From: an uncultured Chloroflexia bacterium
GTDB taxonomy: Bacteria > Chloroflexota > Anaerolineae > CG2-30-64-16
Assembly (NCBI GenBank): GCA_963810095.1
Contig: CAWEMM010000012.1
Span: 608,001-672,000 of the forward strand
Reading direction: 5' to 3'
Length of the DNA stretch: 64,000 nucleotides
The notes beneath the pieces were generated by a model, which was not told the DNA's origin, did not search any database, and worked only from the letters and a program-made list of their open reading frames with translations. Positions 1-64,000 of the stretch are shown one piece after another (within the stretch, counting starts at the first letter, position 1; every line of letters begins with the position of its first letter). Made by a program: the position numbers and the translations under genes.

Positions 1-835
1 CAACAGGGCGGCCGCGTCCAGGGGATACCCCGCATGGACGGCGGCCTCGGCCGCTTGAATTGCCAGCCGGTCCATGATCTCCATCGCGCCCGGCAGCAGG
101 CCCGAAGCGACCACACTGGCCACGGCCTCGCCCGCGAGCTCGAGGCTGTGGTAGGCGGCCAGCACCGTGCGGAACCGCTCGGGCTTGCTCAGCAGCCGCA
201 GCGTGATCTCGAGTGCGACCCCGAACAGCCCTTCTGACCCGACGAAGAGCCCTACCAGGTCAGGCCCAACCGATTCGAGGCTGTCGGAGCCGAGCGTTGC
301 GACCTCACCGTCGGGCAGCACGGCCCTGATGCCGAGCACGTGGTTTGAAGTCATGCCGTACTTGAGGCAGTGCGCGCCGCCCGAGTTGAATGCGACGTTC
401 CCGCCGATTGTGCAGACGGACTGGCTGGAGGGATCGGGCGCGAAGTAGAGACCGTAAGGCGAGGCCGCCCGGGTGACGTCGAGGTTGATCACCCCGGGCT
501 CGACGACGGCGATGCGCTCGTCCGGGTCGATCCGCAGCACCCGGTTCAGCCGGTTCAGCGTGATCAGCACGCCGTCCTCCACGGGCAGCGAGCCGCCCGA
601 AAGACTCGTGCCGCTGCCCCGCGCAACGAACGGCACGTGATGCCGGTGGCAGAGGCGCACCGTCTGAATGACCTCTTGCTGGTTCTCGGGAATGACGACT
701 GCAGCCGGCCGCACCCGGTACGCGGTCAGCGCGTCCGATTCGTATGGCGTCATGGCCGCCGTGGACGTCAGGATGCGCGAGGGGGGATAAAGCCTCGCTA
801 GTTCGCTCAGCCAGCTGAGAGCAGTCACGCTTCAC
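1..835 (-). CDS. glcD: FAD-linked oxidase, glycolate oxidase GlcD-like (runs off window edge; frameshift near 780)
   Basis: Manual translation of the minus strand gives [49 protein letters not shown] and [10 protein letters not shown], all typical of GlcD. Confidence 0.8.
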
Positions 836-868
836 ACCTCCCGACGCTCAGGCCCGCCGCCGGTCGTT

Positions 869-1522
869 TCAGGCCGGAACCGGCGCGCTCCGGCGCCCCA
901 AAGCGCGGTCCAGCGCAATCAACAGCGCGGCGAACAACAAGAAGAAGAGCGTGAGACCGGCCGAATTCCGGAACACCCCCGCCGCGCCCAGGAGATTGAC
1001 GTCGATAAACGGGTACGGATACGAGCCGATGAACGCGCCGCGCAGCAGCGAGTAGCCGAGATAGACCAGCGGGTAGATCAGTACCTTGGGCCCATCGCGC
1101 CATGCCAAGCGGCCATGATCTTCCAGCAGCAGCCAGGACAGCGGGAACAGCAGCGGGGTGACATAGTGCATCAGCACGTTGACGGTCATCTGCAACCCCT
1201 GTGGGCTCCACAGAGAAGCCAGAAGGAGCGCGTAGATGATCCCGGTCGTCACAATATAAACGACGATGACCATGCGGACGGAGGATCGGGCGAAGAACCG
1301 CCCCACGGCGCTCTGGCTGGCGAACAGCGGTAACGTGCAGGCCAGTGCGACGAACAGGTTCGTCTGGATCGTCCAGTAGCTCAGCGTCGACACGATCACG
1401 CCCACGAAGGTTTGCCCCGGCCGGGCATTACTGAATGCCAGGTAGAACTGGCCGGCAACGCCCGCCCACGCGATCGCCGCGACGAGCGTCCACGCCACCT
1501 GGCGAAGCTGCTCGAGCCTCAT
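869..1522 (-). CDS. Pr6Pr-family integral membrane protein
   Basis: Hydrophobic ORF with SYWTIQTN, MHYVTP and YPYPFID motifs; start placed at MRLEQ. Confidence 0.75.
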   Translation of the reverse strand: MRLEQLRQVAWTLVAAIAWAGVAGQFYLAFSNARPGQTFVGVIVSTLSYWTIQTNLFVALACTLPLFASQSAVGRFFARSSVRMVIVVYIVTTGIIYALLLASLWSPQGLQMTVNVLMHYVTPLLFPLSWLLLEDHGRLAWRDGPKVLIYPLVYLGYSLLRGAFIGSYPYPFIDVNLLGAAGVFRNSAGLTLFFLLFAALLIALDRALGRRSAPVPA

Positions 1523-1664
1523 GCTTGTCCTCGTTTCGTCGTAACAACGCCCCCAGTATAAAGCCTCGCGACTCAATTGACACGTACACAGCTTCCACTC
1601 CGCCGCTGCGCCGGCGATTTGGCAAGCGTCCGGAGCAAAAGGGCTCCCAAGCGCAATATGGGTA

Positions 1665-1694
1665 TTGACAGCTTAAAAGGTTTTTTGATATACT
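1665..1694 (+). promoter_or_regulatory. Sigma70-type promoter of lacI/sugar operon
   Basis: TTGACA-18nt-TATACT with extended -10 TG. Confidence 0.7.
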
Positions 1695-1759
1695 CGCTCG
1701 CGTAAGTGCAGGTCAGCGTGCTCGCGTTGACCGAGGCACGACCACACGAGGTCCACGCC

Positions 1760-2851
1760 ATGCCCACCGTCAAAGATGTCGCAAGCAAGGCCAACGTCTC
1801 CCCTGGGACCGTCTCTAACGTCCTGACCGGGAAGCGCCCGGTCGCCTCGGCCACCCGAGAACGCGTCCTCCGGGTTATCGACGAGCTGGGTTATCAGCCG
1901 AACATTTTGGCGCGCAGCCTCATCAATCGACGCAGTGAAACCATCGCGGTCGTCGCGTCCGGACTCGAGTACTTCGGCCCCGCACAGGCGGTAACCGGCA
2001 TCGAGCGCGAGGCCGACGGCAGCGGCTACTCCGTCATCCTCGAACTCGTCCCATGGCTCGACAGCATCCAGGCGAAGCGAGCGCTCTCCACCCTGGTGGG
2101 CCGCCAGGTCGACGGCATCATTTGGGCTGTTCCCGAGATTGGCAACAACCGCGACTGGATCACCTCGCACGACCTCGAACGTCTGCCGCCGATCGTCTTC
2201 CTCAGCATGGGCGAGCGGCCGGGCCTGCCCATCGTCACGGCCGAAAACCGGGCGGGTGCGCGCATGGCAACCCAACATCTCGTGCGGCAGGGCCGCCGGC
2301 GCATCGGCCGCGTTTCCGGCCCCAACGATTGGTGGGAGGTACGCGAGCGCGGCATCGGGTGGGCCGAAGCGTTGGACGAAGCCGGCCTATGGTGTGATGA
2401 TTCGCTGATCGTGGCCGGCGATTGGTACGCCAGCAGCGGCGAAGGCGGCCTGGGCACGCTCCTCGAGCGCCACCCTGACCTCGACGCGGTGGTCGCCGGC
2501 AACGATCAGATGGCGCTGGGGGTGCTCCGGGCGGCTCGCCTGGCCGGCCGCCGCGTCCCCGACGACTTGGCCGTCGTCGGTTTCGATAACATCCCCGAGG
2601 CCGCCTACTTCTGGCCGCCTCTCACTACGGTCGATCAACACCTGCGCGACGTGGGCAGCGAAGCGGTTCGGCTCTTGAACCAGTTGATCGACGCCCGGTT
2701 AGCGGGCCATCCGGGGCCCGACGTCGTCTGGGCGCCCGGTTCTGTCACGGTGCAGCCCGAACTGATCGTCCGCGAAAGCTCGGGGGCTTCCCCGACGGGC
2801 AGCGGCGCGGCGCACGACGCGCAGTACGAGCTACAGGTTGAAGGGAGGTGA
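1760..2851 (+). CDS. LacI-family transcriptional regulator
   Basis: MPTVKDVASKANVSPGTVSNVL helix-turn-helix, YQPNILARSL hinge, VVGFDN and PPLTTVDQ. Confidence 0.95.
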   Translation: MPTVKDVASKANVSPGTVSNVLTGKRPVASATRERVLRVIDELGYQPNILARSLINRRSETIAVVASGLEYFGPAQAVTGIEREADGSGYSVILELVPWLDSIQAKRALSTLVGRQVDGIIWAVPEIGNNRDWITSHDLERLPPIVFLSMGERPGLPIVTAENRAGARMATQHLVRQGRRRIGRVSGPNDWWEVRERGIGWAEALDEAGLWCDDSLIVAGDWYASSGEGGLGTLLERHPDLDAVVAGNDQMALGVLRAARLAGRRVPDDLAVVGFDNIPEAAYFWPPLTTVDQHLRDVGSEAVRLLNQLIDARLAGHPGPDVVWAPGSVTVQPELIVRESSGASPTGSGAAHDAQYELQVEGR

Positions 2852-2928
2852 GGGGGAATCCCACACGGTCGTCAATGTCGCTTTGGTAACACCACAGTCG
2901 GTTACTCTCTCATGGAGGAGACAAGCTC

Positions 2929-3972
2929 ATGAAGACCCGCACGATCCTGACACTGATTCTGGTCATCCTGGTGATGGCCCTGACCTCCTGTGCTCCGGCC
3001 GCACCCGCCGCTGCACCCGCCCAGCAACCTGCCGCGGCGGCGCCTGCGGCTGCCGCTGACAAATGGTGCTCGAACGTCCACCTCGTCTTCTTCCCCGGCG
3101 GCGGACAGGGCACCCCGTTTACCAACAACGTCTACAACGGCGCCAAGGCCGCCCAGGCCGACCTCGGCCCGAAAGTTGACTACGTCTTCTCGGATTGGGA
3201 TCCGCAGAAGATGATCCAGCAGTTCAAGGAAGCCGCGGCCACCAAGCCCGACGGCATCGCGGTGATGGGCCATCCCGGCGACGAGTCCTTCGATTCGATC
3301 ATCATGGACGCCGAGAAGAACGGCATCCTGGTGACGAGCCAGAACACAACCCTGCCGAAGATGGAAGCCGCCTACTCGGGCCAGGGCTTCGGCTACGTGG
3401 GCCAGGACCTCTACGGCTCGGGCGCTGCGCTCGCCACTGAGGCGATCAAGCGCTTCGGCCTGAAGTCGGGCGACAAGGCGATGGTCTGGGGCCTGATGTC
3501 CCAGCCCACACGCGGTCAGCGCACAAAGGGCGTCACGGAAACACTGGAGAAGGCCGGCCTGAAGGTCGACTACATCGAAATCGACGCGGCGACCAGCGCC
3601 GACGCGGCCGCGGGCACGCCCACCTTCGTCGGCTACGTTTCGGCCAACCCGGACGTCAAGCTGATCGTGACCGATCACGGCGGGCTCACCTCCACGGCCG
3701 AGACCTACCTGAAGGCGGCCAACAAGAAAGCCGGGGACATCCACATCGCCGGCTTTGACCTCTCGCCTGCGACTGTAACGGCGATCAAGGGCGGCTGGAC
3801 CGAGCTTGTCATCGATCAGCAGCCCTGGCTCCAGGGCTACCTGCCCATCCTGCAGCTGTGCCTGACCAAGACCTACGGGTTCTCGGGCCTGCACGTAGAC
3901 ACGGGCGGCGGGTTCGTCAGCAAGGACAACATCGACTTCCTGGCCCCGCTCGCACAGAAGGAAATCCGGTAA
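2929..3972 (+). CDS. Sugar ABC transporter substrate-binding lipoprotein
   Basis: Lipobox LTSC, Ala/Pro linker, periplasmic-binding fold motifs (GFDLS, IDQQPWLQGY). Confidence 0.9.
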   Translation: MKTRTILTLILVILVMALTSCAPAAPAAAPAQQPAAAAPAAAADKWCSNVHLVFFPGGGQGTPFTNNVYNGAKAAQADLGPKVDYVFSDWDPQKMIQQFKEAAATKPDGIAVMGHPGDESFDSIIMDAEKNGILVTSQNTTLPKMEAAYSGQGFGYVGQDLYGSGAALATEAIKRFGLKSGDKAMVWGLMSQPTRGQRTKGVTETLEKAGLKVDYIEIDAATSADAAAGTPTFVGYVSANPDVKLIVTDHGGLTSTAETYLKAANKKAGDIHIAGFDLSPATVTAIKGGWTELVIDQQPWLQGYLPILQLCLTKTYGFSGLHVDTGGGFVSKDNIDFLAPLAQKEIR

Positions 3973-3980
3973 CGATCGCT

Positions 3981-4037
3981 CAACACAAAGACACGGAGGC
4001 ACCCCAGACGCCTTCGTGTCTTTGTGCCTTGGTGTTA
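3981..4037. repeat. Intergenic palindromic repeat, family C (cacaaagaca...gtgtctttgtg)
   Basis: Inverted repeat built from ~8-nt units; relatives at 9962-10038, 27961-28066 and a half copy near 26650. Confidence 0.6.
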
Positions 4038-4050
4038 AGGAAGGCCTGCG

Positions 4051-4824
4051 ATGGACCACCTGCTCGAATTACGAAACGTATCCAAGACGTTCGGCGAAGT
4101 CGGCGCCCTGCACGACGTTAACTTCCACGTCGGCCCGAACGAGATCGTGGGCCTGCTGGGCGACAACGGCGCCGGGAAGTCAACCCTCATCAAAATTATG
4201 ACCGGCTATCACCGCCCCGATCCCGGCGGCGAAATCTACTGGAAGGGTCAGCGCCTGGACCACCTCAACGTGGCGAAGGCGCGCGAGCTAGGGATCAACC
4301 CGGTTTACCAGGAACGTGCCCTTGCCGACCAGCAGTCGCTTTGGCGTAACCTATTTTTGGGTCGCGAGTTGACAACACATTTCGGCGTCCTCGACGTGAA
4401 GAAGATGCGCACCGAAACGGCGCGGCTCATGCAAGAGCACATGGGCTTCACGTCCTCAGCCATTACACCGGAGTCGCCGGTCAAGACCATGTCGGGCGGC
4501 GAACGGCAAGGTGTCGCAATCACACGGGCGCTGTACTTCCAGGCCGAACTCATCATATTGGACGAGCCCACTATGGGCTTGTCGCTCTCGGAAACGAAGA
4601 AGGCCCTGGATTTTGTCGAAGGCATCAAGCGTGCGGGCAAGGCCTGCATTTTCATCGACCATAACATCTTCCACGTGTACCCGGTTGTGGACCGGATCGT
4701 CGTGCTTGACCGTGGCACGGTCGCCGGGCAATTCATGAAGGGCGAGCTGACGCTCGAGCAACTGATCGACCGGCTCTACCTGGTGGCGAAAACGGGCGAT
4801 CTAGCCAAGGAGGAGCAGTCGTGA
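4051..4824 (+). CDS. Sugar ABC transporter ATP-binding protein
   Basis: Walker A GDNGAGKST, signature MSGGERQ, Walker B IILDEPT. Confidence 0.95.
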   Translation: MDHLLELRNVSKTFGEVGALHDVNFHVGPNEIVGLLGDNGAGKSTLIKIMTGYHRPDPGGEIYWKGQRLDHLNVAKARELGINPVYQERALADQQSLWRNLFLGRELTTHFGVLDVKKMRTETARLMQEHMGFTSSAITPESPVKTMSGGERQGVAITRALYFQAELIILDEPTMGLSLSETKKALDFVEGIKRAGKACIFIDHNIFHVYPVVDRIVVLDRGTVAGQFMKGELTLEQLIDRLYLVAKTGDLAKEEQS

Positions 4825-5855
4825 GCATGGAAGTCAAAGCAGACAGCTCGCCTTCCGACAGGCCGCTCGGCAACAACCGGCGCACAAGCTCAGGCTTCGT
4901 TCAATGGGCGCGGCGCAACGCGCTGCAGCTCGGCATCGTGGCCGTCGCCCTCGTCCTGTGGCTGGTTTTCCTGATCGCCTCGCCGCGCACCTTCCTCTCG
5001 TATCCCATCTACAGCGCATTCATGCAGTCCACGCCGTACTTCGCGATTATGGCCATCCCGCTAACGCTGGTTGTGATCACCGGCGAGATCGACCTGTCCT
5101 TTCCTTCGATCGCGGCGTTGGGAATGGTCCTATACGCCATCGGATTCGATCTAACTGGGAATGCCTTGGTCGCGGCAATCTTGTGCATAGGCGCAGGAAT
5201 TCTCGCGGGGCTCTTCAACGGCGTCATTATTACGAAGGTCGGCATACCTTCGATCGTGGCCACGCTCGCGACCTCGTTCCTGTTCCGCGGCATGGTGCTA
5301 GTCATGCGCAACTCGCAAGGCTACTCGCTGGGCGGATCTAAGGGTACGGCCGTGGATAAATTACTCGTCGGCCGTGTTTTCGACAAGATCCCGATGCAGT
5401 TCGTCATAGCTATCGTCGTGGCGATCGTGATCTGGTTCTTCCTGAACCGGCACCGCTTCGGAGCGCACGTGTATGCGGTGGGCGACAACAAGGACAGCTC
5501 ACGCCTCATGGGCATCCCGGTCGACCGGGTCAAGACGTTAACCTTCGTTATCGTCGGCGGCTTCGCAGCCCTGGCTGGCCTGATCCAGAGCCTCGACGTG
5601 TCGTATTTCTGGCCGATGCTAGCCAGCGGCCAACTGCTAAACACCCTGTCGTCGGTCTTCCTGGGTGGTACATCCGTCTTCGGTGGCACCGGCACCATCT
5701 TCGGTACTTTCGTCGCCTCTTTCGTCATCGGCGCCATCAATGCCGGAATCGTGGCCGCCGGCCTGACCGACCAGTGGACCCAGGTCATCTACGGCTTGAT
5801 CTTGCTCGTCTCCGTCGGCCTCCAAGTCGTACTCAGCAGGAGACTCAGAAGGTAA
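4821..5855 (+). CDS. Sugar ABC transporter permease (RbsC-like)
   Basis: GEIDLS, GIPSIVATL and LGGTSVFGG motifs; many transmembrane segments. Confidence 0.95.
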   Translation: MSMEVKADSSPSDRPLGNNRRTSSGFVQWARRNALQLGIVAVALVLWLVFLIASPRTFLSYPIYSAFMQSTPYFAIMAIPLTLVVITGEIDLSFPSIAALGMVLYAIGFDLTGNALVAAILCIGAGILAGLFNGVIITKVGIPSIVATLATSFLFRGMVLVMRNSQGYSLGGSKGTAVDKLLVGRVFDKIPMQFVIAIVVAIVIWFFLNRHRFGAHVYAVGDNKDSSRLMGIPVDRVKTLTFVIVGGFAALAGLIQSLDVSYFWPMLASGQLLNTLSSVFLGGTSVFGGTGTIFGTFVASFVIGAINAGIVAAGLTDQWTQVIYGLILLVSVGLQVVLSRRLRR

Positions 5856-5865
5856 CGCGGCCCTG

Positions 5866-5914
5866 GAAACGAGGTTTCGCTCCAACACCGTTGGAGTTGC
5901 AGAAACCTCGTTTC
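5866..5914. repeat. Palindromic repeat, family D (gaaacgaggtttc...gaaacctcgtttc)
   Basis: Inverted repeat; similar elements at 11521-11557 and 16301-16337. Confidence 0.6.
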
Positions 5915-5933
5915 TACTATCGAGGAAATCAAG

Positions 5934-7424
5934 ATGATCAATCAGCAGAAATCACGTTTCGCCTTGTTCTTCGGCAACCGGGGCTTCTTCCCCGCGTCGC
6001 TGATCGCGTCGGCCCGCGAAGAGGTCTCCTCCGCGCTGCGCGGGCTCGGCCACGAGGTGTTGATGCTCGGTGCGGACGCCACTCGCTACGGCGCAGTGGA
6101 AACCCCGCTCGAGGGCGAGGTCTACGCCAACTTCCTGCGCCAGCACCGGGGCGAGTTCGACGGGGTCATCGTGTCCCTGCCCAACTTTGGCGACGAGACC
6201 GGCGCGGTGGCCGCGCTCCAGGAAGCCGGCGTGCCCATCATGATCCAGGCTTACCCGGACGAGATGGACAAGATGTCGCCGGCCCTGCGCCGTGACTCGT
6301 TCTGCGGCAAGATCTCCATCATGGACGTCTTCCAGCAGTACCAGGTCAAATTCACGGCGGTCGCACCGCACACGGTCCACCCCTGCTCCGACCGGTTCAA
6401 GGCCGTCGTCGACGAGTTCGACCGGACCTGCCGGGTCGTCCGGGGGATCAAGGGCATGGTCGTCGGCGCGATCGGTGCCCGCACCACGCCCTTCAAGACC
6501 GTCCGCATCGACGAGGTTGCGCTCCAACGCCACGGCATCACGGTCGAAACAGTCGACATGTCCGACGTCTTCGCCCGCATGCGGTCGGTGAAGCCCGAAA
6601 CCGACGCTTACAAGGCGAAGCTGGCGCACATGGCCGGCTACTCCAACTGGGAGGCCGTGCCGGGGACCGCGTTCGACTCCATCGTCCGCCTCGCGGTCGT
6701 GCTCGACGGCCTGGCCGCCGAGATGCGCCTCGACGCAATGGCCGTGCGCTGCTGGACCGAAATCCAGAACGAGTTCGGGATTTCGCCCTGTGTGGCCATG
6801 GGCGCGCTGAACGACGAAGGACTGGCCGCCTCGTGCGAGGTTGACCTGGGCAACACGATCGCCATGAAGGCGATCAGCCTCGCTTCCTATGCCCCACCCG
6901 CCTGCCTGGACTGGAACAATAACTTCACCACCGCGAACGGCGAGGACGAAGACGACAAGTGCATCCTGTTCCATTGCGGGCCCGCGCCGGCCAGCCTCAT
7001 GCTGCCCGGCGGGCACATCACAGACCACTATATCCTTATGGGCACGGTTGGCGAAGGCCGCGGCTTCGGCTGCAACCAGGGCCGGCTCAAACCGATGGAC
7101 TTCACCTTTACCAGCCTCATGACCGAGGCCGGCCGGGTGAAGATGTATCTCGGTGAGGGCAAGATCACGACGGACGCCATCCCGTCGGACTTCTTCGGCG
7201 TGGCCGGGGTCGCCGACATCCCGCACCTGCAAGACGTGCTGCTGCATATCGGCAAGCACGGTCACCGCCACCACGTGAGCATTACGCCCGGAAGGGTGGT
7301 CCGGCCGCTCAATGAGGCGCTGGGGCATTACCTGGGCTTCGACATTTCACTGCCGCAACAAGCGCTTGGCACGCAGCCCGCGCCCGAACATCACCACACC
7401 CGCCTGCAGATTAAGGGGATCTGA
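5934..7424 (+). CDS. L-fucose/L-arabinose isomerase-family protein (copy 1)
   Basis: GNRGFFP, LPNFGDE, RRDSFCGK, RCW, CEVD, FHCG and HHVS motifs. Confidence 0.85.
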   Translation: MINQQKSRFALFFGNRGFFPASLIASAREEVSSALRGLGHEVLMLGADATRYGAVETPLEGEVYANFLRQHRGEFDGVIVSLPNFGDETGAVAALQEAGVPIMIQAYPDEMDKMSPALRRDSFCGKISIMDVFQQYQVKFTAVAPHTVHPCSDRFKAVVDEFDRTCRVVRGIKGMVVGAIGARTTPFKTVRIDEVALQRHGITVETVDMSDVFARMRSVKPETDAYKAKLAHMAGYSNWEAVPGTAFDSIVRLAVVLDGLAAEMRLDAMAVRCWTEIQNEFGISPCVAMGALNDEGLAASCEVDLGNTIAMKAISLASYAPPACLDWNNNFTTANGEDEDDKCILFHCGPAPASLMLPGGHITDHYILMGTVGEGRGFGCNQGRLKPMDFTFTSLMTEAGRVKMYLGEGKITTDAIPSDFFGVAGVADIPHLQDVLLHIGKHGHRHHVSITPGRVVRPLNEALGHYLGFDISLPQQALGTQPAPEHHHTRLQIKGI

Positions 7425-7428
7425 TCAC

Positions 7429-8334
7429 ATGAAGAACGTCGCCGACATCATGCTGAAGGCTCGTGAACTGGGCTTCGGCATCCCTGCCTTCAACATCCCG
7501 TACCTGCCCATGATGCAGCCCGTCTGCAAGGCGGTGAAGGATGCCGATTCCTTCTCGCTGATCGAAGTGGCCCGGCTCGAGATCATGAAGTTCGAATCGA
7601 AGAGCATGGCTGCTGTTGCCGAAGAGTTTGCCAAGTGGGCCGATCGCGAACACGTCCGCCTCCACCTGGACCACGTGCCGGTCATCGACGAGGACCACCT
7701 GCGGGTGGACTACATGCCGGTGTTTCGTGAGGCGGTCGACCTGGGCTACGAATCGCTCATGGTCGACGGCTCGCGGCTGTCGCTCGCCGAGAATATCCGG
7801 GTGACTGCCGAGGTCGCCGAGTTCGGCCACGCGCACGGCCGGCCGGTCGAGGCCGAGTTGGGCGCGGTCATGGGGCATGAGAGCGGGCCCATGCCGCCCT
7901 ACGACGAATTGTTCGCGTCGGGCAAGGGCTTTACGGACGTGGACGAGGCGCGGCGCTTCGCGGAGGAGAGCAAGTGCGACTGGCTGTCGGTGGCCGTCGG
8001 CAACATCCACGGCGCGATCGCCGAGGGCGTGCGCGACCAGAAGAAGCCTGAAGCACGGCTCAACCTTGAGCGCCTGGCCGAGCTAAGCAAAGCGGCGGGC
8101 TGCCCGCTCGTCCTGCACGGAGGCTCAGGCGTCAAGCAGGAGTATGTGCTGGGCTCGTTCAAGCACGGCATCACGAAGGTCAACGTTGGCACGGAGATTC
8201 GCCAGGCATACGAGCACGGTCTCCGCGCCGCAAACGACGTCGAGGCTGCCCAGCAAGCGTGCTACGAGCGCACATACGCCCTGCTGACCGAGTGGTTCTG
8301 CATCGCAGGGATTCAGAAGCAGGTAGTGGGATAA
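7429..8334 (+). CDS. Class II fructose/tagatose-bisphosphate aldolase
   Basis: PAFN, LHLDH, VEAELG, VGNIHG, LVLHGGSG, KVNVGT. Confidence 0.9.
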   Translation: MKNVADIMLKARELGFGIPAFNIPYLPMMQPVCKAVKDADSFSLIEVARLEIMKFESKSMAAVAEEFAKWADREHVRLHLDHVPVIDEDHLRVDYMPVFREAVDLGYESLMVDGSRLSLAENIRVTAEVAEFGHAHGRPVEAELGAVMGHESGPMPPYDELFASGKGFTDVDEARRFAEESKCDWLSVAVGNIHGAIAEGVRDQKKPEARLNLERLAELSKAAGCPLVLHGGSGVKQEYVLGSFKHGITKVNVGTEIRQAYEHGLRAANDVEAAQQACYERTYALLTEWFCIAGIQKQVVG

Positions 8335-8347
8335 ACAGGTGTCGTGT

Positions 8348-8418
8348 GTAGGGGCGAGGCAGCCGGAGCGAGATATCGCCTCAGTCGCAACAGATCCTTC
8401 CGGCTGCCTCGCCCCTAC
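8348..8418. repeat. GTAG-type REP-like palindrome
   Basis: gtaggggcgaggcagccgga ... tccggctgcctcgcccctac, 20-bp perfect inverted repeat. Confidence 0.7.
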
Positions 8419-8441
8419 CAGGAATGGATCGCGGAGGGGAA

Positions 8442-9956
8442 ATGTCCTTACTCGGCATTGACGTCGGCACCAGCGGCTGCAAGTCGGCCGTCTTCTCGGA
8501 GACCGGCGAGCTGCTGACCGTCGCCTACGAAGAATACGACATGGAGCGGCCCCAAACGGGTTGGGCCCAGCTCAATTCGCTCGAAGTCTGGGACAAGGTG
8601 AAGGCCACCATTCGGGCTGCGGTGGGCGACCACGCCGTCGCCCGCGGGGCGGGGCCCGTCCGCGCGCTGGCCGTTTCCTCCATGGGCGAGGCTGTCGTGC
8701 CGGTCACACGCGACCGGCGCATCCTCGGTCCGTCGATCCTGAACTTCGACGTGCGCGGCGCGCGCTACCTCCCGGCCCTCTCGGCTGCCCTGCCCGACCC
8801 TCAGCTCTACCAGGTGAACGGCAATACGCTGGGCAACCACTACTCGTTGCCCAAGCTGAAGTGGATCAAGGAAAACCAGCCGGACCTGTATCGCGAGGCA
8901 GATTACCTGCTGCACTGGGCGGGCTTCGTGTCCTTCATGCTCGGCGCAGACCCCGTGCTCGACTACGCGCTGGCGAATCGCTCGCTGCTGTTCGACGTGG
9001 ACCGCCAGGACTGGTCTGACGACCTGCTGCGGTGGGGCGGCCTTGACCGGGAGAAGCTGCCGGCGCTGTGTCAGGCCGGCGCGCTGGTGGGCGAGGTGCT
9101 GCCGTCCGTTGCCGCCGAGCTGGGCCTGCCTCCCGCCGTCCGAATCGCAATGGGCACACATGACCAGTGCGCGAACGCGGTCGGCTGTGGGGCCATCAAG
9201 CCCGGCCAGGCCATGTATGGCATGGGCACCTTCGTCTGCCTCACCCCTGTATTCGACCAGCGCCCAGACGCATCACGGATGATCTCGCAGGGGCTCAACA
9301 CGGAGCATCATGCCGTGCCGGATCGTTATGTCAGCTTCATCTTCAACCACGGCGGCTCGGTGGTGAAGTGGTATCGCGACACGTTTGCGGCGCAGGACAA
9401 GAAGCTCGCGCAGCGCGAGGGCCGCGACGTCTACAATGACCTCCTGGCCGAAATGCCGCCCGGGCTCTCTTCGGTCCTGGCCCTGCCCCACTTCGCGCCT
9501 ACGGGCCCGCCCGAGTTCGTCGATGATTCTGCCGGCGTGCTCATCGGCCTGAAGCTGGCGACGGCGCGAGGCGATGTCCTGAAGGGCTTGCTGGAGGGCA
9601 TCACGTTCTACGAACGCGAGGTGCTTGACGCGCTGCCCGCAGCAGGCATCAACGTGGACAGCTGCCGGGCGGTCGGCGGCGGGAGCAAGTCGGATGCGTG
9701 GCTGCAGCTTACCGCCGACATCTTCGGCATCCCGGTAGTCCGGCCGAAGGTGACTGAAGCCGGCGTGCTTGGCGCGGCGACCATCGCCGGCGTCGGCGCG
9801 GGCGTCTGGTCGTCTTATGACGAGGCCGTCGCGGAGATGGTCTCGCTCGACCGCACATACGAGCCCCGCATGGACATGCACGAGGCCTACGAGCCCCAGT
9901 ACGAGAAATACCGGCAAATCTGGCCGTTGATGAAGGGTTTTCTGCGCAGTTTGTAA
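8442..9956 (+). CDS. FGGY-family carbohydrate kinase (xylulokinase-like)
   Basis: LLGIDVGTSGCK, THDQ, GGGSKSDAWLQ. Confidence 0.92.
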   Translation: MSLLGIDVGTSGCKSAVFSETGELLTVAYEEYDMERPQTGWAQLNSLEVWDKVKATIRAAVGDHAVARGAGPVRALAVSSMGEAVVPVTRDRRILGPSILNFDVRGARYLPALSAALPDPQLYQVNGNTLGNHYSLPKLKWIKENQPDLYREADYLLHWAGFVSFMLGADPVLDYALANRSLLFDVDRQDWSDDLLRWGGLDREKLPALCQAGALVGEVLPSVAAELGLPPAVRIAMGTHDQCANAVGCGAIKPGQAMYGMGTFVCLTPVFDQRPDASRMISQGLNTEHHAVPDRYVSFIFNHGGSVVKWYRDTFAAQDKKLAQREGRDVYNDLLAEMPPGLSSVLALPHFAPTGPPEFVDDSAGVLIGLKLATARGDVLKGLLEGITFYEREVLDALPAAGINVDSCRAVGGGSKSDAWLQLTADIFGIPVVRPKVTEAGVLGAATIAGVGAGVWSSYDEAVAEMVSLDRTYEPRMDMHEAYEPQYEKYRQIWPLMKGFLRSL

Positions 9957-9961
9957 TACCT

Positions 9962-10038
9962 TTAGCCGCAAAGGCACACACGCACGAAGGCGCACGCATG
10001 CTTTGTGGTGCTTGGTGTCTTCGTGCCTTTGTGGTGAA
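9962..10038. repeat. Palindromic repeat, family C
   Basis: gccgcaaaggcac...ctttgtggtgcttggtgtcttcgtgcctttgtggtg. Confidence 0.6.
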
Positions 10039-10063
10039 TTGAAGCCAGCATGAGGAGCGTATC

Positions 10064-11492
10064 ATGAAGCAACCTGTTCTTGGTGTTATTGTCGGCAACC
10101 GGGGCTTCTTCCCCGGCCACCTCAGCGAGAAGGGCCGCCAGACGGTCCTTGCCCTGCTCGAGCGCGAGGGCATCAAGGCCATTGCGCTTGGCCCGGACGA
10201 TTCCCCTTACGGGAGCGTCGAGAGCGTCGCGGATTCCCAAAAGCTCGCGGACCTGTTCAAGGCGCACCGCGAGGAAATCATCGGCGTGCTGGTCACCCTG
10301 CCCAACTTTGGCGACGAGCGGGCCATCGCCAACGTCATGCGCTGGTCGGGGCTCGACGTGCCGATCCTCGTCCACGCCTTCCCCGACGAAACCGGCAAGA
10401 TGAGCGTCGAGTACCGCCGCGACTCGTTCTGCGGCAAGATGTCGGCGTGCAACAACCTGAAGCAATACGGCTTCAAGTACAGCCTGACCACCCACCACAC
10501 CGAGGATCCGGACAGCCCGCAGTTTCTGCAGGACCTGCGCGACTTCGTCGCGACCTGCCAGGTCGTCGCCGGGCTCAAGGGCGCGCGGGTGGGCCTCATC
10601 GGCGCACGGCCGGCCAACTTCATCACCGTTCGCTTCAGTGAAAAGCTCTTCGAGCGGGCCGGCATCTCGACCGAGACCGTCGACCTGTCGGAGATCTTCG
10701 GCCGCGCCAAGCGGATCGAGGGCAGCCCGAAGGTCGCGCAGAAGCTGGAACAGATTCGCAGCTACGTCAATGTGGCGAACACGCCGGCCGATGCGCTGGA
10801 GAAAATGGCCCGCCTGGGCGTCGTGATCGACGACTGGATGGCCGACAATAAACTGGCCGCCAGCGCGATCCAGTGCTGGACCTCGATGGAAGAGTTCTAC
10901 GGCGTGGTGCCGTGCACGTTGATGAGCATTATGAGCAACGGACTCATGCCCTCCGCGTGCGAAACCGACATTGCGGGTGTGGTGGGCATGTATGCGATGG
11001 CGCTGGCGTCCTGCAAGCCCGAGCGCGCTGGTCGACTGGAACAACAACTACGGCGAGGACCCCGACAAGTGCGTCGTCTTCCACTGCTCTAACCTGCCCA
11101 AAGACGTCTTCGTTCCGCAGTCCATCCGGGCCGACGACATCATGGTGATGGACTACCAGGCCATCATCGCGGGCACGGTGGGCAAGGAAAACACGTTTGG
11201 CACGGTCGTGGGCCGGGTTAAGGGTGATCCCTTCACCTACTGCCGCGTCTCCACAGACGACTACAACGGTAAGATCCAGGTCTACCTGGGCGAGGGTGAG
11301 CTGACCAACGACCCGCTCGACACGTTCGGCGGGTTCGGCGTGGCGAAGATCCCGCACCTGCAGGACCTGCTGGCCTACATCTGCGAAAACGGCTTCGAAC
11401 ACCACACGGCCATCAGCCTGTCGCAGGTGGCAAAGCCGGTGAATGAGGCGATGAGCAAGTACCTGGGGTGGAGCGTCTACCACCACAAGTAA
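10064..11492 (+). CDS. L-fucose/L-arabinose isomerase-family protein (copy 2; frameshift near 11020)
   Basis: ORFs 10064-11092 and 10971-11492 join into one protein with GNRGFFP, QCW, CETD, DWNNN, FHCSN and FEHH. Confidence 0.85.
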
Positions 11493-11520
11493 CGCTTGTG
11501 GGCATTCGCTCCGGCTACGG

Positions 11521-11557
11521 AAACAAACCAGGTTTCTGGCAGAAACCTGGTTTGTTT
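11521..11557. repeat. Palindromic repeat family D / possible terminator of the sugar operon
   Basis: aaacaaaccaggtttctg g cagaaacctggtttgttt. Confidence 0.6.
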
Positions 11558-11607
11558 GTATCCAATCCCTCCTTCTGCGTGTCACCGCACTGTGATAGCA
11601 TGGGGAC

Positions 11608-12177
11608 ATGCAATTCGTGGCTTTCTTCCGCAACGTCAACCTTGGACAGGGCCTGGCTCCGACGCGGCCACAGCTTGAAGCGGCCTTTGCGGCCGCAGGA
11701 AGTGCCGGCGCTGCGTCGTTTCAGACCGCCGGCACCGTGGTTTTCGCGGCTGCCGGCGAGCCGGCCGCGGAGACGATCCTCGCCGGCGCGCGCGAGCGGC
11801 TGCTCGAATGGCGCGGGCTGCGCGAGCCCGCATACCTTGCGCCCCTCGGGCACTTGGCCGAGCTGGTCGCGGCTGACCCATTTACCGGCTGCGACCTGAG
11901 CGACGTGCTGGATACGTCGGCAACGTTGATGCCGCGGGACGCGCTCGCCGGGTTGACACTGCCGCTCGCGTCGCCGGGTGGCGACGTCGTCGTCGTTCGG
12001 CTCACCGCGTACCTCGCGCTCACCCTGCGCCGCCGCACCGGCGCGCACCCGGGCAGCCCGACGCCCTTCTTCGAGAAACTCCTGGGCATTCGGGCCACAA
12101 CCCGCGGTTGGAACACGATACAAAGGCTTGTGAGGAAGTACGCCGCGTCCGAGAGGACTAACGGCCCTCAAGAATGA
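11608..12177 (+). CDS. DUF1697 family protein
   Basis: N-terminal FVAFFRNVNLG, QTAGTVVF and C-terminal TTRGWNT. Confidence 0.8.
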   Translation: MQFVAFFRNVNLGQGLAPTRPQLEAAFAAAGSAGAASFQTAGTVVFAAAGEPAAETILAGARERLLEWRGLREPAYLAPLGHLAELVAADPFTGCDLSDVLDTSATLMPRDALAGLTLPLASPGGDVVVVRLTAYLALTLRRRTGAHPGSPTPFFEKLLGIRATTRGWNTIQRLVRKYAASERTNGPQE

Positions 12178-12429
12178 CCACATCGGACGCCATCGAACAG
12201 CTCGCTCCTTGCTCTTCCCACGCCCTCGGAGCGTACTCGAGCCCCCTCTCACCCGAGCTCCCCATCTCCTGAAGTATGACCCCGCATCCATCATTTGTCT
12301 CTCGCATAATCCGTATCCGTGCCGATGTGATCCGCCAGTTGCATATGCTAATATCCCCGCCGTCATCGCGTGATCGTCGCCTCTGCCAGCCGACCGGGAA
12401 GCACGCGAAGTAGTGGAGGTGATATCCGT

Positions 12430-13294
12430 ATGCGTGTCTGGTTTGACGAGCATCCCTTGGTTGGTTCGTTGCTCATTTGGTTGGCCGACGCTGTCTTTGT
12501 GGTGGTCGGGGCGCTGCTGCTCAGCGCGCTCTTCCCCAACATCCCCGGTTACGGCCGTGGGCTGAGCCAAAGCCTCATTCTCGTACTGGTCGGCGTGCTG
12601 TTGGTAGCCGCCATGTTGACCGCGTTTCGATGGTGGCGCCGGGCGGGCTTTGTCGGCCCTTCGCAGTGGCGCGATCTGCGCATCCTGTGGCTGCCGGTGT
12701 TGCTGCTGTTTGTACCGTTCGTGCGAGGGTTCCGCCCGCTCTCCACCGCCGAGCTGCTGACGCTCGCCGTGGGCTACACAGCAACCGCGTTTTTCGAGGA
12801 GGCAATCTACCGGGGCGCGATCCTCGGCCTCATGCGACCTAAGGGGATTTGGACCGCGGTCCTGGTCTCGTCGCTGTTGTTCGGCCTTGCGCACTTCACG
12901 AACATCCTGCTTCGAGGCAACCCTAGCATCATCGCGCTCCAGGCACTGGGCGCGGCGACGGGCGGCGTCGGCATGGCCGCCATCCGTCTGCGCACCCGTA
13001 CCATCTGGCCCGTCATTGCGCTGCACGGCCTGCACGACCTCTTCTTCCAGCTCGGCGCGCTCCCGGTGCCAATTTCGGACGCTGTCGAGCGCGACCGTGC
13101 TGCTGCTCTACGGCATCTACCTGCTGCGGCCCAGCAGCGCGGAAGCAGCTCGCCGCCGTCCGCGAGTCATACTTGGCCCCGGCGCCCGCCGGCGCACTCT
13201 CAGAATAGGGGAAAACGGCCCTGGGAGCCTGCCTCGCCGGGCTCCCAGCATACCTGCTCGTTTCACCTCCCGGCTTGACGGCCCCGACTGCTAG
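12430..13294 (+). CDS. CPBP/Abi-family intramembrane glutamic endopeptidase (frameshift near 13090; 3' end uncertain)
   Basis: EEAIYRG, LFGLAH and IALHGLHD motifs. Confidence 0.85.
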
Positions 13295-13365
13295 CTCCCC
13301 GGCAATTGTGACCCTGCCAAAGCTGTGTTAGTCTTGTCCCGAAATTGCGTCAAGGAGGTGTTGCC

Positions 13366-14835
13366 TTGAAGGACATCCCGACCGAACCCGAAGAAACGCT
13401 CGATCCCGAGGACTGGGACGCGATGCGCTCTCTCGGGCGGCAGATGGTGGACGACATGTTGACCTGGCTGGAGAACGCGGGCGAGCGCGAGGTTTGGCAG
13501 CCGGTCCCGGCTGAAGTCAAGGCGCATTTCAACCAGCCGCCCCCCGCAGACCCCACCCCGCCCGGCGAAGTCTATGAGGAATTCTGCCGCTACATCCTCC
13601 CCTACCCGATGGGCAACACGCACCCGCGCTTCTGGTCGTGGGTCATGGGCAATGGCACGCCCTTCGGGATGCTGGCCGAAATGCTGGCCGCGGGGTTGAA
13701 CCCCAACATGGGCGGAGGCGAGCACGCGGGCATCTACGTGGAGCGGCAGGTCATCGACTGGACCAAGGCCCTGCTCGGCTTTCCACCCGACGCGAGCGGG
13801 CTGCTCGTCAGCGGCGGCTCGATGGCGAATCTCGTCGCGCTCACCGTGGCCCGCAACACGAAGGCGGGCATCGACGTGCGCGCCGCCGGGCTGCAGTCGT
13901 GCGGCGACCGCCTGATAGTCTATGCGTCGACCGAGACGCACAGCTGCGTGCAAAAGGCGGTCGAACTGTTGGGCCTGGGCCGCGACAATTACCGCCTGAT
14001 CCCCGTCGACGACGCGTTCAGAATCGATGTGCCGCGGCTCGAGGCCGCCATTGCCGAAGACCGCGCCGAAGGCTTCCGGCCCATCTGCCTGGTCGGCAAC
14101 GCGGGCACGGTCAACACGGGCGCGATCGACCCGCTGGAGGTGCTGGGCGAGATTGCGCGGCGCGAGGGGCTCTGGTACCACGTGGACGGGGCAATCGGCG
14201 CGTTGGCCGCGCTCGCACCCGACCTCAAGCCGAAACTTGCCGGCATGGCGGAAGCAGATTCCATCACGCTCGACTTCCACAAGTGGATGTACATGCAGTT
14301 CGAGGCCGGGTGCGTGTTGGTGCGAGACGAAGCCGCCCACCGCAACGCCTTTGCGCTGACACCCGAGTACCTGGAACACGGCGCACGCGGGATCTCGGCG
14401 GGCTCGAACTGGCCGAGCGAGTATGGCGTGCAGCTCACGCGCAACTTCCGCGCGCTGAAGATTTGGATGTCGCTGCGCGAGCACGGCGCGGCAAAGTACG
14501 GCCGGATGATCTCGCAGAACGCGGCGCAGGTAAGGTATCTCGCCGAGCAGGTGCAGGTAACGCCCGAACTCGAACTCCTCACACCCGTGCAGCTGAACAT
14601 CGTCTGCTTCCGCTACAACCCAGGCGGCCGCAGCGACGAGACGCTGAGCGCGCTGAACAAGGAGTTGCTCTTCCGCCTGCACGAGAGCGGGGTGGCCGGC
14701 CCCTCCTACACGACGCTGCACGGCCGGTACTGGCTGCGGGTGGCGAACACGAACCATCGCAGCCGCCAGGACGATTTCGACGTGTTGGTGCACGAGGTCG
14801 TGCGACTCGGTCGCGAGATCGCAGCCGAGTCCTAG
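13366..14835 (+). CDS. Group II PLP-dependent decarboxylase (aromatic-L-amino-acid decarboxylase-like)
   Basis: HPRFW, SGGSMAN, HVDGA and DFHKW (PLP lysine). Confidence 0.9.
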   Translation: MKDIPTEPEETLDPEDWDAMRSLGRQMVDDMLTWLENAGEREVWQPVPAEVKAHFNQPPPADPTPPGEVYEEFCRYILPYPMGNTHPRFWSWVMGNGTPFGMLAEMLAAGLNPNMGGGEHAGIYVERQVIDWTKALLGFPPDASGLLVSGGSMANLVALTVARNTKAGIDVRAAGLQSCGDRLIVYASTETHSCVQKAVELLGLGRDNYRLIPVDDAFRIDVPRLEAAIAEDRAEGFRPICLVGNAGTVNTGAIDPLEVLGEIARREGLWYHVDGAIGALAALAPDLKPKLAGMAEADSITLDFHKWMYMQFEAGCVLVRDEAAHRNAFALTPEYLEHGARGISAGSNWPSEYGVQLTRNFRALKIWMSLREHGAAKYGRMISQNAAQVRYLAEQVQVTPELELLTPVQLNIVCFRYNPGGRSDETLSALNKELLFRLHESGVAGPSYTTLHGRYWLRVANTNHRSRQDDFDVLVHEVVRLGREIAAES

Positions 14836-14899
14836 CCTGAGCAGGCCCTTTGTTTCGATCGGCGGGGCAGAAGCGCGCCGGAGGGTGAGAGGTATGGCG

Positions 14900-15869
14900 A
14901 TGAAAGCGATTCGATCCACGAATATGGCGGGCCGGAAGTTCTGCAGCTCGAAGAACTGCCGACCCCGGAGCCGGGGCCGGGCCAGGCGCTCGTCGAAGTG
15001 ACCGCGGTCGGCGTCAACTTCGTGGACATCTATAACCGGATGGGCTGGTACAAGCTGCCGCAGTTCCCCTCGGGCATCGGCGGCGAGGGCGCGGGCCGGG
15101 TGCTCAGCGTGGCGCCGGACGTTACCGGCGTGAAGCTGGGCGACCGCGTCGCGTGGCTGGGGGGCGCGAACGCCTACGCGACGCACATGGTGATCGCCGC
15201 GTCCAAGCTTGCGCCTATCCCGGAGGGGGTCAGCGACGAACAGGCGGCCGCGGCAATGGTGCAGGGGGTCACAGCGCAGGTGCTGACGACGCGGACGTAT
15301 CCGCTGCAGCGGGGCGAGTGGGCGCTGGTCCATGCCGCGGCCGGCGGGGTGGGGCGCCTGCTGTGCCAATTGGGGCGACGCACCGGCGCACACGTCATCG
15401 GCACGGTGTCGAGCGAGGAGAAGGCGCGCACCGCCCGCGAAGCCGGCGCCGAGCACACGATCAACTACACGGAGCAGGACTTCCTGGCCGAGGTGCGCGG
15501 ATCACGGGCGGTACGGGCGTGAACGTCGTGTATGACTCGGTCGGCAAGGACACCTTTGACAAGAGCCTCGACGCGCTCGCGCCGCTGGGATACCTCGTCC
15601 TCTTTGGCCAGTCGAGCGGCTTCCCGCCGCCTCTCGACATTCAGCGCCTGGCAGGCGGCCGGTCGCTCTTCCTCACCCGGCCCTCGGTGTTCACCTATGT
15701 GGCCGACCGCGCGTCTCTGCTGCAGCAGACCAATGCGCTCTTTGACATGATCGGCAGCGGCGAGTTGGTGCTCCACATCGACCGCCAGTACCCCCTGGCC
15801 GAAGCGGCGCAAGCCCACCGCGACCTGGCCGGCCGCAAGACGACGGGCAAGCTGCTGCTGATTCCGTAA
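14900..15869 (+). CDS. qor: NADPH:quinone oxidoreductase, zeta-crystallin family (two frameshifts)
   Basis: HEYGGPEVL, GVNFVD, HAAAGGVG, YDSVGKDTF, TTGKLLLIP across frames. Confidence 0.85.
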
Positions 15870-15912
15870 ACGTGCCGCGCCTGGACGCGGCGGGCGAGCC
15901 GGTCGGGTGCGC

Positions 15913-16245
15913 TTAGGCGGCGAACTCCCGGTAGAAACAGGTCTGCCGGCCCGTGTGACATGCCGGGCCGGCCGGCTCCACCTGGACCAGCAGGGTGTCG
16001 CCGTCGCAGTCGACGCAGATGCTGAGCACCCGCTGGACGTTGCCCGACGTGTCGCCCTTGTGCCACAGCTCCTTGCGGCTGCGGCTCCAGAAGTGGGTCT
16101 GGCCCGTCTCCAGCGTCGTGCGCAAGGCCAGGTCGTTCATCCAGGCCATCATCAAGACGTCGCCGGTAATCACGTCCTGGACTACGGCGGGGATCAAACC
16201 CTGCTCGTTCCAGTGCAGTTCGTTCCACGAAGCTTGTTCGGACAT
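15913..16245 (-). CDS. hisI: Phosphoribosyl-AMP cyclohydrolase
   Basis: [31 protein letters not shown]. Confidence 0.95.
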
Positions 16246-16367
16246 AAGCTGCTCCTCCTTCATTACGAGATCGGCCGTGCACAGAAAGGACCCAAGAATA
16301 GAAGTTTCGCAAAGGTCTGGACCTTTGTGAAACTTCGGTTCCTCGGTTCTTCCTGTTGACTTGCGCC

Positions 16368-17135
16368 TCACGGCTGCCTGGCCAGCCGGATCGGGACTCC
16401 ACGCCGCGCCAGGTACGCCTTGACTTCGCCCACCGACACTTGCCGGTAGTGGAACAGCGAGGCGGCCAGCGCGGCATCCGCCCTGCCCAGGGTCAGCGCG
16501 TCATAGAAATGCGCTGTGCTGCCGGCCCCACCCGACGCGATGACCGGGATCGACACCGCCTCGCCGACCGCGGCCAGCATGCGAATATCGTAGCCCGCCT
16601 GCGTGCCATCCGTGTCCATGCTCGTCAGCAGGATTTCGCCCGCGCCCAGCCGCTCGGCTTCGCGCGCCCAGCTCACCACCTCCCGCCCGGTTGGGACGCG
16701 GCCGCCATTAATGTACACCTCCCAGCGGTCACCTGTCCATTTGCCGTCGATGGCCACGACGACGCACTGGGAGCCAAAGCGGGTTGCGCCGGCTGTGATC
16801 AGCTCGGGGGTGCGGACGGCCGGCGAATTGATGCTGACCTTATCGGCGCCCGCCAGCAGCAGCGCGCGCATGTCGTCGACCGTGCGGATGCCGCCCCCAA
16901 CCGTGAACGGGATGAACACGGTGTCGGCCACCCGCCGGACCATGTCGATCACGATGTCGCGGCGCTCGTGGCTGGCCGTGATGTCGAGGAAGACGAGCTC
17001 GTCTGCCCCCTCTCGGTCGTACACCTGGGCCTGCTCGACCGGATCGCCGGCGTCGCGCAGTTCGAGGAAGTTGACGCCCTTCACGACCCGGCCGTCCTTC
17101 ACGTCGAGGCAGGGGATGATGCGCTTCGCTAACAT
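16368..17135 (-). CDS. hisF: Imidazole glycerol phosphate synthase cyclase subunit
   Basis: [20 protein letters not shown]. Confidence 0.98.
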
Positions 17136-18063
17136 CAGACGTCCTCCGCCACTCCAAGCGCTTCAGTCAGCGAGAAAGCGCCCTTATAAAGCGCCTGGCC
17201 CACGATCACACCTTCAATGCGCCCACTGGGGTAAGGGCCGGCAGGGAGCCACTCGGGATCTCGGCGAGGCGGCGCCTTCGGCTCTGCCTGGCCCCTGCCA
17301 GGAGGTTGGTCGGCAGCGACGAGCGCCCGGATGTCGTCCAGCGACCCAACCCCGCCGCTGGCGATCACCCCCAGCCCTGATGCGGCCGCCAGCGCCATCG
17401 TCGCAGCGACGTTGACGCCGCCCAGCATGCCGTCCCGGCTAATGTCGGTGTACACGGCGCGGACGGCGCCCAGGTCGGCCATGCGCCGCGCCACTTCGAG
17501 CGCCGCCAAACCGCTCGTTTCCTGCCAGCCATGCGTGGCGACGAAGCCGTCGCGTGCGTCCAGCCCGACCACGATCCGCTCCGCGCCGAAGCGCTCGATC
17601 GCCTGGCCCACCAGCGTGGGCTGCTGCACGGCGACCGTGCCCAGCACGACCCGGCTCGCGCCCGTTTCAAGCGCAAGCTCCACGTCGCTAAGCGACCGCA
17701 GCCCCCCGCCGTACTGGATGGGGAGGCTGACGGCAGCCCGAATGTCGGCCAGCCGCCGGAGGTTGATGGGCAGCCGGTCTCCACAGCTTGCACTCCCGGG
17801 ATACCGGGCGTCCTTCGACTGCGCGCCTTCCTGGGCGAAGCGCTCCGCTCAGACCCTGAGCCGAGCTCAGGATGCCCGGCGTCGACCATGAATGCCCCAT
17901 CCAGGTTGACGACATGCAGCCAGGCCGCCCCCTGCTGAGCCCAGCGGACGGCCGTCTCCGCCGGGTCGTCGCTGTAGGTCGTCTGCGCGCCGGGATCGCC
18001 CTGGCGCAGCCGGACGACCTGCCCCCGGCGCAGGTCGATGGCCGGGAAAACGATCAGTCCCAT
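17135..18063 (-). CDS. hisA: ProFAR isomerase with two internal insertions and a frameshift
   Basis: [49 protein letters not shown]. Confidence 0.9.
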
Positions 18064-18740
18064 GCGTTCACCAGTCCTACGAAGTTACGCAAGATTGCCA
18101 GCCCCACCTGCTGGCTCTTCTCCGGGTGACACTGGATGCCCCACAAATTGCCCCGCCGCACGACAGACGCGTACTCAATCCCGTAATCGGTCGTGGCCAG
18201 TGTGTCCGCGGGTTCGGCGGGCCGGCAGTAAAAGGAGTGGACGAAGTAGGCATAGGCCCCGTGGTCGATGCCGGCCAGCAACGGGTCCGACCCGGCGTGA
18301 TTAAGCTGGTTCCAGCCGATTTCGGGCACCTTCAGCGGCCGGCCGTCGGGCCCGACCATGTCGCTCGGGAAGCGCACCACCCGGCCGGGGATCAGGCCCA
18401 GGCCCTCGTGTACGCCCATCGGTAGATGGGCCGCCAGCTCCTCGCTCTCGTCGAAGAGCAGCTGCATTCCCACGCAGATGCCCAGCAGCGGCTTGCCTGC
18501 ACCGGCGGCCTCTTTGAGCGGCGCCTCGAAGCCGGCAGCGCGCAGGTTGGCCGCGGCATCCCCGAACGCACCGACGCCGGGCAGGATGATGCCCGCCGCT
18601 GCCGCCAGGGCGTCTGGCCGGTTGACGACCCTCGGACTGCCGCCCGCGGCCTCCACCGCCTTGTACACGTTGCGAAGGTTACCCACCCCGTAGTCCACAA
18701 TTACGAGCTCACGGGCGCGGGCCGGCTCGCTGCCGCTCAT
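18054..18740 (-). CDS. hisH: Imidazole glycerol phosphate synthase glutaminase subunit
   Basis: [35 protein letters not shown]; ATGA overlap with hisB. Confidence 0.95.
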
Positions 18741-19325
18741 GCCAGCTGGCCCTTGGTCGACGGAACGCCCTCGCGCCGGGGGTCGATCTCCGACGCGGCA
18801 TCGAGCGCACGGCCGAACGCCTTGAACAGCGCCTCCGCCTGATGATGATCGTTTCGCCCGTACAGCACCTTTGCGTGCAGGTTCATGCGCCCGTGGATCG
18901 CGACCGTTTCGAGGAAGTGACGCACCAGGTCCGGGTCCATAGCCCCCAACGCGGCCGAGTGCCATTCGACGTCGATCACGGCGTAGGGCCGGCCGCTGAG
19001 GTCCAGCACAACCAGGACCAAGGCCTCGTCCATCGGCACATAGCTGTGCGCGGTGCGGACGATGCCCGCCCGGTCGCCCAGCGCACGGTCGAGCGCCTGG
19101 CCAAGGCAGATGGCGACGTCCTCCACCGTGTGGTGCGGGTCTACGTGCAGGTCGCCCTGCGCCTCGACCGTGAGGTTAAACATGCCCGTGATGGGCGAAC
19201 AGCGCCAGCATGTGATCGAGAAAGCCGACGCCCGTCTTGACCTCGGCCTTGCCCCGCCCGTCGACGGCCAGGGTCAGTGTGATGTCCGTTTCGCCCGTCC
19301 TGCGGGTGATGGTCGATGTACGCAT
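18737..19325 (-). CDS. hisB: Imidazoleglycerol-phosphate dehydratase (frameshift near 19185)
   Basis: [37 protein letters not shown]. Confidence 0.93.
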
Positions 19326-19344
19326 CGTGTGCACCCTTCGTCTT

Positions 19345-19430
19345 GCCACGAATTGCACGAATTGGCGAATTCGACGAACTGGATAAGTGCCGGAGCGGCA
19401 GTAATTCGTACAATTCGTCGAATTCGTGTC
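19345..19430. repeat. Palindromic repeat, family A (9-nt cacgaatt units)
   Basis: gccacgaattgcacgaattggcgaatt...aattcgtacaattcgtcgaattcgtg; second copy at 41033-41122. Confidence 0.75.
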
Positions 19431-20549
19431 ATGCGTGGCGCCCTTCGTTCAGCGCGGCCAGTAGCCGGTCGGTATCTTCGGGCCGGCCCGCACTCACCCG
19501 GATCATGTTCTCCAGGCCGGGTTTTGCGTAATGGCGCACCAGGATGCCTTGCTGCGCCAGAGCCTCTTTCAACGCCCACGCGTCGCGCCCGATGACCCGG
19601 CAGAGCACGAAATTCGCGTGGCCGGGAATCGGCTCAAGGAACGCGCACTTGCCGAGTTCGACCAGCAGCCGCTCCCGCTCGCGGATCAACGCGTCGACCG
19701 TGGGCTGGATTTCCTCGCGCTGCTGTAACGAGGCGAGGCCTGCCACAGTTGCCGCCACGTTCACATTGTACGGCTGCTTGGCCTTCAACAGGTGCGGCAT
19801 GAGCCAGGACGGAAAGACGCCGTATCCGAGCCGCAGCCCGGCCAGCCCGGCCCACTTGGAGAAGGTGCGCAGGACGGCCAGGTTCTCGTGGACCAATACC
19901 CAATCGGCCACCGAGCGATTGAGCCCGGCGAACTCGATGTAGGCCTCGTCGACGACGACGAACACGGGCAGCCGGAGCAGAGCCGCCAGGTCACGCGGCG
20001 ACAGGAGGCTGCCGTCCGGGTTGTTGGGCGACGTCAGGAACAGCAGCTTCGCATTCGGGTTAGCGTCGACAGCCGCATGGACCGCCTGTACGTCCACGTG
20101 GAAGTTGTCGCGCCGCGGCACCCGCACCACGGCCGCGCCAGACAGCCCCGCGTCGAAGCCGTACATCCCAAAGGTGGGGGGGCAGTCGACGATCGCGTCG
20201 CCCGGCCCGGCCATCATCCGGGTCAGCAAGTCGATCAGCTCGTCGGCGCCGTGCCCCGGCAAGATGTTCTCGGCCGGAACGCCCACATACTCGGCCAGCG
20301 CCGCCCTCAACTCCCGCTGCTCGGGATCGGGGTAGATGTGCAGGTAGGGGTACTCGGCCAGCGCAGCCGCCACGGTGGGGTGCGGCCCGTAGGGGTTCTC
20401 GTTCGCGTCAAGCTTGGCAATGTCGGCCGGCACGCGTCCAACTCCCGGCTCAACACCTCGAACGGGACGATGGGCGTGTAGGGCTCCATGTCCCTGATGT
20501 GGGACAGCAGGAACTCGCTGGGCGAGCGCGGACCAGAGGACGAGCTCAC
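19429..20549 (-). CDS. hisC: Histidinol-phosphate aminotransferase (frameshift near 20430)
   Basis: [39 protein letters not shown]. Confidence 0.93.
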
Positions 20550-22117
20550 TCGCTGCTCTCCAAAGGGGCCGCATCCGCTAGCCCGGATAAGGCATCCTGA
20601 GCGGAGCGACCGCCCGCAGGCGGAAGCGCAGCCGAAGGATGGTTGTCCTGCTCGAAAACATCCGCATCCTTCGACTCCGGCTCGTCCCTTCGGGACGGCC
20701 TCCGCTCAGGATGCTTGGAATCCGCTAGCCCGGATGAAGCATCCTGGGCGGGCGGCTGCAGGGCAGACGAAGCAGTCGAAGGACGCAGGCCGTCCAGCCG
20801 CATCTCCGCTGCTGCCGCGTGGGCCGTCAGCCCTTCGCCGCGCGCCAGGATCGCCGCCTGTGCCGACAATTTAGCGCCGGCTTCTTTCGTCAGCGCCACC
20901 AGGTTAATCCGCTTCACGAAATCAGCGACGCTGAGGGGGCTGGCGTAGCGGGCGCTGCCTTCGGTCGGCATGACGTGGCTGGGGCCCGCCACGTAATCGC
21001 CCAGCACCTCAAACGAGTGCTCGCCGACGAACACCCCGCCCGCGTTGCGAACCCGGCCCACCAACGACCAGGGGTCCTTCACAAGAAGGCAAAGATGCTC
21101 GGCCGCGTAAGCATTGGCTAGGTCGAGCGCCTCATCCAGGCCCGCAGTCAGGACGATGCCGCCCCGGTCGCCCAGTGACGCCGCGGCGATGTCGGCCCGG
21201 CTGAGCGTCTCCAGCTGCCGCCCCAGCTCGACCGCAACCGCCTCGGCCATCTTACGTGAAGGGGTCAGCAGGATGGGTGAGGCCAGCACGTCGTGTTCCG
21301 CCTGCGCCAGCAAGTCGGCCGCGGCCCACGCGGGGTCGGCCGACTCGTCGGCAATGACCATCGTCTCGGTCGGGCCGTAAAAGCCGTCGATCCCAACTGC
21401 GCCGATCACCTGACGCTTGGCCAGCGTGATGAACAGTCCGCCCGCGCCCACGATCTTGTCCACGGCCGGGACCGTCTCGGTGCCGTACGCCATGGCCCCA
21501 ATCGCCTGTGCCCCGCCGAGTGCGAAGAGCCGGTCGACCGCTGCGACGTGGGCTGCGGCCAGGATCAAGTCATGGATCTTGCCGTGCTTATCGGGCGGCG
21601 TACAGACGATGACCGTCGCCACGCCGGCCACCCGCGCCGGGATGGCCGACATGAGCAGCGACGAAGGCAAGGGGGCCGTCCCGCCGGGCACATAGACCCC
21701 GGCCCGGTCGAGCGGCCGGATCAGCTGGCCCAACGCGCCGTCCGGTCCGGCATCGATCCAGGAGCCGACCGGCTGCTTGCGGTGGAAGGCCGCGACGCGC
21801 TCGGCAGCGAACTCGAGTGCGTCGCGCTCCGCGACTTCGAGCCGTTCGTACGCCGCCCGCCACTCGCGCTGCGGGACCTCGAACGAGGCATCGCCATTCC
21901 CGTCTATGCGCTGCGACCACTCGACCACCGCGGCATCCCCCCGCCGGCGGATATCGCGCAGCACCCGGCCGACGGCTTCCTGCGCCGAAATGCGTTCGCC
22001 GAAGATCCGCTCGATGCCGTCGAGGACGCGCGCGGGCAGCGCCTGGTCTTCCCAGGGCTGCCGGCGGAGAATAGTGCGCCGGGCCTCGGCGCTGTCATAA
22101 ATCCGTACGACGCTCAT
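20546..22117 (-). CDS. hisD: Histidinol dehydrogenase with ~80-aa repeat-derived C-terminal extension
   Basis: [36 protein letters not shown]. Confidence 0.95.
20573..20787. repeat. BIME-like cluster of three alternating catcctgagc...cgaagga palindromic units (family F)
   Basis: Units at about 20591-20642 (+), 20664-20714 (-) and 20739-20787 (+); spacer atccgctagcccggat occurs twice. Confidence 0.8.
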
Positions 22118-22147
22118 CTACAACTCCAATGTCCTTTTACTCAAGCA

Positions 22148-22249
22148 GAATAGAACGCTGATCAGACTGATTGGACATGATCTACGCAGATTCGGTTTGA
22201 AACAAGATCATGAAAATCATGTTCAATCTGCGTCATCGGCGTCCTATTC
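22148..22249. repeat. ~100-bp palindromic repeat, family B
   Basis: gaatagaacgctgat...aatctgcgtcatcggcgtcctattc; relatives at 47808, 55097, 60294 and 62761. Confidence 0.75.
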
Positions 22250-22930
22250 CCTCGTCACCCCTGCCAGCGCGTCGATCAGGCCGCGCACTGGCTCTGCCTT
22301 GAGCCGGTAACTGGCCCGGTTGGCGATCAGCACCGCCTGGCTCTCCAGGATTACGCGCAGCTCGGCCAAACCGTTCTCGCGCAAAGTCACGCCTGTCTGC
22401 ACCAGGTCGACGATCAAATCGGCCAGCCCCACCAGCGGTGCGAGCTCGACCGAGCCCGACATGAAGATGATCTCGGGCGCAATGCCGCGCTGGCGGAAGA
22501 AGGCTTCCGTCAGGCGGGGAAACTTGGTGGCCACCCGTGGGCTGCGCTCGAGGCGCAGGGGTTTATCGGGACGATCGTTCGGGCCCGCGACGACCAGGCG
22601 GCAGTGCCCGAAGGGGAGAAGCAGCGGTTCATACACGTCGCGCTTCGCCTCGCGCAGCACGTCCAGCCCGGCGATGCCAACATCGGCCGCGCCGTACTCG
22701 ACAAAGATCGGAACGTCGGATGGCTTGGCGAGAATGAAGCGGAGCCGGCCGTCCGCCGAGTCGAGCACCAGCTTACGCCCGGCGGCGCCGGATGCATCGC
22801 CGTTCGCCGGGATTGCATAGCCGGCCCGTCCCAGGTACGCCATCCCGTCATCGGTCAAGCGGCCCTTGGGCATGGCGATGGTCAGAGGGCCCGGGCCGGT
22901 TGCAGGCAAGCCGCTCATGAGCGCAGCCAT
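22244..22930 (-). CDS. hisG: ATP phosphoribosyltransferase, short form
   Basis: IAMPKGRL, VEYGAADVGIAGLD, VATKFP, GSVELAP. Confidence 0.95.
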   Translation of the reverse strand: MAALMSGLPATGPGPLTIAMPKGRLTDDGMAYLGRAGYAIPANGDASGAAGRKLVLDSADGRLRFILAKPSDVPIFVEYGAADVGIAGLDVLREAKRDVYEPLLLPFGHCRLVVAGPNDRPDKPLRLERSPRVATKFPRLTEAFFRQRGIAPEIIFMSGSVELAPLVGLADLIVDLVQTGVTLRENGLAELRVILESQAVLIANRASYRLKAEPVRGLIDALAGVTRE

Positions 22931-24276
22931 GCTTCCACCTCTCCCCAGGCGCCTGCCGGGAACACCCGCTCGCCGTGGACGTCGCGCGCCAGCAGGTTGC
23001 CGTTGCGATGCAGAACGATCCGGGGCGTCCCCGTGGCCTGCGCCTGCTCCCACAGCGGACCCGGCTCGGAGTCGGCCAGGTCGAGCACGACGGTGAGGCC
23101 CAATTCCCGGGCCGCGCTGGCCCAAGCCAGGCAGTCTGGGCAGCCGTTTGGCGAAAGGACAACGTGCGCGGCGGGCGCCTGCTGCCGGAAACCCTGCAGC
23201 TCGCGGGCCAGGAGGATGCGGTCGAGGGTCAGCGCCCAGCCGACCGCGGGGAATGGGGGGCCGAAGTGCCCGATCAGATCGTCGTAGCGGCCGCCCGAGA
23301 TGAGGCTGAAGCCGATGCCTGGCGCGAAGCCCTCGAATGTGACGCCGGTGTAGTAGTCCAGGTCGCGCACCTCAGCCAGGTCATACGCCACCGCGCCGTC
23401 CGCGCCATTGGCTCCGCCGTAAGCGGCCAGATGCCGGCTTACGGCCGCCAGCTCGGCCAGCGCAGCCATCATCGGCGCGTTCAGGCAGTAGGTTTCGGCC
23501 TCGGCCAACACACTCGCGTCGCCCGCGAGCCGGGGGAGGGCCAGCACCGCCCGGCGGACCATGGGTGGGAGGTTTGGCGTCTCGGCCAACAGGGTTTCCA
23601 GTTCCGCCTCCGACTTACGGTCCACCGCGGAGCGCAGACGCTGCTCCGCCCGCTCGGGCAGGCCGAGCGCGAGCAGCAGGCCGCGGAAGAACCCGATGTG
23701 ACCCACCGTGATGCGAAAGCCGGGCAGGCCCACCGCCCGGAGCGCCGCGACGGCCAAGGCGATCGCCTCCGCGTCGGCCGCGCTGCCTGCCGCACCGATC
23801 AACTCGACGCCGGCCTGGGTGAACTCGTGCTGGCGGCCGGCCCGGGGCGGCTCGTGACGGAAGACGCTGCCCGCATACGCCACCCGCAGGGGCATCGGCT
23901 GGTCATACAGCCGTGTCGCCACCACCCGGGCGGTGGGGATGGTCAGGTCGGGGCGCAGCGCCAGCGTGCGGCCGTGCCGGTCGAAGAAGCGATACATCTC
24001 TGCGTCCAGCGCTGCGCCGACGTTGGTGGCCAGCGTGTCGGCATACTCGAAGGTGGGCAGGACAATCTCCCGATAGCCCCAGGCGGTCCACGTGCGACGC
24101 AGGGCAGCCTCCATGTCGCGCCACGCAGCCGCGTCGGCGAAAAGCAGGTCGCGCACGCCTTCAGGAAGGGTTCCTTCAGGAAGGGGCCCATCCCGGTGGG
24201 TTCCTTCGGGAAGGGGCCCATCGGGATAGGTTCCTTCTTTCAGGGTGTCATCGAGTCGAACAGGTTGCTCGGGCAT
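22915..24276 (-). CDS. hisZ: ATP phosphoribosyltransferase regulatory subunit
   Basis: LPEGVRD, LRPDLT, EFTQAGVELIG, DYYTG, SGGRYD. Confidence 0.93.
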   Translation of the reverse strand: MPEQPVRLDDTLKEGTYPDGPLPEGTHRDGPLPEGTLPEGVRDLLFADAAAWRDMEAALRRTWTAWGYREIVLPTFEYADTLATNVGAALDAEMYRFFDRHGRTLALRPDLTIPTARVVATRLYDQPMPLRVAYAGSVFRHEPPRAGRQHEFTQAGVELIGAAGSAADAEAIALAVAALRAVGLPGFRITVGHIGFFRGLLLALGLPERAEQRLRSAVDRKSEAELETLLAETPNLPPMVRRAVLALPRLAGDASVLAEAETYCLNAPMMAALAELAAVSRHLAAYGGANGADGAVAYDLAEVRDLDYYTGVTFEGFAPGIGFSLISGGRYDDLIGHFGPPFPAVGWALTLDRILLARELQGFRQQAPAAHVVLSPNGCPDCLAWASAARELGLTVVLDLADSEPGPLWEQAQATGTPRIVLHRNGNLLARDVHGERVFPAGAWGEVEAWLRS

Positions 24277-24330
24277 TCGTTTCCCTCTGCTCGTGGGGCG
24301 CCATTGGGCGCACCACCAGAAATGCGTTAA

Positions 24331-24363
24331 CAAAAAAGGACTGGTTTCTTGAGACCAGTCCTT
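24331..24363 (-). terminator. his attenuator terminator
   Basis: Minus strand aaggactggt-ctcaagaa-accagtcctt followed by a T run. Confidence 0.85.
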
Positions 24364-24389
24364 GGGGCAAGCGATAACGAGACGCCGGT

Positions 24390-24437
24390 CTACGCCGTGC
24401 GCCCGCCCCAGTGCGAATGATGATGAATAAATGTCAT
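24390..24437 (-). CDS. hisL: his operon leader peptide MTFIHHHSHWGGRTA
   Basis: 15-residue uORF with 4 His codons between the promoter and the terminator upstream of hisZ. Confidence 0.88.
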   Translation of the reverse strand: MTFIHHHSHWGGRTA

Positions 24438-24446
24438 AACGGCGGG

Positions 24447-24475
24447 AGTCTAGCACAGCGGCGCACGGCTGTCAA
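24447..24475 (-). promoter_or_regulatory. his operon promoter
   Basis: TTGACA-17nt-TAGACT on the minus strand. Confidence 0.8.
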
Positions 24476-24667
24476 AAGCGCGAACGCCTGGTGGCTATGC
24501 TGCAGGTGGGCGCAGGTTGTCGGCTCTTCCCCTTGAGGTCCCCCGCGACGCTTGGCCGCAGTTCCAGTCAGGCGTTACAATTGGCTAATAGACCGCCGTC
24601 GACGCCCTCTCCACCCGCGTCTATCTTGGCCGGGCTCACCGCCCGGTGTTTTCCAAGGAAGGGAAAC

Positions 24668-25426
24668 ATGAAATCCCGTAGCTCCACTCTCGCGCTCTTC
24701 GTCGCCATCCTGCTCTTCACGGCTGCAGTAACCCCTGCGTTTGCCCAGGCGCCTTCGCCCGCCGCGCCTCGTCTCGTCACCGTCTCAGGCGAGGCGCAAG
24801 TCAACGTGGTGCCCGACGAGGTGGTCCTGACACTCGGCGTGGAAACCTCTGACCCGGTGTTGCGGAATGCCAGGAGCTTGAACGACCAGCGGGTCGGGAA
24901 GCTGATAGCCGCGGCGAAGCAGTTCGGAATCGACGCGAAAGACATCCGCACAGATCACATCGGCATCGAGCCCCGCTACCGCTCGAGCTACGAGCAGCGT
25001 GACTTCGTCGGCTATTTCGTGCGCCAAACGATCGTTCTCACGCTCAAGGACGTGGCCAAGTTCGAAGACCTGCTGACTGCGGTGCTGGATGCTGGCGCGA
25101 ACTATGTGCACGGGGTGCAGTTCCGCACGACGGACCTCCGTAAGTACCGGGACCAGGCGCGTTCGCTCGCGATGAAGGCGGCAAAGGAGAAGGCCGCTGC
25201 GCTGGCAGGCGAGCTGGGCCAGACCATCGGGAAGCCGCACTCGATCCAGGAGGATCAGAGCGGGTGGTGGTCAGCCTACAACTCCTGGTGGGCCGGCAGC
25301 GGAGCCAGCATGACTCAGAACGTGATCCAGAGTTCCGGGCAGCCTCCGGCAGACCTTGAGGGATCGCTCGCACCGGGCGAGATCAGCGTGACGGCGAAGG
25401 TAACCGTCAGTTTCGAGATGGAGTAG
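24668..25426 (+). CDS. SIMPL/DUF541 exported protein
   Basis: Signal peptide, VTVSGEAQVNVVPD, AKEKAAALA, PGEISVTAKVTVSF. Confidence 0.9.
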   Translation: MKSRSSTLALFVAILLFTAAVTPAFAQAPSPAAPRLVTVSGEAQVNVVPDEVVLTLGVETSDPVLRNARSLNDQRVGKLIAAAKQFGIDAKDIRTDHIGIEPRYRSSYEQRDFVGYFVRQTIVLTLKDVAKFEDLLTAVLDAGANYVHGVQFRTTDLRKYRDQARSLAMKAAKEKAAALAGELGQTIGKPHSIQEDQSGWWSAYNSWWAGSGASMTQNVIQSSGQPPADLEGSLAPGEISVTAKVTVSFEME

Positions 25427-25506
25427 GGGCGTTCGGGAGGGGTAGAGAGGCTCTTCGCCTGGCGCTGGCCGTCCGGTGCCCGCGTCAACAAGAACAACGC
25501 CGCCCG

Positions 25507-26481
25507 CTAGCGCTTCCTCGCCGGCAGCACATAGGGATATGGCCGCCCCCTGAGAAAACACAGCCGGCGGTCGACCCGGCGCAGAAAGAGGTACGTGCGC
25601 CAGATAAACGCGTCCCAGCGATGAAAGCGCTTCACCTCCTCGATCGTAACCGGCTGGAAGTGATGCTCGCGGCGCTCGGCCAGAAAGTACCAGTTGATCG
25701 TGTCGATGATGCCCGAGGCCAGCTCTTCGCGGCCCTCGTCGTAGAACCGGCTGACCAGGTGGATGGCGACCCGGCGGAAGTCATAGAAGCGCCCGAGAAT
25801 CTCGGGCAGGACGGTACGCCGGATCACGGGCAGGAGGGGCGAGGGTGCGCCGCGCAGGAAGACCTCGGTATCGAGTTGCTCCTGCCCGCGACGCCGCACC
25901 AGCGGCGTATTGGTGTCGAGGAAAGCCAGCCGGAAGCGCTCGGGCAGGCCGCCGCGTTCCGCGTCGTAACCCACGATCGCCCAGTTGGCAAGCTCGCCGT
26001 CGAGCCCCAACTCCAGGTCGCCCTGGTGCGTCCGGTTAAGGTCGAACACCTTGGCGGTCTCGGCCAGCACCCCCATTACCAGGCGGCCCACGTCGGGCGG
26101 CGACATCCGGTAGGTCGCCATGTGGCAAAGCGAGTCCTCGGGCAGCAACTCCTGGACGATATAGACGACCATCCGGCGGCGCGAGGCATCGGGCAAGTGG
26201 ATCGTGGACGTGCCGGCCACTTTCAAGCCGGCCCTTTCGCCCAGGGTCTTCACGTAGCGCCGGTGCAGGATCTCGAATTGGCCCGCCTCATCCTCATTCA
26301 GGAAGAAGGGCAGCCGTTTGTAGACGAGCGCAGGCCCGCTCTGGCCGCCAATGGTCAGCACGGTGCTGAGGTCGCCGTAGTCGAGCACGCGGGCCGGCAC
26401 GGCGCCGCGTTCGGGGCGGCGCGGGTCAAGGCCCGCCTCGAAGCGAGACAGTAATTGAAAGTCGACGGTCGGGCCGGTCAT
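25507..26481 (-). CDS. DUF6206-like hypothetical protein
   Basis: FEAGLDP...YGDLSTV...YKRLP and GLDGELANW pattern. Confidence 0.6.
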   Translation of the reverse strand: MTGPTVDFQLLSRFEAGLDPRRPERGAVPARVLDYGDLSTVLTIGGQSGPALVYKRLPFFLNEDEAGQFEILHRRYVKTLGERAGLKVAGTSTIHLPDASRRRMVVYIVQELLPEDSLCHMATYRMSPPDVGRLVMGVLAETAKVFDLNRTHQGDLELGLDGELANWAIVGYDAERGGLPERFRLAFLDTNTPLVRRRGQEQLDTEVFLRGAPSPLLPVIRRTVLPEILGRFYDFRRVAIHLVSRFYDEGREELASGIIDTINWYFLAERREHHFQPVTIEEVKRFHRWDAFIWRTYLFLRRVDRRLCFLRGRPYPYVLPARKR

Positions 26482-26690
26482 GGTCGGTGAGCCTGCAACA
26501 CAAGGACCTCGTGACGCAACGGGCTGTCAACGAGATTCGGCCTGAGAGTCTATCCGCAGATGCTCTGGCCGGTCTCGTACGCGAGCGAAGCCGGCGCCCG
26601 GTCCACAGGGGCACGGTCAGAGACCGGCCCCAGCTAATCCTCGGATAGATACTTAGTGTCTCCGTGTCGTTGTGGTGAGACAGCCTGCTG

Positions 26691-27584
26691 TTACTGCAGG
26701 AAGTGCGGTCGCACCTGGCGGACGACGTCGAGCGACGCCACCGCTTCGGGCACGGTCAGTTCAAACACCAGCGGTCCGGCGTAGCCGCCGGCCTGCAGCC
26801 TGTCGAGGAAGCGGCCAAGATCGAGGTCGCCCTTGCCCAGCGCCTGGTGATCTTTGCCGTAGACGATGTCAGTTCCAGGCGCCCACCGGGGCGAGTCGTG
26901 CAGATGCACGTTGGCCAGCCGCGGCAGCAGCTTGTCGAGCGTGTCGAAAAGATCGACCGGGCCGGCAAAGCCCGAGAGGACGTGCCCCGTGTCGAGCGTG
27001 TACGACAGTCCGAGCCCTTCGACCATCTCCATCGTCAGTTCGAGCGGGAACTCCACCGTTTCCACCGCCAGCTTGCGCGGCGCGACCCCGGTTTCGCCGA
27101 GCAGAGCCTTAAGGCTTTCCGTCGCCCGGCCTTGGAACTGCTTGAGGATGACGTAGCGCGCCATCTCGGGGAGCCGCATGCGGTAGAACTCGGCCGCCAG
27201 CGATCCGGTGGAGTGGACGACGTATGCTTCCACATCCAGGGGCAGCGTGGCCTTGAGCACTTGAGCCATCGCGGCGACCGACCCGGCCCTCACGGGTTCG
27301 AGCAGCGCGGCAGGCTCGACCGACCACAAGGGCAGGTGCACGGTGTAGGACAGTCCAACCTCGGCCTTCAGCGCCGCGAGCTTCTCGATCGCCGCCGGCG
27401 CGTAGGTGTGCGGCATGAACATCACGAGGTCGCCGCCCAGCTCGACCGGACTAAAGCCGTAGCCGTGCAGCTGCCGCACCAAGCCGGCATGATCAAACCC
27501 GGCCACGTGCGCGGGTATCTGGTTTGGCGCGACGCCTTGCGGGACCAGTGCGCCGAGTTGCATGGCCATGATGCCGAAACGCAT
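26691..27584 (-). CDS. TIM-barrel sugar-phosphate isomerase/AP endonuclease 2 family protein (CbiR-like)
   Basis: YTVHLPL, VVH, AVET, LDTGH, VHLHD, DHQALG, LVFE metal-binding motifs. Confidence 0.75.
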   Translation of the reverse strand: MRFGIMAMQLGALVPQGVAPNQIPAHVAGFDHAGLVRQLHGYGFSPVELGGDLVMFMPHTYAPAAIEKLAALKAEVGLSYTVHLPLWSVEPAALLEPVRAGSVAAMAQVLKATLPLDVEAYVVHSTGSLAAEFYRMRLPEMARYVILKQFQGRATESLKALLGETGVAPRKLAVETVEFPLELTMEMVEGLGLSYTLDTGHVLSGFAGPVDLFDTLDKLLPRLANVHLHDSPRWAPGTDIVYGKDHQALGKGDLDLGRFLDRLQAGGYAGPLVFELTVPEAVASLDVVRQVRPHFLQ

Positions 27585-27803
27585 TGCTGTGCTCCTGTGT
27601 GCATCGGCGCGGCATCCTCCTGAGAGGAGCCGGCAGGATGGAAGCATTATAGCACAGGGCGCGTACCGATCGCGACCGCCATCCCTCGCTGGCTGGAATG
27701 GCAGGGCGGTCGCCAAAACGCGGCCGCCGGCGTCATGGCCGTTCGCGTTGAGGTGTAACGGGGGTTACACCGGCCGGCGGCCGCCAGGACTATAATAAAC
27801 AAC

Positions 27804-27863
27804 ATGGTTTATAAAGTGGACTCGGACATCTTCCAGTGCTTCTGTATGAGGCGAGGGCGCTAG
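27804..27863 (+). CDS. Putative leaderless leader peptide MVYKVDSDIFQCFCMRRGR
   Basis: ATG 7 nt after TATAAT (27791-27796); followed by alternative hairpins and a terminator-like stem. Confidence 0.6.
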   Translation: MVYKVDSDIFQCFCMRRGR

Positions 27864-27899
27864 CCGCACTCGTCTTCTCCTGGTTTATTCACGGATGAG

Positions 27900-27947
27900 A
27901 ACGGCGGCGGCGTCCTCGCTTGATGCGGGCAGCCGTCGTTTTGCTTT
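27900..27947 (+). terminator. Putative attenuator hairpin upstream of the DUF4395 gene
   Basis: aacggcggc...gccgtcgtt followed by ttgcttt. Confidence 0.55.
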
Positions 27948-28093
27948 AACGTCTCGGCTTTTCACCACAAGCACATCCTGTGGCGTGCCGGCCGCCAAGC
28001 GCTCATTCGGGGGCCTCGTCTCGCGTAGCGCCTCCAACGGACACCCTTCGTGCCTTTGTGGATGAAACGCCATCCTTCGGAAAGGTCTTTCTC

Positions 28094-28543
28094 ATGGAAC
28101 TTCGTCAAGTTGACCATTCGGCCCTGCGGGTCACGCAGGTCTTCACGATCAGCCTGCTGCTGATTGCCTTTGTGCTCGATGCACCGTGGCTGGCGGCGGT
28201 CACAGCCTTTTTGAACGGGGTTGCCGCGCTCAACCCTGCGCTCAGCCTGCCTCGGCGCTTCTACCTCGACGTCCTGCGGCCCGCCGGCCTCGTTAAGCCG
28301 CAAGTGATGGAGGATAACCCTGAGCCGCACCGTTTCGCCCAGGGCCTTGGCGCCGTCTTCGTCACCACGGGCGTGCTGCTCGTCTTGGCCGGCTTAGGCA
28401 TTGGGTGGGCGCTGGTCTGGCTCGTAATCGGGCTGGCCGCGCTGAACCTCTTCGTAGGTTTCTGCGCCGGTTGCTTCATGTACTACCAGTTTAACCGGCT
28501 CGGCGTGCCCGGCTTTCGCCGCAGCCCCCTGAAGCGAGGTTGA
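28094..28543 (+). CDS. DUF4395 family membrane protein
   Basis: PHRFAQGLG and LNLFVGFCAGCFMY. Confidence 0.88.
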   Translation: MELRQVDHSALRVTQVFTISLLLIAFVLDAPWLAAVTAFLNGVAALNPALSLPRRFYLDVLRPAGLVKPQVMEDNPEPHRFAQGLGAVFVTTGVLLVLAGLGIGWALVWLVIGLAALNLFVGFCAGCFMYYQFNRLGVPGFRRSPLKRG

Positions 28544-28926
28544 CCATGGTGGAGCGGCTGTTCGTTGCGATCGTCGTCATCTCCGTTGGAGTGGGCGCAT
28601 ACCTCCTGCTCCAGGCCTGGCAGCGGTCGCGTGCCACAGCGGCGTTTCAGGCGAGCGGCAGGCCGACCGTGCTCTACTTCCGCAGCGACGTCTGCGCGCC
28701 GTGCGTCATGCAGGCGCGCTTCCTGGAACAGGTCCGAGTCCAGTTCGGCGACCGGGTTGCGATCGAGAAGATCGATGCGGACGCGGAGCGCGAGCGGGCA
28801 GACCGCTTCGGCGTTTTCACGCTCCCGACCACGCTCGTCATCGACGGCGCGGGCCGCGTGCGCCACGCGAACTATGGCCTGACGGAGCCGGCCAAGCTCG
28901 CGTCGCAGCTACACGACGTGGGGTAG
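28540..28926 (+). CDS. Membrane-anchored thioredoxin-family protein (ThiX-like)
   Basis: N-terminal transmembrane helix, CAPC motif, FGVFTLPT. Confidence 0.85.
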   Translation: MTMVERLFVAIVVISVGVGAYLLLQAWQRSRATAAFQASGRPTVLYFRSDVCAPCVMQARFLEQVRVQFGDRVAIEKIDADAERERADRFGVFTLPTTLVIDGAGRVRHANYGLTEPAKLASQLHDVG

Positions 28927-28944
28927 CTTCGGTCGCCCGATCAC

Positions 28945-31075
28945 TTAGGGCTTCGGCGTCTTCGTGGGATGCTTCGGCGGCTTTGGGTTGTCGGGCGGCG
29001 GCGTCTGGGTTGGCAGCGGCGCCGGGGCCGGGGTGGGCGTGTCGGGCGGCAGCGGGGTTAGCGTGGGCGCCTCCGTCGCCGTCGGCAGGACCTGAGTAGC
29101 GGTCGGCGGCGGCACCGTCGCGGTCGGCAATACCTGAGTGGCCGTCGGCAACACCTGAGTGGCGGTCGGTAGCGCGGTCGCGGTCGGCGCGGGGGTCCAC
29201 GTCGGCGGTGGAACAGCAGTCGGACTTGGCGCCGGCGTCAGGGTTGGGGGCCAGGTGGGCGCGGGCGACGGAGGAACCGCGGTCGCGGTAGGCAGCGGCT
29301 CGGTTGGGACCGGCGTCTCGGTGGCCTGCAGGGTGGGCTCTGAGTACGGCAAACCAGTCGGGCTTGGCGCCTCGGGCGGGAACGTCGGAACGACCGGGGG
29401 CTCGGGGGTGTCGGTCGGCACCGGCGCCGGAAACGCAGGGTAGGTGGCCGTCGGGGTGACGCCCGCACCCGGCGCCGGCCTGGCGGTTCGAGGCGCAAAC
29501 AGCGGCGGCAAAGCGACCGGCATGGGCGAGCCGCCCGGCGTGGGTCGCCGGCGGCTCTTGCGTGGCGGCCGGCTTGCGTGATCCCAGCCCCAGCGAAAAC
29601 CCGGAAAGCAGCGACGAGAGCGAAGGCGGCCGGGCCGTCGGCGTCGGGGCGGGGGTCACGGCCGGCAAGCGAGCGGGTGGGGCTGCCTCGGCCGCCTGCG
29701 CCAGCGTCACACAGCCGGCCGTCTCCGCTTCGGCCGATCGCACCAGGTTGCGCTCTTGCGCGCGGGCCAGTTGAGCCATCCCTTCGGCAGGCCTGCCTGC
29801 CTGGCACAGGGTCGCGCCCAAGACCAGGTGGTAGACGCTGGCCGAGTCGTCGCCGACCGGCGTAAGCCTGACCGCCGCCTGGTAGTCGCTGGCCGCTTCG
29901 TCATACCGCTTCTGACAGTAATACGCATTGCCGCGCGAGTACCAGGACACGGCCAGCTGTGGGGCCAGATCGACGGCCCGGGCGTAGTTGTCCAGCGCGG
30001 CGTTACAGTTGCCCTGTTCGTATTCGAGGTTGCCCAACCCGATGTAGGCAGCGCCGCCGGCCGGGTTCGCCTGCAGAGCGGCCTGATACGCGCTCCGAGC
30101 CGCGCTTACTTCGCCCAGGCGGGCGTAGGCCCGGCCCAAGGCCAGCTGGAAGACGGCAAGCGAACGCGGCAGGCGCGGGCTCTCGGCCACGGCTCTTCCG
30201 AGCGCCCCGGCAGCCTGGCGGTAGTTGTTTCGGCCCAGGTGGGCCAGCCCGACCAGGTAGTCGACCAGGCCAGCCGTGTCACTTGGGGCCGTCTCGGCCA
30301 ACGCGACGCCATGGTCGCCCGTAAGCGGCGCGTCATGGGGCGCGGGTACGTCGCCGTAGCGGAGCTGCCAACTTGGCGGCTCGAGGACCATCACGGAAGG
30401 GACAAAGGCGTCGCGTCCATCGCCGGCCACCCGGCCCCATACGACCCATTGGACGCCGTTAGCGGCCGCATACTCCGCGGCCTGCGCCGCCGTGGTGATG
30501 GCCGGCGCAGAGACCACGACCAGGGTGGCGCGCAGGCCGTGGCTCGCCTGGATCTCGCGGCGGAGGCTGCGGGCGAGGGTCGTGCTGAACGCCTGTCCAT
30601 CCGTGCCTACCCCGCCGTCGAACCCTCCGATCGCGACGCCGGCCTGGCCCGGGGCAACTGGCGCGGCCGCGGCCAGGTCGAACTGGAGCACCGTGAGCAC
30701 GAATGCCAGCGCGGCGCTGACGTAGAACAGAAGCACGGCGACAGCAGCGGTGCGGAAGGGGGGCCCATACTTGCGTGCGGAACGGCCGTCAGCCTTCGCA
30801 TCCCCCTGCTTCCCGACGACGTAGGCTGCCACGCCCGCCAGCAGCAAGCCAAAGCCAAGCAGCGCGCCCATCAGGAGGCCCGCGCGTGGTGCTGCCGGCG
30901 CGAGGAAAGCTATCCCGGCCGTGAGCATACCCACCGTTAACGCCAGGGCTGCGAACACAGCAAGCGCCCATAGCCCGGCGAACGCCAACTCGGCCGGCCC
31001 CCATCGCCGGTCCCCGCTCGAACGCCCGCGAAGCCGTGTGCCTGCGGTCGTGCTCCCCGACCCTATCCGATTCAT
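28945..31075 (-). CDS. Membrane protein with TPR repeats and Pro/Thr-rich tail (frameshift near 29530)
   Basis: Three N-terminal transmembrane helices, TPR motifs (AYIGLGNLEY, WYSRGNAYY), PTATQVL repeats in ORF 28945-29523. Confidence 0.75.
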
Positions 31076-31267
31076 CGTCTACGCCTAAGTGCCACAATCA
31101 TCGACTGCATTTTAAGCGCGTTCGCGGCGGCGAGCGCGTAAGCGCCGGCCCGTTCGTCACGGATTGATCAAGAAATATTGAACAAGTACCCAAGGCAGAG
31201 CGCGAGGGTTGGCAGAGTCAGAGCGCCCTTCCCCGGGGTGAAGCCTGCTTAAGCGGACTGGGCTAAT

Positions 31268-31295
31268 TTGACATTCTATGGCGAGGTGCTATCAT
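31268..31295 (+). promoter_or_regulatory. Promoter upstream of the pyr leader
   Basis: TTGACA-16nt-TATCAT with extended -10 TG. Confidence 0.7.
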
Positions 31296-31302
31296 AGTTC
31301 GG

Positions 31303-31561
31303 ATGCGTGGAGAACGCAGGGTGACGTAAGAACAGGTGCGCCTCTTTGACCCACCGGGCAACGACGCCGGCGAGCGGCTGAACCGTTCCGAGTGGACTTG
31401 TAGTTTCGGTCCTGAATTCTTGTTTCGAAGAGGCATGCCGACCTTGACCTGTCCAAACTTCCGTAAGCTTGTGCGCCCCGGGGCCAACGCTCCGCTGGGC
31501 GCATTGTTTTTTCTTTCCGGGACCATTTCCCCCACTGAGAGCCGCAAGGCTCTCTTTTTTT
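31303..31561 (+). ncRNA. Structured pyr leader or sRNA of unknown class, with two terminator hairpins
   Basis: Long stem ggtgcgcctctttga/tcgaagaggcatgcc; hairpin plus T run at about 31472-31516 and 31537-31561. Confidence 0.5.
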
Positions 31562-31613
31562 GCCTAAAACCGGGGGCTTGCGCGTTGACGATCCAGTCGC
31601 TTGGAGATGGACG

Positions 31614-32684
31614 ATGCTAAGACTGCCGGGACTGATCGACCCCCACGTGCACCTCCGCGAGCCCGGCGCGACGCACAAAGAGGACTGGGACAGCGGGACG
31701 GCCGCCGCCCTTGCCGGCGGGTTTACCGCCGTGCTCGCCATGCCGAACACCCGGCCGCCCATTACCGACGCGGCCTCCCTTGCACTGGCGCTCGACGCGG
31801 CCCGCTCGAAGGCTCGCTGTGATTACGCCCAGTACCTGGGCGCGGGACCCGACAACGCCGAGAGCGCCCCGGAACTGGCCGGCCGGGTTGCCGGGCTAAA
31901 GATGTACCTCGACCAGACCTACGGCCCGCTGCGGCTGGACGACATGACCCTGTGGGCCGAGCACTTTGCGCGCTGGCCGCAGACCGGCCCCATCGTGGCC
32001 CACGCCGAATCGCGCACCATGGCGGCCGTCCTCCTCATGGCGTCGCTGTTCGACCGCCCGGTCCACATCGCCCACGTCTCGCTGCGCGAGGAAATCCTCC
32101 TCATCCGCCGGGCGAAGGAAGCGGGCATCAAGGTCACCTGCGAGGTGGGTCCGCACCACCTGTTCCTCTCGCAGGACGACATCGGCGGGCTGACCTTCGG
32201 GCGCTCGGAGGTGCGGCCGAGACTGGCGACGCGCGCCGATCAGCAGGCGCTGTGGGATAACCTCGATGTGATCGACTGCTTCGCGACGGACCACGCGCCC
32301 CATACGGCAGCCGAGAAGGACGGCGACAACCCGCCGCCCGGCTTCCCAGGGCTGGAAACCGCGCTGCCCCTGCTCCTGACCGCCGTGCGCGCGGGCCGGC
32401 TGACGCTCGAGGACCTGGTGCGCCGCATGCACGACAACCCACGGCGCATCTTTGCCCTGCCCCCACAACAAGACACCTGGATCGAGGTCGACGAGCACGA
32501 CACCTACGAAATCCGGGCGAACGAGATGCACACCCGGTGCGGCTGGACGCCCTTCGAGGGCCGGCGAGTGACCGGGCGGGTGCGCCGGGTGGTGCTGCGC
32601 GGTCAAGACGCATTTGTGGACGGGGTGGTGCTGGCCCCACCCGGCTCTGGCCGGGACTTGCGGAGCGAAGGAGCCGCACGATGA
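31614..32684 (+). CDS. pyrC: Dihydroorotase (CAD-like)
   Basis: [42 protein letters not shown]. Confidence 0.93.
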
Positions 32685-34150
32685 CGAGTTTCGCCCAAAC
32701 CCTCGACTCGCTGGCGCGCGAGCGCGATTCCCTGCTGTGTGTCGGGCTTGACCCGCACGCGTCCGACCTGCCGGCAGCGACGGCTGCCGCGGCCCGCGAC
32801 TTCTGCCTGCGCTTGATCGAGCAAACCCACGACCTCGCCATCGCGTACAAGCCCAACGCTGCCTTCTTTGAGTTGTACGGCCCGGAAGGCTGGGTCGCGC
32901 TCAAGGAGGTCATCGACGCCGTCCCGGCCGGCATCCCGGTCGTGCTGGATGCGAAGCGGGGCGACATCGCCTCCACGGCCGACGCGTACGCCGCTTCTGC
33001 GTTCGAACAACTCGGCGCGACGGCCATCACGCTCAACCCCTATCTCGGCCATGACAGTCTTGCGCCGTTCCTGGCCGACCCCGCCCGCGGCGCGTTCCTG
33101 CTCTGCAAGACCTCCAACCCCGGCTCGGGCGACCTGCAAGACCTGCGGCTGGCGGACGACGGATCGCTCCTTTACGAGCGGGTGGCGCAGTTGGCCCGAA
33201 CGTGGAACAAGGGCGACAACGTCGGCCTGGTCGTGGGCGCCACGCACCCGGAAGCGCTGGCCCGCGTCCGAAACCTGGCACCCGATCTCTGGTTCCTGGC
33301 GCCCGGCGTCGGTGCGCAGGGCGGCGACCTGGACGCGGCCCTGCGCGCCGGCCTGCGCGCCGACGGCCTGGGGATGCTCATCCCGGTGAGCCGCCTGATC
33401 TCACGGGCGGCAAAGCCCCGGCAGGCTGCGCAGCAGTTCGTCGACGAGGTGCGCGGCCGCCGTGCTCACAGGGCCGCCGAGCGGAGCACTCCTGCCGCTC
33501 AACTTGACAAGCATCCCGCCACTTTGCCGGCTGCGCTGGCGGCCGGTGAGGAGGCGACCCGACCTGACGCCCTTGCCGATGGCCTGCTCGCGGCCGGCTG
33601 CGTGAAGTTCGGCAGCTTTACGCTCAAGTCGGGGCTGGTCTCGCCCATCTACCTCGATCTGCGCCAGTTGGTGTCGCACCCCGCGCTCCTGGCCCAGGTC
33701 GCACAGGCCTACGTGCGGGTCCTCGGGGCCCTGCAGTTCGACCGCCTGGCCGCCTTGCCCTACGCGGCGCTGCCCATCGGCACGGCCGTCAGCCTGGCCG
33801 GCGGCTGGCCCATGATCTACCCGCGCCGCGAGGCCAAGGCATACGGCACGGGCGTGGAGATCGAAGGCGCGTATGAGGCCGGCGAACGAGCCGTGATCCT
33901 CGACGACCTTACGACGACGGGCGGCAGCAAGTTCGAAGCAATCGAGAAGCTGACCGCAGCCGGCCTTCGGGTGCAGGACGTGGTGGTGCTGATCGACCGC
34001 CAGTCTGGCGCAGCCGAGGCGCTGGCCGAGAAAGGCTACCACCTGCACTCGGTGCTCAACCTTAACGATCTGCTCAACTATTGGGAACGCACCTCCGCCG
34101 TGCCGGCCGACCGCATTACGGCGACGCGTGACTTTTTGAGGGGAGGCTGA
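32681..34150 (+). CDS. pyrF: Bifunctional OMP decarboxylase / orotate phosphoribosyltransferase
   Basis: [25 protein letters not shown], then [16 protein letters not shown] and [11 protein letters not shown]. Confidence 0.93.
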
Positions 34151-34151
34151 A

Positions 34152-35243
34152 ATGTATCAGCAAATCCGGCCGCTTTTGTTCCGTCTCGAACCGGAACGGG
34201 CCCATCACCTGACTGTCTCTTTGCTGCGCGCATCCGGCGCACTGCCGCCCGTGGCCGCGCTGCTGCGCACGCAATTCCAGCCGGCCCATTCGCCGGCGGG
34301 CGTACGGGCGTTTGGCCTGACATTTGCGAACCCGCTCGGGCTGGCCGCCGGTTATGACAAGGACGGGCTCGCCTGGCGCGGCCTGGCTGCGCTCGGCTTT
34401 GGCCACATCGAGGTCGGCACCGTCACGGTACGCCCGCAGGGGGGCAACCCCGGCCCCCGCGTCTTCCGCATCCCTGAATCGGAGGCCGTCATCAACCGAA
34501 TGGGCTTCCCCAATCGGGGCGCGGAGTTCGTCGCGCGGCGGCTGCAGGGCCCCCGACCGAAGGGCCTCGTGCTCGGCGTCAACATCGGCAAGAACAAGAA
34601 TACGCCCCTTGAAGAGGCGGCCCAGGATTATACATCCCTCATTCATACGTTCGCGCCGCTGGCCGATTACCTGGCCGTCAACATCAGCTCGCCGAACACG
34701 CCGGGGCTGCGCGCACTCCAGTCGGGCCCGGCGCTCGAGGCGCTGCTGGCCGAGATCCGCACCGCCCGCCTGGATGCCTCGCGTAAGCTGGGGCGCAACG
34801 TGCCCATCCTGCTCAAGCTGGCGCCCGACCTGACGCCTGACCAGTTGGTCGAAGCCGTCGGCGCGATCCGGCAAAGCGGCATGGACGGCATCATCCTGTC
34901 CAACACGACCCTGCGGCGCGACGGGCTCCGTTCGCCCCTGGCCGAGGAGTCGGGCGGCTTGAGCGGCAAACCCCTGCGTCGGCAGGCCACGGAAATGCTC
35001 GAGCGGGTGGTCGACCTGACGGGCGGCCGCTTCCCGATCATTGCGGCGGGCGGCGTGATGTCGGGCGAGGATGCGCTGGAGAAGCTGCACGCCGGCGCAA
35101 CCCTGGTCCAAGTCTACACCGGGCTGATCTACCGGGGGCCGGGGCTGGTCCGCTCCATTCTCGAACACCCGGCATTTCGCGGGGCGGGCTTGCCCGAGCC
35201 GCTTGGCAATCCGCAGGGGCTTCCCCAGGAGTGGCAGGCGTAG
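34152..35243 (+). CDS. pyrD: Quinone-dependent dihydroorotate dehydrogenase
   Basis: GLAAGYDK, INRMGFPN, GVNIGKN, NISSPNTPGLR, GGLSG. Confidence 0.95.
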   Translation: MYQQIRPLLFRLEPERAHHLTVSLLRASGALPPVAALLRTQFQPAHSPAGVRAFGLTFANPLGLAAGYDKDGLAWRGLAALGFGHIEVGTVTVRPQGGNPGPRVFRIPESEAVINRMGFPNRGAEFVARRLQGPRPKGLVLGVNIGKNKNTPLEEAAQDYTSLIHTFAPLADYLAVNISSPNTPGLRALQSGPALEALLAEIRTARLDASRKLGRNVPILLKLAPDLTPDQLVEAVGAIRQSGMDGIILSNTTLRRDGLRSPLAEESGGLSGKPLRRQATEMLERVVDLTGGRFPIIAAGGVMSGEDALEKLHAGATLVQVYTGLIYRGPGLVRSILEHPAFRGAGLPEPLGNPQGLPQEWQA

Positions 35244-35275
35244 CCTCACGGCCGGAGCGCGCCTTTGCTTCCATT

Positions 35276-35740
35276 CGCAGGGGACGAGCCCGCTCCCTGC
35301 ACCTTATTGTCATTGCTTCTATTTGCAGGGGGCGAGCCCGGCCCCCTGCACCCCGGCCGGAGGGCTTCGCCCCCTCGACCCCTAAAGGTTAAGGGGGCGC
35401 GGGGTTTCCGCCGCAGAACGCAGTCTGTCCGAAACGTCCGGCGTGTCAGCAAAAGAACCCCACGAATGTTAGTTTGCGGAGATATGTTTATGGAGGCCCA
35501 CCTACGCCCAGAGACTAGGTGGATTTAGCGTCAGACGCCGAGGGGCGTAGCCTTTGGGGGTTTCGGGGGCAAGGCCCCCGAGGGGGCAAAAGAAGACGGG
35601 GGCGTCGGGGGCGAGCCCGCCCCCGACAGAACAGAGCCGACGCCGGGGGCTGGTGAAAGCCCGGGTTTCTGTCACGCGGGCCTCCCGCCGGCGCCCGAGG
35701 GTAGGAGACCGGCGGCGCCCGCTCCGCCGGCCCCCTACCT
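35276..35740. repeat. Non-coding region with clustered GC-rich hairpins in inverted arrangement (MITE-like)
   Basis: gcagggggcgagcccggccccctgc-type hairpins on the left and gtcgggggcgagcccgcccccgac on the right; GTAG-type palindrome at 35701-35737. Confidence 0.5.
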
Positions 35741-35743
35741 ACA

Positions 35744-37727
35744 TCAGGGCAGGATCGTGATCGACCCCACCACGCCTTCGAGTTCGGCCAGGTTCGGGAC
35801 AAAAGAGGTTACGTCCTGGGACGCCAGGTCGGCCGTGGCCTTGGCGATGTAAGTATCCCAGTGCGTGCCGATTTCCTCCGCCTGCTCCGCCGGCAGGTCC
35901 AGGTAGCTCGCGGGCAGCGACGGATGCGAGACCGGGAAGATCGCGGACACGTAATACTTGCCGTCCGCAGTCAGGCCCTGGAAGGTGTAGAACATGTCCC
36001 GATTGTTAAGGGCGACCGGCGCCTGCGCGTACTGCGTGACGTAGGCGATGCCGGAGCCGCCGGCAAACGCCACGTAGCGCAACCCGAAGTGCATCTGCTG
36101 CATCGCGTTCTGGGGCGGCAGGAAGGGCAGTTGCCCGCTGACCTGCTCGGGACGCTCCGCCAGCAGCTTGCCCAGTGCGGCCACTTCAGCCTCCGCAGCC
36201 GGCGACAGGGCGGTGAACTCGGCCACGGGGTAGACCCGCACCGCGGGTGTCTGCAGTGTCGGGGTCAGGACGTAGCCGGTCAGGACGATCTCCCGGTATT
36301 CGGGTGCGATGCCCCAGGCCGGGCCGTCGCCGGTCACGGCAGGCACGGTACTGCCCTCCGAACCCTGCGCCAGCGTGGGGGGGTAGGAGAAGCTCACGCC
36401 CGCATACTCCGCCTGGACGGCCGCATTTGCCTCGGCCGGCGCCGCAGCGGGCAGGAAGCCAAACGACTGCGTCACGGCGTCGATGAGGTCGTCGCCTGCA
36501 CCGGGCGCCGTGGCCCCGCGCTGCGTTCCGGCCAGGGGCGTAAAGCGGAAGTGGAATAGCAAGTCGTCGCGCAGCATCAGGATTTCGGTCGAGGCGGGGC
36601 GCCCGGGCGCCGTGTCCAGCCTGACTGCCGGCAGACCGGCCACGGTCAGATTGGCTTGCTCTGCCGGCGCTGCGAGTTCCGGATGGGTCGCCAGATAACT
36701 GGTCACCACCTTCTGCAGGTCGCCGCCATTCACCGGCTCCACATTCAGGCTCATCTCGGCGCTCACCGGCTCCGCGCTGGCATCCTGCGCGGTGCCCTGA
36801 AGTGCGGCGCCGCCCGCCAGGTGCGAGAATGCCAATTGTGGCGGGAACCCGAAGCAGTAACCGTTGACCCGGTCGACGTACAGCGGGTGATCGACGGACA
36901 GGCAGCCGGCGGGCAGGTCGACACGCGCTGCGGCGGCGATCTCCACACCCTGGGGCGGGAGGCCCGCGAAGGAGGCCGAAACGACCTCGTACAGCCGGTC
37001 CATCGCAGCCTGCGCCTGCTTGCTTTCGGCATTCAGGTCCGCAGCCGGCATATCTGCGAAGGACGGCCAGAAGCGTCAGGATAAAGTACTTCTCGGGCGA
37101 GCGGTCGACGATGACGGTGCGCGAGCTCAGCCGGCCTGGAAACGGCTCCAGCACCTCGGCGCCGCCCCCACCGAATAGCGCCTGCTTGCGCTCGATCTTC
37201 GGGAAGCCCTCGGGCACGTTCGCCTTGATGTACTCGTCGACGAAAGGCGCGAGGTCTACCCCCTGGTACGGCACGGAGTCGATGGTCAGGAGCGCGGCGA
37301 GCGGCTCGGGACCGTTACCGGCGGCCGGCCCGCGCACCTCAGTGTTGCCGTTGCCGTCCTTCCCAACGGTAAAGCCCTCGGGGTAGGCGAAGCATAGGCC
37401 ACGGGCCCGGTCGACAAAGGTCGGCAGCCCATCTACAAAGCACCCGGCCGGGAGCGCGACGGCAGCGGGATTCTCTGCGGCGGCCGGCGTACCGGCGGCG
37501 AGGGCAGTCGCTTCGGCCGTGGGAGCGGTCGGCGCGACCGTGGCCTGCGGCACGGCGGTGGCGGCCGGCGCAGTCGCGGTTGCCGCGACCACGGCCGGAG
37601 CAGGTTCGGAGGTTGCTGCGACGGCCGTCGCGACAACCGGGGCGGTCGCAGGGACCGGCATACAGCCGGCCAGGACCACACAGAGGACGAGCACGAGGCT
37701 GACGGCCTTGAGGCTTCTGAAGATCAT
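35744..37727 (-). CDS. Lipoprotein with Ala/Pro/Thr linker and duplicated domain (frameshift near 37075)
   Basis: LAGC lipobox; repeated LPAGC...VDR...CF.YP/FP units. Confidence 0.7.
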
Positions 37728-37863
37728 TCTTTGGTCCCCCTTCTGATACCCTGGTCACCGGGGCTGTCGGGGCCCCAAACAATCCGGGTCTGTAACCAGA
37801 ATACGGAGAACCGGTGCGCCGGGTAGCAGGCGCGACACTGCACTGTGCAGAGCCGCCTGGTTG

Positions 37864-38136
37864 CTACTTGCCGGCCGGCGCCTTCTTCCAGGTCGCGTTG
37901 GAGAGGCCATCGGGGCTGATCCTGCGAATGCCCAGTTCTACGCAGTGCAGCGACAGGTACGCGTCCACGGCGGGGTAGTAGCCCGGCACGCGCTCGCCTC
38001 CCCACAGGCCGTGCGCCAGGAGCATCGTGGCCTGGTTGGCCAGGTCCTTGGTATGAAAGGTCGGTGTTCCGATCTCGGCCACTGCTGCCTTCACTGCACG
38101 TGCGTCGACGTCTTCTGCTCTCATCACGTCACTCAT
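37864..38136 (-). CDS. Hypothetical protein
   Basis: ORF with GC-biased codons, ribosome-binding site aaggga, overlapping the upstream gene end. Confidence 0.55.
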   Translation of the reverse strand: MSDVMRAEDVDARAVKAAVAEIGTPTFHTKDLANQATMLLAHGLWGGERVPGYYPAVDAYLSLHCVELGIRRISPDGLSNATWKKAPAGK

Positions 38137-38659
38137 TTCGATTCCCTTCGAAACCATCGCTCGCGGCCGTCTTCAGGCGGGTCCATGTCAAACACCGCCC
38201 GCCGCCGTTGCTAATCAGAAGCCGGGTATTCGGCCCCCCGCTCAGGCGTCGGGCCGGCCGAGCGAGAAGTTGCAGCTCGTCCAGGATCAGCGGATAGTGC
38301 TTCTGCAGGACGTGGAACAGGCCCTCCAGGCGCCTCGCCGTCAGGAGCGAGCCGTCTACCTGCATCTTCTTCCCGAAGAAGGCGTCTCGCACGCGCATGT
38401 CCTTCAGCAGCACCTGGTGCAGCACGTCCATACGGGTGTGAATGGCCAGGTTGACATGGCTCTCGGTACGGCCGTGCGACCAGGTCGGCGGCCGGTTTTT
38501 GCCGTTGACCGTGACCATCATGGCCGGCTCGGTGACGTCAAACAGAAAGACCATCTTTTTGCTCGACAGCTCCGCCAGCCCCTCGGGGTCCGCAATCACG
38601 CGGTCGAACAACTCGGTAAGCACCCTCTCCAGGGTTCCCGCGTCTTGGTACACAGGCAT
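38129..38659 (-). CDS. SCP2 sterol-binding-like domain protein (C-terminus uncertain)
   Basis: AFFGKKMQVDG pattern typical of SCP2 domains. Confidence 0.55.
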   Translation of the reverse strand: MPVYQDAGTLERVLTELFDRVIADPEGLAELSSKKMVFLFDVTEPAMMVTVNGKNRPPTWSHGRTESHVNLAIHTRMDVLHQVLLKDMRVRDAFFGKKMQVDGSLLTARRLEGLFHVLQKHYPLILDELQLLARPARRLSGGPNTRLLISNGGGRCLTWTRLKTAASDGFEGNRNE

Positions 38660-38825
38660 TGCCAGGGTCCTTTCTCGTGGTCCGCAGCTCGGAAGCGTGA
38701 GCGCAGTGGGTCGCACGGTCCCCTGCGTAGTCTGTTTCGGCTCCGCCCTCTCGAACGCCGCCGCCCGGGAGGGTGCGGGGGCCCAACGAAGAGGTTGAGC
38801 GGGATAGAGAGTCCGGGCCGGGCGG

Positions 38826-39554
38826 TCAGCGCAGCCGGGTCGCATAGCGGGCGACCACGATCATCCAGACGCTGTAGACGACCACCAGCACCCGGTTGGG
38901 CCACCCCAGAAGCACCTGGGGCCCCACCCGGCCCGCACCCGGGTGAATCAGCCCGGAGATGATGATCGAGCCAAAGAAGGCGAGGAGGCTCAGCCAGCAC
39001 AGCACCGTGCCCCACACCAGCCAGCCCCGTGCGCGCACCCATTTCGGGTTTTGGCTCAGGCTGCGCGCCACGAGCGTGGCCGCAACCGGGAACGTGATGA
39101 TGACGATCGCCCCGCACAGGGTATGAATCGTGTTATCGAGGCTGGGCGTGTTGTCCGTGATCGCATTGGTCTTGAAGACCCCCGCCGCCATCATCGCGAC
39201 CCCGATCACCACCAGCCACCACCGGCCGATCTTGCCGCCCGTCGTGCCGAGCGAATGCGAGAGTACCATTTGCAGGTCGAGCACGCCCAGGCCCCAACAG
39301 AGAAAAGCGATGGTCATCAGCCAGCCGTACTGGCCGATCTCGTATTCGCTGATCATGCGCCACGAGGGGGCAAACTCGGGCTCGAGGAAGTGGAGCAGGA
39401 CGAGGATTGCGAGAAACGCACCGACGAGCACGACCGAAGACGAGCCCACAAGCCGGGGCTCTCCGGCCAGCGCCCGCTGGGAAAGGGATGATGTTGGGTG
39501 CTGCGCCGCGCGCGCTTTTGTTCCCGCACTGCGGGAGGCCGCTTTCTTAGCCAT
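38826..39554 (-). CDS. DUF998 family membrane protein
   Basis: LHFLEPEFAPSWRMISEYEIG, GVFKTN, IH motifs. Confidence 0.8.
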   Translation of the reverse strand: MAKKAASRSAGTKARAAQHPTSSLSQRALAGEPRLVGSSSVVLVGAFLAILVLLHFLEPEFAPSWRMISEYEIGQYGWLMTIAFLCWGLGVLDLQMVLSHSLGTTGGKIGRWWLVVIGVAMMAAGVFKTNAITDNTPSLDNTIHTLCGAIVIITFPVAATLVARSLSQNPKWVRARGWLVWGTVLCWLSLLAFFGSIIISGLIHPGAGRVGPQVLLGWPNRVLVVVYSVWMIVVARYATRLR

Positions 39555-39885
39555 TGTCGGGAGTGCCTTTCCGGTGAAAGGATGGCAGTGAGGGCGCCGG
39601 GTGGGCCGGTTTCGGTGTCATGTCGCAGGCCACCCGCCTCGCCCTCTATCATATCACAGGAAGCGTCCAGAGGACCGCTGGCGGGTGCGGTCTGCAAGGG
39701 GGCGGTGGGGTTGGGATCGACGGGCAGCGGGCCCCCGTCATGATTCGGTGACTGGACGCCCGACTACATGAGCAGGCCGCTTTGTGCGTTACATTGCACT
39801 CGCCTGACTGGCACAAACAAACCGATCCCCTACGGGTCCGCCGATGCACCTCTTGGGGCGATCTCACCTGCACCCAGAGGTAACG

Positions 39886-40041
39886 ATGTTGACCATAGTT
39901 TTGGCCCTGTTGATCCTGAGCTTGCCGTTCGTCCTGGCGCGCGTCACGTCCGCCAACTCACGCAACGCAGACCGCCGAGGTCTCTCGCCGGTCCGCGTCC
40001 GTGTGGATCAGCCGCAGATCGAGCGGCGGCGGTCGCGCTAA
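39886..40041 (+). CDS. Small membrane-anchored hypothetical protein
   Basis: Ribosome-binding site agaggt; hydrophobic N-terminus then basic tail. Confidence 0.45.
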   Translation: MLTIVLALLILSLPFVLARVTSANSRNADRRGLSPVRVRVDQPQIERRRSR

Positions 40042-40042
40042 C

Positions 40043-40942
40043 TCAAGGCGCCGGCGCAGCGGCGGGTACGATGTAAGTCACGGCGCAGGGCAACAGCTTG
40101 GCACTGACCGGTGCTGCCGGCAGCACCTCGCCGTCGACCTGCACCGGCTGGGGGGGCGTCGCCTCCACCCTGATCTCGCGCCCCGTATAGGTGTCGTACG
40201 GCGCGGCCTGCTCGTCTTGCCGCACAACCGATGCCGCCAGGGAGACCAGCGCGGGTAAGCTCTTGCTCTTGAAGACCAGCAGGTCCAACTGGTTGTCGGC
40301 CATGCTGACGCTTGGCGCAATGGTGACCCCTGGGATACCGAACTGCCCCGCGTTCAGGATCACTGCGCTGATACCCTCGGTCTCGAACGTCTCGCCGTCA
40401 ATCGTCACCCGGTAGACCACCGTCTCGGCGTTCCGCAGGGCCTGGATCGACGAAACGAAGTACGCCAGAACGCCCAGGCGGTCCTTCGCCTCCCGGTCGG
40501 CCGTGTCGGCAATCTCGCCCGGCACCCCAACCCCCACGCCGATCAGGAAGGCCTGTTCGTCCACCATCCCCACATCGACCTGCCGCAGCTCACAATCGTC
40601 ACACGTCAGCAGGGCGGCCGCAGCCGCCAGGTCCGTCGGGATGCCGAGCGCAAGGGCCAAGGCATTGGCCGTGCCGCCGGGCAACACGAGAATGGGCACG
40701 TTCGTTCCCAGCAGCCCCGTCGTCACTTCCCGCACGGTGCCGTCGCCGCCGTAAACCGCCACGACGTCTACTCCGGCCGCCGCAGCCTCCTTCGCCAGCC
40801 GGACGCCGTCGCCGGCCTCCTTCGTTACGAACATCTCCCAGTCGATGCCGTTGTCCTTGAAGACCGTGTTCAGCGTCTTGAGGATGGGTTTATCCTGGCC
40901 CGACGCAGGGTTGACGATCACGTGGACGCGCTTCACATTCAT
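40043..40942 (-). CDS. Diacylglycerol/lipid kinase family (YegS/BmrU)
   Basis: IVNPASG, GGDGT, LPGGTAN, QVDGE. Confidence 0.92.
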   Translation of the reverse strand: MNVKRVHVIVNPASGQDKPILKTLNTVFKDNGIDWEMFVTKEAGDGVRLAKEAAAAGVDVVAVYGGDGTVREVTTGLLGTNVPILVLPGGTANALALALGIPTDLAAAAALLTCDDCELRQVDVGMVDEQAFLIGVGVGVPGEIADTADREAKDRLGVLAYFVSSIQALRNAETVVYRVTIDGETFETEGISAVILNAGQFGIPGVTIAPSVSMADNQLDLLVFKSKSLPALVSLAASVVRQDEQAAPYDTYTGREIRVEATPPQPVQVDGEVLPAAPVSAKLLPCAVTYIVPAAAPAP

Positions 40943-41032
40943 GGTTCACTCCTACCTCAGCTCGATCGATACACTCAATGCACTCTACACCGGCAAGCAC
41001 CCTGCTCGCAGTGAGCGATGTGACGTTCTTTC

Positions 41033-41122
41033 GCCACGAATTACACGAATTTGACGCATGCAGCAAGGGCCCGAGGTCTCAGGCTGGTTCGTGCAATTCG
41101 TACGACTCGTGTAGTTCGTGGC
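41033..41122. repeat. Palindromic repeat, family A
   Basis: gccacgaattacacgaattt...ttcgtgcaattcgtacgactcgtgtagttcgtggc. Confidence 0.75.
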
Positions 41123-41131
41123 GGAACCGTC

Positions 41132-43990
<2,859 letters not shown>

Positions 43991-44009
43991 CGTTGCCCCC
44001 CAAATGCGC

Positions 44010-44038
44010 TTGACATTCGCGGCCGTCTCTCGTAGAAT
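44010..44038 (+). promoter_or_regulatory. Sigma70-type promoter upstream of the M6 protease gene
   Basis: TTGACA-17nt-TAGAAT. Confidence 0.7.
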
Positions 44039-44422
44039 GAAGTGTGAGAACGGTCACTAATCGGCAAGGCCCCAGCCTGTCCTGTTCCTCCGTTACGCAG
44101 TTCATGAGGCGCCGGCCCCAGGTTTTCCGCTCCGTGGGCGCACCGTTTGGCTTCGACCCGCTTCTCCACGTCGACGTGTTGCAAGCCCGGGTTATGTCTG
44201 ATTCCGCCGCCGTCCTCCGGTGAGGCACTCTCGGTCCGTCCGGCTGGAAAAGACATTCTCCGGCTCTGGCACTTGGGCGCTCCATGGCGCGACGCCCGGA
44301 AAGGAGTCGCTGCGAGCTGTGCTCGCCCTGTGAGGTGTCTCATCCATCCTCGGGCATCTCAGCAGACGCCGCCTGGGTAATCCCTTCCCCCTCATTGCCC
44401 CAACGCAAGGGAGCGACAGGTA

Positions 44423-47400
44423 ATGGACATGTCCCGTATTTCGCAAGGCACGCACGCGCGGTCCTTCCGGCGCTTGCTCAGTCTCGTCTTCATTTTGGCG
44501 CTGGTCCTCGCAAGCTTCGGCAGCGTGGCCGCCCAGCCCGCCGTTCAAGCCGAGCCGCCGGCCGTGCTCCCCGACCCGTACGACCTCTGGTCCGGCCAGA
44601 TCCTCGACTTCGTCCCGCCCACCACGAGCGGCATCAACCTCATCCAGCCCGACGGAACGTCCGTCGCAGCACGCCTTACCCCTGCCGAAACCGGCGCGCG
44701 TCTCGAGACGACGGCGGGCTACACCCTTCTCCAGGACGCCGAACATTGGTGGACCTACGCCACCACCGACGCGAACGGCGCTCTCGTTGCGTCCGGCCTG
44801 CGCGCCGGCATCGATGCGCCCGAAGGGCTTGCTCAGAAGCTCGGCCAGACCGAGTCGATCTGGCTGGACGCGGAGGGCAACGACACCCGTACGCCCGTGT
44901 TCGAGGCCGTCAAGGAGGCCCAGTCGCCCAACGCGTCTGCGTTTACCCAGGGGGACCTCGCCGTCAAGCATTACAAGTACCTGATGATCCTGGCCGAGTT
45001 CCAGGATGTGAAGCTTCAACCCGGGTCCACGCCTCAGTTTATCCAGGACCAGATTTCCGGCCTCGGCACCAGCCCCACCGGCACGGTAACTGACCTCTAC
45101 TACGAAATGTCCTACGGCCAGTTCGAGCCGGAGTTCGACGTCATCGGCCCGCTGACCTTGCCCTACGACATGGTCAAATACGATTACCAACTTCCCGGCG
45201 GGCGCAGCGTCACCAGCATGATCACCGACCTCGGCCCCCAACTCCAGGCGATGGGTATCGACTGGGAACAGTACGACAACGATAAGGTTGTCTACACCTC
45301 GGGCGGCGTGCAGTACCGCTCGGTCGACATGACCGTCGTGCTCCATGCCGGCCCCGGCAAGGAGGCCACCGGCCAGGACGGCCAGGTGTGGTCGCACGCG
45401 TCGACAGCCAATTACCGCACCGGCTTCTACGGCGCGGACGGCAAGGAAATCCGCATCCGCGGCTGCAACACCGTGCCCGAGATCGGCTTCAACATCGGCG
45501 TCGTCGCGCACGAGATGGGCCACACTATTGGCGAGTCCGATTACTACGACACCAGCTACCGCTCCATGGGCACCGGCGACTGGGATCTCATGGCCGGCGG
45601 CTCCTGGATGGGCAACACGCCCGCCGGGTCCAACCCCTCGGTCATGAACCCGCTGAGCCGCATCAACCAGGGCTGGCTGCAGCCGGAGGTCGTTACGGCC
45701 ACCCGCCTGGGCGTCGAGCTCAAGCCCCGCACGGTGGCGGGCAACGTGATCAAGATCCCGCTCGGCGGCACGGCCACCAGCGGCTCGACCAACGTGCAGG
45801 AGGACCTCTACGTCGAAATGGTCTCCAACCGCGTTGCGGGGACGATCTTCGACAAGGCCGAGTACGGCACGGGCCTGCTGATCTGGCACTACGACCGAGG
45901 CGGCAGCCAGACGAAGCCGAGCAGTGCGCCGGCGCGCTACCGCATGGGCGTGCTCGAGTACGACTTCCGTGACGGCACGCAGGAACTGCCCACGAACCAG
46001 AACCGCGGCGAGCCGACCGATCCGTGGTCAGACACCGCCCTCGGCATCACCCCGTATACGGCCCCGAACACCAGTCGCAACACGCCGCTCGTGGCCGGCG
46101 GTGCCAAGGAAACGGGTTGGTACCTGATGAACATCTCGCCGGTGGGCGACACGATGACGTTCGACATCGTGCAGCAGGCCGACGTGCAAGCAAAGGTCGG
46201 CGTGGACCGGCCGAGCCTGGTCAGCCAGCCCGCCATCCTGGGCGCGGCGCCGTGCAGATCAGCACGAAGGTCTACAACCTGACGGCCGCGCCGCTGGCCG
46301 ACGTAAGCGTCGAGTTCTGGGCGACGATGGGCGCCGACAAGGTGAAGCTGGCCGAGACCGTGCTGGCGACGCTGGCGCCCGGTGCGCCGGCGGTGGCCAC
46401 TGCGACGTGGGACGCGCCGGTGGCGGGCAAGCTCAACATCGAGGCCGTCGTCACCGCAGGCGACGCATCGGCGAGTGCGCCGGGCGTCGTGCGGGTGTTT
46501 GCCCGCAATGCGCCGGTGCTGCTCGTGGACGACGACGACGGCTACACGGCGGAAGAGGCATTCGAGGGCGCACTGGTGTCGCTCGGCGTTCCCTACGTGG
46601 TCGTCGAGAAGACCGCACCGCTCGCCCTGATGCAGCAGTACGACCTGGTGGTCTGGTCGGCCGGCCAGGCGGGCCGCCTCGAGGGTCAGCTCAACAAGAC
46701 CGAGATCGCGGACCTGAAGGCGCTGCTCAATGCCGGCGGCAAGGTGTGGTTCTCGAGCCCACGGCTGGCCGGCGCGCTGGACGCCAGCTCGCCCGGTCCG
46801 GTGGACGCGGCCTTCCTGAACGACTATCTGGGCGCGACGTACCCGATGTCGAACCAGGCGGGCGGCGGCTTGATTACCGGCACCGGCCAGTACATCGGCG
46901 GCACCGGCTCCTACCAGTTGCGCGCGTTCCCCGGCCGCTCGATCGAGGACTTCCTCGATCCGGCCGTGAGCCCCATCGCCTCGAGCACGATGCTCTTTAC
47001 CTGGGATGCGGGGCATCACCTGGGCACCGAGGTAATCGGGGATGCAGCCCACAACAACTTCCACGTCGTCTACTTCGGCTTCAATATGTCGCAGGTGGTT
47101 GCGCCCGAGGACCGCATGCTGCTGACTCAGCAGGTGCTGGACCGCATGGGCATCGCTAATGCGTACTTCGAGAAGACGACCTACTTTGTACCTACGACCG
47201 GCTCGGTCCGCCTGCTCGTGCACGACATGGTGACCCCGCTGACGCAGGTGCGGGTGACCAGCCAGGCCCAGCCGGGCGGCGTGTTGGTTAATGTCCGGCC
47301 GACCGCATACCCCGGCACCTACACCGGCGTGTTGACCGTGCGTGTGAACGGCATGACGCGCGGCACCCTGAAGGTGAACCCGGTCGACGAGATTCGGGTC

Positions 47401-47796
47401 ACGTACGTGGACGCGGCGGGTGGCGAAATCTGGGGCACGGCGGCCACGGTGCAGCGCCCGGCCGACGAGCTGCCCGCGACCATCTACCACGACGTGATCG
47501 ACAACGCGTTCGATGCGAAGGCGCTGCCGGTCATGGTCATCGCGACCGACGACATCCGCGTCGAAAACGTGGTCCTGTACTACCGCTACGCGGGAACGGG
47601 CGCATGGCAGAAGGCCCCGATGGGGGAAACCTACCGCTTCGCGTTCACGGCGACCATCCCGGCGTCCTCCGTGACGCCGGCGGGCGTGGAGTACTACGTC
47701 ACTGCCACCGACATCCGCGGCCACGTCACCAGCGTGGGCTCGGCCGCCGCACCGAAATTCGTCGTCGTCCAGCCCCGCACCGTCGGGCTGGAGTAG
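44423..47796 (+). CDS. Secreted M6-family (immune inhibitor A-like) metalloprotease with C-terminal Ig-like domains (frameshift near 46250)
   Basis: Signal peptide, VLHAGPG, VWSH, VVAHEMGH zinc motif, WDLMAGGSW, GLLIWH. Confidence 0.88.
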
Positions 47797-47807
47797 GACG
47801 CGACTGG

Positions 47808-47904
47808 GAATGGAACACAGATTGGATTGATTGAACTGATTTGCCTGATGTTCTCCTATAAGATCAGGTAAATCGGCCAGATCAGTCCAATCAGCGTCCC
47901 ATTC
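47808..47904. repeat. Palindromic repeat, family B
   Basis: gaatggaacacagattggattgattgaactgat...atcagtccaatcagcgtcccattc. Confidence 0.75.
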
Positions 47905-49348
47905 TTACCGTACTAATGTAAACGCAAACGCGCCGGCGTGGGCCGACGTTTTGGACTGGAGCCCGGACTGGGCGACGCTGCGGACGCCGTAGAAGACGGG
48001 CGCACCGGGCGCGGCCAGGACTCCATCCAGCACGTTGGTCCCGCCGGTCGTGGTCACCGGCACCGCACCGGCATCCCAGGGCCGGAAGTACGGCTGGGTG
48101 CCCCGCCACACCTGGTAACTCGCCACCGCCACCGTCTCGCCTCCCTCGTCCTTCGTCACCGCGCCCCAGCTCAGGCGGTTTCCACCCGCCTCCAGCCCGA
48201 TAGTCACGGTGGGACTTTGCGGCAGCCTCGGCGTCCGCGAGCACGTTGCGGTTCTGGTCCACCGCCCACATCCGGCCCTGGATGGCAGCCATGCCCCATG
48301 GCAGCGACGGGGTTGCGCCCACCTTTGGCAGCGCATAGCGTATGACCCCGGCCTGCCCCGTTCCCGCAGTCCATGTCACGGCGCCGAAACTCAGCGTCCC
48401 CGTCTGCACGGTCACGCCGGCCTGCACCGTGCCCGCACCGAGCGTTGGGCAGGTGCCTGGCGCGACGTTCGAGGTCGATACGCCGAGCGTTTGGCTGGAG
48501 CCGCCCGCCAGCGCAGGGTCGACGAAGCCGGCGTACCCCCCGCCATCCGTGTACCACATGACCTCGGTTCCCGCGGCGAGCATGACCGGCTGCGAGCCTG
48601 CGGGCAAGGTTACGATGACGGCCTGGTTGGCGGCCGGCGTCAATCGTCCGATAATGCCTGCGCCAGAGTCGGCCCACCACACCCGGCCGTCGGAGTCCAG
48701 CGCCAGCCCTTCCGGCGTCTGCCAGCCGGCCGGCAGCGTCCACGCCGACAGTTGGTTGTTCGACGCGTCGAAGCGCAGCAGGCGGCCGGTCTGTTGGTCG
48801 GTCAGCCACAGCTGATTGCCCCGGCTGATCAAGTAGTTGCCCCCGCCGCCGACCGTGAACGGGCACAGGCTGCGGTCGGAGGGGGTGAAACGGATCAGCT
48901 GCGTCTTATTGGGCTGGCTGAACCAGATGCGCCCGGACCCGTCGAAGGCAAAGCCGCCGGGATTAAGGCCCTTGGACGCGAGATCCCAGTACTCAGCCTG
49001 AAGCGGCCCGAACGTCAGCTTGCCGAAGGCCGTGCCGAAGTCGCTCCACCACACCTCGCCGGCCGGTCCGGGTTTGGCATCGCCCGGTTGGATGAGAAAG
49101 CCCGCGCCGGTGGAGAATACGTAGCGCGAGTACTGTCCGCCGGCCGCGTCGACTTTGAGGATCGCCGGCGCGGTGTAATCGCTGGCGTAGAGGTAACCGG
49201 ACGAGTCCGGGTTAAGCTCGACGAGCGAGCTGCCGCTGATTCCGGCGGCGGCTTCTCCCACCGTAATGTCGGCTTGCACCGGCGGGTGGGAGAGCAGCAC
49301 CAGCCCGACTGCACAGAGAAACGCGAGTAGATGACGAAGCGAGTGCAT
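47905..49348 (-). CDS. Secreted Vgb/NHL-like beta-propeller protein (frameshift near 48240)
   Basis: Signal peptide; repeated P.G.A.D..GR.W blades. Confidence 0.7.
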
Positions 49349-49512
49349 GAGTGGCTCCTGGCAGAGAATAGGCTCGCGAAGGTTACACGGCGAGAGCGTG
49401 GCGACCGAAGATGTGGGTCCGATGATACCCTGTTCTCGGGTTGGGGTCAACGGCGCGCCGGCGGTGGATTGCGGGCAGGTGTGGCGGAATGCACACACGG
49501 CTGCGCGACGTA

Positions 49513-49541
49513 TTGAAGAACTGCGCCAAGTGTGGTAGACT
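49513..49541 (+). promoter_or_regulatory. tRNA promoter
   Basis: TTGAAG-17nt-TAGACT with extended TG. Confidence 0.6.
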
Positions 49542-49556
49542 CACTTCTGAAGTGAA

Positions 49557-49929
49557 GGGCCCCTAGCTCAGCGGTTAGAGCGGCCGGCTCGTGACGGACA
49601 AGTCTATCCGTCAAGGGCTGCCCGGCGGGTAACTGCCGGGTGACACCCTGCCAAATTCGGGGAAGCCTACGCCACAGACGGCATGGTAATCCCGAGCCAA
49701 GCCCCGCGTAAGCGGGGAAGGTGTAGAGACTAGACGGCGGGCGCCCGACGGGGGAGCAGCATGCTCGACCTGCGAAGGTCGGTCCCCACAGGGTGAAGGG
49801 ATAGTCCAGCCCACAAACCCGTCTCCGGTGCAGACTGGCGCAGCCGGTGTGGCCGGGGGTCGCGGGGCGGCGAAAGCCGCAGTGGGAGGCATAACCGGTT
49901 GGTCCTCGGTTCGAATCCGGGGGGGCCCA
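49557..49929 (+). tRNA. tRNA-Ile2(CAT), exons 49557-49589 and 49890-49929, interrupted by an intron; CCA not encoded
   Basis: Spliced sequence GGGCCCC-TA-GCTCAGCGGTTAGAGC-G-GCCGG-CTCATAA-CCGGT-TGGTC-CTCGGTTCGAATCCGGG-GGGGCCC-A forms a full cloverleaf; C4-G69 and C5-G68 favour Ile2 over Met. Confidence 0.88.
49590..49889 (+). ncRNA. Group I self-splicing intron (300 nt, no homing endonuclease ORF seen)
   Basis: Core P/Q/R/S elements AAATTCGGGGAA, AATCCCGAGCC, GTAGAGACTAGACGG and AAGGGATAGTCC; exon U pairs with guide-sequence G; terminal G. Confidence 0.92.
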
Positions 49930-49952
49930 CTTCTTTGAGGTTCTACGTGCGG

Positions 49953-49989
49953 AGCGAGCGGCTTCTTGATAACCAGGAAGCCGCTCGCT
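49953..49989. terminator. Hairpin between the convergent tRNA and small ORF
   Basis: agcgagcggcttcttg / caggaagccgctcgct stem. Confidence 0.6.
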
Positions 49990-50016
49990 GACATTTAAGA
50001 CACTAGCCGTCGACCG

Positions 50017-50331
50017 TCAGTTGCCCGCCTGACGATCCTTGAAGGCGGCGTAGGCGCTCGGCCGGGTGATGACCAGCGACGCGACCTTGATCGAGGTCCG
50101 GCAACTCGCCTGGGCGGCCGGCTCGTCGCCCAACAGCCGTGCTGTCTGCGCATCCTTGAAGGCGACATAGCGTTGGGACGCGGGAGCCGACAGATGTGAC
50201 GGGGCCCGGCTGGCGGCCACACACGCGCCTGCATTTGAAGCCGGGGCGGCGCTCGCCACCCCGGTCACGAGGGTCAGCACCAACATCGCGACGGAAACGA
50301 TCGATCCGGTGAACAAACGGCTGCGCTTCAT
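50017..50331 (-). CDS. Small secreted hypothetical protein with duplicated YxAFKDxQ motif
   Basis: Ribosome-binding site ggagggga, signal peptide ending ASA, two motif copies. Confidence 0.65.
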   Translation of the reverse strand: MKRSRLFTGSIVSVAMLVLTLVTGVASAAPASNAGACVAASRAPSHLSAPASQRYVAFKDAQTARLLGDEPAAQASCRTSIKVASLVITRPSAYAAFKDRQAGN

Positions 50332-50469
50332 CTTGTTTCTCCCCTCCGACTGTCTGGGTGGTCTGGTCGTCCAACCCGACTACGGCTGCATCATAGCAGG
50401 GAGGACTCACGCAGTCATTGGGGGAAACACCTAGATTATTGTCCTTGGGGTACGCAAACTTTCCGGACG

Positions 50470-53171
50470 TTAGCTCGCCCCCATCTGGATCAGCCCCCTG
50501 GCGATGGCCCAAGTCGCAATTTGCGTCCGGGAGGTGAGCTCCAGCTTGGAGAGGATGTTGCCGATGTGGGCCTCGACTGTCCGCTCGCTGACTACAAGGA
50601 CCTCCGCAATGCGGCGGTTGGACTTGCCCTGCGCCACCAGCGCGGCCACCTCGCGCTCACGGGCGGTCAGGCCGCCCCATTGCGCCTTAGGCGTGCGGGG
50701 CGGCGCCGGTGCTCGGGCTCCAGCGGGAGGCTTTGGGCCCCGGCTGGCCCCCGGCTGCGGCTCATCCGGCATGGCTGCGATGGCATCGAGGGGCTCCTGG
50801 GCGCGCCCCAAAGCCCACTCCGCAGCGAGTGTGGCCGGATCGAGCGCCGCATTCACCGCCTTGAGCGCGCGCTCGTAGTCTGGCAGGTAGATCCATGCCC
50901 GTTGGACGCCCGTTCTCTCCAGCCTGGCTTCGGCGACCCCCATTAGCTGAGCGGCCCGCCTCGGTTCGCCTCGGATGCAGCTCATTTCTGCCAGTCCCGT
51001 GAGACAGGCGACGACACCTGGGTTGTCATCCAGGTCGGAATACTCCCTCGCTGCGCGACCGAACAGCCTGGCGGCCTCCTGAGTCTCGCCGCGCGCCAGG
51101 GCCAAACACCCAGCCTCGGCCATCTGATTGGTCGTTCGCTGGCCGATCTTGCCGAACAGGGCGATTGCTTCGTCCTGGTAGGCTTGCGCGTGGTTCAGAT
51201 CGCCTTCGAGCCTCATCACGTGGCCGAGCTCAGCTCGTGTGAAGGCAATCCCCGGCGAGAAACCAAGCTTCTCGTCAGCGGCAAGAGCCTCCTCATATAG
51301 TCGCCGCGCCAAGGCATAATCGCGTTCGCAAAAGGCAACCCGCGCAGCCGTGGCGAGTATCCGGGCCGCGCCCCAAATATCGCCCTTCGTCCGAAATATC
51401 GCCAGGCCCTGGTCAAGCAAACTGCGAGCCGTGCCCCAATCCTCGTTCATCATCGCGGTCGTGCCTAACTCCCGCAGCACGTACGCGACGCCGAGCAGAT
51501 TGTCGGTCTGACGGCACAGCGCAAGGCTCTCCTCCAGCAACGGTCGCGCTGCGCCGCCGTAGCCGTATGAAGACTGCATGTTGCCCGCAAGGCGCAAAGA
51601 CTCGGCCAGCACCGACCGGCTCTCTAATCCCAGGGCTCGACCGATCGAGATGCTCTCATTGCAAGCGGCCCATGCCCGAGCCATATCGTCGAACATCCAG
51701 GCAAACCTGGCCTCGTTCGCCAGCGCGCACGCGTGTTCCGGACTGGGCTTCTGAGCGAGGGACAGCCCGAGCACCTTCTGCAACCACATGCGACCCTCAT
51801 TGAGATGGCTGCGAATGCGCCAGAAGGGTTCGAGAAGATTGACCAGTCGCAAGGCATCGTGTGCAGCACGGGCGCCAATCGCTTCGTCAGTGGCGCCCTC
51901 GGCCTGGCCGATCACCCAACTTAACGCCTCTCGGAAGTTGTCATGCTCCGCGTCCAGCCGGTCGAGCCAGCCGATTGCGTTGACCCCGTGCAGCTCCGGC
52001 TCAGCCTGCTCGGCCACCCGCAGATAGAAGGCAACATGGCGGTTATACAGGCTTCCTGCCTCACCGGCTTCGCGGAGGCGTTCGCCCGCATACTGCCGGA
52101 TCGTTTCGAGCAGGAGATAGCGGGTCTCCTGGCTGCGTTGATGAACAACGCTCAAGACCACCGATTTATCCACCAGGCGCGAAACGAGGTCCAGGATCGC
52201 GCTTCCGCTGAGTGAGTCGTCACCACAGACGGCTTCGACGGCTGCCAGGTTGCTGCCGCCGGCGAAAACCGCAAGTCGGCGGAAGAGGATCTGCTCGCCC
52301 GCCGAGAGCAGCGCGTGACTCCAGTCGATTACTGACGCGAGCGTCTGGTGTCGGGCGGCGCGCTGCGCAGGTTCGTGCGAAGGAGACCGAGACTGTCAGC
52401 TAATCGGCCGGCCATTTGCTCGGCCGTCAGCACGCCAACCCGCGCAGCAGCCAGCTCGATGGCGAGCGGCATGCCGTCCAGGTGCCGGCAGATCTGCGCG
52501 ATCGGCTGCGCGTTGCCGGGCTGCAGCGCAAAACCGGGGGCTGCGGCCTGAGCCCGCTCGACAAACAAACGCACCGCCTCGGACTGCGCGACGTCGGCCA
52601 TGTCCGCAGCAGCGGACACGTCTGCAGCAGGCGACTCGACCGGGGGCAGCGAGAGCGACGGCACGCGCCAGGCGACTTCACCCGGAACGCCGAGAGGCTC
52701 GCGACTGGTCGCCACGATCCGCAGGTCCAGGCAGCACCGGTGGAGCAGTTGTTCGACCAACTGCGCGCAAGCGGCGACAAGATGTTCGCAGTTGTCAAGG
52801 ACCAGCAGGAGATCGCGCCCTTCCAGGAAGGCGACAAGGGTATCGATCAGCGAGCCGGTTCGGTCAACGATACCCAGAGCTTCCGCGACCACCGCGGGCA
52901 CGAGCGCTTCGTCTGTGAGGGGGGCAAGCTCGACCACCCACGTCCCGTCTTCGAACTCGGGGAGGACCCGCCGAGCGAGTTCGAGCGCGAGTCGCGTCTT
53001 GCCTGCGCCACCGGAGCCGGTCAGCGTCACCAGGCGGCTCGTTAGCACGAGGGGTTCAAGCTGCGCGAGTTCACGCTCGCGGCCGACGAGGCTCGTTAGC
53101 GCGAGCGGCAGGTTGGTCGGGGTATGGGGCAATACGAACGTTGTTTGTGCGTTGGTTGTGACTTGGCGCAT
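50470..53171 (-). CDS. NB-ARC/STAND ATPase-TPR-LuxR transcriptional regulator (frameshift near 52330)
   Basis: LVGRERE, GSGGAGKTRL, LVLDNCEHL, LDGMPLAIELAA, TPR repeats, LTAREREVAALVAQGKSN helix-turn-helix. Confidence 0.9.
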
Positions 53172-53268
53172 GGTGACGATTATGACTCAAAAGGACGCCT
53201 TGTCAAGTAGTAGCGCAAGTTGCCCGCTTGCGCACGCGCCCTAACACCTGCGATCCAGGAGCCGGCCT

Positions 53269-53303
53269 GGTTGGTCCTCGCTTCGAATCCACGGGGCCCA
53301 CTT
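53269..53303 (+). repeat. Degenerate duplicate of the tRNA 3' end (att-like site)
   Basis: ggttggtcctcgcttcgaatccacggggcccactt versus ggttggtcctcggttcgaatccgggggggcccactt at 49897-49932. Confidence 0.8.
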
Positions 53304-53428
53304 TTCTACCGCCGCAACGCCTCGCGCAATTCGTATCGCTCCGCCGGCACTTTCTGCCCTGTCCCTGTCGTTAATAACGTAGTTGTGGGTGGTGATGTTA
53401 TCGCTAGCGTGAAGTGGAGTGTAGAGGC

Positions 53429-54313
53429 ATGGGAGTACGAGCGGAGACACGAGGGACGCCGCAGGACGTAGCGCAGGATGTTAAGGACGCGGCCGGCCAA
53501 GTCACGGCCAGCCCCGCCGTCGAGGCGCTGCTGCGGCTGGGTTATGTGGTGCGCGGCCTGTTGTACGGGGTCATCGGCCTGCTGGCGCTCAAGGTGGCCA
53601 CCGGCGGACGGGGCCAGTTTACCGACACGCAGGGGGCCATCGCGACGGTGTCTCGGACGCCGTGGGGCGACATCCTGCTCTGGGTGATCCTGGCCGGATT
53701 GATCGGCTACGGGCTGCTGGGCTTGATCCGTGCGATCTTCGATCCGCTTCGGAAGGGCACAGACGCGAAGGGGATCGTCGAACGGCTGGGTTACGCCGTC
53801 AGCGGCATTTCGTATCTGCTGCTCGGTTATGCGACCTGGAACCTGATGCGGGGCGCCGCGGCCGCCGTCAAGAACGGCGCGCAGGGCCAGCAGATTCAGC
53901 ACACTGCCGGGACCGTGCTGTCGAAGCCGTGGGGGCCGTGGGCCGTCGGACTGGCGGGTGTGGTAGTGGTGGGCATCGGCATCGCCCAGATTGCGAAGGC
54001 CGCGGGCCGCAACTTCGATCAGCAGTTCCAAGCCTTTCAGTTGAGCCCGGAACATCGCAAGTGGATCGACCGGCTTGGCCGCTTCGGCACGGCCGCACGC
54101 GGGGTCGTCTTTGCGCTGATCGGCGTGTTCTTGTTCCAGGCGGCCTACTTCCACGACCCGAAGCGGGCCCAGGGGATGGACGGCGTGCTCGCATCGCTGC
54201 TGCACCAACCCTACGGCCCTTATCTGTTGGCCGTCGTCGCACTGGGGCTGATCGCGTTCGCGATCTATTCGATCCTCAGTGCGGTGTGGCTGCGGCTCCC
54301 GCGGCCGGCCTAA
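53429..54313 (+). CDS. DUF1206 membrane protein
   Basis: Three repeated RLGY/RFG..ARG units; GMDGVL..L..QPYG. Confidence 0.88.
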   Translation: MGVRAETRGTPQDVAQDVKDAAGQVTASPAVEALLRLGYVVRGLLYGVIGLLALKVATGGRGQFTDTQGAIATVSRTPWGDILLWVILAGLIGYGLLGLIRAIFDPLRKGTDAKGIVERLGYAVSGISYLLLGYATWNLMRGAAAAVKNGAQGQQIQHTAGTVLSKPWGPWAVGLAGVVVVGIGIAQIAKAAGRNFDQQFQAFQLSPEHRKWIDRLGRFGTAARGVVFALIGVFLFQAAYFHDPKRAQGMDGVLASLLHQPYGPYLLAVVALGLIAFAIYSILSAVWLRLPRPA

Positions 54314-54314
54314 A

Positions 54315-55095
54315 ATGTTGAACGAAGCGAAAGAAGAACCTGGCGGCCTTGTCCCCGCCCGGACAGGTGCGCTCGAGGGCCGGGTGGACGGGGGTCTCCG
54401 CTCGCCCGGTCTCTTGGGACAATGGCCGCTGCTGGGGTTGATGCTGGTTCTGCTGGGGCTTGGCGGGTTCGCGTTCTTCGCCTACAACGTGCAGACGAAG
54501 GGTCCCGCTGGTTCCGAACGACCTTATCGTTGCGAACACCCTCCATCGTGCCGCGCTGGCAAGCCCGGGCTGGCTGCGCGAACTGATGGTATCGGGGTAT
54601 TACCTGGGGCAGCACGTGATCGTGGCCATCGGGATCGTGCTGGCAGCCTACTTCGTCTACCGGCGCTTCTGGCCCGAGCTGGCCATGGTATTGATCGCGT
54701 GGGCGGGCGAGGGCTCGCTGTGGCTGCTGCTGTCGAGCCACTTCAACCGGGCGCGGCCCGTCTTTCCCGAGGCCGTCTACCACACCATGACGGCCCCCAG
54801 CTTCCCCAGCGGGCATACACTGAGCGCAGTCATGTGCTACGGCCTGCTGGCCTACTTGATCGTCCCAAGGGTCCGACCGTTGTGGGGGAAGGTGGCCGTC
54901 GTCGCGCTGGCCGCCCTGATCGTGCTGTTCATCGGCTTCAGCCGCATCTTCATCGGCGACCACTGGCTGACCGACGTCCTGGCCGGGCTCGCGCTCGGCA
55001 TTGCCTGGGCGAGCCTGGTCTACACGGCCGTGGAGTTGGTGGCTAGGACGAGGGCGAATAAGCGCCAGCGGGGCGCGCTGCCGGATAATGCGTGA
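54315..55095 (+). CDS. PAP2-family phosphatase (frameshift near 54505)
   Basis: RARP, SFPSGH, SRIFIGDHWLTDVLAG. Confidence 0.88.
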
Positions 55096-55096
55096 T

Positions 55097-55195
55097 GAAA
55101 TAGGACACTGATTGAACGGATCGGACTGATGATCACGATCTTTACCCAAAAGACAGTGCAAATCAGTTCAATCAGTTCAATCTGCGTCCCATTTC
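55097..55195. repeat. Palindromic repeat, family B
   Basis: gaaataggacactgattgaac...aatcagttcaatcagttcaatctgcgtcccatttc. Confidence 0.75.
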
Positions 55196-55209
55196 AGATT
55201 CACTGTGCT

Positions 55210-56061
55210 TCAGCTTTTTAGCACTTTGTACACAGCCGACACTTCTTCCCTGCCGTACCCCGCCGCCATCGCTTTTTGAAACAGCGCCGAAGTGAACGCC
55301 GGGAACTCGGCATTAACGCCACAGTCCCGCGCGTGCTCGGCGATCAGCCGGATGCCTCCCGCCCAAAGCTCCAGCGGCGCCGAGGTCTCCTGATAATTGC
55401 CGGTGCGGATGCTCTCACACAACCACTGTTCGTATCCCTTGCCCTGCGCGCCCAGAAGTGCGCTGAACTGCTCCAGCGGGATCCCTTCGGCCTGGCAAAT
55501 CTGAATGCTGTGAAACAGGCTCAGAAACCGGCCGTAGTAGTGCATGATCATCGCCAGGTCCCACGCCGCAGCCAGCCCGATGCCCTCGCCTTTGAAGTCG
55601 AGCTTGTCGGCCAAGGCCCGCAAGGCCGGCTCGGCCTTGTGAAACACAGCCTCTTTGCCCGAGAGCAAAATGTGGGCGTCGGGTGTCCCAATCGAATCGG
55701 GCCCGCCCGTGATGGCCGCCTCGAGGTACTCTGCCCCCTGCTGCTCGGCCCACGCCTCGCCCACACGGGCCTGCTGGGGCGTGCCCGTGCTCAGTTGCAC
55801 CAGCACTTTCCCCGCGAGGCTCGCTGCTGCGTCGCTCAGGATGCGGTCTGACACGGCATAGTTGGTGACGCAAATCAGGGTGACCGGGCTGGCCGCAATC
55901 GCCGCGGAGGCATCCGGCGCAAGCTGGGCGCCCTTTGCGGCCAGCGGCCCGGCTTTCTCGGGGCTGCGGTTCCAAACGGTGAGCCCGAACCCGCGCTCCA
56001 CCAGCGCCCGGGCCAGCGCAGCGCCCATGTTTCCCAGTCCAATCATCGAGACGTCGGACAT
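55210..56061 (-). CDS. NAD(P)-dependent oxidoreductase, imine reductase-like
   Basis: GLGNMG, VWNRSPEKA, VQLSTG, AAAWDLAM. Confidence 0.75.
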   Translation of the reverse strand: MSDVSMIGLGNMGAALARALVERGFGLTVWNRSPEKAGPLAAKGAQLAPDASAAIAASPVTLICVTNYAVSDRILSDAAASLAGKVLVQLSTGTPQQARVGEAWAEQQGAEYLEAAITGGPDSIGTPDAHILLSGKEAVFHKAEPALRALADKLDFKGEGIGLAAAWDLAMIMHYYGRFLSLFHSIQICQAEGIPLEQFSALLGAQGKGYEQWLCESIRTGNYQETSAPLELWAGGIRLIAEHARDCGVNAEFPAFTSALFQKAMAAGYGREEVSAVYKVLKS

Positions 56062-56125
56062 GATTTCACCTCCAGGAAGTCGTCTGTTGGTTGCTTTGCG
56101 GCCAGAGCCGCCCGGGGAGTCCGGT

Positions 56126-57123
56126 CTACGGCAGTGGATGCCATAGCTGGGCGAGCAGCACCGCGGCGGCGACCAGCAGCGCGGCCAGTGCGGCGAACGC
56201 GACGCTGATCTCGATCGTCTCCTCCCGGCTGATCAAGGCGGTGGGCAAGCCGGCAAAGACCTTCTGGAGCTCGTCCGCACTGCTGGCGGTGTAGTACTGG
56301 CCGCCGGTCAGCGAGGCGATCGCCTTCAGCGACGCTTCGTCGATGCCCCAGCCGCGCCCCCCGGGCCCCGACCGCCAGGCCCCCGCCCCAACCCGCCGCG
56401 GCCGAACGAGCCGCCCGGGGTGCCGAAGCCGATAGTATAAACGCGCACTTTCTTGTCGAGGGCCAGCTGCGCCGCCTTCAGCGGGTTCATTCCCGTCGTC
56501 GCCACGCCGTCGGTCAGCAAAACGATGATGTCCGGCTGGTATTCCTCGCCCGAGACGGCGCCGGTTTGCAGCCCGGTGCTCTGGCTGAAGTCGTCGATGG
56601 CGTTCAGCGCGGAAACGATGCCGTCGCCGATCGCCGTCCCCCGACCGGTCGTTAGGCTGCGGATCGCGTTCTTGAGCGCGGCCGGATCCGTGCTGGGCGC
56701 CTGCACGAGCTGAGCGAAGCTGGCGAAGGCCACGATGCCGACCTGGTTCGTGCTCTTTTGCTTCTGGATGAAGCCCAGCGCGGCTTGCTGCGCTGCGGCC
56801 AGCCTGGAGGGTGCGATGTCGGTTTGCCGCATGCTGCCCGAAACGTCGAGGGTCAGCATGATCGTCGCCCGGCCCGCCGGCACACGCGTCACCGTGACAG
56901 GGCGCGCCAAGGCGAGGGTCAGGCTGGCGATTGCCAGGAACAGCAGCGCCACGGGTGCGTAGCGCCGGAGCCGCGACTGTGCGGGCAGGGCCGCGCGGAC
57001 GAGAGACAGGCTCGAATAGCGCACGGCAAAACGCCTGCGCCGCCGCTGGCGAAGCGCAAACGCCAGGATCAGCAGCGGGATCAAGGCCAGTGCGGCAAAG
57101 GCCCACGGCCACAGGAACTTCAT
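56126..57123 (-). CDS. VWA domain protein, BatA-like (frameshift near 56355)
   Basis: ALARP, DVSGSM MIDAS motif, LLTDG, C-terminal transmembrane helix. Confidence 0.88.
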
Positions 57124-57157
57124 GCGAGACCTCCATCGTCACCCGTACGCATGCGCA

Positions 57158-58237
57158 TCACACCAACCGGTTGAGCCAGAGCACGGAGAGCAAGCTGCCG
57201 GCGAGCAACATCACGATGCCCGCACCGGCAAGAATCGACGTGATCTCCATCGCCTGGGGCTTGATGACGAGCGCCGGCGTCAGGTTGGCGTAGATCTCCT
57301 TCGGGTCCTGCTCGCCCTGGGCCGCGTAATAGACGCCGCCGGTTTCGGCCGCGATTTGCGTCAACTGGGCCTCGTCCAGCGCCGTGTGCACGCTGTAGCC
57401 GTCGAGTTGGAGCGTGATCCCGGCCGTGGTGCCGAAGCCCAGGGCATCGACGCGCACGTTGTGCGCCAACGCCGCCTGGGTCGCCTCCAGCGGGTCGATG
57501 GACTGGTTGTTCTCGCCGTCCGACAGGAGCACGATGACGGACGGGGGATAGGGGCCCTCGGGCAGGGAGGCCAACAACTCCTGCTGACCGAAGCCGGGTC
57601 CGCCCTGCTGCTCGGTCGGCGGAGTCGCGCCGCCCTGGGGCGCGGGCGGGGCTTCGGTGGCCGAACCCGGTGCCGGCGTCGGATCGGCGGCCAGCCCGGC
57701 GTCGACGGCGATCGCCTTGAGCGCGGTCAGGATGCCGTCGCCCACGGCGGTGCCGCTTGCGGGCTTGAGACGGGCGATCGTCGCGAGCAGTGCGGTGCTG
57801 TCATTCGTGGGCGTCTGCACCGTGAAGCCGCTGCCGCTGAACGACACAATTCCAATCCGGACGGTGGACGGCTGGGTGAGCACGAATTCACGCGCGGCCT
57901 TCTTGGCGGCTTCCAGCCGGGACGGCTCAACGTCCGCGGCGCCCATGCTGGCCGACACGTCGAACACCAGCATGACCGTGCCTTCCACCCGTGGCAGCCG
58001 CACGGTCGCTTGCGGCCGCGCCAGGGCAAACAGGAGAATCGCCAGGCCCACCAGAAAGAACAAGGGCGGCAGGTGCCGGCGGAAGCCCGGTGCGCGCTTG
58101 GCGCCCGCCGGGCCAGCCAGGCCGTAAAATGCGCTCGCCACCCGCATGCGCCGCTTTCGCTGCACCGACAGGTAAAGTGCCACCACCGCGGGGATGAGCA
58201 GCAGGGCGAAGAGCATCGACGGCCAGATAAAAGTCAT
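57158..58237 (-). CDS. VWA domain protein, BatA-like
   Basis: ALARP, DVSASM, LLSDGE. Confidence 0.9.
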   Translation of the reverse strand: MTFIWPSMLFALLLIPAVVALYLSVQRKRRMRVASAFYGLAGPAGAKRAPGFRRHLPPLFFLVGLAILLFALARPQATVRLPRVEGTVMLVFDVSASMGAADVEPSRLEAAKKAAREFVLTQPSTVRIGIVSFSGSGFTVQTPTNDSTALLATIARLKPASGTAVGDGILTALKAIAVDAGLAADPTPAPGSATEAPPAPQGGATPPTEQQGGPGFGQQELLASLPEGPYPPSVIVLLSDGENNQSIDPLEATQAALAHNVRVDALGFGTTAGITLQLDGYSVHTALDEAQLTQIAAETGGVYYAAQGEQDPKEIYANLTPALVIKPQAMEITSILAGAGIVMLLAGSLLSVLWLNRLV

Positions 58238-59245
58238 TGCGTCGCCGCCATTATCTCGCCGCCAGGGCAGGGTTAGCCGCCCTCGGGGGCCGGCCGGCTG
58301 CACCCCGGCGGATTTGCTTGCGCGCCGCCGCGTAGCGCATGATGGCCCGCACCAGGTCTTCCTGCGTCGACACCGCCCACGGCTCCACACCGGCGCGGCG
58401 GAAAGCGTCGCTCAGCGCCGCCTCGCGCTCGCGCGGCAAGCTCGGCGAACCGGGCGCGGAAGCGCGGGTCGTGCGTGTCCACGTAGAGCTGTTCGCCGGT
58501 TTCGGCGTCTTCCAGCCACACCGGACCGACGTCGGGCAGCTCCGCCTCGCTGGGGTCCCACAGCCGCACCACCAGCACCTCGTGGTGCTGATTGAGCAGG
58601 CTGAGCGTTCGTTCCCAGCCGGGCGCGCTGATAAAATCAGAGATGACAAAGATGAGCGAGCGCCGCTTGATCGAATACAGGCCGCCTTCGAGCATACACT
58701 TCAGGTCGCTCGGCCCGCTTTTGGGCAGCCGGGGCTGGCCGAGCAGGTCGTTGATGAGCCACAAGACGTGGTTCCGCCCCCCTTTCGCCGGGATGACATG
58801 CTCGGCGCAGTGGGGGTCGCGGCCGCCCCGGTCGCCGCCCCGCCCGCTGTACATGATGGCGCCGACCCTGTTGCCGTGCCGGGTTAGCAGGCGCGCCAAC
58901 GTGCCGACCAGGTCGATCAACACCGCCCGCTTCTCGGCCCCCACGGTTCCGAAATCCATCGAAGGGCTGACATCGAGCAAGAACCAGGCCGTCACCTCCC
59001 GATCCTCCATGTACTGGCGAACGTAGGGCGAGTCCATGCGGGCGGTCACGTTCCAGTCGATGTACCGCACGTCGTCTTCCGGCTGGTACTCGCGCAGGTC
59101 CGCAAAGTCGACCCCGTAGCCGTAGAAGAGGCTGCGGTAGTCGCCCTGCAGCTGCCCATCCAGCCGGCGGATCACCTGCCATTCCAGCCGCCGCAGGATG
59201 CGCTCGGGCGTGCGTGCCTCAGGCGCCGGCCGCGGCGCCTGGGCC

Positions 59246-60259
<1,014 letters not shown>

Positions 60260-60293
60260 GACGATCTCCTTAATCCCTGCTCTGAACTGATTT

Positions 60294-60391
60294 GAAATGG
60301 GACGCTGATGCAACTGATCGAACTGATCCGCACTGTCCTTCGCCTAAAGATCATGGTAATCGGTCGCATCCGTTCAATCAGTGTTCCATTT
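60294..60391. repeat. Palindromic repeat, family B
   Basis: gaaatgggacgctgatgcaactgat...atccgttcaatcagtgttccattt. Confidence 0.75.
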
Positions 60392-60401
60392 GAGATCGGT
60401 T

Positions 60402-61268
60402 CTAATATGCCGGCGCACCTGCGCCACCCGCGGCGGTGGTGATGGGCACCGCAAAGCCGATGCCCACGAAAACGTCCTCGTCGGTCGGGTTCAGCAGGGC
60501 CACGACAATCCCGATCACCTGGCCGTAACGGTTGAGCAGCGGCCCGCCCGAGTTGCCCGGGTTAACCGCCGAATCGATCTGAATCAGGTCTTCGATCGGG
60601 CGGACCGCGCCCTTGCCCTGAAAGCTGCGGTGCAGCCCCGAGACCACGCCGGTGGTGAGCGACCCGTACAGGCCGAAGGGATTGCCGAAGGCGAATGCTT
60701 CGTCGCCCACCCGCACGGCGTTCGGGTTACCCATCACGGCAGGAATCACGGTCTCGGGCACCTCGGCAGGCTGGAGGACGGCGATGTCGTTCTCCGGCTG
60801 GGTCAGCACGACCTCCGCTTTCGTCTCGGTCCCGTCCGCAAAGGTAACGCTGATCTCGGTCGCGCCCTCTACCACGTGCAGTGCGGTCAGGATCTGCCCT
60901 TGATCGGAGATCACCACGCCGCTGCCCAGACCGTGCGAATCTGCAGCGCCCCCACCCTTGCCCTTGTCGACCTTGCCGCCGGTTTGGATCAGCACGAGCG
61001 AAGGCTGGATGACGCGATAGACCTGGGCGGAGTAGGCGGGCGGCGGCGTGGCCGAAGCCATTGCCTGCGCGACGACCGTACTCACCTGTTTTGGCGTCAG
61101 GGGCTCGGCCGGCGGGTTGATCGCATTGTAGAGGAGCAGGCCGAGGAGCGCGGCCACCACGCCCAGGGCAAAGGGAAGCAGGGGCTTTGCGCGGCCGCGC
61201 CAACGCCGCCACATCTCCCGCTGCCTCGTGAATCGTGGACTGGTTCCGGTTTCGGCCGGTTGGGTCAT
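60402..61268 (-). CDS. Membrane-anchored trypsin-like serine protease (S1C/HtrA-like, no PDZ domain)
   Basis: GSGVV, TALHVV, DIAVL, VNPGNSGGPL. Confidence 0.9.
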   Translation of the reverse strand: MTQPAETGTSPRFTRQREMWRRWRGRAKPLLPFALGVVAALLGLLLYNAINPPAEPLTPKQVSTVVAQAMASATPPPAYSAQVYRVIQPSLVLIQTGGKVDKGKGGGAADSHGLGSGVVISDQGQILTALHVVEGATEISVTFADGTETKAEVVLTQPENDIAVLQPAEVPETVIPAVMGNPNAVRVGDEAFAFGNPFGLYGSLTTGVVSGLHRSFQGKGAVRPIEDLIQIDSAVNPGNSGGPLLNRYGQVIGIVVALLNPTDEDVFVGIGFAVPITTAAGGAGAPAY

Positions 61269-61482
61269 CCGCTACTGTCCCTCCGAGAATATAAGCATTG
61301 TGATTATATAAGTAGCATATATAGATGTTATGAAGATTCCGTTTGGCTGTGCGTGAACGTTTGCATTAGAAAGGGAGCTAGGCGGCGAGCGGAAACGAGC
61401 GCTGTCTCTAAAAGTGGAGCGCATTTTTCGCACTTACAGCCTTTTGTATTATGATATTCATATAAATCCGCGGAGTAATCAC

Positions 61483-62757
61483 TTGGGTAAAAGCAAAGTC
61501 GCAATTCTGCGCACGACCCCGCGCACGGTCTTCTCCGACTATCACCGCCTGTTGAACCTGGCCGGGTATCAGGATGTGGTCGCGAAGGACGCCGACACGG
61601 CGCTCAAAGTCAACATCTCGTGGCACTTCTTCTTCCCGGGCAGCTCGACCACGCCCTGGCAACTGGAGGGCGTGATCCGGGCCATGGAGGCCGACGGCTA
61701 TAGCCCCGACCTGATCCATGCGTGTCACAATCGCACGGTCGTGATCGACGCGCACCTGGGCGAGCGCGAGAACAAGCAGCTCGGCCCGGTCGAGGCACAC
61801 GGGCTGCGTAACGTCCACCTGTACGAGGGCGAGGAGTGGATCCCCATCCGGGAGGCGGTGGGCGACCTGGCAGACAAGTTCCTCGTGCTGAACCAGGTCT
61901 ATCCGGACGGGTTCATGATCCCCAAGCGCTTCATCGGGGAGAACATCATCCACCTGCCCACCGTCAAGACGCACATCTTCACCACCACGACCGGCGCGAT
62001 GAAGAATGCGTTCGGCGGGCTGCTCAACGAGCGCCGGCACTGGACCCACCCGGTGATCCACGAAACGCTGGTCGACCTGCTCATGATCCAGAAGCGCATC
62101 CATCGGGGCGTCTTTGCGGTCATGGATGGCACGTTTGCCGGCGACGGCCCGGGGCCTCGCTGCATGGTGCCGTACACAAAAAACGTGATCCTCGCGTCGT
62201 CCGACCAGGTGGCAATCGACGCAATGGCCGCCAAGCTGATGGGCTTCGATCCGATGAAGATCAAGTACATCCGGCTGGCACACGAACAGGGCCTGGGCTG
62301 TGGCGACCCGCGCCAGATCGAGGTGGTGGGTGATCTCGACGCAGCAAGCCAAAACTGGCGCTTCCGCGGCCCGTTCGAGAAGATGACCTTTGCCTCGCGC
62401 ATGCAGCACAAGATCTACTGGGGCCCGCTGAAAAAGCCGGTCGAGTGGTCGCTCAAGACCATCCTGGCGCCCTGGAGCTACCTGGCCTCCGTCTTCTACC
62501 ATGACACGATCTGGTATCCCTTCATCGGCGAGAAGCGCGTCAAGGCTGCGCTCGCCAGCGATTGGGGCCGCCTCTTCCGGAACTGGGAAACGCTGACCCC
62601 CGACGCGCAAGGTTTCCCGTCGGTCGGCCAGGAGACGCTAGAGCTGCAGCGCACGGGGGCGTCCGCATTTCTCCGGTCGTTCGGCGTCCTGGGTCATGCC
62701 GTGAAGGAAGCGCCCGAGTTCGCCGCCAGCCGGCGCAGGGCGGCTGCAGGCAAGTGA
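61483..62757 (+). CDS. DUF362 domain protein
   Basis: LKVN, LPTVKTH, TGAMKN, DGPGP, DQVAID. Confidence 0.85.
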   Translation: MGKSKVAILRTTPRTVFSDYHRLLNLAGYQDVVAKDADTALKVNISWHFFFPGSSTTPWQLEGVIRAMEADGYSPDLIHACHNRTVVIDAHLGERENKQLGPVEAHGLRNVHLYEGEEWIPIREAVGDLADKFLVLNQVYPDGFMIPKRFIGENIIHLPTVKTHIFTTTTGAMKNAFGGLLNERRHWTHPVIHETLVDLLMIQKRIHRGVFAVMDGTFAGDGPGPRCMVPYTKNVILASSDQVAIDAMAAKLMGFDPMKIKYIRLAHEQGLGCGDPRQIEVVGDLDAASQNWRFRGPFEKMTFASRMQHKIYWGPLKKPVEWSLKTILAPWSYLASVFYHDTIWYPFIGEKRVKAALASDWGRLFRNWETLTPDAQGFPSVGQETLELQRTGASAFLRSFGVLGHAVKEAPEFAASRRRAAAGK

Positions 62758-62760
62758 AGC

Positions 62761-62833
62761 AATAGGACGCAGGTTGGATCGATTTAGCCCATCGCCCTGA
62801 TGCGGGGCGGTCAACTCAATCTGCGTCCCAATT
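62761..62833. repeat. Palindromic repeat, family B (shorter, degenerate)
   Basis: aataggacgcaggttg...caatctgcgtcccaatt. Confidence 0.6.
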
Positions 62834-62943
62834 CCTCTCGAACCTCTCTCCTTATTTTCTGGTACTTCAATAATATAAAAAGCTGTATTGACATTATTGA
62901 AGTGGGGTGCTATCTTCGTGTCATCACGGCCAAGGAGACCACG

Positions 62944-64000
62944 ATGACGGCTGAGAACGTGCAACAGGGCCCGCAGTGGGCCCGACGCTTCTTCACTATC
63001 TGGGCAGGGCAGGCATTTTCGCTGTTGGGCAGCCAGCTCGTCCAATTCGCCCTGGTCTGGTGGCTGACCAGCACCACTAAGTCTGCCACGGTCCTGGCGA
63101 CCGCGACGTTGTTCGCCATTCTGCCGCAGGTGTTCATCAGCCCGTTTGCCGGCGCGCTGGTCGACCGCTGGAACCGGCGCCTGGTCATGATCGCAGCCGA
63201 CGGCTTGGTCGCACTCACCACCGTCGGGCTGATCGTCCTCTACGCGACGGGCAACATGCAGGTTTGGCACGTCTACGCCGCCATGCTGCTCCGCGCGACG
63301 TTTGGCGCGTTCCATTTCCCCGCCATGCAGGCTTCCACTTCGCTGCTCGTTCCCAGCGAACAGTTGTCGCGCATCGCCGGGCTCAATCAGGGCCTGCAGG
63401 GCCTTATCAACATCGTCGCGCCGCCGCTTGGCGCCCTCATGTTGAGCTTTGTGCCGCTGCACAACGTGCTGATGGTCGACATCGTCACGGCCGCGCTGGC
63501 AATCCTGCCCTTGCTCTTCATCGCCATCCCGCAGCCCGAAAACCGCACGGTTTCGGAGCATACGAACCTGGTCAAGGCCGTCCTCGTGGACATTCGCGAA
63601 GGCGCACGATACGTGCGGGCGTGGCCGGGCCTGCTCGTGATCATCTTCGTCGCGATGGCGCTGAACTTCATCATGGTGCCGTCCAGCTCGCTCATGCCCC
63701 TGCTGGTCACCCAGCACTTCGGCGGGGGTGCGCTCCAACTCGGCTGGCTGGAAGCCGTGATGGGCGTCGGCGTCGTGGTCGGGGGCATCACCCTGGCAGT
63801 GTGGGGCGGCTTCAAGCGCAAGGTGATCACGTCGATGGTCGGGCTGATCGGGATGGGCTTGGGCAGCGTTCTGATTGGCCTCGCACCGGTCAGCCTCTTT
63901 GTCCTGGCGCTGGGGGGCATGTTCATCATGGGCTTGACCAATCCGCTGGTGAACGGCCCGCTGTTCGCCATCCTGCAGGCGACGGTGGAGCCGGACATGC
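62944..64000 (+). CDS. MFS transporter, MefA/DHA3-like (truncated by window end)
   Basis: Manual translation FFTIWAGQAFSLLGSQLVQFALVWWLT...AGALVDRWNRR. Confidence 0.9.
   Translation, partial: MTAENVQQGPQWARRFFTIWAGQAFSLLGSQLVQFALVWWLTSTTKSATVLATATLFAILPQVFISPFAGALVDRWNRRLVMIAADGLVALTTVGLIVLYATGNMQVWHVYAAMLLRATFGAFHFPAMQASTSLLVPSEQLSRIAGLNQGLQGLINIVAPPLGALMLSFVPLHNVLMVDIVTAALAILPLLFIAIPQPENRTVSEHTNLVKAVLVDIREGARYVRAWPGLLVIIFVAMALNFIMVPSSSLMPLLVTQHFGGGALQLGWLEAVMGVGVVVGGITLAVWGGFKRKVITSMVGLIGMGLGSVLIGLAPVSLFVLALGGMFIMGLTNPLVNGPLFAILQATVEPDM

Follow-up and report, generated by a model that had tools for sequence, protein, structure and literature searches.

The window (the whole 64,000-nt stretch of DNA that was analysed) contains a tRNA gene that is interrupted by a 300-nt insertion. 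The gene is preceded by a promoter-like element and followed by an inverted repeat, as listed below.

49513–49541, + strand: promoter-like element; TTGAAG (49513–49518), 17-nt spacer, TG-n-TAGACT (−10 box at 49536–49541)
49557–49589, + strand: tRNA 5′ exon; 33 nt, positions 1–33, 3′ end GCCGGCT
49590–49889, + strand: group I intron; 300 nt, first nucleotide C, terminal G at 49889, ORF-less
49890–49929, + strand: tRNA 3′ exon; 40 nt, starting with CATAACCGGT
49953–49989, no strand assigned: inverted repeat; 13 bp, GC-rich, 24 nt downstream of the tRNA

The two tRNA halves, their 300-nt spacing and the terminal heptamer of the first had been reported in the initial annotation and match the sequence. 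The 5′ exon carries the acceptor 5′ strand, the D arm, the 5′ strand of the anticodon stem, C32 and U33, and it is identical or near-identical across 17 intron-bearing and 11 intronless orthologues. The 3′ exon supplies C34-A35-U36, the remaining anticodon arm, the variable loop, the T arm, the acceptor 3′ strand and the discriminator A73; CCA is not encoded. When joined, the exons give a standard 73-nt cloverleaf with a CAT anticodon (ARAGORN). The intron boundaries are set by the 11 intronless alleles, each of which equals exon 1 plus exon 2, reads ...GGCT CAT AACC... and is 95–100% identical to the exons of the window. They confirm the proposed 33/34 insertion, between U33 and C34 and directly 5′ of the anticodon. 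The intron copies of relatives lie at the same site, start with C and end with G in 17 out of 17 cases. The splice-site pattern (CU/intron...G/CAUAA, where −1 is U and the last intron nucleotide is G) is that of the position class '.2Ug'.

Between the promoter-like element and the tRNA 5′ end lie 15 nt. In 7/7 same-genus loci the TAnAnT box of the element and its −35 GA are invariant, the rest of the upstream region being 57% identical. A consensus promoter scan did not call a tRNA promoter, the element having 8 of 12 consensus matches, below the threshold. The inverted repeat sits between the tRNA gene and a convergent minus-strand ORF. It has no T run and was therefore not called in a terminator scan, which reported nothing for the tRNA gene. 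The same repeat gives a chance miRNA-like hairpin match in the Rfam scan.

We mapped the helices P1 to P9 of the intron by hand (66 pairs in 13 helices) and counted the pairs on a MAFFT alignment (453 columns) of 20 related introns, including six same-genus copies of 79–86% identity. All lie on the + strand.

49585–49620, + strand: P1; exon CGGCU and intron C1 (49585–49590) with the guide GGGCUG (49615–49620)
49592–49598 with 49607–49613, + strand: P1 extension hairpin; 7 bp, enclosed by P1
49621–49640, + strand: P2; 8 bp, GUAA tetraloop
49647–49652 with 49736–49741, + strand: P3; CCUGCC with GGCGGG, enclosing the P4–P6 domain
49657–49662 with 49690–49695, + strand: P4
49665–49667 with 49685–49687, + strand: P5; includes a CCUACG/CAUGG internal loop
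49671–49673 with 49680–49682, + strand: P5a; 3/3 pairs changed on both sides
49696–49698 with 49720–49722, + strand: P6
49702–49707 with 49712–49717, + strand: P6a; GUAA loop, 3/5 pairs changed on both sides
G49726 and 49728–49732 with 49802–49807, + strand: P7 pseudoknot; GACUA with UAGUC, A49727 bulged
49742–49795, + strand: P8; 5-bp base (49742–49746 with 49791–49795), lineage-specific expansion with two inner hairpins
49810–49886, + strand: P9 three-way junction; P9 is 49810–49814 with 49882–49886
base 49818–49821 with 49863–49866, + strand: P9a, expanded
49867–49871 with 49876–49880, + strand: P9b; GAAA tetraloop

Across the 20 introns 96.9% of the pair cells form pairs, versus 32–47% when the partners are slid, and 21 of the 66 pairs have changed on both sides; none of 500 shuffles reaches any of the five pairing measures. 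The U49589.G49616 wobble, which marks the 5′ splice site, is a U.G in 20/20 introns, within a P1 helix that is 99.2% paired. Pairing reaches 99.4% in P2, where six of the eight pairs have changed on both sides, 100% in P3 (two such pairs) and 94% in the base of P8 (three). P7, which encloses the P3 3′ strand and P8 and is the expected guanosine-binding helix of a group I intron, a role predicted here, is 100% paired in all 20 introns, one pair being changed on both sides in six sequences. P9b, too, is 100% paired; an A-U/G-C swap in it is split 10:10. The P3–P8 core, including the P3/P7 pseudoknot, is thus conserved and backed by covariation. Read by eye, the sequence shows no convincing P10 in which the 3′ exon would pair with the guide region. 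The minimum free energy fold (−165.1 kcal/mol, z = −4.59; 0/100 shuffles fold equally well) recovers P1, P2, P3, P4–P6, P8 and P9.

The complete group I core of the initial annotation therefore stands helix by helix, down to the U-G and extra hairpin of P1, the P2 GUAA loop, both P3 and P7 strands, the terminal GAAA-loop hairpin and the terminal G. P8 and P9, which had been thought expanded, are so relative to relatives of 206–237 nt, from which the P8 expansion is absent. The P1, P8 and P9a expansions are genus-specific. The Rfam model RF00028 (Intron_gpI) matches the intron at 45.0 bits over its full length, 1–253 (E 3e-10, 601 nt searched), and in the whole 6.13-Mb genome the intron is the sole match (E 7.2e-10). 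The match is thus significant but lies below the gathering score of 50 bits, the cut-off for membership. By its architecture the intron may belong to subgroup IC3: it has no P5abc, GNRA loops on P2 and P9, and in P5 an internal loop that resembles an 11-nt tetraloop receptor and is a putative one. By these features of its sequence, the insert is a well-preserved group I intron of the self-splicing type. The classical four bacterial tRNA intron types are IC3 in the intron database (according to Williams 2020, bioRxiv 10.1101/2020.01.27.920355).

As to the host, it has a CAU anticodon, a paired G1-C72 and an anticodon stem without three G-C pairs; the last two features indicate that it is not an initiator tRNA. 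The genome has two further CAU tRNAs, one initiator-like (C1xA72, GGG/CCC stem) and one elongator-like with a GGCGACG acceptor (G000:C6:480798–480871). The host is most likely tRNA-Ile2(CAU), as had been proposed. The alternative, that the host is the elongator tRNA-Met and the other elongator-like gene the Ile2, appears unlikely. ARAGORN calls every CAT tRNA Met and the nearest phage tRNAs are annotated as tRNA-Met; such phage labels, however, are default calls and involve no isotype test. The other elongator-like tRNA also matches E. coli tRNA-Ile genes in BLAST, with a common anticodon arm (CUCAUAAUCGC), and an intronless orthologue of the host has a single match among E. coli genomes, a plasmid tRNA-Ile(CAT). 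Since both elongator-type CAU tRNAs match E. coli tRNA-Ile(CAT) genes, annotation transfer was dropped as an isotype test and we used global identities and acceptor pairs in its place. The spliced host shares 58–61 of 71–72 positions with three E. coli tRNA-Ile(CAT) genes annotated by PGAP and 50/71 with metT/metU, whereas the other tRNA scores 56/70 with metT/U and 50–56 of 71–72 with tRNA-Ile(CAT). The acceptor pairs of the host are GC, GC, GC, CG, CG, CG and CG, hence C4:G69 and C5:G68, against G4:C69 and A5:U68 in the other tRNA. In the passage of PMC12514573 that treats them, C4:G69 and C5:G68 are the dominant identity pairs of E. coli TilS, other TilS enzymes being different; the rule is that of the E. 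coli enzyme and may not hold for the host's own TilS.

The reading as tRNA-Ile2 further agrees with an open tilS in the genome (a 510-aa ORF matching TIGR02432 at 170 bits, above its cut-off, PF01171 and TilS_C). ATA codons occur at 1.36 per 1000, in 911 of 2083 long ORFs. Neither a tRNA-Ile(UAU), nor a second copy of the exons, nor any intronless Ile2 gene was found in the assembly. With a completeness of 88.5%, the assembly may have missed a second Ile2 gene that lacks the intron.

The locus is very probably the gene of the minor isoleucine tRNA (tRNA-Ile2) of a member of the Anaerolineales (Chloroflexota), with a CAU anticodon that would read AUA, a rare codon, after lysidine formation, split at U33/C34 by an ORF-less, IC3-like group I intron. 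The conserved promoter-like element, some 15 nt upstream, would drive transcription. For the steps from folding to charging, we infer the following course from the sequence itself, from its relatives and from what is established on group I introns and tRNAs. The intron would fold into P3–P9, and the guide GGGCUG would pair with CGGCU and intron C1, placing U33 in the U.G wobble. A free guanosine bound in P7 would attack after U33; the terminal G (49889) would then replace it, and the 3′-OH of U33 would attack the junction before C34, so that the exons are joined. The tRNA would be completed by RNase P, trimming of its 3′ end and addition of CCA; lysidine formation at C34 by TilS and charging by IleRS would be possible only thereafter. 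As the host is the sole tRNA-Ile2 candidate of the assembly, AUA decoding would depend on splicing. That the order of events has a regulatory meaning, with the ribozyme step before TilS, the P1, P8 and P9a expansions binding a factor or sensing guanosine or Mg, and splicing gating AUA decoding, is a speculation that we regard as very doubtful.

Each of the 24 metatranscriptome runs listed contains only 0.09–0.17 of the sampled words. The conserved core of the intron is covered by contigs in the four runs examined; most of them differ from the window, which indicates that they derive from relatives. The exon-exon joint (49589>49890) occurs in two of these four (X3 and X10, one contig each), with 3–4 exon differences from the window, so that these contigs could come from intronless relatives rather than from spliced RNA. 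This ambiguous joint, the room that the incomplete assembly leaves for another AUA-reading gene, and what look like broken copies in two relatives (G018, without a recognisable 5′ exon, and G001, whose 3′ G run is shorter by one G) would fit an intron that no longer splices, the tRNA gene being dead and AUA being read by an unassembled gene or by another route. We consider this very unlikely: all core helices, the U.G and the terminal G persist among the 20 diverged introns, with compensatory changes, the exons remain nearly those of the intronless alleles, the promoter-like boxes are conserved, and the intact tilS would have no substrate if the locus were dead.

ARAGORN at default settings reports no tRNA in the window, and an Rfam scan at gathering scores reported nothing for it, so the expectation that standard annotation would miss this gene was correct. 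The silence of default Rfam scans on the intron follows from its score; copies tested in relatives obtain 27–49 bits with RF00028. The group I seed of Rfam has no bacterial sequences (Williams 2020, bioRxiv 10.1101/2020.01.27.920355). With long introns allowed (-i), ARAGORN does find the tRNA, but calls it tRNA-Thr (cgt) i(37,300), which puts the intron at the canonical position 37/38 and makes the anticodon CGU. This forced placement is ruled out by the 11 intronless alleles and would give an intron ending in U instead of G; a regular tRNA-Thr(CGT) is present elsewhere in the genome.

The split tRNA-Ile2 gene is not confined to the window. Within the same family (f1), the intron is present in 17 of 36 relatives and absent from the tRNA gene in 13; genera g8 and g15 each include both kinds of relatives. 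The Chloroflexota lineage suggested initially is supported by relatives' intron cores identical to cores from Anaerolineales and Anaerolineae MAGs. A pattern scan gave at least 28 Ile2-type hosts among the 108 resolved loci listed, mostly Chloroflexota; the terminal G of these loci is built into the scan pattern. Six related Ile2-type introns contain an HNH gene in antisense orientation (phrog_2255, E about 1e-20), one of them together with a LAGLIDADG gene. The Pfam HNH score of these antisense ORFs is sub-threshold (19 versus 21.4 bits), and their identity was settled by PHROGs. Remnants of the HNH gene were seen only in two loci (L104 and L144). No trace of it was detected in the 300-nt window intron by tblastn with the relatives' HNH proteins at E up to 10, and the window intron has no homing endonuclease gene. 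The window copy is presumably inherited vertically or lost precisely. The intron lineage as a whole is mobile, as indicated by its variable presence within genera and by the endonuclease genes of some relatives.

A tree of 110 cores places all 35 introns of non-initiator (Ile2-like) CAU tRNAs on one side of a branch with 84/91 support; the fMet introns found in the same Anaerolineales genomes lie apart from them. Of 200 bootstrap trees, 80% require one host change. That the Ile2-hosted introns are one lineage, which moved once from the initiator tRNA into the identical 11-nt target in tRNA-Ile2 and gained a different, antisense HNH gene, is better supported than the gating of AUA decoding discussed above.

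These results identify an AUA-reading tRNA gene that is invisible to ARAGORN at defaults and to Rfam at gathering scores, here and in 17/36 same-family relatives. Such genomes will appear to be without tRNA-Ile2, and estimates of completeness or codon capacity will be off. That the introns all score under the RF00028 cut-off argues for a model of bacterial tRNA introns, such as that of Williams. The known mechanism of group I introns is unaltered by these findings. They do provide a clean example of a single intron lineage in two tRNAs with a common target, in which the two hosts are associated with different endonuclease cargo and intron presence varies within genera.

The initial annotation had suggested a rare or unreported combination of host, site and lineage. 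The site is the classical one of cyanobacterial tRNA-fMet introns, U33/C34 before CAU (class fMet.2Ug), among 5292 intron-split tRNA genes in 21 classes (Williams 2020, bioRxiv 10.1101/2020.01.27.920355), and the counts of Ile2-type hosts and of intron-bearing relatives given above speak against rarity. The window intron is a member of a widespread, already described kind of bacterial tRNA intron. Our literature search found no paper on a Chloroflexota tRNA-Ile2 intron at 33/34, and the term 'Ile2.2Ug' has no occurrence in the running text of the papers searched. The same effect, a gene invisible to standard tRNA finders, is described in tRNAscan-SE 2.0 surveys, where 'missing' fMet or Ile2 genes are attributed to group I introns; the Ile2 cases named in that passage are Acidovorax and Burkholderia, and the passage itself gives neither an insertion site nor a Chloroflexota case (PMC8450103).

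The Azoarcus intron lies 3′ of the anticodon, as stated initially, and forms class Ile2.5Ug (Williams 2020, bioRxiv 10.1101/2020.01.27.920355). It shares with the window intron the host isotype, the small architecture without P5abc and the GNRA loops on P2 and P9. It is inserted at 36/37, after the anticodon, so that its P1 contains CAU, whereas the window intron is inserted before the anticodon and has CGGCU in P1. The Azoarcus intron is about 205 nt long; the 300-nt window intron has extra hairpins in P1, P8 and P9. We take the J6/7-P7-P3 stretch of the two introns to be strongly alike.

Another close counterpart is the cyanobacterial tRNA-fMet(CAU) intron, class fMet.2Ug, which has the same insertion after loop position 2. 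Both introns have U at −1 and a terminal G, and they share the 11-nt target GGCU/CAUAACC, the guide GGGCUG and an alignable core; the fMet-type introns of six relatives (G002, G005, G007, G014, G026 and G030) are about 75% identical in the core. The hosts differ, tRNA-Ile2 in the window and the initiator tRNA for fMet.2Ug. The Synechocystis tRNA-fMet intron reportedly encodes an endonuclease (Bonocora and Shub). The cargo differs as well: long fMet copies contain a sense PD-(D/E)XK gene (PF11645, E 2.6e-51) and long Ile2 copies the antisense HNH gene, whereas the window copy has neither.

The window carries a tRNA gene split by an intron of 300 nt, whose first base is C and last base is G. When the exons were joined by script, ARAGORN folded them into a 73-nt cloverleaf of regular form whose anticodon is CAT. 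Two minus-strand genes flank this solitary plus-strand gene.

Split tRNA gene and flanking genes (window coordinates)
47891-49498, minus strand: beta-propeller protein (Vgb_lyase/SGL)
49557-49589, plus strand: tRNA exon 1 (33 nt), with the acceptor 5' strand, the D arm and the anticodon-arm 5' half to U33
49890-49929, plus strand: tRNA exon 2 (40 nt), starting with the anticodon CAT and ending with the discriminator A73
50470-52173, minus strand: LuxR/TPR regulator

The group I nature of the insert, proposed in the initial annotation, was supported by a match to the Rfam model Intron_gpI (RF00028) that spans the full model (49598-49824, 45 bits, E 3e-10, retained on an E-value threshold in a search of 601 nt). 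This score is below the gathering score of 50, and the match is the only one in the genome (6.13 Mb, 16 contigs, 88.5% complete). As had been anticipated, standard tools overlook the gene: ARAGORN with default settings found 0 tRNAs in the 64-kb window, and Rfam gathering thresholds reported neither the tRNA nor the intron. A DNA search across 60 relatives followed by exon mapping identified 17 orthologous genes with the intron at exactly the same point, in agreement with the insertion site 33/34 first assigned; these introns are 206-355 nt long, every one with C at its start and G at its end. In the intronless alleles (11 fetched), exon 1 is directly followed by exon 2 with the anticipated junction GGCT/CATAA, which establishes ...GGCU/CAUAACC... 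as the splice product. Because C begins the intron as well as exon 2, the boundary is ambiguous by one base, with no effect on the product; U at -1 together with G at the intron end is obtained only with the 33/34 placement. A tRNA-Thr(CGU) with an intron at 37/38, called by ARAGORN with long introns allowed, is ruled out by the intronless alleles. The split gene is real and well preserved and, judging from sequence, the locus is almost certainly a functional split gene for tRNA-Ile2, the CAU tRNA that reads AUA via TilS.

A promoter-like element (TTGAAG, 17 nt, TG-n-TAGACT) ends 15 nt before the tRNA. Its -10 box TAnAnT and part of its -35 box are invariant in 7/7 same-genus loci, the rest of the region being poorly conserved; a consensus promoter scanner made no call on the TTGAAG/TAGACT element. 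A 13-bp GC-rich inverted repeat (49953-49989) separates the tRNA gene from the minus-strand ORF that converges on it; the repeat has no T run and was therefore not called as a terminator. Two candidate ORFs of about 590 aa each overlap on opposite strands within 45937-47796 (45937-47724, minus; 46024-47796, plus), neither with a Pfam match.

The intron helices were mapped by hand and their base pairs then checked. P1 to P9 could all be placed, bearing out the complete core of the initial annotation as well as its expanded P8 and P9 (P9a in our structure).

Mapped intron structure (window coordinates, plus strand)
P1, 49585-90 with 49615-20: U49589.G49616; inner 7-bp hairpin
P2, 49621-28 with 49633-40: GUAA loop
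P3, 49647-52 with 49736-41
P4, 49657-62 with 49690-95
P5 and P5a: hand-mapped, pairs checked
P6 and P6a: GUAA loop
P7, G49726 and 49728-32 with 49802-07: A49727 bulged
P8, 49742-46 with 49791-95: expanded
P9, P9a and P9b: P9a expanded; P9b with GAAA loop
Intron 3' end: AGG after the P9 helices; terminal G at 49889

Thermodynamic folding of 49582-49897 gave every non-pseudoknotted helix (-165.1 kcal/mol, z = -4.59, equalled by 0/100 shuffles). When 20 introns of Ile2-type hosts were aligned with MAFFT, 96.9% of 1304 cells paired versus 32-47% with partners slid by 1-3 columns, a comparison biased in favour of the mapped structure because this comes from one of the aligned sequences. Compensatory counts are unaffected by this bias: 21/66 pairs are altered on both sides, with changes in, for example, 6/8 pairs of P2 and all 3 of P5a. 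On each of five measures, 0/500 shuffles matched the observed value. Reading of the sequence suggested no convincing P10 pairing.

ARAGORN detected 51 tRNAs in the genome, including two Ile(GAT) genes, no Ile(TAT) gene and two other CAT genes, both on contig C6. One of these is initiator-like (C1xA72, GGG/CCC stem) and the other elongator-like (acceptor GGCGACG). The window's tRNA is without initiator features, G1-C72 being paired and the anticodon stem reading G27.U43, C-G, C-G, G-C, G-C. It has C4:G69 and C5:G68, where the other elongator CAU tRNA has G4:C69 and A5:U68. According to PMC12514573, C4:G69 and C5:G68 are the identity pairs that dominate recognition by E. coli TilS; the paper stresses that TilS enzymes differ among themselves. 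Global identity of the spliced tRNA was 61/71, 58/72 and 60/72 to three E. coli genes annotated as tRNA-Ile(CAT), versus 50/71 to metT/metU; for the other elongator CAU tRNA the order was weakly reversed (56/70 to metT/U versus 50-56 of 71-72 to tRNA-Ile(CAT)). The genome encodes tilS (TIGR02432, 170 bits, above the cut-off; a 510-aa ORF with PF01171 and TilS_C) and uses ATA at 1.36 per 1000 codons, with at least one ATA in 911 of 2083 long ORFs of a rough set. The paired G1-C72, acceptor pairs, E. coli identities, tilS and ATA use all favour the isotype originally proposed, and a search for an intronless Ile2 copy gave 1 exon match in the assembly and no second copy. The host is very probably tRNA-Ile2.

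Two ARAGORN calls in this genome are likely false or unusual: a tRNA of 84 nt at C14:1962-2045 (minus), whose anticodon has four bases (taaa), and a 'tRNA-Thr(cgt)' of 87 nt at C9:392495-392581 (plus), whose tRNA features are poor.

Among 36 relatives in the same family, the intron is present in 17 and absent from 13; 5 gave no match, and 1, with its match at a contig end, was undecidable. Presence is mixed within genus g8 (genome G026 versus G014) and genus g15 (G030 and G035 versus G021). The intron was found in 0/24 genomes from other families of the class, 14 of which have abutting exon matches. Two relatives hold apparently broken copies. In G018, counted among the 17, an orthologous intron and 3' exon (L017:540-844, contig C321) directly follow a tRNA-Gly(TCC) gene, with no recognisable 5' exon before the intron and no exon-1 match elsewhere in the 97%-complete assembly; a pseudogene, rearrangement or misassembly could account for this. 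In the same-genus genome G001, the 3' exon (L003:1834-1873) is one G short in the G run at the T-stem/acceptor junction, which would shorten a stem; the cause is either an assembly error in the homopolymer or damage to the gene. In G029, a related group I intron (L037:297-617, contig C60; RF00028, 48.9 bits) precedes what seems to be the 3' half of a tRNA with a long variable arm and a CCA end; no matching 5' half lies upstream, and the tRNA-Gly called there by ARAGORN is not credible.

We scanned a species-level genome collection with a 26-letter pattern (the last intron hairpin plus the junction G/CATAAC), which fixes the 3' hairpin, so that the scan is not an unbiased census. It returned at least 118 loci, with both exons resolved in 108 among the matches listed. 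Of these 108, at least 79 have initiator-like hosts (Nitrospirota, Cyanobacteriota, Omnitrophota, Planctomycetota, CPR phyla, Bacteroidota, Chloroflexota and others), at least 28 Ile2-like hosts and 1 an unclear host; the 26 Ile2-like loci with titles among the matches listed divide into Chloroflexota (22), Bacillota (3) and Saccharimonadota (1). Some of these titled loci share identical intron cores with relatives of the window's genome, placing its organism in Anaerolineales.

Six relatives (G026, G005, G002, G030, G007 and G014; loci L032-L035, L038 and L039, respectively) have a related intron of 264-279 nt at U33/C34 of the initiator tRNA gene, which is intronless in the window's genome (C6:481049-481122). 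Genomes thus carry both CAU-tRNA introns, one or none. The Ile2 and fMet target sites share the 11 nt GGCU/CAUAACC, and both introns have the guide GGGCUG. For a tree we assembled 131 introns (108 from the scan, among the matches listed, with 17 Ile2 and 6 fMet introns from relatives); 7 without the J3/4 anchor motif and 4 with cores >340 nt were dropped and 10 duplicates merged, leaving 110 cores and 213 columns. A single branch (ultrafast bootstrap support 84, SH-aLRT 91) has all 35 Ile2-hosted introns on the same side. A single host change sufficed in 80% of 200 bootstrap trees, the bootstrap being unsettled, against an average of 29.9 changes with shuffled labels. A quick tree set the long-branched Saccharimonadota row apart, and grouping the other 34 Ile2-hosted introns was not rejected by the AU test (p 0.53). 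With moderate confidence, the tree fits one host switch, which may have gone in either direction.

Some related introns carry endonuclease genes. Among the matches listed, at least 32 introns are ≥480 nt, and 26 of these 32 contain a sense ORF that is ≥80 aa long. The 5 ORFs scanned against Pfam comprise two PD-(D/E)XK endonucleases in fMet hosts (PF11645, E 2.6e-51 and 4.9e-40) and three LAGLIDADG proteins, of which one comes from the Ile2 host L149 and the other two from fMet hosts. At least 6 Ile2-type introns have an antisense ORF of about 124 aa inside the P1 loop.

Antisense HNH ORFs (strand opposite the tRNA)
L050:4344-4718, plus strand
L087:4415-4786, plus strand
L139:4711-5082, plus strand
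L121:1059-1430, minus strand
L154:6847-7269, minus strand
L149: tblastn match

The three tested clearly matched a PHROG HNH family (phrog_2255, E 1e-20 to 4e-21), and 2 of them gave at best sub-threshold Pfam HNH matches. The frame ends at the 5' splice site except in L154, where it continues into exon 1; in L121, the stop codon straddles the splice site, with one base in the exon and two in the intron. The L149 intron holds the sense LAGLIDADG gene besides the antisense HNH gene. L104 and L144 retain only HNH gene fragments, and tblastn found no trace of the gene in the window's intron at E up to 10.

Williams (2020) numbers tRNA intron classes by anticodon-loop position, listing Leu.3Ug, Arg.5Ug, fMet.2Ug and Ile2.5Ug as the four classical classes in bacteria, each of them IC3, and adding 17 new ones among 5292 split tRNA genes. 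An excerpt of the tRNAscan-SE 2.0 paper (PMC8450103) attributes a 'missing' fMet or Ile2 gene in 36 genomes to group I introns. Our literature search returned no text on a Chloroflexota Ile2 intron at 33/34; nevertheless, the suggestion that host, site and lineage form an unreported combination did not hold, given at least 28 Ile2-like hosts, mostly Chloroflexota, among the matches listed. The window's intron was previously unannotated, yet its kind is known and common and the combination is not notably new: against the classes of Williams (2020), its position makes it '.2Ug' and its host Ile2.
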